Assembly (NCBI GenBank): GCA_010093605.1
Contig: MU004191.1
Coordinates: 604,816-668,815 of the forward strand
DNA: 64,000 nt
Direction of reading: 5' to 3'
Source of the DNA: Lophium mytilinum
Taxonomy: Eukaryota
The notes below the pieces were generated by a model that worked only from the letters and a program-made list of their open reading frames with translations, did not search any database and was not told the DNA's origin. Shown one piece after another: positions 1 to 64,000 of this stretch. Made by a program: the position numbers and the translations under genes. Position 1 is the stretch's first letter, and every line of letters begins with the position of its first letter.

Positions 1-1442
1 ATCAACTTCTCGAAATATAGTCCGCAGGTCGTTCCGGAATCCCATGGTGACATTTCAATAGTGCTCGACGCGGTGTCAATGGCATCGTCGTGCTCTCGGG
101 TTTCGTTCAACAGTTTCAGCGTTGAGCAGGCACCAGTGCAGTTGGACTGCACCTTTCGTCATCTCTTAATGATGATGAGCTTCCCTATCTTCTGCAAATT
201 TCTATCGGTTGCTATGGCTTGAAAGCTTGCTACACTTCATCACCCCTTGCTCACTATGCCCGTCACCACCATCTTCTCCCCTCAATCTTCAGCAGCTCGC
301 ATCCATGGTAGAGCGCACCACCAAACGCAACGGTGGCCGAGCCCGCAGCTTCCTCCGCCAGACCACTCGCTCCATGTGTCGTTTTCCATGTTTTCTCTTG
401 ATCCACCACCACGCCCGACCACAAACTCCATTGTATGATCGTGAAGCATTTTCGATCCAAGCGAATCCAACCAGACCAGTCTATGCCGGTTTCCAACGGC
501 AGTTTTCGAACTGGTGCACCGACCCTCCACCTTGTCCTTGAGATTCAGGAGCTGGGTGGAGCTTATATACTCACCGTGGAGGAAATATTCGGTGGATTAG
601 GTAAGCGGCACGTGGGGATCACGTGAAGGGCACGAGAGAGAATTGAGAGCAAGGAGAGCGAGGAGTAGTATGCGCGGGTATGATAGTAGCGAGAGGTCAT
701 TGCCTACGCTGTTTACATACAGAGTAACTACCTCTCGTATACCAGCTCTACATCATCTATCTTTATTCACATTTCACGATGCAAAGTCACACCTCACATC
801 AATTCACTTCATTTCACGTCAATCACTTCTCGCACCTCAAGAAACTAAAGTCGGCGCACAAGAATACTCCATTCGCACGACGTCGCCTCACGACTGCCGC
901 GCTGTGCATCTATCGAAGTAATTCCGCGCGCAATTGCCACATCCTCCTCCACCCGAGCATCCTTCCCCCCAGCCAACCATTCTTTCAAACAGCTAGCCAG
1001 ACATCCAGACGCCCATCTCCCCCTTCCCCTCCTCGCCTCTACTTCTCCAGCCCCGGGACCGCCCCGCCAATGTACGGCGAGGGCAGCAGGGCATTGCCAT
1101 ACCTCATCTCCTCGATCCGAAAATGAGTGTGGCATTTCAGCAGTCCCCCTCCACCCAACACACCTGCGCCTCCCCAACCAGTGGATCAGCGCCCAGTACA
1201 TCGAGCAGAGAGAAAGCCGCTTTTCATTAACATCCTTCCCTCCATGGCAATCAGAAAAAATCGAACAATCAAAAGGAATCCAAACGACAGGATTCCGGAG
1301 TTGTGTAAAACGTCCGCACTAAATAAAAAAGCGTAATGTAACGGCCGTGAATAGTATAAACAAGAAGTGGTTGGTGGTGTTCGAAAAGGAGCGTCTCCCG
1401 TGACTCGGGATCATGTTGGTGTGGACTGTTGTGATGCATCAC

Positions 1443-2306
1443 CTAAGTGCGCACGACAATACCCTGTCGCCTCGTCTGGCGGGCCTCGTACGCCTCGTCG
1501 TCCTCGCTGGAGCACTCATCCGAGTCATCGGAGAAGCCGCAGCGCGCGCCGCCGCAGTCGAGCTTGACGCGGTCGCCGGCACGGGTGATGCCGTAGCGTT
1601 CGCAGGTGCAGCAGCTCGAGGTGCTGGACACGGAGCTCGGGGAGCTCGAGTTCGACGAGCGCGACGTGAGCGACGGCACATCCGACGAGTCGTCCGAGTC
1701 GTACTCGCTGTCGTCGTCTTCCTCCTCGGACTCCTCCATGGTCGCGCGCGAGAAGCGGCTGGTGAGGGCTTCGATGGTCGCGGGCTCGTAGTTGCCGGCG
1801 ACAATGTTGCGGACCTGCCCGGGCTTCACGGGGGTGGGCGATTGGATCTTGGAGGGCGAGAGCGCGCGGCCCTTGGGGATGTCGGACGAGATGCGGCGCG
1901 AGTGGCGCTTGGAGGAGTCGCGGGATGAGGCGGCGGCGGCGGAGTGCGTGGCGGCCTTGGGGATGTCGAGGATGTTGAGCTTGCGGCCGGTGGTGGGCTC
2001 GACGGTGAACTCGCGGGCGGGGTCGTGCGAGACGTGGTAGCCGTCGATGATGTACTGGTGAGGGAGTCAGTTGGGGGAGTTCAATTGAAAGACGGTGGAC
2101 ATGAGGCAACATACGTAGTACCAGTAGCGGGAGCCCTGCTTCAGTTGCGCGCCCTGGAAGCGGAAAGTGCCGACCCAGCCTCCTGACTTCTTGGAGTCCT
2201 TGGAGAGCGGGAGCTGGCCGGAGTAGTTGTCCCAAGAGCCGAGGAGGTGGACGGTTTTGCAGTTGGCCGAGGTGCGGAGAGAAAAGCTTGACTGGATGGC
2301 TGCCAT
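1443..2306 (-). CDS. esdC: EsdC-like early sexual development protein (N-terminal AMPK-beta/CBM48 glycogen-binding domain), ~267 aa, 2 exons
   Basis: Exon1 2306-2115 (TVHLLGSWDNY...YWYY); 60-nt intron 2114-2055 (GTATGT..CAG); exon2 2054-1443 in frame (YIIDG...CCTCERYG...). Size, single intron and domain match my recollection of Aspergillus EsdC. Confidence 0.8.
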
Positions 2307-3971
2307 TTCGAAGATGTGTTGGTTGTTCTTGGTTATATTAGGTTTTCTTTAGTGCTGAAGAGCGGTAGTCGTTTGGAGCAAGTTGTTCGATATCTTGATT
2401 GATTGGGGTCTGAAAGAAGGCGATAGTGCAAATGCCGATAGTGAATGCAGTGCGATAATTTGTTGGATTTGCTGAGCAAGAAAGAGCTGATATTATTCGC
2501 GAGGGTGGGTAGTCGACCGGCGACAATGGGTTTGAATTAAAAAAAGATTGGTGGTTGGGGTTTGGTAGTGAGTAGTAGTAATTAATGGCACCAGGCCTGA
2601 GGGATCGGATGAAAGAGGAGAGAGAAAAAAGGACGAAACACAAAAAACGAATAATAGACAGCTCTTAGAAGTTCACACGCTTGCTGAGGAGTCCGAAGAG
2701 GGGGAGCGGCGGGGCCTTATTTAAGCTGGGTGGTCGGCCATGGCGACGGGTTGCTCCCCCTCGGGGGCTACAGCGGGACGGACGGGCAAGGTCACGCTGA
2801 GTGCTGCTTTGCACACAAGGCCGGGCTGGTGCATGGATGGGGGGCTGCGAGAGCGCTTGAGGTCGGCGTGGGAGTGGACGAGATGTCGGTGGAGCACTCG
2901 GGTGGTGTGCAGCGGGCGCCTGGCTCCGCGGCCTCAATTGGCTGCTCTCTTCGTTTCGCGGCGTCGTCTTTAGCGGGGCAGGGAGGGCGAACACCAGGCC
3001 AATGGCAGCGCCGGCTGCTGTGATGGTCGTGATGGGGCGGGATTGTCACACTGCAGCAATCTATTGCCGTCGCCCTCCGCTTCGGGAAGTGTGCGATGCG
3101 GCTTCAGTCGTCCAAGGCCGGTATGCTGCCTGCTCTTTTCTTCTTGTGCTGCCCCGACGGGTCTGCCATGCGAGCCTCGAAATGCTCCACCCAATCGCCC
3201 CCCGACTCCACTGTCATCCGCTTCCCATGCAGACTCTCTCCCCCCCAGCGGTTATGTGCAGCCAGGCCTCACAGACCGAGAAAACAGCCCACCTCGCTAC
3301 AGCAGACTTCGACGATAGCGATAACGTACTCACTCCCTTCCCGCTGCCCAATTGCGAGCATTTAGACTGCACTGACAGCTGCGGACCGCTGCCCGTCATC
3401 GCGGGAGTCAAGACCCATCCGCTATGCCTCCAGCCACTTCCTCAGGTCCCGCCAGCGGCTCCCATTGGGCGTGCAATTTGATATCGAGCAGGCAGTCCGC
3501 TGTACGCATCGCCGTCCAGTACACCGTGTCGCACTCACGGTCTCAGAAGCCCCTATACCGGCAACACCACTAAACAGCAACTGACGGCAGGATTCTTCGA
3601 TTCGTAATTCCACACTTCTAAATCCGTTTCTCGAAGCCGTGGATCACGGCTATCACCCATGTCCCGCGAGCCGCCTCGAAAGCGAGCCCACGGTGATTCC
3701 CACGCCTACGCGCCACACACCCCAGCACCTCCTCCACCTTTATGCACTGACTGCACCCTAGGGCACCCTAGGCACCTCGTTCGCGCAATCCACTCCAGAA
3801 CTCCACTTGCCTGCCCAAACGAGACCACAGACCAGAGACACCAAAACGCCGCTGCATGCTAGTAATAATTACGCAAGCCACCCCGCTACTGCTGCATAGA
3901 TTGCATCTGCCCACTCCGGTGAACCTCAAGCTGAACTGAAGTCTCGCGCCATATCAGCTGGCTTCTGCCTA

Positions 3972-5936
3972 CTACTCGAATCCCAGCAGCGTCTGCAACT
4001 CCTCCGGCGTCAACGTGCTCTTTCGCCGCTTCGGCCGCCCGCCAACCCTCGTCTTGCGGGGCGAGCTGCGCCGGCGATTCTGCGGGCCAGCCTGCTGATC
4101 ACCCGCATCCTCCAGCGCCTCTGCAGCGGGCGACGCGCGCACCAGGCCGTCTGCGAGGGCTGTCGCCTCGGCCTCGGCTTGGGCCACATTGAGCTTGTCT
4201 TGGACCGTCAGCTTTGGCGAGCGCTCTTCGGGGTGTGGTCGTGGGGATGAGAGCCGTTTCTGAGCCTGTAGGTTGTCAATATAGAGATCTGTGGGCGCGT
4301 CTAGAGAGAAGGCGGGTGAAGAGAGGGTGACTGTGCGTGCTAGATGTTCAAGCTCCGCAGTATCGTCAACACCTACTTGGCGAGGAATCCGTGACTCCTG
4401 CACTCGCGGTCTGCTCCTGACTGCTTGTGCCTGTGACTTTGCTTTCGCTGCGTCTTTACCGCTAGACCTCGAGCCCACGAGGTCGATCTCGGACGCGTTC
4501 TCGTCTGCATCCTGGGATGGTGTGCTGGTGGCCGAGGGCGCAAACGCAACCTTGCGTGGGGATTTGACATTGCCGTCGCCTTCCCTAAGCGCTGGCTGTG
4601 CAGGCTGCAGGTGGATGTTGAAGATATCCGAATTCGTCGTTCTCTCTGTGACCGCCGGCTCAGGAAATGAAGGGTATTCCAGGCTGGAGGGCTCCCCCTC
4701 TTCTTCGATGTCTTCGAGGCCCTCGCTGTCCATCTCCTCCTCGTTGTCCGTGAGGATGGATATGTCTTCTTTGCTGGGCGATTCGAGTCCAACACTGAGT
4801 CCCAACCCCATCTTCAGTTCGTCGATATTGACGGTATCACCACCACTCGCCATCCTCTTCCTCCACCCATCCATCATCGCAATCGCCTCTCGCCACCTCG
4901 TCTCCATCTTCTCCCAGCCCTGCCGCAGTCTCACAATCTCCTCCTCCCTTAGCTCCACCTCATCAATCGGCACGAAATTCGGATTCGTGAGGAGGTTCTT
5001 CAGATTCTCCAACACCGCATCCATATCTGCCGCGAGCGCCTCATAACTCGTCGGCAGCGCGTTCACCATCCCCCCCACCTCCCCCTCCTCCTTTTCCCTC
5101 ACCATCTCCAGACCCTCACACCCCTCCATCCCCTGCAACTCCCTCAACGTCCCCAACGCCCCCCTCACCAACCCAATCAAGCTATCATTCTCATCACTCA
5201 GCCCCTGGCTCAGCTGCGTGAGGAACTCCGTCGTCTCCTGCCGGAGCTCATACCCCGGATCCTCCACCCCCAACCCTCCCACAACCTCCTCTTCCCGCCC
5301 ACTCCCCAGCTTCCCCCCGGCCCCGGGTGTAATCGTGATACTCGCGCCCACCAACCCCGTCTTGTTCCCCCGCTGCTGCGCCGTCAGATGCGTCTTCAGC
5401 CGCTGGATCTGCACGTCGCGTTTCCGCACGTCGTTGGCGCACGCTGTGCGCACCTGCGCGAGCGTCGTCTTCAGCCGCAGCATCTCCTCGCGCAGCGCGC
5501 GGGCGGAGGATTCGGCTGTTCGGAGAGCGGTGCGGGCGGCGCGGTCCTGGGACTGGGAGAGGGAGAGCTGGCGCGCGAGGTCGTCGGCGTGGGTTTGTAG
5601 TTTCTCGGCGCGGAGGGCGTGTGCGGTCGCTTCGGCGCGGGTGGTGGAGATAGTTTGGGCGAGGGCGGAGTGGTGGGTTTGGTCGCGCTGCGGGAGGGGG
5701 GTTAATGGTTTGCTCTTTGTATACAATTGAGGTGACTTTTGGGGTGGGGGGCGTACGTCGCGTTTTAGGATCAAGTCGTGGACGAGGTTGATGATCTGTG
5801 CCAGGGCGACTTCTTTCCCGCCCTCTGTCTTCGAGGGGCGCGCGAACTCGATTGGTTTGCCATCGCGAAGGAGGCCGCGGGCGAGGAGGAGGTTATTGAT
5901 GTAGGTGGAGGCGGTTTTTAGGTTGAAGGCATCCAT
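3972..5936 (-). CDS. Afadin/alpha-actinin-binding (ADIP/Msd1) family coiled-coil protein, TinA-like
   Basis: YINNLLLARGLL N-terminus and long coiled coil (CANDVRKRDVQIQRLK). Two probable in-frame introns, 5756-5688 and 4376-4266. Confidence 0.75.
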   Translation of the reverse strand: MDAFNLKTASTYINNLLLARGLLRDGKPIEFARPSKTEGGKEVALAQIINLVHDLILKRDVRPPPQKSPQLYTKSKPLTPLPQRDQTHHSALAQTISTTRAEATAHALRAEKLQTHADDLARQLSLSQSQDRAARTALRTAESSARALREEMLRLKTTLAQVRTACANDVRKRDVQIQRLKTHLTAQQRGNKTGLVGASITITPGAGGKLGSGREEEVVGGLGVEDPGYELRQETTEFLTQLSQGLSDENDSLIGLVRGALGTLRELQGMEGCEGLEMVREKEEGEVGGMVNALPTSYEALAADMDAVLENLKNLLTNPNFVPIDEVELREEEIVRLRQGWEKMETRWREAIAMMDGWRKRMASGGDTVNIDELKMGLGLSVGLESPSKEDISILTDNEEEMDSEGLEDIEEEGEPSSLEYPSFPEPAVTERTTNSDIFNIHLQPAQPALREGDGNVKSPRKVAFAPSATSTPSQDADENASEIDLVGSRSSGKDAAKAKSQAQAVRSRPRVQESRIPRQVGVDDTAELEHLARTVTLSSPAFSLDAPTDLYIDNLQAQKRLSSPRPHPEERSPKLTVQDKLNVAQAEAEATALADGLVRASPAAEALEDAGDQQAGPQNRRRSSPRKTRVGGRPKRRKSTLTPEELQTLLGFE

Positions 5937-6684
5937 GGTCGCTGGAGGTCGGCCACCGCTGGACGGGCTGGTGGGTTGTCGTGCGGAGAAGGGCTTGTTT
6001 TGGAGACGTTGGTGGTTTCCATCGTTGTTTACTGAGGTCCTGCTTTGAGTCTAGCGTAAATTTGGAAGCGATGTCACGTGTGGGCTGCTAGCGCAGCTCT
6101 AAACTCGTCTCGATTCACCACCTCATCGAAATCCCCATCATCCCAGAACTCAGCCTTGTCCGTACGCTGCGATAATTGATCACCACTTTGATTGAAATAC
6201 GTGCCGTTCGCTAGTTTTCAGAATGCTAGCAGGCCGAGAGCTATCCATTAATGCGGCAGAGTTATCCGTCAAAACAGCCGCAGAGGGAATCGTGGAGAGT
6301 TCCGGAGCTGATCCTCTTACAGCAATCAGTCAATTCTTGCCCATGCTTTCATCCCGAGCAGCATCATAAGCTATACGCCTCCGTACTTTTCGATACATGA
6401 ACGCTATGATGGCAACTACTTTAGCCCAAAGCCATGCAGCAAGCGAGGCTGACATAGATGCTCACCATTCTTTGATGCACGACAGCTGTGATAAGAACTG
6501 CCACAAGCGAATCACCACAGGGCCAGTCAGACCCCGCATTCTGCACCGATCTACCGGCCCCCTCATTCTTCACCGGTCAGTTATCGAGGACTTTTACTCC
6601 CGCGCCTTCTTTTTTCACTCAAGGACTATGGAGTTCTAGTACTACCTTCAGCTACAGTTGTCGAATTTAGCTTGAAACGATAAG

Positions 6685-9036
6685 ATGGAAGAGCTCATGG
6701 AGATCCGAAATTACCTTTGGCTAGGATTGTCGTTAATAGCTTTGAAAGAAAATATGGACGAGCTCCTGCAATTAGAAAGCTTGATGGAGAAAGAATTTGG
6801 GTGGGCTGAAGACAGCCCTTCATCGATTTACACCCCGTTACCGACCCCGACTTCGATTCGCGTCCTAAAGTTGTCCAAAGACAGTGGACCAAACCAGCAG
6901 ATCATCTGTCACGTCAAGGTGGTTGACTTGGATCGCCTTCCCCAATATTCCGCACTCTCATATACCTGGGGCGACCCTGGAGCTGATCCCAATGATAATG
7001 AGCATCATCCATGCATTACCCAGAAGCCGGTGAATGGCCAATATGAGATTCTTTGCAATGGTCATCCTATCAGAGTGACCAAGAATTGTGTCTCCTTCCT
7101 CTACTCCCAGAGGTTTTGGGAAGGTTATCTCAAACGCAATCCCTCTCTGGGTCCAGACGCAATCAAAGATGCATCAATCGATTACCTCTGGATAGATGCC
7201 ATTTGTATCAATCAAGAATCACTCGAAGAACGTTCATCCCAGGTTCGGTTGATGGATAGGATATACAGACAAGCACAACAAGTTGTTGTTTGGCTGGGCC
7301 CTTCCGATTCGATGACTGATCCGGCCTTTAAAGCCATCATCGCAATGGCGGGTGCTCCAGTCGACGAACTTCACAAGCTGCAGGGAAGTAGGATGCTGGA
7401 TCCGGCGCCCTACAAGACACTTGGTATTCGCATGATCAGCAAACACGAATGGCAATCTATGAGAGCGCTCTACGAGCGCTCTTGGTTTTCGAGAGCATGG
7501 ACCCTTCAAGAATTCGTACTTGCACGTAAGGCGGTCATGTTTTGTGGACACGGCTTCATGAAAATGCAGTGGCTGTTGCTTGCGGCACAGAATACGATAT
7601 TACTGGGTTGGGACTCTCAATTGGGCATGCTTGGCAACGTGGAAGATACTCCTGAGAATACTTCCCTATATATGCAGGCGCATGATGCGTTCGTTTCGAA
7701 AGATACAGCTAGCTCTCTCCCCGGCAAAGACCAGAAGCGCCATGTCTTTACTAAGTATGGGACCTTGCAGACAGGCATACCTAGCCGCGAAAGGGATCTG
7801 GGAGTTCCAATTTCTCAAGAGTCTAGCATCCATACTTTGGTCTTGCTGTCTTTCCTGCAGCTTTCTCAAGGTCGAGTAAGCAAAGAGCGATGGTTAGCTC
7901 AGGAAGATACATTTCCACTTCAAACAGTACTCGTAGCGTCACGATCCAGGAAATGCTCCAACCCTGCCGACAAGCTCTACGCAGTCCTTGGACTTGTGCC
8001 TGAGGCGAGCTGGCAGTATCTACCTATCGACTACTCCATGCCGGTTGTCGAGTTGTATACACGTGCAGCCTTCGTCATGATTCGAGCTACGCGGAGCTTG
8101 AGTATTTTGTCTTATGTTGGGGATAAAACATTCCGACGGTACAAGGCTCTTCCCAGTTGGGTTCCTGACTTGACGCATCCCGGTTTGAATATGCCACTTG
8201 ATATCGGCAGTAGTCTCGAGGTACTTCTTCCTGGACGAAGAATGATGAGCTTCAATGCTTCCCGCGGTATGCGTTTTCATGTCAACTCACAGGAAATCTC
8301 ATGTGCGACCCTTCCAGTACGAGGCATTCACTACGATACTGTTCAAGCAATTGGAGATTTTGATTTTACTCGTTTGAGTCGTATAGAGCCATTGCTGGAC
8401 GTCATCGTAAGACTACCGCGAGATCGGCTGTGGAGAACGCTCCTTGCAAACGAACGTGTAGTCCACCAGATCGGAGAACGTCAGCTCGATGAGAAACCTC
8501 CGCATACTGCCAAGGAGATTGATGGAGAAGTTTTCCTATTTTTGTTGTCTTTGGAAACATGGTCTATGCTCTGCGGGCCGACCCACGAATCGCCTTCTGA
8601 TTCAGAACAGCCCCGTGTTGAAGATATTGCTCAACAGCAATATGATATCTACGAACAGATCGTGGGCCCCGAGCTGAACTCGATCCCCCGTTCTCTTTTC
8701 GTCGACGGCAAACAGCCACCCTTCATCAATCGGCTACAGTGGTGCCCGCCAGATACTGTACGTTCTCTATGCGAGGGTTTTTTAAAGTCTTTCGCTGCAA
8801 GATGGCAGGACAGGAGACTTTTCACCACCCAAAATCAGAAGCTAGGTGCTGGTATGCTCCCAACACAAGAGGGTGATGAAGTATGGGTGCTAGCGGGTGC
8901 CAAAGTTCCATATGTCCTTCGACCCAAGGACGATGCACAGTACGAACTGGTTGGCGAAGCCTACATGCATGACATTATGCATGGTGAGCTTGTAGAAGAA
9001 AGTCAAAGTGAAGTCAAAGACATCACATTGATATAG
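6685..9036 (+). CDS. HET-domain protein (HET-6-like), 783 aa, single exon
   Basis: HET motifs YSALSYTWG, LWIDAICINQ, QVRLMDRIY..A..VVVWLG, WFSRAWTLQE. HET-6-type C-terminus GDEVWVLAG..PYVLR..YELVGEAYMHDIMHGE. Confidence 0.92.
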   Translation: MEELMEIRNYLWLGLSLIALKENMDELLQLESLMEKEFGWAEDSPSSIYTPLPTPTSIRVLKLSKDSGPNQQIICHVKVVDLDRLPQYSALSYTWGDPGADPNDNEHHPCITQKPVNGQYEILCNGHPIRVTKNCVSFLYSQRFWEGYLKRNPSLGPDAIKDASIDYLWIDAICINQESLEERSSQVRLMDRIYRQAQQVVVWLGPSDSMTDPAFKAIIAMAGAPVDELHKLQGSRMLDPAPYKTLGIRMISKHEWQSMRALYERSWFSRAWTLQEFVLARKAVMFCGHGFMKMQWLLLAAQNTILLGWDSQLGMLGNVEDTPENTSLYMQAHDAFVSKDTASSLPGKDQKRHVFTKYGTLQTGIPSRERDLGVPISQESSIHTLVLLSFLQLSQGRVSKERWLAQEDTFPLQTVLVASRSRKCSNPADKLYAVLGLVPEASWQYLPIDYSMPVVELYTRAAFVMIRATRSLSILSYVGDKTFRRYKALPSWVPDLTHPGLNMPLDIGSSLEVLLPGRRMMSFNASRGMRFHVNSQEISCATLPVRGIHYDTVQAIGDFDFTRLSRIEPLLDVIVRLPRDRLWRTLLANERVVHQIGERQLDEKPPHTAKEIDGEVFLFLLSLETWSMLCGPTHESPSDSEQPRVEDIAQQQYDIYEQIVGPELNSIPRSLFVDGKQPPFINRLQWCPPDTVRSLCEGFLKSFAARWQDRRLFTTQNQKLGAGMLPTQEGDEVWVLAGAKVPYVLRPKDDAQYELVGEAYMHDIMHGELVEESQSEVKDITLI

Positions 9037-9495
9037 CCGCGTTGGTTTAACTATTTGCGTCTCTCTTCTCTACGTATCGCTCACGGAAACTATAGTCAGA
9101 GCGAGGGATTTTGCTGCTTCGGACCCCAGAGATAAACATTCGCGGTTCTAGCTTTGATAGAGGCAAGAGTATACTCCGCTTGATTACTCTCTCGTAACAG
9201 GTTCACTATGCATCGCTGCGAATGCAGTGTTGAAGTTGATAGCGAAGAAAGCCTCGCAAGGTGGCTAGGTTGAAGGTTTATCGTGTGATGGTGTGGTCGG
9301 TAATCGTGTCGAAACTGAGGTGGCTAAATATTAGTGAAGTTGGCGTCGAGGTTTATGACTATGGGGTTGTGGCGACGACTCTTGTAGGGAACCATGGAAC
9401 AATTGCAGACCATCTAGCACAAGCCATCAACCGAATGCTTTACCAAACGGCGCCTTGCTGCGTGAAAACGTTGCATTTTCTTGTTTCGAGGAACT

Positions 9496-12400
9496 CTAGC
9501 TCCTTTGCTCACTAGCCAATAACATCGTGAACGTATCTTCAAGGAAACTGACTAGCTCAGCCAATGTCTTCCCATCTTCTGTGACCGTCCCTTCCTTAAG
9601 TCCATACCAGCAGGGTCGAGGAGTCTCGTAGAACTCATGACTTTTGCAAAATTCCATATCGCCGTTGCTTTGCTGCCAGCTGCTGTAGCAATCAGCGCAA
9701 AGATCTGTGTCGATACAGTTTAAGCATCTGTATCTTGTGCCTCGCATGAACCCATCCAAAGACACACTGCAATTACTGCAGCGGTATGGCTGCACGACAA
9801 TATTGTTCAACGCTATTCCTTGTTCGTCGAATATAGCAGCGTATTCGTAGTAGCTGCGCCCGCAGATAATGAGACTGGAAGACAAGGCGGCTCGGCCATA
9901 ATGATGGCGCACCGTACAACAACCTCTCATACTCTTTAGAATATGCAAGATGGTTGAGTACAAAACTCGCTTATCACAATGGTCCACGTCGTAGGTCCTG
10001 ACGGCCTCTAAGGATGGGGCTATCTCGTCACGTTGAAGCGCGCGACCGATAAAAGAATCATGTTTTGCCCAGTAATGCTAGGTTCAGGTTACTTGCTTGG
10101 CCAGACTGGTTGAGGAGGATACTTACAATTGTGAGACCTTTAGAGCTTACCATGTTGATGTAGCTTCCGTCTTCTTGGAGTAGCTTTTTGATAAGCTTTG
10201 AACTTGACCTGTACAACGCCGCTACTTCGAGCACTGTGGAGACATTTGTACCTGAGCTGCGAACGCTCAAATCCGCACCTGAGTTTATCAGGAGTTGAAA
10301 TACTTCTTCATTGTTGTACTGCAGAGCTCGAAAGATTGGTATACCCACACAATATGGTGAGGGTATTCCATCTACCAAGGCTCCATTTCTTAGGAGATGC
10401 TGCGCAGCGTTTCTGAACCCGCGCGCTGCTGCAGTGCACATTGGACTGGGCGTAACGCGAGCATCGCAGTGCGTCAAAAGGCTTTGAAGGTTTATAGGGT
10501 CTTCCCTGGAAGTCGCGGCATACATATTAGCGGTCGTCCATCAATACTAAAGGAGGCAAAATCATGTAGGGGTACATTGTGGCCCTTCCTGGGTCAGATG
10601 CAGGAATAAACCGTGACCGTTCGTCAGCAAAACATGTTGCTGAACTTCCACCCTCGCGCTTGCAAACTTAGGCTCGAATGTATTGAGGATATTGACAGTT
10701 CTCATGCCAATAGCTGCAAATAACATCAAGTCCATAGACCTGGGCGTGAGCCAGACACCGTGACACTAGATAATGGCAAAGACATATACAAGTGTGATGA
10801 TCGTAACGGACCTTGCATCTATCTTTTAATAGTACTCACCATTCGAGTTGAAAGCGAAGGAACAGGTCAGCAATGTCATCGCTAATTGTTCCAATATTTA
10901 CTGTGCTGTAAAGATCATAGTCTTGTTGCATCGTGCAGCCATTCCAATAACACATTAGGGAGCATTGAATGACCTGCTGCACAAACCAGGCACTTGTATA
11001 GTTGGCTGCGTATTGAGCCGGAGGCTTCGTGTAGTCAATGATTGAGACTAATTGGCGGTATTTAGTTTCATCAGTGGGAAAATGGGATTCTACCCAAGGG
11101 CGTCTCATATCAAAGTCCCTGAACCGGTCGATAGGTACACTTCTGGCATAGGAGAAGAGAGGATAATCTCCTTCGTTGAGTCTCTTATTGAGTAGACTTT
11201 GTAACTCCAAACCAATCGTGGATACATATGTCAGTAGACACCCCATGACGTGTTGTTTGCTGGAGGCTTCCTGCAGGGCAAATCTGGCGATCTTATGTTT
11301 TTGCGTCGTGAGCCGGTTGCATAACAAGTACTCCTTGACAGAAAAATGAGCGAGGACGACGGTTCCATCCGCATCAACACGTAACAGGCTACCGCATAGA
11401 GCAAGGACTTCTTCGGTTTCTAGCAAACGCTCCTTGGCGTCGAAGCGGTCTTTCGCGGGATCAATGGCGATACTTTCAGCGAGCTCTTCTAAGCGCAAAG
11501 GACGTTCCGAGCCAACTAGCCATTTGAACAGTCGGAGAATGTGCTCATAATCCCCTTCTTTGATGTTTTCCAAAATGCGGTCATAGGTTTCATTGAGTCC
11601 TTCCGGGAGCGTCTCGAGTGCAGTCTCTAACGCTCTCTGTGTCCTGATTTCTTGTAAAACGTCAAGCTGGCACTGTATCCAGCGATACATGCCATCGGCG
11701 CCGGAAACGAGATCTTTTACGAGATGCTCTCGAGCAGGAGCCGGAAGACGACGTAGTCTGGGTATCTTTGTGAGTTCATTGCGGACATGTATTTCCATAG
11801 AGGGCTCAACATGCCTCGGAAGCATGGCAAAGTGCGGCTCAACCAACAGAGCTTGCCGAATATCGTATTCAGGTCGGCTTGAAAGTAGTATCCGACATTG
11901 TCCTTTGTTCCATGCTAGCCGACGCAACTTCTCGATATTTCTCAAGAGAGTGCATCGATTGGGACATTCATCGATACCATCGATGATCAAATATGTTACT
12001 TCGAATGACTGAGTGGCGGTCTCTTCCAGAAGCCCGATAAAGGTTTCAACCTCTGGAAAATCCGTACAGCGTTGGTGATATCGATCTCTCACTGCAGATG
12101 GAACTCGATCCATTTGTTCGACCAGCTGCCGCACTAGGGATCCTATGACACTTGTGACATCCAGAGTAGGAGGGTTAGCAAAGTCGCAGTAGTGATAAGC
12201 TATGGCCTTTGGAACAGGTCCAACTGAACACGAAGCTTGCAAATTGTCGATGATAGCAGAGCTTGCAATGGTCAATTAGCACAGGTTGAGATGTGAAGGT
12301 GGGAAGTGACACTTACACCAAGACAGTCTTCCCGGCGCCGCTAGGACCATGCAGCCAGATGAGATTCCCGTCGTTCACCCAGTCCACGACAGCCTGTTCG

Positions 12401-13236
12401 TGTAGAAACCAATCAGAAGTTCCCGGTTGCCGCAATGATGTGATGGCTATCTGCTTTGCTTTTGGGCTGAGGGACGATAGCCATTCTAAAATTTTCCGTT
12501 TCTCCTTAGGTTTCTCGATCTTCTTTCGAAGCCGTTTGAGTGCATTCTCTTCGCCTTCGCCATAAAGGAGGGGCATGAAGATGTCGAATATTCCTAGCAG
12601 TGAGTACGCCTTATCTTCTTCGCGTGTCGTCTGGCGCTTTCTTGCCCAGGATAATCGCTTTTCGATATTGAAATCGCACAGAGGAGTACCTCGCAGGGCT
12701 GGTATGTCGATGCCTGTTATTTCGTGGATCTGTTGCTCTAAACTTGCCTTATCGCCTAGATACATGCCTTCTTGAGAGAAGAACTCGACTGAACGTGGTG
12801 CAAGAAGCTCTTGAAGGGTCCAACCCCGGGTAAACCACTTGCTTCTCGTGAATGTCGGTTCACGGGAGAACTCGTCATCCCTGACCAAACCACCCGTTGA
12901 AAGGTCAGACAAATAGACGTAGCACCGTGTCGCCTCGTGATACCAGCGGAACATTGAGTTGATGGCTTCTGATAGCTCTGAGCTACTCGATTTGTCAATG
13001 CAGCACGTATCGACCCAGAACAGCTGCAGGCCATCATGCGCAGCTTGTTTTGCGCAAAATGTAAGCTTGCGATAGCCCGCCTTGCTCTTGCCTGTACTCT
13101 CTATCAAGTCTCTAAAGGTAATTTCTTCGTCATCCGCTCCCCAGATATGCGAGAGAATTGCATATTGCGGGATGTTCCTGCCAAAATACTCGACAAGGCT
13201 GAATTCGCCCTCATCTTTACATCGCAAAAGACGCAT
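9496..13236 (-). CDS. Fungal NLR: HET - NACHT - ankyrin - ZZ-type zinc finger, 4 exons
   Basis: HET (YAILSHIWG, FWVDTCCIDKSSSSELSEAINSMFRWY, WFTRGWTLQE); Walker A GPSGAGKT; Walker B LIIDGIDEC; AHFSVKEYL; ankyrin-like repeats; C-terminal CSNC...RYRCLNCIDTDLCADCY...HEF. Introns 12316-12262, 10839-10506 and 10126-10078 join the four ORFs in frame. Confidence 0.88.
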
Positions 13237-13545
13237 GAGGAGAGTATTGTTGGAGGGCTCTTTTCAGGGATAACATAAGAATAGATGTAGACAAGACGCG
13301 CATAGAGTCGAGCACTTAAAGAAGTGAGACTGTTCTGGCTAGAAGAACGAGTTGGAGATAGCGGGGCAGAATGCCGTCACAGCCAGGCTGTAGTAGACCT
13401 TTTTAAGTCATCTTTCTGCACCTAGCGACCTACACGCATTACAGTATCTTGGTGTAGACCAACCTTAACGTGGCGCAACGATTTGAGCGAAAGGCAGGCA
13501 GACAAACTCGGCACAACTCAAAGTGGAAGCCCACCGCAGCCTATT

Positions 13546-14020
13546 TGTCGGGTGCGAAATAGCGTAGAATCCTTGGCGGACTTTTTCGAGCTCCGCATTA
13601 TAAAATTCTATGTACTCGCTCCACAACACATTCTTCAGCACCGTGTGTAGTACTTGTATAGTATTTACCTAGGTATAAGAAGGTCTTTGCAGAAGTTTTA
13701 GGTTTTAAGATTTAGTTTTAGTTATTTTATTTAGGGTACAAGCCTGCAGGAGAAAATTAGACGCGACGAAGTTGCAAATGCGCTAGGTCGCGCTAATCTA
13801 GCGCATCTTGGCAGTTTTCTAGGCCAACTTCGCACTAGAATAACCCCTCTCCCTTTATATATTGGAGGCTGGAACTAAAGGGGCAAAGTTAACTATAAAG
13901 TAAGAATCTGCTGTAGAAGTTTTAAGACCGTAGCTTTTAATCTGTGTTAGAGCTCTTCGAAGACGTGATGCGGAGCTCGAAAAAGTTCGCCAAGGATTCT
14001 ACGCTATTTCGCACCCGACA
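13546..14020. mobile_element. MITE / non-autonomous DNA transposon with ~55-bp terminal inverted repeats (TGT...ACA)
   Basis: TGTCGGGTGCGAAATAGCGTAGAATCCTTGGCGGACTTTTTCGAGCTCCGCAT from 13546 is the reverse complement of 13968-14020 with one mismatch. Interior is AT/TpA-rich with no ORF. Confidence 0.88.
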
Positions 14021-14429
14021 AATTCTACCCTTTAGTTCTACTGCCCGACGTTTGCCCGCTGCGGTCGAGCACCGTCCGGAGAGGAATCAGGCTTGCCGAA
14101 ATTGGTAGTTGGGCGTTTTGATAACGTACCAGAGCACCTCAAACGGTACTATACAGGCGTACACCAGCACTCAGAGGCAGGAAGTTTGGGATCAGAACCA
14201 CGGCAGGCACTTTTTGTTCAATATACCTGGTAGACGACTTGGTCCAATATATTACTCCGCGGGGTTCTCAACGCTCAAAGTTAGCAGAGGGAGTCTCTAA
14301 GCATCCGAGTACTTAAGCGCGTACAGCTGCTGCAGAGGTTGCAATTCAGGTCATATCACGCCGTCAAGGTAACCATTCATTTCTTTTACCCTTGTAACCC
14401 TACAACATACATATCTAAACTTCTCTCAG

Positions 14430-16801
14430 ATGGTATGCAAAATATGCTTCCACTTCTCCCATACCCGCATCGGGTCCTTCGCCTTTCCGAAACTCCAGCA
14501 ATCTGCGTCATCAGGATGTCCTTACTGTTCTCTACTCGTCCGTAGCCTGGATGCGTTGCTCCACCTCTCAGAGATCGAGAAAGTTCAAATCTCCAACAAA
14601 CGCTCGGGAGAGTGGTGTCTTGCGGTCAATGTGACACTGCGCGCTGGATATCGTCCGAAGATTGGTCCCGTATTCGGGAAGATGTCGTCTGGGGCGCAGG
14701 AAGTCGTGCAGATATTTGCGCATGAAGGTATGAGATGCTGCTTTTTTAAATGAGAGAGATGCTACTCCCGTGATAGTCGGTCCAATGTAGCGAGTGTTGC
14801 CATGGAGAGGATTATAGCATTGATGCGACTTTTCGAGGAATCCTGAGTCTCCAAACTGACTCGATCATAGGCCACGGAAAGCCAGGAGACTGGGTCACAA
14901 CTCTGTACAACGTGCCAGACCCATGTTCCGAAGCATCGTTCCAGTTCATATCAGAAAGCCTCCGCAGCTGTCAAGAAACGCACGACTGTTCAGAAATGAG
15001 CGGCCAGCTCCTTCCCCGGCGAGCCGTTGATGTCGGCACGCCATCAAGTCCAATCCGCGTCGTCGACTACAGCTCGGAACTCGGTCCCTATGTTGCCTTG
15101 AGCCACTGCTGGGGGGATAACAAGCATGTTCGATTGACGTCGGACACCACCAGCTTCTTCCAAAACATACCCCTCGAGGTTTTGCCTGCGACTTTCAGCG
15201 ACGCGATTGAGGTGACGCGTAGGTTGAATTTAAATTATGTCTGGATTGACTCGCTCTGCATAATCCAGGACAGCGCAGAGGACTGGGAGATCGAGTGTGC
15301 CCGAATGGGTGACATATACCAGAATGCCGAGTTGACCATTGCGGCGACGTCTTCGCCGAGCAGCAGCAGGTCGTTCTTAAGACCGCCTGAAAAGATGAAA
15401 CAGCCAAGAGTGCAGGTTCCGTTTTGGAACAAAGATGGGAAAGAGTTCGCGCTACAGGCAGTAAGACCCCTCTCGTATCATTTCGATAACGTCGATTCGA
15501 CAGAGGGATATCTGAACAAGCGAGCTTGGTGTTTCCAGGAAGACATGCTCTCAAAACGACTTGTCAGCTACCAAAACATCGATATCAAATGGCGGTGTTC
15601 TGAGGGCCATATGTGCCAATGCGTAGGACCGAGTGTCAAGCGATCCGACTCAGCAACATCGGTTCGCACACTTCGCGACGAGCCGGAAGAGGAAAGTGTG
15701 AACACATGGCTGCAGGCTGTAAACGATTTCTCAGACCGAGATATAACTTTTGTTAGCGATCGACTGCCTGCACTCGCTGGTATTGCGACCGTATTTCACG
15801 AATCGTTTTCGTGGACGTATGTTGCTGGACTTTGGAAAGAGTGGCTCCTTCATTGTTTGTGCTGGAAATCCGACTATAGAGACCCGATTCTACCGGATCG
15901 CCTTCAGCCATTAGCACCCTCCTTCTCCTGGGCTTCGTCGCAATCCTCGGTCCTCTATGACCGTGCTGGCATGTATCTTGAACCGGTACAAGTGCCGACA
16001 AAGGTGCTCGCGGTCAGCAGCACTTTGAAGGGAGAGAAGAATCCGTTTGGAGAAGTGACTGGCGGGTATATTGAAGTGGAAGGGCCTTTGATAGAGGCGC
16101 GGCTTCGGTGTTCCGACACTTCAAGTTATCATGACTATTTCGTGGATTGCGAGCCACTTGGGGAGTGGAAGTTCTGCCCCGATACGCATCTAGCAAGACG
16201 CACAGTAGGTGGGGTAGCAGTAGCAGCTCGGTGTTCCGTTGGCAAGGTAGAGAAGCTTGAGGATGTTCGAGTTTGGATATTGTGTCTTGCGCTCAATTTT
16301 AGTGACATCAACGATTACACTATTGATGCCATTGCACTTCGTCCGCTCGAGGGTAACCTAGATCACTTCGAGAGAATCGGGTTCCTGGAAGACGGAGGAC
16401 CACAATTCATTTTAGATCACCAATGGTGGGTAGATCCCTCACAGAACTCGGCTCCTCCGGGAGACCTTGATTCCCCAAGACCCAACAATGCAGTCCAAGG
16501 AGATGAGGATACGTCAGATACATCAGAAGGATATGATTCACAGGCAGACGACAATGGGATCCAAGATGACAGCCAGTTATCACAAGAAGACGAAATTATC
16601 TCGGAGTTATCAGAAGGAAACTCCGCGGACGATGATAACGGTGATTTGTCAGAAGCAACAGAGGATGGAGATGTTCCGAAGAAGAGAGACCACTATCCAC
16701 CTGGAAAGCCTCTCACAATTGGGGGTAGGACCTATCATCCTTACAAGGCGTGGAAAATACTAACTTCGGACGTCGAACCACGTAGGATAAGGATAGTCTA
16801 G
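14430..16801 (+). CDS. HET-domain protein with N-terminal CxxC motifs and acidic C-terminal insert, 2 exons
   Basis: Exon1 14430-14727 (CKIC...CPYC); intron 14728-14870 (GTATGA..CTGAC..TAG); exon2 in frame with YVALSHCWG, YVWIDSLCIIQD, MGDIYQNA, RAWCFQE, DRLPALAGIA, APSFSWAS. Confidence 0.9.
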
Positions 16802-16924
16802 TAAAAGGTGGACAGAAAGTAGATTAAGATCGAAAGTAATTCTAGAAGATGCTGATTTAATTGCAAGAGTTAAAAGAGGTCTCGAATTGTGTGAAGTGAC
16901 GATATCGCCCATTTAATGTTCTTC

Positions 16925-17538
16925 TTACACGTTTCTCCCTTTCAACCATACAGCAACCTCTTCAGCACTCTTATCCGGAGGAAAGACCGGATACCAAACC
17001 TTTACAATAGTCCCGCTCTGGATCGCTAGCGTAAGGCGTTTTACTAAAACACGGTCCTCCCATTCGAATGTCGGTAGTTTCAATGCGCCTACAAGCCGCG
17101 ATTGGTCATCGGACAGCAGCTCAAAAGGCAAATGCAATCGCCCCTTCACTTCCACCTGATACGCAGTGTCTTGCGTTGAAAGACCGAATAGACTGTTCAC
17201 GCCGAGTGCGCGCAATTCCTCTTTCATGTCTCTAAAACCGCAGGCTTGCGGCGTGCAACCGCGGGCGCCTGGGATGGCGTTCCATTCTTCAGGCACCGTT
17301 TCGCCTCGTGCTCCCGTACGCGGGTAGCAGAAGACTATGGTGAGATCTGGAAGGGTGGAAAGGTCGACGGATTCGCCAGATGTCGCGATGAGGGGTAGAG
17401 AGGGGAGCTTGGTGTTGACGAGGTGGGCGCAAGCTCCATCGTCTTGCGGCACCGGCAGATCAGATGGAAAGGTGGTGTCTTTCTCGTGTTAGTAGCTGTA
17501 TAGATACATGCTTTCAAGGAAACCCACTGACGGGCCAT
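16925..17538 (-). CDS. Peroxiredoxin (AhpC/TSA, BCP/PrxQ-like)
   Basis: LPVPQDDGA, FCYPRTG...IPGARGCTPQACGFRD, KRLTL, YPVFPPD. Probable micro-exon ATGGCCC at 17538 followed by a GTCAGT..ACTAAC..AAG intron. Confidence 0.85.
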
Positions 17539-17757
17539 TATTGTGACTTCAACTTTACCCTTACGCGTGGTTGAAGCAATACAAAGACCGAGAATGCCGA
17601 CGTCATGGACCTCTCGGATGGTGACTGACGCGTGCTGGCGCGATGAGCGAATCGCAGGCCTTGCTTACTATTACACCCCACCATTCACTGAGCTCCCCTC
17701 TAGTTGGTGTTTCGCGATCAGTCTACTTATCTCACCCGCTCCATACGTGCTCCTTCC

Positions 17758-19670
17758 ATGTTCTCCCAGCGCCTTCTCCAATCCGCCCCTCGAAGACTCG
17801 CGCAGCTACAACACCAATTCATTCAACGAGCAGCTTTCGTGACGAGCTCTAGAACTATGGCGCAGGAATACAAGCTCAAGGACGTCACGTCATTGGACCT
17901 GAAGAATGGTGACAAGAAAGAGGTAGAAGTTGAGGGTATTGAGGGTGGCAAGGTGCTGCTCGTGAAGGTCAAGGGTCAAGTTCATGCTACCAGTGCGAAT
18001 TGCACGCATTTCGGAGCTCCGTTGAAGAATGGAATCCTCACTCCAGAAGGCAGATTGACTTGCGCGTGGCATGGCGGTACGCAGATCTCTCAAGCTGACT
18101 TTAGACACGGCCTGACGATCATCTAGCTTGCTTCAGCGTCTCCACCGGAGACGTCGAGGATGCTCCCGCCCTAGACGGTCTGTCAAAGTATGACCTCGTT
18201 GAGAAGGATGGTGCTGTGTATGTCAAGAGCGACGAGGCTACAATCAAGGCGAACCGACGGGTGTTGAACATCAAGTGCTCTGCAAAGAGTGACGAGAAGG
18301 TCCTAGTGATAGGAGGGTAAATTACTCCACTATCTGTCAACTTCAGTAGCTCGAATACTAACGTCATCGATCAGAGGTAGCGGCACCATCGGAGCAGTCG
18401 AGGGTCTACGCGGTGGAGGCTTCACAGGACACATCACCGTCATATCAAAGGAGGGCTACAGGCCAATTGACAGAACCAAGCTCTCGAAAGCACTGCTAGC
18501 CGATGTCTCCAAAGCTGCCTGGCGATCCCCCGAATTCTATAAGGATGCGTCAATCGACATACTCGAGGACGAGGTGACGAAGGTAGACTTCTCGAGCAAG
18601 AAGGTCTCCACCACATCTGGCAAATCATACGAATACACAAAGCTGGTGCTGGCTACAGGAGGACAACCAAACTGGCTGCCTCTACCAGGCTTAAAGGGTG
18701 ACCTGAGCAACGTCTTCGTTCTCCGTGCTATCCCAGACACCCAAGGCATCGTAAAGGCCGTCGGCGACAACGGCAAGAAGATCGTAGTCGTTGGCAGCTC
18801 CTTCATCGGCATGGAAGTCGCCAACTGCCTCGCCAGCCAAAAGAACGACGTCACCGTAATCGGCATGGAATCAGGTATATACATACAAACCCTCCCCTAT
18901 CTCACCTACTCTCGCTGACCCAATCCCCCACAGCACCCATGGAGCGCGTCATGGGCACCACAATCGGCAAAGTCTTCCAAGGTCTCCTGGAAAAGAACGG
19001 CGTGAAATTCTACATGAACGCCTCCGTCGAAAAAGCCACGCCCTCCTCCACCGACTCCTCCAAAGTCGGCGCCGTCCACCTCAAAGACGGCACAACCCTC
19101 GAAGCCGACCTCGTCATCGAAGGCGTTGGCGTCAAGCCCGCTACCACCTTCCTCAAGGACGCCCCCGGTCTCACCCTCGAGAAAGACGGCTCCATCAAAA
19201 CCGACGAATCCTTCGCTGTTGAGGGCTTGAAGGATGTGTATGCTATCGGCGACATCGCGACGTACCCCTACCATGGCCCTGGTGGTGACGGCAAGGCGAC
19301 ACGCATCGAGCATTGGAACGTCGCGCAGAACGCTGGCCGCAGTGTCGCGGCGGCCATCAACAATCCTAGCTCGAAGCCGAAAGCGTTTATCCCCGTCTTC
19401 TGGTCGGCTCTAGGATCCCAGCTCAGGTATTGCGGGAACACGGTGGGCGGGTACGACGACGTGGTCATTCAAGGCGATACGGAAAAGCCAGCATTCGTTG
19501 CTTTCTACACGCAGGGGGAGACGGTGGTAGCGGTGGCGAGTATGGGTAAGGATCCGTATATGTCGCAGAGCGCGGAGTTGATGAGGCGGGGGAAGATGGC
19601 GGGCAAGAGCGAGCTTGAGGGAGGTCTGGACATCATGGGAATTGATGTCCCGGCCGAGATCAAGATCTGA
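17758..19670 (+). CDS. aif1: AIF-like Rieske [2Fe-2S] + FAD/NAD(P)H oxidoreductase, multi-exon
   Basis: Rieske CTHFG...CAWHG; KLVLATGG; VVVGSSFIGME; VYAIGDIA; RIEHW; PVFWS. Arg-rich, acid-free N-terminal presequence. Confidence 0.88.
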
Positions 19671-20386
19671 GATGCGGAAGGGATTAGATGGTGGCGTGGA
19701 TGAAAAAGGCATGGAACGATGAATTCATGAAGGAGAATGAAACCCAGAGGTCATTGAGGCAGGTAATCGCCCACATATGTATCAAAGTAATGAGATTTAT
19801 GTCAGCACGGCTTTACGGTATGTCAGGAGTGTTTGAAGACCCTCTAGTGGCCACCCCACCGCAACCATGTCACTGCGTCTCGATGAAGCAAAGGAGTCTA
19901 GCTGGTGGCGAGGAGACTCATTGCAAGGTGGCTTCATTTCTCTCTCATTAGTTTGACGAGGGATTGATTTTCAACCTCATTCTTCAACACTGAGATCTGA
20001 CGCTGTAAATCAAGCCCTAGACCTCCCCCAAGTCGCACCATCCAGGGGACCTTCAACTTCAATCCCATGGGCACATCATGACTACTCAATACCGAGTAGC
20101 CCCAAGTCCGTGGAACGGAGACCCTCTCACGGGCAACACACAATGCCATAGCGCCATCGCGGTGGTAGATACACATCTATTCCCTACTCATCTACAACCC
20201 CTCCACCACCACAGTGACCAGCACTAACCACAAATGCTCAGAAACATACCCGAAGCCCCAATTTCGCCCAAGGTATCCGCGCAGACCTCGCCAGCAAACG
20301 CCCCACACCAATATTATAGAACCCCACACAATGACCTCGACGCCAACCCACGCCATGCATAAACAAGACCCCCCGCTAACGAAAGC

Positions 20387-22832
20387 TCACTTCGAGCTCC
20401 CAAAGAAATGATGCTTCTTCTTCTTCTTCTCCTCCTTCCCATACTTGATCCCCCCAGACCCCGACCCCGTCCCCGTCACATTCCCATTCGACGGCTTCGG
20501 CGGTGCCGCCGCCCCACCGCCAGAATTCAGCGTCATGTTCGCTAACCCGGCCGACGGCGGCGCTGGCGCTTTCGGCAGACCCGGTTTCGCGGCGTTGGGC
20601 GGGACGACTGGTTTCGGGGGCTCGTCGCGCTCGAAGAGGTGGGCGGGCGCTTTCGGCTTCGGCAGCTCAGCTGGGATGCCCAGACGACGCTTCTCGACTG
20701 AAAGGTCGCCGACCTGGCGCACGAAGAGGGCGGGCGTGAGCATGTGCGACGTGACGAGGAAGACGTCGCGTGAGGTCTTGGCGGAGACTTCGTAGCAGGC
20801 GCGCGACTCGGAGTAGGTGGCGCCGCCGGCCATGAAGACGATGACGCGCTGGCGGGGCTCGACGGAGCTGAGGCGGGACTTGGCCCAGGTGGGTTTCGCG
20901 GAGCGGAGGGAGGTGGCGGTGATGAGGTCGGAAGGGTTAGCAGCAGCATCCATGTTGGGCTTGGTGTAGGGGAACACGGTCTGGTCGAGGGCGCCGTGTA
21001 CATGGGCTTCGAGGAGGTGTTGGAGTGCGGTGGTGTAGCGCGAGAGAGCGTATTCTTCGGCGTTGGCGGCGGGAGGGGGCTTGTTAGGGAAGATAGGGGG
21101 TGGGCTTGGCTTGTTGTCTTTTAGAGGCCTCGCGACACGAGCGCCGAGGAGGTCGAGATTGCGGACGACTTCGCCATCCCCAGGCGGTAGCTGGGCATGT
21201 GCGAGGAGCTTCATGAGATCGGCGGGGAGAAGTCCGTCTCTGTAGAGGAGGTAGAGTGCAATTAGACGAAGCCGGTCCGGAGGCGTGATGCTGTCTTCGT
21301 CTAGAGTGCGCACGATTTGATCCGCTACGTTCTTGGGCTTGCGGTAGTCTTCGTCAAGGCCTGTGGCGAGGGTCTGATCGAGTCTGTTAGCTTCTCCTGC
21401 GTTTGCACGCACATGATCGACATACCTGTTCCACTGATGCTAGATCTGGTAGCTTTTGTTGCTGAAAGAGCTGCATGCACTCCTGAGCCATGCTTAGGTG
21501 TAACGAATATGCCTCTTTCATTTCTTGGAACTGGGGCAGCCCGGCGATCATGTCTTTGATGGCATTCAACCCGCTCATCCCAGCTGTGTCCTGGGCCTGG
21601 TTTGTAAATTGTGGATTTTCGTCGATGAATCTCTGGAAATCGCCCATCAATTTTTCAATCGTGTCTTTCATGTGCCGATGTCTGTTTTCTACCCATATCT
21701 TGTCCTTTTCACTAATCTCCATATCCTTCTCCTCTTCATCTGGCCTACCTTCGTTGAGCTTTGTTTTGTAGGTCACTTTCTCTCCTTCTTTTACTGGTAG
21801 TAGATCATGCGCCATGGCTTGGTAGGTGAACTCGTGCAATAACGGAGCGAACAAGTCCATCGACCGATCCGTTATGTACAGCGCCCCTCGTGGGCGATTG
21901 GACTGGGGCGGGAAGTTCTCGTGATACTGAGCGTACATGTCTATCTGTTCCTGCACGAAGCGTGCAAGGTGCGAGCAGAGTACACTCGCCTCGTGGGAGG
22001 GGTTGCGTGGGCGGTAGTAGCGGATTGTAGGATATTCTCCTAGCGAAACACAGACAGCCACAATCTACACGCTACTGTCAGTGTTTGAATGTTTGATCAG
22101 TGTCGTAGGATTACCTTTTGTGCCAGATCTTCCATATGATTTCGCACGAGATTGTTACATGCAGGATGAAACAGGACTGGGAAGCTCCAGGGGTCTCGTA
22201 GAGTGACGAGGTGTGATTCGCGCGGATAGTAGTCAATTTCTAGGACTTTGAAGACCCGTATCTGTTCTCGTGCCATAGCAGATCGGTCTATCCGTTCTCG
22301 TAGCGGGGGTGGCAGCACTAGTGAGGGAAACATCAGCTACGCTTCATAAATGACGGTGCAAGTTGCCTTACATGAGGTCCAGATTAGATAGGATCCTCGA
22401 TATCTCCTTCGCTCAAAGTCGGCCATGACACAATCAACGATGTGCGGCTGAGCTGTAAGGAAATAGATGGCGTCCATATCCTTATTCAAAGGCCGCCTTT
22501 CCTCGATTCGTTCAATGTCTGGGAATCAGTCAGGCACCCAACACAGGCGTAGATCTTGGGGTCGCCATACTGGTTATCTGCTCATTGAGAACGTCATCTT
22601 CCTTCACAACGTTGGCAATGAGCTTCTGGCTCGTCTCGTCGACAATAAGGACTTTCCACTGCAGGCGAGGGTCAGAAGGGCATTTCCGAGGCGGAGAACG
22701 GGGAGGCTACTTCTCCACGGCCGGTATTCCTGATGCAGTCGAGTATTACTGAAGACTATATTAGCAGATGAAGATTTCAAGGTGGTATGGAGCTGTACGT
22801 TCGCGCTGAGTGTCTATAATGGAGACCCCCAT
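20387..22832 (-). CDS. SEC1: Sec1/Munc18 family exocytosis SM protein, multi-exon
   Basis: CVSLGEYPTIRYY, DRSMDLFAPLLHEFTYQAMAHDLL, RHRHMKDTI, DRLRLIALY, VFMAGGATYSE. ATG at 22832. Confidence 0.93.
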
Positions 22833-23196
22833 GACGGACAAGCTAAGGCAGGCGTATGGCGGTCAGACACTCTCAGCGGGGATGGTGTGAGTTTCCGGTG
22901 CAGCAGAAGCTAAAACTATTTATTCAGCGAACTGTAGCAAGCTGTACGTGGCGTAGGACGTTGTTGTGGTGGAGAGAGCGGGCTGCGGAGGGGTGGTGTT
23001 GGTTCACTCTCGGCGAAGGCCAACCTCGCTCCGCGTCAATTCGATGATGCGAAACTTTTGACTACGTGCCTTGCCGGGCTCTCCACGACCACCGTTTCCT
23101 CCTTCACTCCTTTGCGCCTCCAATTCGATCGGACCATATTCGACGCTCGCCTGCGACCCTTCTGCGCCAGTCCAATCCTGCTCACGCGCTCTTGGG

Positions 23197-25959
23197 ATGC
23201 GCCTCCAGGGCCAGAGGCCCAGCCTGTGCCTGTTCTGCACCTTCAAATCGACTTCGACAGCATCTCGCGCCCACCCTCGAAATCGCAGTACCATTGCCTC
23301 CTCAAACTCTGGCTCACGGCATGTCCCTTACTCGGTGGAAGCTCGGCGTCGTGGATCATCGACGGAAGATCAACGTCCAGCTGCGAGGCCTGCGAGACCA
23401 GACATACCTGCACTTGTCGCACCTGGGAAAGCTTTCATAAAGCTGGACCTGCCATCAGCTGGGGTAGTAAAGGTTCCACTTCCTTGTCTGTCCGATCTAC
23501 AACAGAGCACTAATCTATTGCAGGGCCTTGCACGCAGAAATGGCCGTGGCTTCACCCCCTCATGGAAACTGGGCGCCAATGATTCCGTCCAGTTCAAAGA
23601 GAGAGTCAAGAATACCCTCACCATGATAGAAGAAGAGCTGACTGAGCCTTCGTTCTTGGACAGCCTTGAACTTAACCAAACGACGTTCTTAGAAATCTGG
23701 ACCGTCTTCGAGAAGCACATATTATCCCTAGACAAAGCCACTAGTGAAAAACGCAAGGAGGAATGGGCTGCGTTACAGAACATTCATGATGAAAGCGGGA
23801 AGCGGGGCCTTTCAGAACGATTAAAATATGCCTTCTATGGCCATATGATCGGTTCCAAATTCACCAAAGCGGAGCTATCAAACCAGAAACAACTAGCAGA
23901 TCTTAGATTTCCCCCGGAGTGGTTCCCGAATACCAGGCAGATGCGGCGCACTGTCCATCTCCATGTTGGGCCAACAAACTCCGGCAAAACTTATCACGCC
24001 TTACAACGCCTTGAACAGGCTGCCTCCGGCGTTTACGCAGGCCCATTACGGCTATTAGCTCACGAAATATACACACGCCTGAATGCCAAAGGAAAATTAT
24101 GTGGCCTGGTCACCGGAGAAGAAAGGAGAATACCTGAGAACCCAGACGAGACACTGAAAATGTGGAGCTGTACCGTGGAAATGACACCCTTCCAGACAAG
24201 GCTGGAAGTCGCCGTGATTGACGAGATTCAGATGATTAATAATCCTGAACGTGGTTGGGCATGGACGCAGGCTTACCTAGGCGTTCAAGCAAAGGAAGTT
24301 CATTTATGTGGCGAAGAACGGACAGTGCCCTTGATCAAAGAGCTGGCTGCTTCTATTGGGGACAAACTCATCATCCACGAGTATAAACGGTTAAGTCCAC
24401 TGGAAATGATGCATAATAGTCTGAAGGGAGACCTGAAAAAGCTAGAGAAAGGAGACTGTGTCGTTTCGTTTAGCGTTATGGGTATTCATGCTCTGCGAAA
24501 ACAGATCGAAAAGCAGACGGGGAAGAAAGTAGCCATCATCTACGGCAGTCTACCTCCAGAGACGAGAGCCCAGCAAGCAAAGCTCTTCAACGACCCTGAC
24601 AACGATTACGACTATTTGGTAGCCAGTGATGCTGTTGGAATGGGCTTGAATTTGTGAGTAGGCAGACTCTCGACGCGAACGGGTCTAACGTGGTTCAGGA
24701 GTATCAAACGAGTTATTTTCGAAGCTGGTTCTAAGCACAATGGGATTACTCACGTTCCCTTGAAGATTGCGGAGATCAAGCAGATCGGAGGTCGAGCAGG
24801 CCGATATCGAACTGCACATCAAGCTACTGCGGCAGACATGGCCTCTCGCCAGAATGCGGACGACTCTACCGAGAATGTCAATTCGAATGATGCGACCCTA
24901 GGCGTAATTGAAGGCCCGAAAGACACACCACAAAGCCCACAAACCGTTGGCTACGTAACAACTCTAGAAGCGTTTGATCATCGAGCTGTGGAGTACGCGA
25001 TGAGCGCCGAAGCCGAGCCCATTAAGACTGCGGGAATTTTCCCACCCGGCGTCATAATTGAGCGTTTCGCAAGCTATTTCCCTCCTGGAACGCCATTCAG
25101 CTACGTCCTTCTTCGCCTCAACGAGATCTCGCGCATCCACCCGCGTTACCAACTCTGTGGTCTGAAAGATCAACTGCTTATCGCAGACGCTATCCAGCCA
25201 GTCAAAGGTCTCACAATCGCGGACCGTATTATAATAACCGCCGCACCATGCAGCACGCGCGACCCACTCCAACGTGAGATGATCCGCGAATTCGCTACAC
25301 GCATCGGCGAACAAAGAACCGCGCCGCTCCTGGATATCAAGCAATTCAACTTTGATCTGCTGGAACAAGAACCGACGGGCAAGCGCGAATACCTTGCTGC
25401 TCTCGAGAGCTTCCACAAGGGACTTGTACTGTATTTGTGGCTGACTTTCCGATTCAGCGGAGTCTTTAACCAACGAGCACTGGCGACTCATACGAAGGGG
25501 TTGGTTGAGAATGCGATCGAGCATACGCTTTCGGAGTTTTCCTTTACGCAGGCGAGCATGGCTGCCATTACTAGTAAACGACAGGAACGACTGCTCCGAC
25601 AATTGAAGCTCCAATACCAAAATCCTGGCCTTGGCGAGGGCAAGGAGGCCCAGAAAAATGATGACCAAGAGGAGCAAGGGTCTGAAGAGAATGCTCTGAA
25701 GGTTACTGAGCTTCAAGAGGAGCCGGACCTCCTGAAGGGTAATGTGCGGAAGGATGCTTTACGAGAGAGTTCTCAGAACCAGCCTGAGCCGGAAAAAGAT
25801 GACGACAACGAGCCGCCAGATGTAAGGGACATCATCACGGACGAGACGTCCTTCCGAGAAGACACATCCAGCACTCGAGATGATTATGGAGAATATCCAT
25901 CTCCGGAGCTTGAGTCGATCAAGCAGCATCAACTTCCCCACGCGAGTCAGGCACCGTAG
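23197..25959 (+). CDS. SUV3: Mitochondrial ATP-dependent RNA helicase Suv3, 2 exons
   Basis: HVGPTNSGKTYHAL, AGPLRLLAHE, DEIQM...RGWAWT, YGSLPPETR, ASDAVGMGLNL, QIGGRAGRY. Intron ~24654-24699. Confidence 0.95.
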
Positions 25960-26433
25960 CGCTATTTCGAAATGACCCGATTTCTCTTCACATCTGTGTG
26001 AAAATTGAATTGTATATATTTCGTTTCTTGGGCCGAGGAAAATCGGTGCATTAGTGGTGTTTGGGGTAGACAGGTTGTACAATTGTCCATCACGGTATTC
26101 AATGGTTGTAGAAGTATATGTGCGAATAGATGTATATCAGTGTTTTGTATGAAGAGTCACGAGCCTATCACTCGATGTTCAGAGCGCCAACGTCACGTCG
26201 TAATGATTCTTACCCTTTTGCATTTACTTTCTACCAAGCATAGTCTCCTTCAATGTGTTTCCGCCCACCCGTCCTCCTACCGAACATACGCTTGCTTAGC
26301 TTGAGGGGCCCCGGCGGATTTACTGGTTGTTCAAGACGGCGAACCTAAAGGTTACATGGAATTATGAGAAGTACCATGAGGGAACACAATATGATGCTTC
26401 GTACTTTTCTTTTAGCGTGAGAGTGAAGTAGAG

Positions 26434-27411
26434 CTATGACAGACTACTCTCGCTCTTCTTCAACATCTGCCAAAACTCCCAATGCCTTGCCAAGTTCACC
26501 CTCATCAGCGCCGGCTCTTGGCAAGCATAATAGCCCTGTAGCATCTTCCGGGTCGCCACGTCTTCGTCAAGGAGCCCTGCCGTAGCCAACCTAGTTCGCG
26601 GCATAATCCTGTGCGGTGTGAACTCCTCGACATGTTCCCTATCTTCCTCAGTCGGCGGATCGATCAACTCCGTACAGTCTGAGAAGCCGGCCGGCTTGAA
26701 ATCGTCGAAATAATGCGCTTGACGCGCAGCGAGAGCAAGATCGTTGCCAAACTCGGGCTCCCAGGAGTCCCAAGCCTCTTGAAGGAGGCTATCGAAAGAA
26801 ACAGCTAGCGTAATTTGAATCTTCGGGTGCTGTTGGCGTAGCTGGTGGATGAGAGGGTTCAGGTCCCGTATTTCCAAGGGACCTTCCCACACTTTCTGGA
26901 TTCGAAGTTCTAGTCTTTCAAGTCTAGGAATGTGGAGTAAGCATGCAAACTTTGCACGCCTATCAACCATATCGCTTCCTTGCTCAAACAATTGGTCAAG
27001 GTCAGATGTGAGGCAACTGAATGATATGTATTCAATTATCTCGACACTGAGACGGCGGAGGAAAGCGGATGGCATGACGCCGCTGCCCCAGCGGCAGAAG
27101 CTTAGCGTTTCTTTAAGTGGGGATGATGATGTGATAGTGAAGGCATTGAGGCCGTAGAACGAGTCAGCCATTTCGGAGGCGAGCAGAGGTCCAGCCCAGC
27201 GGGACGACAAGAGATGTGCAGGGTCAAAATTTGGGTCCAGAGCCGTCAGGTGAGAGTAGGTAAGGTTGATAGGTTTGGAGTCAAAATACGTGAAGAGGTA
27301 GGAATAGATTTGGTCGCGGAGTTCACGCGGAAAGCGGAGAAGAATGTGGGTGATTGTATCGAGCATGCGTTGCTGGAGGTCTCTGTGGGATATCCTCTGT
27401 AATTGAGACAT
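26434..27411 (-). CDS. Hypothetical protein with F-box-like N-terminal motif
   Basis: 325-aa ATG ORF containing LLRFPRELRDQIYSYL and FYGLNAF. Confidence 0.7.
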   Translation of the reverse strand: MSQLQRISHRDLQQRMLDTITHILLRFPRELRDQIYSYLFTYFDSKPINLTYSHLTALDPNFDPAHLLSSRWAGPLLASEMADSFYGLNAFTITSSSPLKETLSFCRWGSGVMPSAFLRRLSVEIIEYISFSCLTSDLDQLFEQGSDMVDRRAKFACLLHIPRLERLELRIQKVWEGPLEIRDLNPLIHQLRQQHPKIQITLAVSFDSLLQEAWDSWEPEFGNDLALAARQAHYFDDFKPAGFSDCTELIDPPTEEDREHVEEFTPHRIMPRTRLATAGLLDEDVATRKMLQGYYACQEPALMRVNLARHWEFWQMLKKSESSLS

Positions 27412-28125
27412 TTTCGATGGGTGGTTTTGGCGTCGAGGACATATACAGAAGCGTTGGTCCTAGAGTGTAGTCCAGATTGAGCTTCCAGAGTAGGTAGATT
27501 CCTCGTCTTCGTTCAAAGAGAAAGCTATCTTTGATAATATCGCAAGAAGAAAAACAAGACGGAATTGGAAAGTATACAAAGTGAATGGATGCAGTAGATA
27601 TAGAGTGGAGGGACTGGGTTAATAATTGTTGCCTGAGACGCGCGGTCGCTGCACGTCAGACCTTAGAAAGGGCCCTTACGACTACTGTAACTTTAAGTTG
27701 AAACGATCGAAGCAAGTGATAATAATATGTGAGCAGTTGGTAAGGAATGCTGGTTGTTGAGGGCGGTGAAGAGATGAACTCCAAGCGGATGTAGGTCGTC
27801 TGCAATCGCATCACGTGACGAGCTGTTCAGCTCTATGCATGTCATTGACGAGCGAAAAGAGAAAATCGCACTACTTTGTTCCTTTTCTCGAGATCCGATC
27901 TTAAGTTCACAAAGATAAAAAAAAAGCCCCTGACAAGGGAACGGCCTGATACAGTAGCTTTAAACGACAACCTCGGTTTCTCATCCATCACCAGTTTCCC
28001 CACACTCCACACGATGATCGTGCCGAGACCTCCAACGTCGGCCCACAAGCCGGAAATGTATAAGGCATGCCCATACCGCCACAGAAGCTCTGTCTTTGAC
28101 ACAAGCTGGGGGTAACATCTGCATT

Positions 28126-30129
28126 ATGGCGACAACTAAACCAATACCTACACCACAAGCTTTCAAGAACGAGCCAGCAACACATGCCACAGCGCCATCT
28201 AGTGCGACTAGTGGCTTCTTCCAAACGCCTCCGAGGCTAGAGAACCCATTCCTCGAGGATGAAGCATACAAGCGGCTCTTCTCCTGTCCGTGTACTTCAT
28301 TCCAACTGCAGACTTCAAGCTGACATCACCAAGTCTATCTCCCCAGGCCCCTTCAAAGCTCCCTGAGCACGACCATAGCCCGCTTCGGTACCCTCACTCT
28401 TGCACCATCTACACTCTCCTACGCACACAACGCCGAATCCAACCCCCCGCGTTTGGTCTCGCAGACCCCTTTCGGCGCGCCCTCGAACACCCTCGTCACG
28501 AGCGCCGGATGGCAAGCTCTCCAAACCCTCGGCCTCTCCGAAGGCATGGTCGCCATAGCCTACGAGTATGAACAGGGGGCATACTCTCGCGTGCACCAAT
28601 TTCTGAAATACATGCTATGGCAGCCCAGCTCGGCCGGCGTAACATGCCCAAGCGCCATGCAAGACGGCGCCGCTCGATTACTCTCTCTACATCTTGCCAG
28701 GAAAGATATTGAGCTGAGTGAGACCGAGCGACGCGTGTTCGAGCGCGCGTACAGGCATCTAATAGCTAGAGACGCAGAGGCTTGGACCAGCGGACAGTGG
28801 ATGACCGAACGTCAAGGCGGGAGCGACGTGCGAAACACAGAGACTCTAGCCACCTACTCCCCCAACTTCTCCCCAGAAGAAAGCACCCTAGACACGGACA
28901 ACCTCCCGCTCGGCCCTTGGAGCATCAACGGCTTCAAATGGTTCTCCTCAGCCACCGACTCCAACATGGCCATCCTCCTTGCCAAAACCCCCTCCGGCGC
29001 CCTCTCCGCCTTCTACGCCCCCATGCGGCGCCAAACCCCCCCTTCCCCCTCCCAAATCCCCAACACCGAACTCAACGGCATCACCATCCACGCCCTAAAA
29101 TCCAAACTCGGCACCCGCCCCCTCCCCACCGCCGAACTCGTCTTACACAACACCCGCGCCTACCTCCTCGGCGCCCCAGGCGCCGGCATCAAAACCATCG
29201 CCACCATCCTCAACATCACCCGCGTGCACAACTCCATCTCCGCCCTCGGGCTGTGGGCGCGCGGCCTCGCCATCTCCCGCGCCTTCGCCCGCGTGCGCAA
29301 GGTCAACGGGGTTCTGCTCTCCTCCACCCCCTCCCACGTCGCGGAACTCGCGGCTCAGCACGCGGAGTTCCGCGGTATGGCGCATCTCGGCTTCTTTTGT
29401 GTTGCGTTGCTCGGGATCGTGGAGGCTGCGACCCCGGGGTACTCGCTCTCCCCGTCCCTGTCATCATCGGCGTCGGGTTTAGCTACCTCCCCGCGAGCGG
29501 CGGCAGAGGCGTTGGGAGTGGCGGTGGATGACGCGCCGCACCTCCTCCGTCTGCTAACGCCGGTCTCGAAGGCGCTGACGGCGCGCGCGGCGATCGCGGG
29601 GCTAGCCGAGTGTATGGAGAGTCTGGGCGGGGTGGGGTATTTGGAGAACGAAGATGTGGGGTTGAATGTGGCAAGGCTATTTCGCGATGCGAATGTGTTG
29701 AGTATATGGGAGGGAACGACGAATGTGATGGCGGAGGATTGCGTGAGAGTGCTCAAAGGACGGGATGGCGGGGTAGTGGTCGCGGCGGTGACCGAGTGGG
29801 TGGAAGGTAGAGTGAGGCTGTGGGAGGGGAGGGCTGGGGAGGGCGTGGTGCGGGTTTGGGATGGGTTTAGGGAGATGGTGGGAAGGACGAGTTTGGAGGA
29901 GCTGAAGGTTAGGGGGCGAGAGGTTCTGGCCACGCTAGCATGGGTTGTGGTTGCGGTGTTGTTGGGTGAGGACGCGAGGAGGGATGGGGACGCGGTTACG
30001 GGAGAGGTAGCGAGAAGGTGGATGGCTAGGAGGGTTGAAGCAGAAAAAACAGATTGGAGGGAGGCAGTGGAGTGGGATCGGAAGATTGTATTCGGCGAGG
30101 AAAAGGGGGAACATCGGGCGAGGTTGTAG
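28126..30129 (+). CDS. Acyl-CoA dehydrogenase (AidB/ACAD11-like), probably peroxisomal
   Basis: CPSAMQDGA, WTSGQWMTERQGGSDV, GFKWFSSATD, MESLGGVGYLE, IWEGTTNV. Intron 28286-28333 restores the frame. C-terminal ARL is PTS1-like. Confidence 0.92.
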
Positions 30130-31086
30130 ATGCATTGATATATCTAAGAAGTAGCGCTTTGAAATCCCCATATTAAAAATTCGCCCGTTTCTTGAGCAGA
30201 GATCCATTCAATTCCACCCATTCTTTTACCCAGATTAGCCAAGCCGGAAATCGAGGGGTTATCCGTAGTTAGTGAATACTGAAGACCAAGAATTCATTGA
30301 AGAAAGGATTCGAAATATACTCATTGGTAGACTCCCATCCATGCACATGATCGTTGGGAACTGCTGCATCAAGACGCCTGTGGCTTTGAGAAACCCAGAC
30401 CACAGACCACCAGAAGAGTCTTGCAGGTAGGATCCCAAAGCCGTTCATATCGGAATTGTGTGTGTGCAATAGCTTGAAGTCATACTGCAATGACTCAGGG
30501 ATTAATGGCCGGCCCCATCATCCAAAGCTCCGAAGCTACCTCCCGTCCCCATTTCGCGAAAGCAAGCTGCAGCACGTCACACAGCCTATTCCAAGCATTT
30601 TATCACCGATCAGAAGAAAGCCCCAAAAATCATGTGTCAGCCCGCCAACCGGCAGGCTAAAAAAAGTCAATTGTGTATTCCACAAAAGGACCCAGACAGA
30701 TCCAGACGATAGGTATATCTAAAACACCGCAGACTCCAGACCCAGTACCCAGCACCAGCCGTCACAAGTCCAGCATGCGATATATGCGCCATTCTATGCA
30801 CCTAATCCGATCCAATGCAGAACCACGCTATGCTATGCAAAAACAAGAAGACAAAGAAGAACAAAAGAAGAAGACAAAGAAGAAGGGAAAAAGTTCAAGA
30901 GGAAAATGTGTGTAATTGACAGGAAAGGCCAACCCTTTCCCGCGTTGTCTAATCGGAAAGAATCAATAGCGCTCTAGGCGCGGGCATCAAGCCCAGAAAT
31001 GGAAGTAAGCTATGACAGCACCGGGGCTACGCATCTAGGCGCTTAGCCGGCTAGAAAGAGAAGTTGAAGAGAGACCCAGGGGCCTA

Positions 31087-32526
31087 TTATAGGCGTCCGC
31101 GGAACTTGGCGGAGCCGCGCTGGTACATCTTCGACACGATCTTGTCGGCTTCGTCGGGCACGGCGCGCGCGGCGAGGGTGGCCGTGCTGAGGGGAGCGGT
31201 GACGGTGACCTTCTCGGTGACAGTGACGGTTACGACCTCTTCGGCGCCGTTGCCGCCGCCGATGCTGGTGTGGCCGGCGCGGTTCGAGATGGTGGGGATT
31301 GACGGCACTGCAACAGGGCTGTCAGTCATGGTGACGAAAGTGGAGATGCCTGATGCGTGTGGATGGGCGGGACGATTAGTGATCGTTGGGATGTTTGGCA
31401 TGTCTGGAGCGCTGCCAGAAGCAGGGCTCATGGCAGAGGAGGGGGTGGGTTGGGTCTCACCTGAAGTAGTAGGAGCTGCACCAGTGGGCTGAGCACCGGT
31501 AGGTTGAGCACCCGTAGGTTGAACACCGGTAGGTTGAACGGGGCCTGTGGCATTAGGAGCCATGCCAGTGGGTTGAGCACCTGTAGGTTGAGCTGTCTTC
31601 GGACCACCGTAGATCGTTCCGAGCTCGCCATCCGTGGGAATCGCACTACCTGGGAGCGCGGTGCGAGACTTGAAGTCGGACACGGCTTTCGTCATCGGAT
31701 CTTGCTGGATGAGTGTGAGGGACGGCTTTACTTTGGTATCGACGCTATCAACGATATCGACATCCATGCAAGAAGTGTAATACTCGTCTTTGCCGAGCTT
31801 ATCGTTGGGATCTTTGCCGGGAAGTGTAGGCCATTGCCAGACCCAGTAGAGGGTGAGCGGCTGGCCAGTCTTTGCATCCTTTGGTATCTGGAAGTCGGTC
31901 TCGCACATCAGGGGCATACCGTTGTTCGGTGTCGCGGCCTCACGTGCCATAGCGATATCAAATTTGCTGTTTTCGTAGCAGCGGCCGTCGTCAAATGTTT
32001 GCGCCGTGAGAAGTCTACCGTTACCATCTCCACCCTTGCCATCGACGGTCCACCGCATGACGTTGGCGAGAGTCTCGCCTTTCTTCGGGTTGGTGGTGGC
32101 AAAGACGTAGTTTGTACCAGCCTTGTCGGGCTTGCCGGGTAGCTGCAGTGGCTGGGAGACGTGTCCGTTCTCGGCGTATCGCATGGCGACGTAGTTACCG
32201 GGTGCGGTCTTCAGCTTTGGGAATCCGTCGGCCTGGCCAGGTTCCTGGGCATCCGTGTTACAAATGTTCATGTTGTCGGTGATGAACAGCCCTGTTGCTA
32301 CGCTGAGGGGCAGACCCCATTTTTGATGGCCCTGGACGGTGGGTGCATTCGCCTTCACGCCTTTATCCTGGAAGTTGCGCATGTAGCCCCACTCGCCGAC
32401 GAAGTTTCCGTCATCGCCGATATTGGTTAGCTGCTCGATCCAGGAGTGCCCAGCGACGTGAGTGGTAAGAAGAAGGGCAGTGGCGATGCGACCGAAGAAG
32501 GCCAGCTTTCCAGAAGTGGGCGTCAT
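31087..32526 (-). CDS. Secreted protein with predicted mature N-terminal His (HSWIEQL) and Pro/Thr-rich tail
   Basis: Signal peptide MTPTSGKLAFFGRIATALLLTTHVAG followed by HSW; motifs YAENGH, TLYWVWQWP, EYYTSCMDVDI; QPTG repeats. Confidence 0.8.
   Translation of the reverse strand: MTPTSGKLAFFGRIATALLLTTHVAGHSWIEQLTNIGDDGNFVGEWGYMRNFQDKGVKANAPTVQGHQKWGLPLSVATGLFITDNMNICNTDAQEPGQADGFPKLKTAPGNYVAMRYAENGHVSQPLQLPGKPDKAGTNYVFATTNPKKGETLANVMRWTVDGKGGDGNGRLLTAQTFDDGRCYENSKFDIAMAREAATPNNGMPLMCETDFQIPKDAKTGQPLTLYWVWQWPTLPGKDPNDKLGKDEYYTSCMDVDIVDSVDTKVKPSLTLIQQDPMTKAVSDFKSRTALPGSAIPTDGELGTIYGGPKTAQPTGAQPTGMAPNATGPVQPTGVQPTGAQPTGAQPTGAAPTTSGETQPTPSSAMSPASGSAPDMPNIPTITNRPAHPHASGISTFVTMTDSPVAVPSIPTISNRAGHTSIGGGNGAEEVVTVTVTEKVTVTAPLSTATLAARAVPDEADKIVSKMYQRGSAKFRGRL
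31480..31596 (-). repeat. Coding 15-nt tandem repeats (QPTG[A/V])n
   Basis: Repeated gtaggttga[g/a]cacc units encoding AQPTG/VQPTG, six QPTG copies. Confidence 0.85.
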
Positions 32527-34202
32527 CGTGCGTATGCGCGAGAAAGCGGTGTTCGGCTTGTGTTCTATCTTGACCGGCAAGATGGTTTGAAGGGCGAAGG
32601 TGGAACGAATCTTTTGTTGCTGAAAGTTTGCTGGAGCGTCAAAAGATGTAGCTGTGTGTGGCAAGGTGAAGGTGGATTGAAGAAGAGAAGCGAGGTGGGG
32701 TGCAGAATAGAAGAGATATATAGTGAGTCGCAACGAGCATTATACACGAACAATAGAAGGTCCGTGACGTTGAATAGAGTGTGGCGTTCTCGTCAAAGCC
32801 ATTGTGTAGGGCTAATCACGTGGCGCTTTGTCCTTCACAGAAAGACATGACTGGAATTGTTAACAGCACAGCTGCACGAGACTCTTTGTGAAGTGTGTCC
32901 CAGGGCAAGTGAAGGCTTTTGTACAGAGACGGACTTGGGACTGGAAACAAAACGCTGGGAGGACTGATCGCCACCGGGACTGTCGCGCATGGAACGAGGC
33001 CACGGCAGCCAATCGAGGGACTGTAGACAAAAATATCGAAACGGAAACGCTCAAACCGCATCTGAAAACAAGCTTCCATTCCGGCTGCATAGCGCGCGAT
33101 CAGTGTTTCAGGCCTGGCCGTCTCTGTAGCCGCCGCATGGCCAACCGCCTCACACCACCCATCGTGAGGCTCTTTCGCTGGCGTTTGCAGCGCGCGACGC
33201 GTGAGGAGACGATGTCTGTTCCAGGCATTCTAATTGAACTTTATTCTTACATACTATTGATAGTCCTACTTACTATCGATTGCTGATACTGTTGGCAGAG
33301 CTGCTGGTGTTCGGAGAGATCAAACGCCTTCAGCGGCCAGTCATTCCCTTGACGACTCTAAGGATTTCGCTTCATGCTCCAGTGGGCCAGCACTCCATCT
33401 AGGTGGTCACTCCTCCAGCGATCGCGTTTGCAACAGTCACCGCAGCAAACTCTGATGAAATACGGGCCTCTAGGATTCGCGGTGTGGAGTGCCAGTCAAC
33501 AGCTTGACGCGTCAGGGTGGTTTCAATGGAGTTGACGGCATACGCAAGCTGCGATGCTCGTCTCAAAGACGTGCGGGAGAGGGTTTTCTGAGGTTGAACG
33601 ACAGGCCGTCGTGGTCTTGTCTGGCGCTTAGCTTGGAGTTTAGGAGGTGTCGTCGACGAGGCTGGCAGCGTTTCAGGACATATTGGCGAGATCGGGTTGA
33701 TTGGCTGTGCTTAGAACCCGGCCCACCACGCTTTCCAGGAATACAATCTCTTCTTCCGACCCATTACCTTGGGCGAGAATAGAATCTGTCCCAGCAGGCG
33801 GCGCGAAGGCAATATTTGGGCGAGTATAGTTCTCTTGATGGCGAGTAGATACGGGCCCTTTCGCGAATGACGCTGCAGCCGTATGCAGGTATTGTTCAGA
33901 CTCCGCTGGTTTGCATTGCATTGTATCATCCGAAACATCGTGCATCTCTTGGATGAGAATGAGTCTACAAGACACATTGTAATTCACAATGCCATTGTCA
34001 TCACGGTAGCGTGATCATAGTGTGTAGAATTGCATTATCTGAGTCTGTCGCTCAGGAAGCTCCTGGCTCATATTGTGATCCAGCCTATAGGCTGCAACAT
34101 GTCGTGATCAGTCCATGTAAGAGGTATATCCGTGACTCCATAAGTCCCTTCGCGCCGACGCTATGCTTCAAGGAAATAACAGGACGAAGGATGCTGCTCG
34201 GT

Positions 34203-35216
34203 CTAGAACCATGCCAGCGTCCATAATGCCGGGTAGTTCGGCCACCGCTCCTGCCACTCGCCAACAATCTCCGGGACCTTTTCATCAAACCCCTCCCTCG
34301 ACTTCCCACTGCTGTCCCAACCGGCAGCTCCGTAGACTTCTCGCTCCTTCGCAGCTCCTTCATTCAGCCGGAGCGCTAGATCTAGGATCGCGCCGCCACC
34401 CACACTGGCCTCCTCGTGATTGTCTTTGATATCGATGTTGATGACGTGGACCGGTCGATTCAGCAGTCCTCCTTTGTTATGCAAGTCCTCCAGCACGGCA
34501 TCGAAGCAGCGTTCCTCGCATGTTATGATCACGTCGACAACGCCACCCTCCGTGCCGTGGAAACCCTGATCACCGTTGTGGTCTAGGCGCGCCTTTCCAG
34601 GAACCCAGTCCTGGAAGCGCTCCGGGTATGATTTGATAGTGAGGTTTCGTGCCAGCATGGGTAGCAGGCCGTTAGCGGCATAGAGCTGCGGATTCTGGGC
34701 TTGTAGCTCATTATGGATGGCATTGTAGGTGATGCCGTTGAAGGCATAAACGTTAGGCTCTTTGATGGTAGGGCCAGGAAGGCGAACAAGGGACCCGGTG
34801 CCGAAGGAGATGGTGGGGAGATTTGCGCTCGCAAGGCGGAGGTGGGCTTCCATCGATCTATGATGGTTAGCTAGTGTGCTGTGAAAGGCTAGGGCTTGAG
34901 GCGAATGCGGAGTGGAGGAGTGGTCTCATCTCTTCAGTTGGAACACGCATGTGATAGATAATTGCAAAGCAGTTTTGTATAGATTTGAAGGCGACGCTAT
35001 TTCTACGGGGTCGCGATTGAACCGCTCAACGTACCTGTTCTGATTGCTAGCACACACCGTGCAGAACCGCAGCTTGAAGCCCTCATCCGCCACGGCGCCC
35101 GTCGATGGCTTGGTGTTATTGGAGCCGGCCAGCGCCATTTTCGTCGAGTCTGGGTGGGCTTCGATAGGTGATGGAGGAGGGGGCGGAGCGACTCGACGTC
35201 GAGGATCGACCGACAT
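34203..35216 (-). CDS. SSU72: RNA polymerase II CTD phosphatase Ssu72, 2 exons
   Basis: Catalytic [13 protein letters not shown] across intron 35034-34858; [30 protein letters not shown]. Start could instead be the downstream Met (MALAGS). Confidence 0.95.
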
Positions 35217-37226
35217 CGTGGCCAGGATGTTGAGGAAGACGCGAGTGCACGGCAAATTTCAGAGCTAGACCTGGCAAAGCCCCTCCTTCCGGTTGAATAA
35301 ATGCTGAGAACACTATAGCTGCTTGGCACAGTTTCGTTAGTTTAGTGTATCTATGCTATGTATCTGGTATGGCTAGCATCGTGCAAGGTCGGGGAATCAG
35401 ATTTTGCGTATATTAATTTAAGGTTTTGTCGGCATTTCAAAAGATACGACAGCTCCAATAAGTGTTCATCATGGTAGACCTCTGGCATAACGCGTCCTCG
35501 AGCAGAGACTCGAGGACAAGCTCGCAACGTGGCTGACTTACTTGGGAGGGTATTGCAAGCTGTAGACAGGCTTGAGGCACTGTGCCAATGTGGGAATGAC
35601 TGAGAGCGGGTATTATGTGGACTAAATTATGGAGGATAGATGATGATGGAGGGGATGTTGTGGGAGGTCAGTGTGGAGTTGAGATTTCGTGCCCAAGCTT
35701 GCCCCCGGACGACGCTAGGTCGGAACTCGGAGGCCGGCTGATCACGTGATAGCAATCTCGGCATGCCGTCAACTGGAGTATCCCCGAAGCCGATACTCAA
35801 GGTGGGGGAGGGGCGGTCGAGGGCGGAGATGGTGCTTGTTCCTGGAATCCATAGGGCATTGTGCTATTCACTGTGGGCGGCATGGGCCTGTGGGATCTGC
35901 TCAAAGTCGTAGAAACGCTCCAGTCAGGCTCAACGCCGGCTTCACTTGCTTGCGAAGGGAGACCCTGCCGCTGACCCTGTCGCGATGAATCTGGTGGGCT
36001 GGCTGGCGACGACCTCGGGATGGTTCTTGGGTATTGAGGGGATGCCCGCGCAGCAAGCGTGGAGTTGCTGGTATCAGAGTTGTTGGTATCATCTTGACAA
36101 TGCTCCCCCCGTGCTACCATCCCCCTTTCTCGAGGCCGACCGCATCGCCAGTCAGTGATTTCTTTGTCGATTACAAAGGCGCCGGCGCTGCGGTGCTTGC
36201 CGAAGCGCGGGGCTTGCCCAGGTGTTTCAAGTCGGCCCTAGCACGTCCCTCCAACAGCGGATCTGTAAGATGCAGACGGGCCAACAAGGTGGTCGCAGTG
36301 GTCGCAGGTCGCAGGCCTCCTCCACGCTGTCCAGCCCGTTCTGCTATCCAGCCGTGCGAATTGCGTGCGCGGGCCGCTCCCTGAGCACTCGGGCTTGCTC
36401 AGCATTCACCGACTCAGACGTCGTGGGATGGGAGGACTGCAAATGCGAACTGCCTACTACTGCCCTCTGTCTACTGCCTCCGCGAACAAGCCCACCTGAA
36501 ACGCCAATCGCCCTAGCTCGCCAGTTTATTATTAGAAGAACGCAGTGCAACCACCACACGCCCTCCACGACCACCACCGCTCTCCATCACCGCTCCAAAA
36601 CCAACTCCTACAGCCGTCTGCCCTTCACGACGAAACGGCCTGCTCCTCTTTGCCCCAACTGCTCCTTCGGCACCCCCTCGGCCGCCCAACAGCCTGCCCC
36701 ACGGCGACTGGGCAACTCTAAGCGCCCAGCCATTCCCACCCCCGGCCAGCGCTTCGGGACGGCGGTTTCCCAGCGAATATCCTCATTCCAGCCGCCTGGT
36801 TGTGCGCGCCGCCTGAGTTGCTTGTGCCGGCGCCCTGTCTTCCAGAACTTCTGGCGCTGCTCTTCTATCGATTGGCGATCTCCGTGCCCTATCCCCTCCT
36901 CCGCTTTGCGCCGCGGAGCCTCATCTCACCTACGCCCAACAGACCCAGCCGCCCGTCAGGTACAAGCCTCGACGGGCTGTGCTGTGATTCGAATACTTCA
37001 GCCCGGCATCTGCAGCCTTTGCGCGCGGCCCGCTGCTCGACACCCTCCTCCCGTCCATGACAAGCGCCCCGATCCGTTTGCGCCTTTCCCCCTTCTGAGT
37101 GCGCACTGCAACCTCAGGCGCGCCCCGAGCTGCATAGCGTTGCCCTTCTCGCCGCCTCCCGCTGCATAATTAATACGCCCAGACGCCCATTGTCGCGAAC
37201 TGCTGCACTTCGCGACCGAAAACCGC

Positions 37227-38801
37227 ATGCCCGACCCACCAAACTTCACCTATACACTCTCGGACGGACAAACAGCATCTGAAGAGCCGGAGCGCAGTCA
37301 GGAAAGGGAACACGTCCGCGGACGGCAAGGCCACACAAACATGGCTGCCGTCCTGTCGCCTCACAGCTCGACCTCACCTCCGCCTACTTCCTCTCCCGCC
37401 CCAGCGTTGCCTCCATTAATAACCTCGCCACCCTCCAAGCAGCGTGCTCCCTCGTATGCGAACAAGAGACTGTCGACCTTCTCAAATGCCTCAGCTGCGC
37501 AATCTGTCCGCTCCAGCAGACCACAGTCGACTGTGTTTCCACTCTTCCATTCAAGCTTGCCATACTCCCTAGTGCGCGACTATGCATACGGCCCCCTACA
37601 CCCGCTATTCTACGGCCCGCTACCCGAGCAGCCCTCAGACATCTCCACACCGGCCAGTGAAGTTAGTCGGAGGCTGTCAGATCCACCGCCGGTATGGGAT
37701 GGAGCTCGTGGGAGTTGGTCAGCAGGATCGTGGGAGCCTGGAGAACAGCTGCCGCAGACTTCGTATGCGGACGGGCCTCCATGGAGCGAAGATGAGGACA
37801 TACATAGTCCAGTCGTGACCAGCGCACGTCACAAGAAGCACAAGTCAAACATAGTGGACTTCGACCAGACCCGTGGCCGGAGAGGATTCGATCCTGGACC
37901 ACGAGCGTCCTACTCGGGCACGAACCGTGACGGTAGTCAAATCTACTATGTGAGCGAGCTTGACGAATCAGCCAATGGACCTGGCGGCGAATACATTACA
38001 TATCCTCCCACCAACCAGGAGCAGCCTGCGCCATCGCTTACAGTACCTACCTCAGACTCGCGGCGCGATTCTCATTTTGCAGCCTTGCTTCCTCGCCGTA
38101 CGTATGCCGACGCGGAGTTGGAAGAAGCTCCTGGCTATGCCTCAGACGAAGAGATGTCGGAGACTTCCTCCCCCGAGGAATTTTCTCAAGACGAGAGCCG
38201 CTTCTCGCGCGACTACCAATTCACCATTGCGTCGCCAGAGGAGGAAATGCATGGCAAGGCTGTTGCCTTGTTTGACTTTGCGCGCGAGAACGATAACGAG
38301 CTTCCGCTCGTCGAGGGCCAAGTCATACTTGTGTCCTATCGACACGGACAAGGGTGGCTCGTCGCGCAGGATCCAAAGACAGGCGATACGGGTCTCGTGC
38401 CCGAAGAGTACGTGCGCCTGCTCCGCGACATCGAAGGAGGGTGGAGCGGTTTGATGAACGGTGACGGCGCATCAGCCAACGACATCATGAGCCCCGTATC
38501 TGCTGGCCCAGAGGCCAAAACCCCTACACAAGCTGATCACCGGAGAGACTTGAGCGGCCACAGCGCCATGGGCGAAAAGTACACCCCCGTCATTTCGACT
38601 TTTTCGACGAGTTCGAAGGACCTCCACCGGTATCCGCGGGACTTGCTCGGCACCCCAACGAACGCAGAGGGCAGCCCATTCGCCAGACGCGCAAGCACCA
38701 GTGAAGATATCAAGGGTGGCAAAAAGTCGGACTCGGGGCCCATGGAGGGCTTGGAGGAGACACCAGAGCCCGTGGAGGCGATAAAAGATGAGGCTCGGTG
38801 A
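37227..38801 (+). CDS. NBP2: SH3-domain adaptor, Nbp2-like
   Basis: LVRDYAY..HPL.YG motif and SH3 domain AVALFDFARENDNELPLVEGQVILVSYRHGQGWLVA...TGLVPEEYV. Confidence 0.8.
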   Translation: MPDPPNFTYTLSDGQTASEEPERSQEREHVRGRQGHTNMAAVLSPHSSTSPPPTSSPAPALPPLITSPPSKQRAPSYANKRLSTFSNASAAQSVRSSRPQSTVFPLFHSSLPYSLVRDYAYGPLHPLFYGPLPEQPSDISTPASEVSRRLSDPPPVWDGARGSWSAGSWEPGEQLPQTSYADGPPWSEDEDIHSPVVTSARHKKHKSNIVDFDQTRGRRGFDPGPRASYSGTNRDGSQIYYVSELDESANGPGGEYITYPPTNQEQPAPSLTVPTSDSRRDSHFAALLPRRTYADAELEEAPGYASDEEMSETSSPEEFSQDESRFSRDYQFTIASPEEEMHGKAVALFDFARENDNELPLVEGQVILVSYRHGQGWLVAQDPKTGDTGLVPEEYVRLLRDIEGGWSGLMNGDGASANDIMSPVSAGPEAKTPTQADHRRDLSGHSAMGEKYTPVISTFSTSSKDLHRYPRDLLGTPTNAEGSPFARRASTSEDIKGGKKSDSGPMEGLEETPEPVEAIKDEAR

Positions 38802-39637
38802 CAAATCTTCTCGTCTACTTCTATTACGACGCCACGTTTGGACTCTGATGTTGCATACCTGTGGCTGCATAACGATATAACCGCATTCCGGCGTCTTCGA
38901 GTCGTTTCCCTCGCTCTTGTGGCTAGCCGGTGCTGGCTAACTGAGCGCTCTCTTCAACACATTCACTTCACACACCATGTTTTAACCCTGTTTCAACCTC
39001 CACTTCTCGCGCTTTCTACTAACTCCCTAAGAAGAGCGTTCAAAGCGCATACTCCCTGTTCGCTTCTTGCATCTCGCTGCCCTAAAGACCTCCACTTTCG
39101 ACTGCCCCGTTTTATGTGAAGTCAGATCTTCACCTTTTTGTTTTTGCTTTCTTGAATGCTGTTTTTAGCGATGGAGGGGCAGTGTGTTATGCCGGATCAC
39201 GAATCTCTGTTGCTGTTTGTCTGTCTGTCCGACGCAGAAGGTGGTTTCACGCACGCTATGCGGGACATGATAGGAGGGATGATCTTGGATCGATGGATCG
39301 ATAAACTTGGGCTGCATTTGACGGAAGCGGTCTGCGCTGCCTACGTACTTGTGGCATGGGGATATGGACGTCGTAGTGTGTATTTGTGGTCAACTGAGCG
39401 CCTCTGCTAAGTGGGGCTGCTCGAAAAAGAAACAAGTTCATCTCTCCATATTGTTGTCTCTCGCAGTACTTTTTCATCGTGCATGCTGTATTCGTTACTT
39501 TCCGCTGGTGAAACATGTTGGTGCACGTTGGTATAGGGTCCTCGGGCTCTTCCACCGATAGTGCGGTGAAATGGTAGTCGAGGGCACGTTGATGAAGGGT
39601 ATATATTTCAGGTTATTTTGGCCACCTATCACTAACA

Positions 39638-39890
39638 AGCAGGTTTACCAAGTTGGTCCCGCTCTCCCTCCGAGCCCGATGCACCGCCCCTCACCAACCG
39701 AGCCGGCCGACGCCTTCGCCAACTCGAGGAACCCTGGGTTCGAATCCCACCTCGAGAATTAGCCATTACGGTACATGCAATAAGCGTCGATTGATACGTG
39801 AGTATGTGAACCGGGCTACGGAGTAAACCCTCGTTGGGTTTCTACACCTTCCATCGGGAAGGTGGTCTTTTGCTCTTTTAATCTTTTTTT
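39638..39890 (+). ncRNA. Candidate RNA polymerase III-transcribed structured ncRNA of unknown class
   Basis: TATATATT 39600-39607; A-box-like TTTACCAAGTTGG 39644-39656; perfect B box GGTTCGAATCC 39737-39747; several nested helices; T7 run 39884-39890. Confidence 0.55.
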
Positions 39891-40218
39891 GGTCTCTGTA
39901 TCGTTGTATCGCAGAGGCTGCCAATCAACACAAGCCTCTTCGCCTTCTTTGTTCCTCTAGCACCGTGTCCCAACTTTTACATCCTGATCTAGGCACGAGG
40001 CCGCGCAAGTTACTCAAGAATCTCCCAAACCATACTTAGCAGAGGCCTGATATCGAGCATAACACATGTAAAATCTAGACCCAGGCTAGTAGGAATGCCA
40101 TCGCAGTAGCACTCCCTGCTGGTTTCCCAGAACTACGCAACCAGCAACCCAACACCCTCACAAACCGCAGCACGACATCCCCAGCACGCCATCCCACCCT
40201 CCCAGAACCATCACCATG

Positions 40219-40937
40219 CTATTCCTCCTCTAGCACTAACATCCTCTCCACCCTCCTCACCTTCTCCACCCACTCCCCATCTACCACTCCCCCCTGCTCC
40301 AGATGCCTCTCCCCCAACTTCCTCACAATCGCCGCCGTCTTCTCCCACATCTCCTGCTCCACTGGGTAGGTGGCCAGTACTGGGTGGGTAACTCCCTCCT
40401 CAATCCTCCTCCGCCACCCCTCCATCACCCCCTCGACCTCCCAAGCCTCTTTCCGCCACCACACCTCCGCCTCCTCCACGCTCTCCCGCGCCATCCACTC
40501 CCGCCACCCCATCGTGTGGTAGAACAGCAGGTCCCTCCCATTCCGCGCCGCCGTGCGCGCACCGCTTTCTCCACCACACTGCTCGGCAGCGTGACGCCAA
40601 GGTGCGCGTGGACGAGCTGCTGCAGGAGAGCGATTTGGGGCGCGGACCAGGTGGTCGGGCCTTGGTTGATGTTGGTGTTTTGGTTGTTGGCTGGGTTGTG
40701 GAAGCGGAAGCGGGTTGGGCCCGTGGGGTGGAGGCGGGGCAGCCGGTGAAGGTGCGCGCGGCGAGGGAGAGGCAGGCGATGAGGGGGTTCTGGGGAGCGA
40801 GGTCAGTAGAGGGTGGAGAGAGACGGCGGAGTGGCTTACTGGTGCTTCTTTGGGGTCGCAGGATGCGAAGTTTGGGGGGCGTTTGAGGGGGAGAGGGGGG
40901 TCGGAGGGGGTTGTTGAGGCTGTGTGAGGTTTTCCAT
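40219..40937 (-). pseudogene. Orphan gene with apparent frameshifts (pseudogene or assembly errors)
   Basis: Canonical intron 40839-40790 (GTAAGC..CTGAC..CAG). Protein-like segments lie in different frames, separated at a C-run (~40890) and a GCGCGC run (~40557). Confidence 0.4.
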
Positions 40938-41647
40938 CTTGTGCGAGAGGTTGTTGGAAAGTGGGTTTCTGTGAGGGTGGTGCGCGTGAGAAGGAGTTAA
41001 GAGCAGAAATTGTGAGAGGTGGGTGAAGTGCTATGACGACGGTAAGATTCGTCTCTAACTTAAAGCCTCATGCGATTTAACAGGTGCTAGAGGAGATAAC
41101 AAAGACGAGGAGGCTTCTTTAGCTTAGCTTTAATTTGAAGGTGATTTACGCTCCCGAAGCCTTCACATTTTACCTCTTAAATCATGCATAGGCATGAGGG
41201 GCCTGGAGGGGCTTAGTCGGCGAGTAAAAAGCACGGAAATGAAGTCTCACTTTAGAGTGTACAGCTACAAGGTGACATCATGGATCAAGATACACTGTTC
41301 TGCCACTGATTGGGGTGCTCCAATATGTTTTCGGTAATCTGAAGCGACTAACAGCATGGCTCAATGCGTACATCCCTTCGCCACTGCCTGAGGTGACCCG
41401 GCAAGCTTACCTATTGTTCCAATCAGCAAAGTCTGGTAATTCTAGAAATCATTGAGGAGCTTCAAACAGCGGCAGACAGAGTGCAAAAACCTCAGTATCA
41501 CGGCGTTAGATGAAAGACACGTATTTGTGAGATCAATTCCTAGCCTATAATAACTGCATCCATCTAAACTCTAGATTCTCAAACATTGACCAAAAGCACC
41601 TAGAAAACGTTGACTCCCTCTCCAATCGCTACACCAGCTCGGAGTTT

Positions 41648-42346
41648 CTACCAGCCCCCAAGGTCCCTCACGGGGTTCACCGGTGTAGCCGTCAACCCCA
41701 ACCCCAACGGCTCCCAAGTGTAAGGTTCCCGCCACTCGGTCGCCTCCGGCACCACCTGCGGCCTCTGTTCCGAGGGAGAGGACTCCCGCAGGTACCGAAT
41801 TCCCTCTTGAATACGGCTCCGAATCTCCTCTTGAATACGGCTGATTGGCACCACCTGCGGCCTCTGTTCCGAGGGAGAGGACTCCCGAAGGTACCGAGTC
41901 TCCTCCTGAATACGGCGGATTAGATCATCATCCTCATCATCATCATAAACTTCTTCTTCGTCCTCTTCCGCCGAAAACGACTCCGGCTCCTGCTCCATCA
42001 TCACCAGCATCTCCTCCACGCTCACATCATACACATACTCGTACATCTCCGCCCAGAAGTTGTCGTTGTTCTGCAAAATCTGCGCAAACAGCCTTAGAAT
42101 CGTTAATTCATCCAAGTCGTCGAAGCCGGGGACGGGGCCGCCAGCCAGGGAGTCGAACATTAGGTCGATGATGTCGAAGTATTTCGCGGACACGCCCATC
42201 CGCGCGGCGAAGTTGTCACGGGTGAGAGAGGCTAGGAAGAGGGCCTCGTTGTTGGCGTAGCCGGCTTCGATACTTTCCACCGCGATGAGAGTGGACATCA
42301 TTTTGGAGATGCCAGTGCAGAGGATCACGTCGTAGGCGGTCTCCAT
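41648..42346 (-). CDS. Orphan acidic protein with internal 33-aa duplication
   Basis: ATG in AAAATGG context at 42346, ~232 aa; IQE..RYLRESSPSEQRPQVVP occurs twice with a 99-nt period. Confidence 0.6.
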   Translation of the reverse strand: METAYDVILCTGISKMMSTLIAVESIEAGYANNEALFLASLTRDNFAARMGVSAKYFDIIDLMFDSLAGGPVPGFDDLDELTILRLFAQILQNNDNFWAEMYEYVYDVSVEEMLVMMEQEPESFSAEEDEEEVYDDDEDDDLIRRIQEETRYLRESSPSEQRPQVVPISRIQEEIRSRIQEGIRYLRESSPSEQRPQVVPEATEWREPYTWEPLGLGLTATPVNPVRDLGGW

Positions 42347-45300
42347 TTTGGTAGTTGGGTTTGGTGGTTTTGGTGGTTTTGTGAGTGTTGTGAGTGTTGT
42401 GAGTGCTTGAGTGTTTGAGTGTGCTTGAAGGGTTTGTGGCTTGGTTTTCAAGTGCTTGAGAGTACTGGAGAGTGCTTGACCGTTGCGTAAGTGCTTGAGC
42501 GGCTTTGGAAGTATGTGAGTAAGTGTACGAAGGAAGATGTCTAGGACGAGAGGACAGCTCGTATTTGTAGTAGTGCGCTCTGATGCGCTCTGATGGCTCA
42601 ATTTGTCTTTTTGGTAGCGAAAACCCATTTCCGTGGTTGTCCATTATCGCTCTGATTTTGCACGATGAAGCCGTTCCATGGTTCGTAAGATCGAGAACAT
42701 CGTCTTGGCGGTACGAACAGCATTAAGAGAATTTGCTATTGCTTCTATAAGAGTTTTATTGCACTAAGATATGCGGTCGTACCCTATGAGTACGTGGCTG
42801 CAACTTAAGGACGTTCCATATATCATGTAGTGGATTGGTGCGGAAATGCTTCATCAGGAGTAATCCTACGTCTAGAAGAGACCCAGCCACGTATTACACT
42901 CGCAACCGTAGATCTTAGTACTACGATGATCATTTCAAGTTGAAGCGAGCCACTTCGGGCTTCTTCGGCGTAGTGCAACTTGAACGAGTTCGTTGCTTCC
43001 AGTTCCCGATCAAAGACCCCAAGCGGCGTTTGGTACTTTTCTTTCGATTGAAATTTTGCAGGCTCTTGGTGACGGAGGGCTGCTTGTAAGCTATACAAAT
43101 TCAGCTGTCCTCGAAATCACCGACTTTTTCTTGCGGCTCAGTGGACATGTTTGTAGATTTCGGGGACTGGTAGTCCTTGAAAAGGGGTAAAGGGCACCAA
43201 GAACAGTGACAAGCTGCTATTGCCACACTGTATCAACAAGATTCTACGCATAGTCAAGAGCAAACCAAGTATATTTTGATCTCTGTCAGGTCTTATAATT
43301 TGTTTATGTTCGTCACGGAGCTTTCAAATCAGCCGTGAGCAAACAAGTTTTTGGTGGCCCTTTCGACCCTGCGGGAGTGCTTCGACCTACTTTTTGATGT
43401 TCCAAGACCCCTGCCGTTTACCTCGATCCCGCTTCATATCCTAGTATCTTCCGTCTCAAGTCTCATGAGGCTTCTCGCTTAGCCGTCGCGAGTCCTGCCC
43501 TTACTGCTGTCCTTCTGCGTCACCACCTAGCAACCAGTGCCCTCAATAATACCGCTCTCCAACAAGACCGCTCTCAGATGCAAACCGCCGGCTCCACGAC
43601 TTTCCGCCAGATTCCACCAGATTCCATTGCCAAGGCATTAGCCACTAGCCCACTCACAGTCAAAGTACAAATACTCGCCGGCCGCCCCTCCGTCGTCCTT
43701 CGCTCCAACAACAATCACCACAACAGAGAGAGGAGAGCTGACTGGGCTTCGCGATGGAAGCTGGGTCCGCTCTGGGTCATCACACTAACCTTCACCAAGT
43801 CTCTTCGCGTCTTCGACATCTCACCGACCATCTCACCAATGTTTTGAATGTGCACCGCCTAGTGGCACAAGAGGATACTTTTTTGTAAGTCCCACCCACC
43901 ACCTCCTCTTCCGCCCTACCTTCGCCAACAGCACCTCTAGACCTCGGAGAGGCTCCGGCTTCAAGGTCTGTCAACCCATCCATCTCTCTTCTACTGACAG
44001 TGCGAAATCATCTCTCCTATGGGCGAGCAGCCTTTCTCGATCCAAGTCGACATTTTGGGGCCTCAAAACCTCAAGCCGCGCGCTGGCCAGCGCCTTGTGG
44101 AGATTCTTACCCACCTGTGGAGTTTCTAACCCAGCGGAACTACAAGGAGGCGTGTGGATTGTTCGATGATGGCTACTAGTGTCGCTCATTACTGCCTATG
44201 TTCAATAAACCTAATCTTAAAAAGCCGTAAGGTATGTCACGCATTCAGATAGCTTGTCCATGCGAATCGTACTAATCAAGACATCGTCAGACTCCTTCTC
44301 CAGGAACCTAGTCAAAACTCTCTGAGGGATAGAGGTTTTCGCCTTTGCTTTCCGGCACTGGACATTTCTCTGGAGGCTTGGGGATGACGGATTGGCTGCG
44401 GACCCCTTCGACTTGAGATTGGATCTTCGACATCTTTGTAAGTGCTCCCGCTCCCTCCTCGGTGGTGCAGTCCAGGCAGCTCTCTCTCTCTTGGTTTGGT
44501 AGTTGTAGTTTTTGTATATAGCCAATGCAGATTCCTCTTCATCATTCTTGTCTTCTACTTGATGTGACTTCCCTTTAAGTAAACATGATCATCTTCGCCT
44601 TCGCCTCTACCAAACATCCTCGATTCTTCATTCATTTGTGCCCCATCCTCGACCAAACGTGCCTTTGCCTTTACCAAACCATACTACCGCTGCTTCCATC
44701 CTCCCTCCTCCGCGCTCGTGTTACACCCATGCTCCCCCAATACTCCGCAGAGCGCATCGTATACTCGCCGGCTCCGACGCCCACCTGAATGCCACCACAC
44801 CGCAGCGCCGCAGCTAACAGCGCGCAACCAACCTAGTTCGCCGGGGCCTCATGCCTGAATCAGGGGATATCCAGCCACACGAGAAAGCAAGATCAGGGAA
44901 TGGATAACATCCTTGAACGCTACAACGAAGTCTATCGAGGTGGAACATGCAGCACTCTTTCTCTTCCCCCTCCTCTCTGCCTACTCTTCCGCAGGGCGCA
45001 TCCTTCCCGCCTCGCGCGCAGCCTTGCCGTTTACTCTGCAGCCCTTCTTTCCCTTCGCCTCCTCTCTGCTTGCTCCATCAGGTGCCATCGCCATTTACTT
45101 TGGGAGCAGGCGGGTACTCCCCACCACGCCGAGCTCGCACGAAACCCGTCCTCGTGTCGATCCACACTCGCCATCACCATAAAACAAAAACAGAGAGTCC
45201 ACCACGCCGAACGACAAAGTCACCGCCAGTACTTTCGCCCAACCAGCTTGCCCCATCCTCGTAGTAGTACACAGTCGCCCTCTGTATTCTGAGAAGATGG

Positions 45301-46124
45301 GCTTTTGCTAGCCATCCTCCATCAGTCAATCTTCGCCCGTTCCCGCGCGTACGTACATGCGAGAAGCGGAGGGGAAGGAACACTGGACGGAAAATACTGG
45401 GAGTGTGGGTAGAGGGTAAGGTAAGGAGAGAAGGGGATGAGGAGGAGACGGTGGCGGGAAGAAGGTGGAGGTGGCGCTAGGAAGGAGAGGAGAGAGATAG
45501 TGCGCCGGGAAGAGGCGGTAGCGGAGATTGGGGCGTAGGGAAGGGATGAGGGTTGAAGGTGGATGTGAAAAACAAATTGAAGATGGAGAAGGACGGCTAG
45601 TTGTGGTGCTTTGCTGGAGTTCGGAGGATGTCACGTTTGAGGCTTTCCGCGGGCTGAATTCCTCGTGTACCTTCAAAGATTTGTAAAGAATTGAGACCCA
45701 TGCTCTCGTCGAAAGGTGCACGTTGGGATGACAGCTAACAAGACACATAACCTCTTACACATACACGATTTTGTATTAGATACAACTGATCCCAAGGAGC
45801 GGACGACGAGAGGGGCCAAGCACCTGACCCTCCCCATCGGCATTACTCCAACCCGCAACCATTTTTCAGAAAGGAAAAAGAAGGTCGATAAAGGACGCCG
45901 AAGAACCCACCCCCGACCCAGCACACTGATGCAGATGCGAAAAGGAAAGAAGGCCACCACCTCGACGAGAGGACACACACAGCAAAGCAACAGCACGCTC
46001 AAGATCGCCAACTCAACGCTCACGTAAACCACCCCTTTCTTCTCGTCTTTCTCTACACTCCGCTTTGAGATTACCGCCTTTTCAGGGAATCAATAGAATA
46101 AGCACATGAACATTAATCCACCTC

Positions 46125-47599
46125 TCAAATCACCAATAGTCCCAAAACCGCCACCACGACGGCGAACCCGCTCCCACCCATCCCTAGCCTAGCCTCCTTA
46201 AAGCTCGCAGCGCCACTGTTCCCACCACCGTTGCCGTTCCCACCCTGGTTGAAACCACCGTTCCCTGTCGCAGCAGCAGTCGCAGCCGCCGTGCCGGCCG
46301 CCGTCCCCCCCGCAACGCTGGTCGCCGACTCGCCCGCGGACACGGAGCTGCTAACGTTGTCGTTCCCGCGGTTGCCGCCACCGCTCATACCAGGGACGGT
46401 CTCCTGGGTCGGCTTCGGCGCGTTGCTGCTGCTCTTGCCCGACGCCTTGGCATTAGGATCGTACTTCGGGTTCTCGCCCGTCGCATAGAAGGACGCAAGG
46501 ATCATCTCGTCGTCCGAGATCTGGACCGTGTTGTTGGTGCCGGCGGCGTCGGTGTACTTGTACGAGTTCTTGCCCTTGATCTGGGCCATTGGGGGTGGGT
46601 CGTAGCAATCGACCGAGACCTCCTCGACCATGGCGTAGTAGTACCCGTTTTGCATGAAGGGCGAGCTCCAGGAGATTTCGCCGCCGGCCCAGTCAATGGT
46701 GCCCTGGTCGTTGGTGGGCAGGCCGGCGGGCCAGAGCGACAGCATGATGCGCGAAGGGGTTTGGGGGTAGTCGAAGCGGTTGGAGGTGGCGTTCCAGGTG
46801 TCGGAGCGCTTGACGGTGCGCATGTCGTTGCCGTCGATGGACCAGGTGAGGGTGTCGGGCTTCCAGTCGACGCAGTACTCGTGCACGTTTTCGTTGGTGT
46901 TGGAGACGGTTAGGTTTTCCATGTTGTGGTCTAGAAATAGTCAGTTTTTGATCATGTAAGAATTGACTATGGGATCGTACAGTTGGTGACGCCCTGGGAG
47001 TAGTAGTTGGATTGGGCCTTCTGCAGTTCCACGCCGATAAACTCAAAATCGATTTCGTCTCGCACGCCGGACATCATGATGAAGGCTGTGACGACACCTG
47101 CACCGCCGCTGGTGGTCATCTTGGTGCATATCTTTCCGTACCAGACGTAGTGTGAGGATTCGAGGAGTGTGCCGACCGTGTCCTGGGCCATGGTCAAGAG
47201 CAGCGCGTCGTTGTAGACTACAGGCGTTCCTGTTGCCACCCAGTTGACGCTCGAAGCATCGCCGAGATACTTGTCAATGGCCATGACATCGTCGAGAGAC
47301 TTGAGCTTATAGTCCTGGCTCTGGCATGTGGGACCGGGCACGCAGGAGTCGAGGGTGTGGGAGAAGAGGGGATCGCACCCGCCGAGGCAGTAGGCGCCAA
47401 CACCGCATTGTCCGTATACTGTGGAAAAGGTGTTAATAGAGCAGAGAGAGGGGGTCCTGAAGAAGAGATGCGACTTACGCGAACAGCAAGGTGAATCTGC
47501 CGGGCAAGGGCTGCCAGGACCGCACTTTGCAGCGTCGGCGTTGACGAGTGAAGAAGAGAGAACAGCTGCCAGGGCAGCGATGGCCAGGGACCGCATCAT
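46125..47599 (-). CDS. UTR2: GH16 Crh-family chitin transglycosylase with CBM18 domain and GPI signal (Utr2/Crh2-like), 3 exons
   Basis: Signal peptide; CG...CP...PCCS..GQCG.G..CLGGCDP; catalytic DEIDFE; YPQTPSRIMLSLWPAG; GTIDWAGG; hydrophobic C-terminus. Confidence 0.92.
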
Positions 47600-50249
47600 G
47601 GCGAGACGCGGTGGAGTCGAAAATTAAAGATGCAGGAAGCCGTCCAGGTATGGCCCTCCGCCGTCAGTCCGAAGAGCAGAGGTCGGTCTTGGATGGGCGC
47701 TCGTCCAGGTCTTAGATTGCTGAAACGTCGAGGTAAGGTTTGAGCGAATGGCGTCAGGGAATCAAGGGGGTTGTCCCCGGCGGAGAGTACGATGGCTGTA
47801 GTTAGTAGGCGCAACGGAAAGCGAGTGTGGGGTGAAGTATTAACAATGCATGAGCAAACAAACTACAAGGACAACATGTACAAGAAGAGGTTGACGAGGT
47901 TGACGAAGAGGGGGCTGCCAGCGGAATGCGAGTCTCCGGGGTGGCGGCGAAGGAATGGACGCCGGTCAGGTGTTGGAGGTGGAGTCTTTCACCCCAAACC
48001 CTTTGCGGCGGTCCAGGGGCACACCATGGAGCTCAGCCCTGACATCTGCACGGTATTACTTAGCTTTGGCCCCCTGTTCGAGCCGTCTTTCTGCAGGAAT
48101 CGTTCTTTTTGGGCCGTCTTCTCCGGGGTAGCGCGCAAATGAAACCCACTGACTGAGGCGCTAGACCGATGGTGGTTTGGATAGCTCGTATTAGCACTTT
48201 TTCACGTTCATCTTACGCGAACCGCTTGCCGCTTTGTGCCTTGGGCTGCATCTGTGCGGCACGGGAGCCGAGCGAACACGACAGCTAGACCTGCATAGGC
48301 AAGGCGCCCTGTCAAAAGAACCCAAGTCGTACAAAAATAGACTGAACCTCACCACCATCAGACCCTCTGAGGGATGCCTATATACAGCCAGGGACATCGC
48401 GAATCATGGGTACGGTACTCTCAAAATCCTCTCAACCAACTTCCTCATCATGGAAAGGCGTCCAGCTGCCAACGGAAGTCTTCTGAGATGGTTCGACGAA
48501 TACGAGACCCGTTCCTCGGTCCGAACGCCTTGGGAACCGTCAGATCCCACCTGCCTCTTGCACCAATAGTATGCCCGTCTCAGCGTATAGAGAAATCCTT
48601 CATCACGCATAAGCAGTACGAGTTTGAGCTTCTGCGCCTATATTGCTCATTAGTAGTCTACGAACTGGACTCCTATGTTTCCTAATGCTATCGAGCTGGC
48701 ACCCAGAACTTTGAAAACAAGTCAAGTCTCCCGAAAAACTCTCCGAATCAACTCTCCATTGATGCCCATCCTCCTTCTAAGCTGCGGATCTAGGATGTGG
48801 ACAGCCAAATCATCATCAATCCAGAGTGCTACGAGCCTATACGTGTACGCATATTGACCCTTCTTCAGCCCTGTGTGTCGTTGCAAGTCACACTACGCAA
48901 CGTTGGCTGCAAGACATCTGACAGCTGTGACAGTCACGTAGGGACCTAGCAGCATTCTTGTACACTCGTCTGTCGCATCACACTTAGCAGCTTGTCGTTT
49001 AAAGTACTCACGTTACGCAGGTCATCAGCAGTCTTCCATCCCACCACGTCAAGGATTATTGTACCACCCCGCTCCCACTCACCATCTTGCCATATCACCA
49101 CTGTGAATTGCCAACGCACTCTTCCTCTCTTCTTCTTCTTCTTTCTCACGGTACTGCTGTAGAAGACGTTGAGATGCAGTGCACGCCGGTTGGGATACCG
49201 AGTTTGAAGGATTCGCGCGCACCTCATTCTCAGCGTCGAGCAACATGCACTTTACATCTGTAAACTCAGATCATCGCCCCGGAACCTCTACCTTCAGATA
49301 TCTTCTATACGGCCACTATAAGTTCTTGTCCAGTAGCAGGCCGATGACGCTGACGAGTTCTATTGGGCATGTAGAGCTCAAGCCGGATTCCGCGTCGCAA
49401 ACATGGAAAGCACACATCTCTGAATACGTCGTTGCTATGTCGTTGGTTCCAGCACCCGTAGGTGAACTTCATTGGCTCAGTCCGAGTGATCCGGGAGGGT
49501 TTATTATCGCCAATCATAAGCACCGATTTCCAACGACAGTGCTTCTAAACTTAGGTTTGTACAAGTCCCCGTCCCCTAAAACCTCGTCCTTCTCCTCCTA
49601 CTTCGGAGATCTTTTATCTGGTTTCATATTTCCTCTCTCCTTCAACAGTAGCTGGAACCTATTACTGGTATTTGCGCGTTTGCTAGTCCTCAGAAAGCGG
49701 AGGAACATCTCCTGCCATCAGTAATCGCTGGCATGCCGCAGCCTCTGATCGACCATCCGGTGTGACGTCGACTGCTACGTGCATGAGCATACTGACAGCA
49801 CTACTATTTCCACGACTCTATAGGTTGAATCAGCCAACACACAGCTCAGCCCTACCAACACGTTGATATAAGACTTCCCCTAAATGTTTATTCTGAACAA
49901 TGCCAGAATACGGGAGCTCACGCAAGAACCCGCACCAAGAAAGAGAACACCCCAGCTGACAACAAAAACATCAACTCAATATTAGATCAATCATCCGTCT
50001 CTTTCTTCTGGTCTCCAGCAACTTTGTCTCCTTCAAACTTACTATCGCAGCAGGTCAAACAATTTTTCCTCGTATTATAGCGACCTTCGTGGACTTTTAG
50101 GTTTCTTCTGTATTCTCTATCATCATTCATCACATTGACTACTCCGTCCAGCTGCTCCACAACATCGAAAGCCAAAGCAAGGCCCCAAACCAACGCAAAC
50201 ACGACTTCAACCATTCTGTTCTAGCCCCTTCCCCCACAAGCCGTTCCCA

Positions 50250-50510
50250 ATGTGCCAATCCTACGAATACATCTATGACTGCGGTCACACCGAGGTCAAG
50301 GAGGGCCAGTACTGCAGCCGCCTGTACCAGCAACTAAGACGCATCGACCGTCCGCACGATCCACGCTCTGTCCCGTTTCAAGACACTTGCCGGCCAATAC
50401 CTTATCGTGCCCGTGGTGATTGCTACACTTGTAAGCTGAGGGCGTATGGACGAGAGCGAGGCTGGACCTACCAAGAGCCGAATCCACGAGAGCCGAGAAG
50501 ATGGACCTGA
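50250..50510 (+). CDS. Small Cys/His-rich protein (MC...CGH...C...C...CxxC), 86 aa
   Basis: ATG ORF MCQSYEYIYDCGH...YC...TC...CYTC, a pattern seen in small fungal proteins and suggestive of zinc binding. Confidence 0.65.
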   Translation: MCQSYEYIYDCGHTEVKEGQYCSRLYQQLRRIDRPHDPRSVPFQDTCRPIPYRARGDCYTCKLRAYGRERGWTYQEPNPREPRRWT

Positions 50511-51169
50511 AGTCGTGGCATGCAAGGCTGTAGAGAAGAGAGTTGTAAAGGGAGAGAGTTAAGTTACGAAAGTTTTCTGTCGAATTACCTTAGCGACGCT
50601 GGATTATGTTGTCGTAACGAGAGAGGCACGGAGATAGATGGTAAGAAGGAGGTAGAGAGCTCGTCGGATCTTGTACACTACGTTTGATGGAAGGAGAGGG
50701 AGGGAGCTGCCTACGTCTGTTACTCAGCAACTGGCGATGATACCACGACCTGTTTCGACTCTGCGCTTCTAGTCTACGTTCTCATGTAATTTCTATGAAA
50801 GAACCCTATGTAGCCTCTGTACCCTACCTTTCGCCCTACCAACTGGCTCTCCCTCGCCCACACAAACCCTACCAGAGCTCCGTCGTCCTATCCCCACACC
50901 CCTGATAGTGAGCCCACACAACATGCTTCCCGCCTTCTCAACAACCCCCCATAAACCCAAAAACCTAACCTCCGCACTCCTTTCCCCACCTCCCTCCAGC
51001 TGAACCTCCACGCACCCCCCGATCTCCGCTGCTGCAAACACCCGGCCCGCCGATGCACCACGTGGGCGGTCCCACCCAGCTTGATGCAGTATAGCCAACA
51101 GAGCCGCATGTGCACATCCGTTTGCTACTGCCCGCAGTTCCCCCATTTACTCAGGAAAAATTTGGCTTT

Positions 51170-51985
51170 GATATGAAGTTTCAAACACTGCAAATCAGAC
51201 TGCTCCTTACCTCGTTGCCTATGTCCAACCTTAGGTTCTCCTCCCAGCGGTATCCGTTTCGCAAGGGTGGAGTGGAGAAGCGATGATATCCGTGCGCGTG
51301 CCCAGTGGGCAGCGGAAAGTTTGCTACACTCGAGAGCTGGGTTGCACACCAGTCCGCCACTGCTTGGGGCACCCCATATGACTCCGAAAACTCAAGGGCG
51401 ATGTTGAGTTTCGAGCGGTTTGGATCAGGCTACCGATTGACTGGGTAGCTGCGTACTTACCAGGCTACCCCTTGCGGTAGCGTCCGGTAAGCACACAGGT
51501 TGGCTAAGTCGTGAGAGATCAGTGCGTGGTGTAAAAGGAGTGGGCACGCACACTAGTCCGCCACTAATTGGGGGACCCCAAAGGACTCTGAATGTTTGAG
51601 GGCGATGTTGAGTTTCCAAGGATTTAGATCCAGCTACCTCTTGACTGAGTAGCTGCTTACTACCTAGGCCACCCCTTACGGTAGCAACCGGTGAGCAGAC
51701 AAGTTGGCTAAGTAGTGAGGAATTAGTGTGTAGTATAAAAGGAGTGGGCAAGCAGACGACGTATTGGAAAGAGGGGTCCCCCACAGGATCTTGAAAACTC
51801 AAGCGCGATGTCCATGTTTCGAGCGGTTTAGATCAGGCTGCTTCTTGACTGAGTAGCTGTTCAGTAACCAGGCTCCCCCTAACAGTAGCATCCGGTGCGC
51901 ACACAAGTTGGCTAAGCAGTGAGAAACCGGTGCGTGGTGTGAAAGACGCGGGCAAGCAGACGATGCATAGGAAAGGGTTGGTATA
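51170..51985. repeat. Diverged tandem array, 204-bp period, three clear copies plus one degenerate upstream copy
   Basis: Homologous blocks (GCGATGT..GTTTC, TTGACTG.GTAGCTG, GTTGGCTAAG..GTGAG) recur. Hairpin 5' arms start at 51428, 51632 and 51836. Confidence 0.88.
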
Positions 51986-52162
51986 AATGCTGGAAAAGAC
52001 AGATGTTATTGCTTCTTCCAGCTAAAGTCTACGCTCAATAACTCCGATGCACTCGGTCGCAAAAACGCAATGTTAAAAGGCAAAAGTGCCGCCTCCCTTC
52101 CTCCCATGCCTTTACCGCCAGGAATATAGTATACAAAGCATCCCATGGCTGCCCTCTCCACT

Positions 52163-55100
52163 CTACTCCCGCCTCCGCCTCGCAGCCTCGCCCTGCTTCC
52201 GCCACTGATTCTCCAGATACTCCGTTTCTCGTTGCCAGCTCGGCTTCTCCGCCTCCCTACGCTCGTACTCCTCCCGCTCCTGCATCCGCCGCTCCTCCAT
52301 CTCCCGGTCGCTCTCCCGCCGCTCCGGCGCGGGCGCTAACGGCTGCGAGTGCGTTAAAGAGTGAGAGTGAGAGTGCCCGTGCCCGTACGGATTCCCGGGA
52401 CCATGCTGCGGTTGTCTGTAGTGAGCTTGGGGTTGGGGCTGGTGTTGCGCTTGAGCTTGAGCTTGAGCTTGAGCTTGAGCATGGTGCTGTGCTTGTTGTT
52501 GCTGTGCTTGCTGGTGATGCGCATGCTGTTGCTGGTATCCCTGCGCCTGTCCCTGCGGCGGACCATAAGGAGAGATCGGTGGGGGGATGTGGCTCAGCGA
52601 GTGTCGATGCGGCGCGGGGGGCGCAGGAGCCAGCGGCGGCGGCCCGCCTGATGAGGGACGCTGGATCATGTTCATGGCCCGCGGGTCCTGCGGCTGGGTG
52701 GGCGGGTACGCGGAGCGGTACATCTGCTGCGGCGCTGGTGCTCGGGTATGGCTCATCGACGGCGTGGGCGCGGGGGCAAGCAGCGGCATTGAGTTGCGGC
52801 CGCCGCCCGAGGGGAGCGCGGTGAGGCCGCTGCTGACACCGAGGGAGGGGGTGTGGGTATGGGAGTAGGACATGGGACTTGAGTAGGCGGAGAGGGAAGG
52901 AGAATGCATGCTGGCGTCGTGGTGAAGCTGATGGCCGCTGGCTCGCGCTTCCGCGGCCTTACGCTCCGCAGCGCGCGCTTTGCGTTCTGCCCACCAGATT
53001 GTCATACTCTGGCTACGCTTCTCGGACTTGACGCGCTGTTTGCGCTTCTTGTCCGAGTTGCTGCCGTTTGGGGTTGTGGGTTCTTCGATGTAGTTGGAGC
53101 CATACTGGGAGAGGGGCGTGGTGGTGATATATTGCTCGGCCGTGGCAGTTATGGGTGTTGAGCCTAGGATAGAGTCTGAGGGTGGAGCTGTGGCTGGCTG
53201 GGGCGCGGCCTGGAAGACCGTCGACGAGGGAGGCATGACTATATGACTGGGTGCAGCAACAGGTGTTGGTGCTCGGATCAGGGGCTCGACTGCGAACTGG
53301 TTTTGGCCTTGACTCAAGCTTTCCAATGTCATCGGTTTTGACTTTTGGGAGCCGCCGAAGGTGCCTTTCCGTGGGCCCTTCTTGATGCCTGCGTCACTTC
53401 TCTTTTGTAAGTTCTTGCTTCCAGGTGGTCGCCCTCGTCGTTTCGACGATTGGCTATTGGGTGCAGGACTTCCGTCATCCCCGGAGTCGCCAGAGCTATT
53501 CATGATACTCTCACCTCTCATCTCGCGGATCCGCTGCGGAAGCAACTGGCCTTCTGTCTTAGGCCTTTTCCCTCGTCTTTCGACCTCTGGAGTCTGAGAG
53601 CCTGTGATGGCACTGACGCCTCTCTTCCGTGCACCGCCCCAGCCAAATCGACGAGGGGGTGTCTCGGTCCCATTCCCTGTTTCTGTGCCGTCGAATCGTT
53701 GAACAGCTCGCCGCCTCCTCTTTCCTGCTCTTCCGCCCTCTTCTTCATCTTCGTCTTCCTCACTAGCAGCGGCCGAGCCGAGCATATCGCGCGCCGCTCG
53801 ACGTTGCCGCAACTCACGTCCTCCAACATAATCACGTCCGAGACGTTGAAGGAATGGATCCTGCGTTCCAGGCGCCCGTTTCGGGTCGTAAATGTAATTG
53901 TAGAGCTCTGCTTCTTTCATGTCTTCAAACACTAATGGGTCAATTGGGATGCGACCGCCCGTGGCCGGCTTCTTTGGGGGATGAGCATGGGGCGCGGTCT
54001 TTCGACTAGTTAGCTATGTCCACATTTCTTTTGAGTATTGAAATGGAGCTTGAATGATAACTTACCCTGTCGTCGAGCATGAGGAACTCTTCCTGAAAGG
54101 TCCTTAAGATCTCAAAGGTTCTCTCTGCTACCGCTTGCAGAACTTTGGTGGGTCGGGTTGCAGGATCAGATTTCGTGAGGAAAGAAGTGATATCCTGTAC
54201 AGGACGTAATGCTTGAAACCTCTTCTTGTGAATTTCGTCCGCCTTATCCTCATAGACCCTTTCGTCCGCCGGCCACTCGTCTAAGAATGCTGTTGGCAAG
54301 TCGCTTTCTGAAAGGTCTTCGTCGATAATCTCCTTCCAATGTGCTGATTGACTTCCCGCAGGAGTTGCGCTTCCAGAACCCCCTCGTACCGTCGGAGCGA
54401 CACTCTCTTTCCGTGGAAATGGTTCCAGCCTCTGCGTCAAATCGGCTATTGACAAATCACTATTTTGCTTTTTCATGCTTGGAGCTGGCGATGCTTTGGA
54501 AGATGTTGTGGCTGGTTCGACGTGTATGGCAATTTCCGGCTCGACATCCAGTTGGTCTGGCCGATCTAGCATCTCTGCATCGTCATCCCCAGAGCCATTA
54601 GCGCTGGCTTCGGGAGATTCATCATCGTCCATTTCCTCATCAACATCGGCGAGCGGAAATGTTGGGGCAGCAATTCGAGTGGGCCGGGCCTTTCTTGGAG
54701 AGATGGTATTCTTGATCCTGCCGCCTCTACCGCCTCTTCCTCCTCGTCTTCCACCGCGCCCGCCGCGTCGCGGAGGCGCCAAATTCACAACCGGCGGCTC
54801 GGGGCTGTCAGACTGGTCAGACTGGTCATCCGAGTCATCTTCCTTCGTTAGTGACGGCGGGTCCGATATCTGATTAGATTTTGTTGAATCGCGCTCGGAA
54901 TTCGATTGTTGCTCCAAGTGCACTTGAAACTCTTCAGTCAGTCCGGAAATGATGAGAATTGGCTTCTTGTAGGTAGCGGCGATCTGGGCGGGTGGTCCTC
55001 CAACAAAGATCTGGTCATATGTAGTGATGTTGGATGAAGAGCGAGTGATTTTGCGGGAAGATGCGCCAAGGTTGCCATTGGACGTGCCATTGACTGTGGA

Positions 55101-55238
55101 CTTTCCATTTGCAATATCTGCTTTGGTGTTGGAGGCGGGCTTTGCTTTGCTTCGTGTCGAAATGCGAGCCGGGCCTACATCGCTCTTGGCGCCCCGTGTT
55201 GCTCCGCCACGTGTAGCTGAATTGGCTTTCGGAGGCAT
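52163..55238 (-). CDS. Large low-complexity, probably nuclear protein with AT-hook and RGG segments, 2 exons
   Basis: ATG 55238 (MPPKANS); intron 54065-53999 (GTAAGT..GCTAAC..AAG) joins the 421-aa and 589-aa ORFs in frame; KRRGRPPGSKN AT-hook; Q/A/H-rich C-terminus. Confidence 0.8.
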
Positions 55239-55759
55239 TATTGAATGAAAGAAGAACCATGAGATATTCAATGGAGCATCAAGAGGCCAGAAAAGAATAA
55301 GAAGAGGATGGAAATGGTAGCTGCAGACGCCAAATTGGTGGTCGTACCCTCGTAGCTCGGAACCATGGAAAGGGTGAGGCTGGGCGATGAATTTGTCGAG
55401 ACAAACGTAAGCTTAGAGCAGCAGGAAAACGAGGAAATAAACAGAGAGATCTGCTGCAGCACCACTGAATAGGGAACTGCAAGGAGAACAGAAGAGAGAG
55501 AGTGATGGACTGCTTGAGAGGAGCGTGATCTTTGTTGCCGCTGATGGATCGAGTTGCGCTCAGAAGCAGAATCTAGCCCGTTGCCAAGCACCAATCACCG
55601 TGCAGCACCAGAGCTAAGCCTATTCAAACCGCATCAATACCGCCTGCAGGCCTGTGGAACGAGGTCATCAAAACACCTTGCACCCCTCACACTGTATATG
55701 CACTCGCTCTTCACGATTGTTTTCTCCACGCAGCAAATCTGAGTATACCCCGCCCATCC

Positions 55760-57350
55760 ATGGCCCCCAAGACAGTCGAGGAGCAGCTCGCCGAGCTTGA
55801 GTTCGAGGCCCAGGCGCCGCCTAAAGCCCCGCCCAAGAGCTCGAGCAAGCCCAAAGCTGCTCGTGGGAGCTCTGAACGCGAGATTGACGCCCTCAAGGAG
55901 CTCGAGGAACTTGAAGCGCTTGAGAAATTCGAACGACCCGAGCCCGCTAGGCCTTCTAGTAGACCAAACACCCCCAAACTTCCCTCGTCGTCCACCACCA
56001 GCAGGAACCGGTCACCGAGAAGGACGGGGATAGCTACGCCCTCGTCTACTGGCTCTACGCGCACGAGCGAAGATAACAAGCAGCAGCATCCACCTCGCAA
56101 ATCGGGAGAGAGCACGCGATCCTTCCATCAAGGTTTCTCCGCAACTGATGAAGAACCAAAGCCCCAGGCAACCCCCGAACCAGAGCCGCCCAAGGCATCC
56201 GGAGGAGGCTGGTGGGGAGGTCTTCTCTCCACTGCCAGTGCGGCAGTCAAGCAGGCGGAGAATGCAGTGAAGGAGATCCAGAAGAACGAGGAGGCTCAAC
56301 GGTGGGCCGAGCAGGTCAAAGGGAACGTTGGGGCACTGCGTGGTATCGGTATGTTCACGTGTGATTTCTAGCTATACGAAGTCTACGGCTCACTGACCAT
56401 AAACTGCAGGAGGAGAACTTCGCTCTCGCGCCATTCCTACCTTCACAAATATCTTGCACACGCTCGCTCCTCCCATCTCTCAGCATGAGCGCCTTCAAAT
56501 CCACATTACCCATGATCTTGTTGGCTACCCCTCACTCGACCCTATAATTTACCAGACCTTCTCTACCGTAATGTCGCAAGTGGAAGGTGGTGATCTCCTT
56601 GTAATCCAACGTGGCTCAGAATCCACGCATCGCCGTGCCTCAGACGCAGGGTACACTGGAGGCTCGAGCGGATGGAATGATGGCCCGTGGTGGCGTCAAG
56701 CCGACAAGCGGGATCTGAGTGTTGTGAAAGGACTCGTCGAGGGCACAAAGCTCGCGCGGGTGAGCGCAGAAGCCTACGCAACTGATTTCTTTGCGCCAAA
56801 GGGAGGTGTTGAGGAGGCTGCGAAGCAAGCGACTGAGATCCTTAGCGAGAGCAATCCCGTTCGAAGCAGCGATATCTTCCTCAGCTTGCAAGCAATTAGC
56901 TACCCCGTGCTCGAGGACCTGTTCGGCGGATCAGTTTCTGCTGACGCCGAGAAGACTGGAGGAGTGGAAGAGCCGAAAGAATGCGACGACCTAGTGGCGT
57001 TTGCCATCTATCTCCACGACCCTATTCACAGTATCACTTTCAAAACCCTCTCTCAGGGATTTCCACTTAAGTGGGTCGAATGGGTAGATGCTCATGTGCC
57101 TCCAACCGAAGCCGGCCAGGAGCAGCAGCTGCCGGAAGAGATAATGGAGATCATCCAGAGTGGTGGTGTTGACCCGCGAGAGTGGGTTGCCGACTGGATG
57201 GAAGAGGTTATTAATCTGAGTGTAGGCGTCATTGCGCAGAGGTATGTTGCACGGAGAATGGGAGTCGGTGAAGGAGGCATTGGAAGAGGAAAGGCTAGGG
57301 AGATGGTCGTTGAAGCGGGCGGAGGAGAGGCTGCAAGGGCTGGTCTTTAA
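55760..57350 (+). CDS. MTC1: Maintenance of telomere capping protein 1 family, 2 exons
   Basis: GGGWWGGLLSTASAAVKQAE; LAPPISQHERLQIHITHDLVGYPSLD; GVIAQRYVARRM. Intron ~56350-56409. Confidence 0.82.
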
Positions 57351-57796
57351 GTGTGTTTTTTCTGGTGGTGTATCTGTTCATTCACGGCGCAAAGGCGTGT
57401 GTTTGGGTTATTTTACGAGAGAATCTCCTGGCTTGGAGTTGCGATATCATGGGTTTCAATCGAGCTCTTTTAGTCCTCTCCGAATGCATACCAAATCACT
57501 AATTAGACACAATCTATCTTGCTTGCAAAGCATTCGATGGAGAGCTCCGCCCTAACAAGGCCGAATCGCCTTTATATAGGCAAACTGACACCCTTCGCGC
57601 AGGTAACAAAGATCTGTGAAAACGCTTCTCATAACACATAAGTAATCCCTCTACGCCGCAGCAAGGCTGACCTATGAACGCCATTCCCGTGTGTTCCATT
57701 CGTGATACTCCCTGGGTATAAGGTATCAATCCACACTTCCAGACCCCCGCTCGCACTCTCCATTCCCATGCAACACATTTGACTCTCCCACTATCC

Positions 57797-58123
57797 TTAT
57801 GCTGTCATCTTCTTGTCTTTCTTCCTATCCCCGCCAATCCTCCCCTCCCTCTTCCCGCCCTTCAAAAGCTCCAAATGCCCCGCCTTCTCCGCCAGATTTT
57901 TCTCCGTCATCGACGAGAGCCCCGCTGAACCCTTCTTCATGATATTTCGTTGTGAGATGAGCTTCGCTTTCTTGGGCTTGATAACCCGGTTGCCGGTCTT
58001 GGGACCGAATGATTTCGTTCTAGAAAGAAAATGTGAGCTTTTGGAGGGTTGTGGAATTGTGTGGAGTGCGGACTTTTTGGAGGTGGAGATTTTGTGCGGG
58101 TTCTTCACTGCGCCTTGTGCCAT
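57797..58123 (-). CDS. UPF0390/DUF2462 small basic protein
   Basis: MAQG start; GPKTG.RVIKPKK; TEKNLAEKAGHLELLKGG. Probable 54-nt intron 58073-58020. Confidence 0.8.
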   Translation of the reverse strand: MAQGAVKNPHKISTSKKSALHTIPQPSKSSHFLSRTKSFGPKTGNRVIKPKKAKLISQRNIMKKGSAGLSSMTEKNLAEKAGHLELLKGGKREGRIGGDRKKDKKMTA

Positions 58124-58738
58124 GACAGCGGTTAGGACAGATGTGATCTTAGAAGAGAGAATCGCTGGGGCTTGAGTGGTGTTGAGGAGATTCGGAATAT
58201 TGGGGTCAAAATTTAGAGATGCTTGGCAAAACTCTCCGCGATTTAAAAGTGGGGCATGTCCGTTTTAGCCGCAGGACCTCGACGTCTCCCTTGTCCCAGC
58301 TCTTAATTGACCAACTCAAAACCCCTGTTCTCGCAATATCCCGGAAACATTCACAGCTTGCCCGTTAGTTGAATTTGGCCCTGGTGGAGTTTCAATCTAT
58401 CATTGATTATGATGCTTGCGCGGCCGACGGTGCCTTGCACGCAATCCCGGGCCCAGGTCATCGAGGAGGGGATTGTGGATTTAACCTGTGTATATACCCG
58501 GGATCGTTGTATGAACCTGTATGAGAGATGAGATCCCCCGACTGGATTCCCCCGAACGTGCTTCCTCGAATGTGGAGAGCATGCTGAGAGCTTCGGAGGA
58601 GATCAATGCGGTTTGGTGGATACCCCTTCCTAGGAATGGGTAGAAATGTATATCACGGGAACCACTCCCCGGAGTTGGAGGGGTGATTCCTAATCGCGTT
58701 ATGTCACTATAAACATTGTATATCTTGTCTTTTTCATT

Positions 58739-61700
58739 ATGAAGCTTTCGAGTGTTGTCCTTTCAGCCCTCCTGTCTCTCCTGATTCTATTTCAACCCGT
58801 TTCCTCGCTGGGACAGAAATTGACAATCGCTTTCGACGATGCGCCTGGACGATTGAAGCTTGCAACCCGCTCCACTTCGGTCCAATTGCTCTTGGATGCT
58901 GCGGACTGGCCTGGCGTTCTTCGCGTTGCTGACGATCTTGCAGTAGATTTTGGACGCGTTACTGCAGTCAATGGCTCTGTATCTGTCACTCATGGCTCAC
59001 ATACTCTATCATCAAACGCGTCTTTGATCTTTAACGTTACTCGTAAAACGGGATGGGAGATAGAAGGGAATAGCACAAGGCCGAGAGGTGGAACTATCCT
59101 GGCTGGCACGGTGGGGAAGTCCGCGATTATTGATGACCTGGTCGAGCAAGGGAAAATCAACGTGACGGATATAGTGGGAAGATGGGAAGCGTTTAAGAGT
59201 CAGATCGTCAAGAATCCTGTTCACGGTGCCTCTGAAGCTTTAGTGATATCTGGTAAGCTGACATGTTCTCTTTAGGCTCCCACGGGTTTGTTGCCTCCGC
59301 TTCTGATAATTGGTTTAGGCTCTGACAAGCGTGGTACTATCTACGGCCTCTACGACATCTCTGAGCAAATCGGCGTCTCGCCATGGTATTACTGGGCCGA
59401 CGTGGCCCCGAAATTCCACGAAGCTATATTCGCGATGGACGTATCCAAGACTCAGGGCTCCCCCTCTATCAAATACCGTGGCATCTTCTTGAATGACGAG
59501 GCGCCAGCTCTCACCGGCTTTATCAACGCGAAATATCCACCAGGGAAATATGGTCCTGGATACAACGCTGACTTTTACTCGACGGTCTTTGAACTCCTCC
59601 TTCGCTTGAGAGCGAACTACATGTGGCCTGCTCAATGGAACAGCATGCTATTTGTGGACGATCCCCGCACCCAGCCTCTTGCTGACGAATACGGAATCGT
59701 GATGGGAACAAGCCACACTGAGCCGATGGCGCGTGCTACGAAAGAATGGAACGTCTTTGGTGGAGGCCTCCAGTGGCAGTGGAACATCAATAATGCGTCC
59801 ATCAGACCTTTTATGAAAGAAGGCGCGATTCGCGCGAAGCCGTATGAGAACGTGATTACAATGGGCATGCGAGGATCTGGGGACACGGCTATGACTGCAG
59901 GCATTGAGACCGCTATGTTAGAAGACATCGTTGAAAATCAGCGCGGAATCCTGGCTAAGGTGTATGGAAACGCAAGCGCCGTACCGCAAATGTGGTGTCT
60001 TTACAAAGAGGTGCAGGGATACTATGAAGCTGGGATGAGAGTTCCAGATGATATCACTCTACTGTGGACGGAAGATAATTGGGGCAACATTCGGCGCCTT
60101 CCGATTGGGAATGAGACGGATCGGTCTGGTGGCGCTGGCGTCTACTATGTGAGTTGGCTTGAAATTATCTGATACGGCTGGGCTGATATTACTGGATAGC
60201 ATTTTGACTACGTTGGGGATCCTCGAGACTACAAGTGGGTAAGATGGCCTTGATACCCTCCACGATGGTCACAAGCTGACTTACTGTGCCAGATCAACAC
60301 AATTCAGCTTCAGAAAACGGCCGAGCAAATGCACCAAGCGTACATGCGAGAGGCTAAAACACTTTGGATCGTGAACGTCGGCGATCTGAAGCCACTGGAG
60401 ATCCCCATCAACCATTTCCTCGATTTAGCATACGACCTTGAACGTTGGGGCGCTGTTGATACCGTTTCATCATGGCTAGAGCATTGGGCGACCCGGGAGT
60501 TTGGTTCTAGCTTTGCGCAAGTCATTGCAGAAGTTGTCAACCAGTACGGCTTCCTGGCTGCGAGAAGGAAATACGAACTTATTGAGCCGAATACCTTCAG
60601 CCTCATTAACTATCAAGAAGCTGACAAGATACTTGCTGAATGGGAAGATCTTGGTCAGAAGGCTCAAGCAATCTCCGACAAGCTTCCACTAGAATCAAAA
60701 CCTGCGTTCTTTGAGATGGTCCTTCATCCTGTGTTTGCAGGAGGGAACTTCAATGATATCCAAATTAGCGCCGCGCGGAACCAGCTGTATGCAAATCAAG
60801 GACGCAACAGCGCTAATTCCTTGGTACAAAGAGTGCTGGACAAGATGAAAGTTGATCATGAAATGACTGTCCTATACAATACGCTGCTCGATGGCAAATG
60901 GAATCACATGATGGATCAAACTCACTTAGGATATCAAGGTTACTGGTAATTATATATGATCCTAGTTTGATGGCTTATACTAATAGATTTAGGCAAGCGC
61001 CAATGAGACAAGCCACACCAGCATTACAATATGTCCAAAATCTTGAGCGGGCTCTCTCTGGTGATATGGGAGTAAGTGTGGAATCCAGCAACGCTACTGT
61101 TCCAGGGGATGACAGGTATCACACAAACGGAGGAGGCAATCTAGAGTTTCCTCCTGTCAATCCTTTCAGCCCTGAGCGCTATATGGAGATCTTCTCTATA
61201 GGAACTTCCGTCTTCACTTGGATCATACAGGCCCCGCCGTATGTGAAGCTATCCCAGAGCTCCGGAAAGCTTTCGCCCGACTTCAACAACTCCGACACCC
61301 GTGTCTGGGTCTCGATTGACTGGAACACCATTCCATCTATGTCTGGGGTTATCGTGATGAACATCACTTCATCAACAGATTATGGAACCCAATATAGCAT
61401 GCCAACGGTCTCATTAACTTACAACAAGACCTCCATCCCTTCTACTTTCTCCGGATTCGTCGAAGATAACAGCATTATTTCCATCGAAGCAGAGCACTAC
61501 ACCAGCTTGACGCCAGCTTCCAACCTCACCTACACGACTCTTCCTGGATATGGCCGCACGCTCTCCGCCATCACACTCTCTAATCCTCTTGCCCCGTCCC
61601 TTACTACCGCGACGGCGCCGATGCTTGAGTACAACTTCTACACCTTCACCTCGACTACCTCCGCTAAAGCCGCGAATCTGACTCTCATTTTCGGCGCAGG

Positions 61701-61998
61701 CCTTAACACAACCCCAGCCCGCCCGCTCGCGTATATAGCACAGATCGACGACCTCGAGCCGCAGCGGCGCGCTTATATTATCGACCAGCCTGCTGGTGCG
61801 TGGCCTATTGGATGGTACGACGCCGTCGCGCAGGCTGCCTGGAAGAACACAACTAGCTGGGGTGCGCTCGATGAGGGCGAGCACAAGCTGAAGATCTGGC
61901 TGGTGGAGCCAGGGGTGGTGCTGCAGAAGATTGTACTCGATCTGGGCGGTGTTTTGCCGAGTTATCTTGGCCCTCCTGAGAGTCTGATAGTAGGGTAA
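58739..61998 (+). CDS. Secreted GH115 alpha-glucuronidase, 5 exons
   Basis: Signal peptide; GSDKRGTIYGLYDISEQIGVSPWYYWAD; YRGIFLNDE; ELLLRLRANYMWPA; GTSHTEPM; DNWG; YYHFDYVGDPRDYKW; WIVNVGDLKP; IEAEH. Confidence 0.95.
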
Positions 61999-62873
61999 GG
62001 TTCAGTTTGTGTTTGACGAGGCATGTGGAAGGCTGATAGGTTGAGTGTATAGCGTGAGTTCAAAGTCTCGGAAATACGTTGGGATTCTACGATTGTCCAT
62101 CTACCAGCTGCTTTCATGCAGTTGCTTTCATGTTACCCTATCTTTCTTTTGACAACATACTCAGTATCATTTAGTCGTTTGGTTTCGCTCGTATTCAAAC
62201 CCTAACCCGAGGACCAGTCTCCGCGTTGCGCATACACAGTTATTGCAATGCCCGTCCGCCTCTGGTGTACATTCAGATTGGCGATACATGTGGCAATGCT
62301 CTACTACATAATCGGAACAAGGGCCATAATTCTCACTCCTGCCATCATCATTTCTCCGTCTTCAGTTCAAATCTCACTTATACGTTCTTCGTCAACGGCC
62401 TGAAGTAGTACGGTTTGCCGGCTCCGATCTGCGGTAAGCGAGCTTACGCCTGCCCATTACGATCGCGTAAGCCATGAGGCTGACAGCTTTTACAAGTAAG
62501 ATTGTTTCGTGGCTCGCTAGTGACGATCTGATTCCTCCATTTTTATATGTAGGATACCCGTTTGTGCTATGGCTGCCGAATACCAGGGATGGTCCGTTCA
62601 GTCTGTTGCACGAGCTGCTAACGCGACTTTGTAGTGAATCAGTGAGCGAGTCTTACTTCATGACCCATTACTAAATATACTCATGCGCTCGGCCGTGTCT
62701 GCCCGGCGGTAAGTGAAGCCTTTCTCGTCGATTTTCTTTGATATGCCTCAAAAACCGATTTACATTACGATACTACACATTCTAAACACTAGCTTCTCAA
62801 TCTCCCCCAGAGGAGGCTGTTTGCCACCATCATTCTTATTATCTTTACAGCAGCAGCTACTTTGCTCTACAAC

Positions 62874-64000
62874 ATGCTGCTCTTCAATTCCATTTCTATT
62901 AGCTTCATCTTCATTGCTATAACTTACTATCTATACTCCCGAGCTACCCTATACCTCCGCCGTCGAGCTTTCCAGCGCCAAGATGGCTGCCAAGCAGCCC
63001 AGATCAAGTACCCACTCAAAGATCCCTTCTTCGGTATAGACCTCATTCTTGACACTATACGCAACGCGAAGAACCACCGTCATCTCGAGGGGACATGGCA
63101 CCGTTACGAAAAATCTGGCAATACATTCACATGCCGCCTCATCAACTGCCCTACTGTCTTCACTATCGACCCTGTAAACATCAAGACGATACTAGCTACC
63201 AAGTTCGAAGACTTCAAGCTATCCACTATCCGTGTGGATGCTATGGTCCCAATCTTCGGCCACGGTATCTTCACTACAGACGGAAAAGCCTGGCAATACT
63301 CTCGCGCCCTGCTCCGTCCCACTTTTACCAAGGAGAGTATCTCCAATCTAGATACGGCAGAGTTCCACTTCCAACATCTTCTTAGATGCATCCCGAGCAA
63401 TAATGCTACAGTCGATCTGCAGGAGCTCTTTTTCCGCTATACGATGGACACCGCGACCGAGTTCCTCTTCGGCCACTCTGTCCACAGCCAAACTCGGGCG
63501 CGTGAGTCAATCGCCGCAAACTCAGTGGTCCCAGACGCAGAGTTCGTGACGCATTACGCGTATACGCAGCTTGAAGCGAGTCACAACGTCCGCTTAGGCC
63601 CTCTGAACAAATTTCACTACAATGCCAAGGCGAACATTGCGCGGGATAAAGTCTTTGCATACGTTGACTCGCTTATCGATGCCCTTTTCGCGAAGCGCGC
63701 TGCTTTTCCAACACTTCCCCCGAAAGCGGAAAAGATTGATCATGATGGCGGGGCCAAGGAGAAGTACATCTTCCTTGAAGCTCTCGCTAACGAGACATCC
63801 GATCGCCAGGTGCTCCGGGATCAGATTCTCAACGTCCTGCTTGCGGGTCCGACACCACTGCTAGCCTTCTAAGCAACCTTTTCTTTGAGCTAGCGCGGCA
63901 TCCAAACGTATGGGCGAAGCTGCGTGATGAAGTCAAGGCTTTGGAAGGTAGACTTCCTACCTACACTGATATGCGGAATATGAAGTACCTCAAGTGGTGC
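62874..64000 (+). CDS. Cytochrome P450, CYP52-like; runs off the window; 1-nt frameshift at ~63849
   Basis: N-terminal TM helix; [68 protein letters not shown], then [18 protein letters not shown] in another frame. Confidence 0.9.

Follow-up and report, generated by a model that had tools for sequence, protein, structure and literature searches.

The window, by which we mean the whole 64-kb stretch of DNA that was analysed, is gene-rich and of the type found in filamentous ascomycetes, and its long open reading frames (ORFs) include those for HET-domain proteins, Suv3, Ssu72, Sec1, GH115, P450 and others. The element described here lies in an intergenic gap of about 2.8 kb. Upstream of it, an SH3-domain gene occupies 37227-38801 on the plus strand (Pfam SH3_9, E 5.5e-10) and its stop codon is about 830 nt away. 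Downstream, a minus-strand ORF at 41648-42628 is without Pfam match. Within 39600-39890 there is no ORF of 80 aa or more, and the unit is short (about 262 nt) and non-coding. Neither a reverse transcriptase nor a LINE was found in the 23 scanned ORFs among the 37 of at least 220 aa in the window.

Two other parts of the window deserve a word. Positions 40100-41100 are rich in G+C (up to 0.685) and show a sharp flip of the GC skew, from about -0.69 (40100-40600) to about +0.65 (40600-41000); this segment carries short C-rich direct repeats, without inverted repeat, and a stop-to-stop ORF of 282 aa on the minus strand (40219-41067) that is without Pfam match. Positions 6676-16801 hold three HET-domain ORFs (6676-9036, plus strand; 12313-13263, minus strand; 14777-16801, plus strand), one of which runs on into an NPHP3_N / NACHT-like ORF (10836-12275, minus strand). 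This region looks like a heterokaryon-incompatibility or NLR-type gene cluster.

A first-pass annotation had listed in the intergenic gap a series of motifs and helices. All of them are present in the sequence where they had been placed, and all the helices are reproduced in the MFE folds of 39640-39890 and 39630-39890. The parts of the element are as follows.

39585-39628, plus strand: upstream segment with the TATA-like box TATATAT (39600-39606), present in some copies and missing in others
39629-39890, plus strand: repeat unit of about 255-262 nt, coinciding with the transcription unit predicted for Pol III; alignments of other contigs start at 39629 and end at 39890, 39891 or 39895
39645-39656, plus strand: weak A-box-like motif TTACCAAGTTGG, matching 7 of 9 specified positions
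39668-78 and 39812-23: outer enclosing helix, CTCCGAGCCCG / CGGGCTACGGAG
39708-13 and 39784-89: inner enclosing helix, CGACGC / GCGTCG
39723-39756, plus strand: tRNA-like minihelix with a 7-bp acceptor-like stem, a 5-nt bulge, a 4-bp T-stem and a 7-nt T-loop (CTCGAGG at 39723-29 pairs with CCTCGAG at 39750-56 over TGGG-TTCGAAT-CCCA)
39737-39747, plus strand: exact B box GGTTCGAATCC, putative TFIIIC site
39785-39824, plus strand: variable internal segment, with insertions or apparent deletions in other copies
39825-39841, plus strand: 3' hairpin 1, AAACCC / GGGTTT
39845-39864, plus strand: 3' hairpin 2, 8 bp with loop ATCG
39884-39890, plus strand: run of seven T (T7), where the repeat has its 3' edge; putative terminator for Pol III

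The A-box-like motif and the B box are about 80 nt apart, and the T7 run follows the B box after 137 nt. The very start of the unit (39629-39642, CACTAAC...CAG) resembles a fungal branch point followed by a 3' splice site; no joint is seen there in the runs examined and the resemblance is probably a coincidence.

Signals and folds compared with chance

The perfect B box claimed at 39737-39747 is indeed the sole match of the consensus GGTTCGANTCC in the 64 kb, both strands included; at least one match occurs in 12 of 100 shuffles. The T7 run is the only one on the plus strand of the window (the two strands together have six overlapping matches, in four places). Local folds are also unusually stable. 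The MFE is -15.6 kcal/mol for the minihelix (39720-39760), where z is -2.85 and 1 of 200 shuffles is as stable, and -21.6 kcal/mol for the 3' double hairpin (39822-39868), where z is -4.07 and 0 of 200 shuffles are as stable. The exact B box, the plus-strand T7 run, the minihelix and the two 3' hairpins are thus beyond chance.

The same is not true of the remaining signals. The A-box-like motif reported earlier does exist, with its 7 matches in 9 positions, but an equal or better match turns up in 1523 of 5000 90-nt stretches taken at random from the window, and it stands at background level. The whole unit has an MFE of -84.0 kcal/mol and ranks 88th among 425 windows of the same length after regression on G+C, and its minus strand folds more stably (-103.5 vs -84.0 kcal/mol). 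Hence, being highly structured is not distinctive of the unit as a whole, whose shuffle z-score is only -2.62. We have discarded global structure as an argument, since the fold of the whole unit is ordinary for its background.

The region had been said to carry no signature of a known RNA class, and our searches with Rfam 15 and ARAGORN agree. Over the whole window the Rfam 15 covariance models give no match at gathering score, and over 39000-40500 and 39600-39900 they give only junk matches (E 4-10); U6, RNase P/MRP, SRP, 5S, the snoRNAs and the rest of Rfam 15 have no covariance-model match. Nowhere in the window does ARAGORN predict a tRNA, and even at E 10 the element has no match to the Rfam tRNA model. 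With these two negative results and no cloverleaf with D and anticodon arms, a tRNA gene was rejected. The likeness to tRNA is limited to the minihelix formed by the T arm and an acceptor-like stem, and a tRNA-derived head is not found. As for other classes of elements, there are no inverted repeats of 14 nt or more in 39400-41300, and so no terminal inverted repeats of that length, and by eye we see no LTR ends (TG...CA), Helitron ends (TC...CTRR) or introner-like splice sites at the edges. A scan of metagenomes for the A-box and B-box stretches of the element, separated by a variable gap, returned nine loci, none of them similar to the element by blastn; we rejected them as relatives and consider them chance matches.

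Copies elsewhere in the genome

Public sequencing runs were compared with the window, among them a DNA run (X1) that may come from the sample behind the window itself. In X1, the single contigs flanking the element have depths of 166.1 (upstream) and 158.5 (downstream). Inside the element the summed contig depth rises to 1289.4 (39612-39745) and 2306.6 (39746-39879), 7.8 and 13.9 times that of the flanks, although summed depth of this kind does not give a copy number. The contigs that come from the locus itself break inside the element, ending at 39688 and resuming at 39857. Contigs of 14892, 7036 and 4068 nt, which otherwise lie elsewhere, end or begin inside it with 2-6 mismatches plus gaps. 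The flanks are unlike one another on both sides: loose ends diverge before 39629 (two contigs, agreement 0.73), behind 39890 (two contigs, 0.67) and behind 39895 (two contigs, 0.77). The differing 3' flanks and the breaks of contigs in the element imply at least four other loci, each in unique DNA. No second copy exists within the 64-kb window, which shows that the repeat is dispersed and not tandem.

Positions 39629-39890, together with the upstream TATA segment in some copies, therefore represent a single member of a dispersed repeat family, about 260 bp long and low in copy number. At least five loci belong to this family, and the summed contig depth hints at about 8-14, a figure that is no copy number. 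The first-pass annotation had named many dispersed copies as the sign of a SINE, and such copies are seen here, both in the excess of depth and in the at least four other contigs with differing 3' flanks.

The edges of the repeat are informative. The 5' edge varies among copies (39596 or earlier, 39611 and 39629). One X1 contig aligns from 39596 and includes sequence upstream of the predicted start, and a loose end before 39611 resembles, by eye, the window back to about 39585, including the GGGTATAT motif. The common 5' edge, 39629, falls 23-29 nt past TATATAT (39600-06), and the 3' edge is the T7 run. In yeast U6 and in fission-yeast Pol III genes, TATA-assisted transcription by Pol III starts at just such a distance, so that here the start would fall 23-29 nt past the TATA box. 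With edges at the predicted start and stop, the repeat is the predicted transcription unit. A retroposed Pol III transcript should show such a coincidence, and so, just as much, should a gene family that conserves nothing except the unit. The summed depth is greater in the 3' half of the element than in the 5' half, a pattern that would be expected of 5'-truncated retrocopies. Target-site duplications were sought in this copy, where the best alignment of the flanks reaches 13 against 12.4 +/- 2.1 in shuffled sequences, and 193 of 500 shuffles are as good.

Relatives and variation among copies

The repeat family also occurs in at least one related organism. Run X4 (organism C) differs from the window at 33 sites in 770 nt of the SH3 gene (about 96% identical) and has a contig of 266 nt on 39682-39891, with 24 differences and 9 gap letters, which then continues into unlike sequence. 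The flank contigs of X4 and X5 end before the element. Run X3 (coded organism B) matches the window without a difference across 37200-39447. At least seven of its pieces fall on the element, among them four contigs of 950-1985 nt with an end or a start in it. That X3 is RNA is only a guess, no run being on record as such, and even in that case such contigs would show no discrete Pol III transcript. None of X3, X4 and X5 covers 39478-39611 or anything beyond about 40014. The contigs over the SH3 gene stop at 39447 in X3 and at 39398 or 39399 in X4 and X5, and the DNA run X1 continues. These stops may mark the 3' end of the SH3 gene mRNA, some 180-230 nt before the repeat, which is at most a hint.

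Copies differ from the one in the window by many insertions and deletions. In others 7 nt are missing at 39674, CAG is added after 39679 and 6 nt are added at 39748-49; there are 21 gap letters at 39784-91, with insertions at that place in one X1 and one X3 contig. Loose ends behind 39764 seem by eye to rejoin the window further downstream, and this reading suggests longer deletions at about 39785-39824 in some copies. That segment holds the 3' strands of both enclosing helices. Hence, the nested helices proposed earlier do form in this copy but are not conserved across copies, and they are not a feature of the family. Hairpin 2 varies in a milder way: other copies have A>G at 39860, by which a U-A pair becomes U-G, and carry one more G in the loop after 39855. 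Read by eye, these changes are neutral for pairing, which is weak evidence. An X3 copy (loose end before 39839) has at the place of hairpin 1 a different sequence that, again by eye and weakly, is also self-complementary. The richness in indels and the excess of depth in the 3' half are more in keeping with an element that moves or decays than with an RNA gene under constraint.

Origin of the repeat

With moderate confidence, we consider the element a dispersed short repeat of the Pol III type, most likely a tRNA-related SINE-like retroposon with a T-rich tail. Starting from the motifs, repetition, dispersal and edges that we observed, we infer its transcription by Pol III, followed by reverse transcription and integration. 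TFIIIC would bind the exact B box (39737-47), to which the weak A box (39645-56) may contribute, and TFIIIB would sit on the TATA region (39600-06). Transcription by Pol III would begin near 39630 and terminate in the T7 run (39884-90), giving an RNA of about 255-260 nt with two hairpins at its end and a U tail, and the family would have spread via this RNA. Edges at the predicted start and stop, unrelated unique flanks and numerous indels all make it most likely that the family spread through its own transcript. As in SINEs, we find an internal B box, a short non-coding unit, interspersed copies with unrelated flanks and a 3' T tail. On the other hand, the upstream segment occurs in at least two other copies, which counts against retroposition, as a transcript starting at 39630 should not carry it. 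Also against a SINE are the failure to find target-site duplications in this copy, an A box at chance level, a 5' part that is not recognisably derived from tRNA and the lack of a LINE partner in the scanned ORFs. We thus regard the status of SINE as likely but not proven.

The upstream segment in some copies would also fit a reading of the copies as genes. They might form a non-mobile, multi-copy family of functional Pol III non-coding RNA genes, in which selection or gene conversion keeps the unit and its TATA box and the flanks have drifted, rather as with the 5S or tRNA genes that lie dispersed as families in filamentous fungi. The TATA segment common to some copies does lie at the same distance from the unit in each; the substitution and loop insertion in hairpin 2 are neutral for its structure, one copy has, by eye, a different self-complementary sequence in place of hairpin 1, the local hairpins are well beyond shuffles and the family is present in the related organism of X4. 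We nevertheless find this somewhat unlikely. Many indels remove or displace the 3' strands of both enclosing helices and functional RNA gene families are usually far more uniform than these copies; moreover, the global fold is not unusual and Rfam has no match. A more specific form, which we hold to be very unlikely, is that of a lineage-specific set of functioning genes that encode a Pol III RNA some 260 nt long, whose minihelix would be recognised by RNase P, RNase Z and the CCA-adding enzyme, the RNA being cut into a 5' piece, the minihelix and a 3' RNA with two hairpins. MALAT1/mascRNA is the model for such cutting at a tRNA-like minihelix. If true, minihelix-guided cutting would be a route of small-RNA production that is not known to be described in fungi. 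The reading of the first-pass annotation, a unique gene, present as a single copy, whose product is a structured Pol III RNA belonging to a new class, has for it the lack of Rfam matches and a coherent set of promoter-like signals. Its layout of TATA box, B box hairpin and T7 run holds; its single gene of unknown class is hardly tenable, given the diverged copies at several other places in the genome and also in a relative.

The element might instead be a short repeat of another class that captured a piece of tRNA: a repeat dispersed at the DNA level, part of a larger transposon or a solo terminal repeat, in which the B box and the T run would be relics without a promoter role, or an extra-TFIIIC site only. 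This would fit the chance-level A box, the heterogeneous 5' edges and the lack of a target-site duplication. It would also fit the very high false-discovery rates of SINE predictions made from signals alone: in the excerpts of PMC5408816 used here, calls based on structural signals are mostly false unless full-length copies exist that are multiple and interspersed, and candidates are often subregions of larger repeats. Here, multiple interspersed full-length copies of the kind those excerpts ask for are found in part. Other copies, on three contigs, adjoin 4-15 kb of assembled sequence and so are apparently not inside large repeats, and the absence of inverted repeats of 14 nt or more in 39400-41300 and, by eye, of TG...CA or CTRR ends speaks against such a repeat. 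A 3' edge exactly on the only plus-strand T7 run and a 5' edge 23-29 nt past the TATA box are hard to account for without Pol III, and we regard a captured fragment as unlikely.

Comparison with known systems

Few SINE-like elements have been documented in fungi, and annotation usually misses them. Among Pol III genes, yeast SNR52 and RPR1 carry their A and B boxes upstream of the body of a non-tRNA RNA that ends at a T run, and both are single-copy. The element resembles them in having its B box before a predicted RNA body, here 137 nt before the putative terminator. Yet SNR52 and RPR1 are single-copy genes for a C/D snoRNA and for the RNase P RNA, whereas no such RNA was detected here and the unit is dispersed. 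The extra TFIIIC (ETC) sites of S. cerevisiae are isolated B boxes outside tRNA genes. An exact B box outside a tRNA gene is shared with them, but here the repeated entity is an entire unit of about 260 bp with a T run at its end, which does not fit an ETC site consisting of an isolated B box.

Among retroposons, the plant Au SINE, of the tRNA type, combines an A box and a B box with a short 3' poly(T) (excerpts of PMC4223381). On that description, it shares with the element a short non-coding unit, a Pol III promoter of the A/B-box type, putative in the element, towards the 5' side, a 3' T run and dispersed copies near genes. It differs from the element in that the latter has a fungal host, few to about 14 copies, some 80 nt between A box and B box, no target-site duplication in this copy and an upstream TATA box in some copies. 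The comparison concerns layout alone, and a relation in sequence is not expected.

The closer parallel in host is AfuSINE2 of Aspergillus fumigatus, which the excerpts of PMC5063351 used here describe as tRNA-related, with 1-5 copies of 140-493 bp and target-site duplications of 4-14 bp. By that account, AfuSINE2 has heads that a relaxed tRNAscan finds, as well as its target-site duplications, whereas the element here shows neither, and the tails differ, an ACT repeat in AfuSINE2-1a and a T7 run here. By the same account, the two have in common that they are fungal, tRNA-related and low-copy, with Pol III promoter boxes and a location in gene-rich regions. Copies adjacent to genes could serve as TFIIIC-bound boundary elements, and a family with a T tail, an exact B box and no more than the remnant of a tRNA minihelix would be one more case from which to learn how Pol III retroposons emerge and survive in fungal genomes that are compact and rich in genes.
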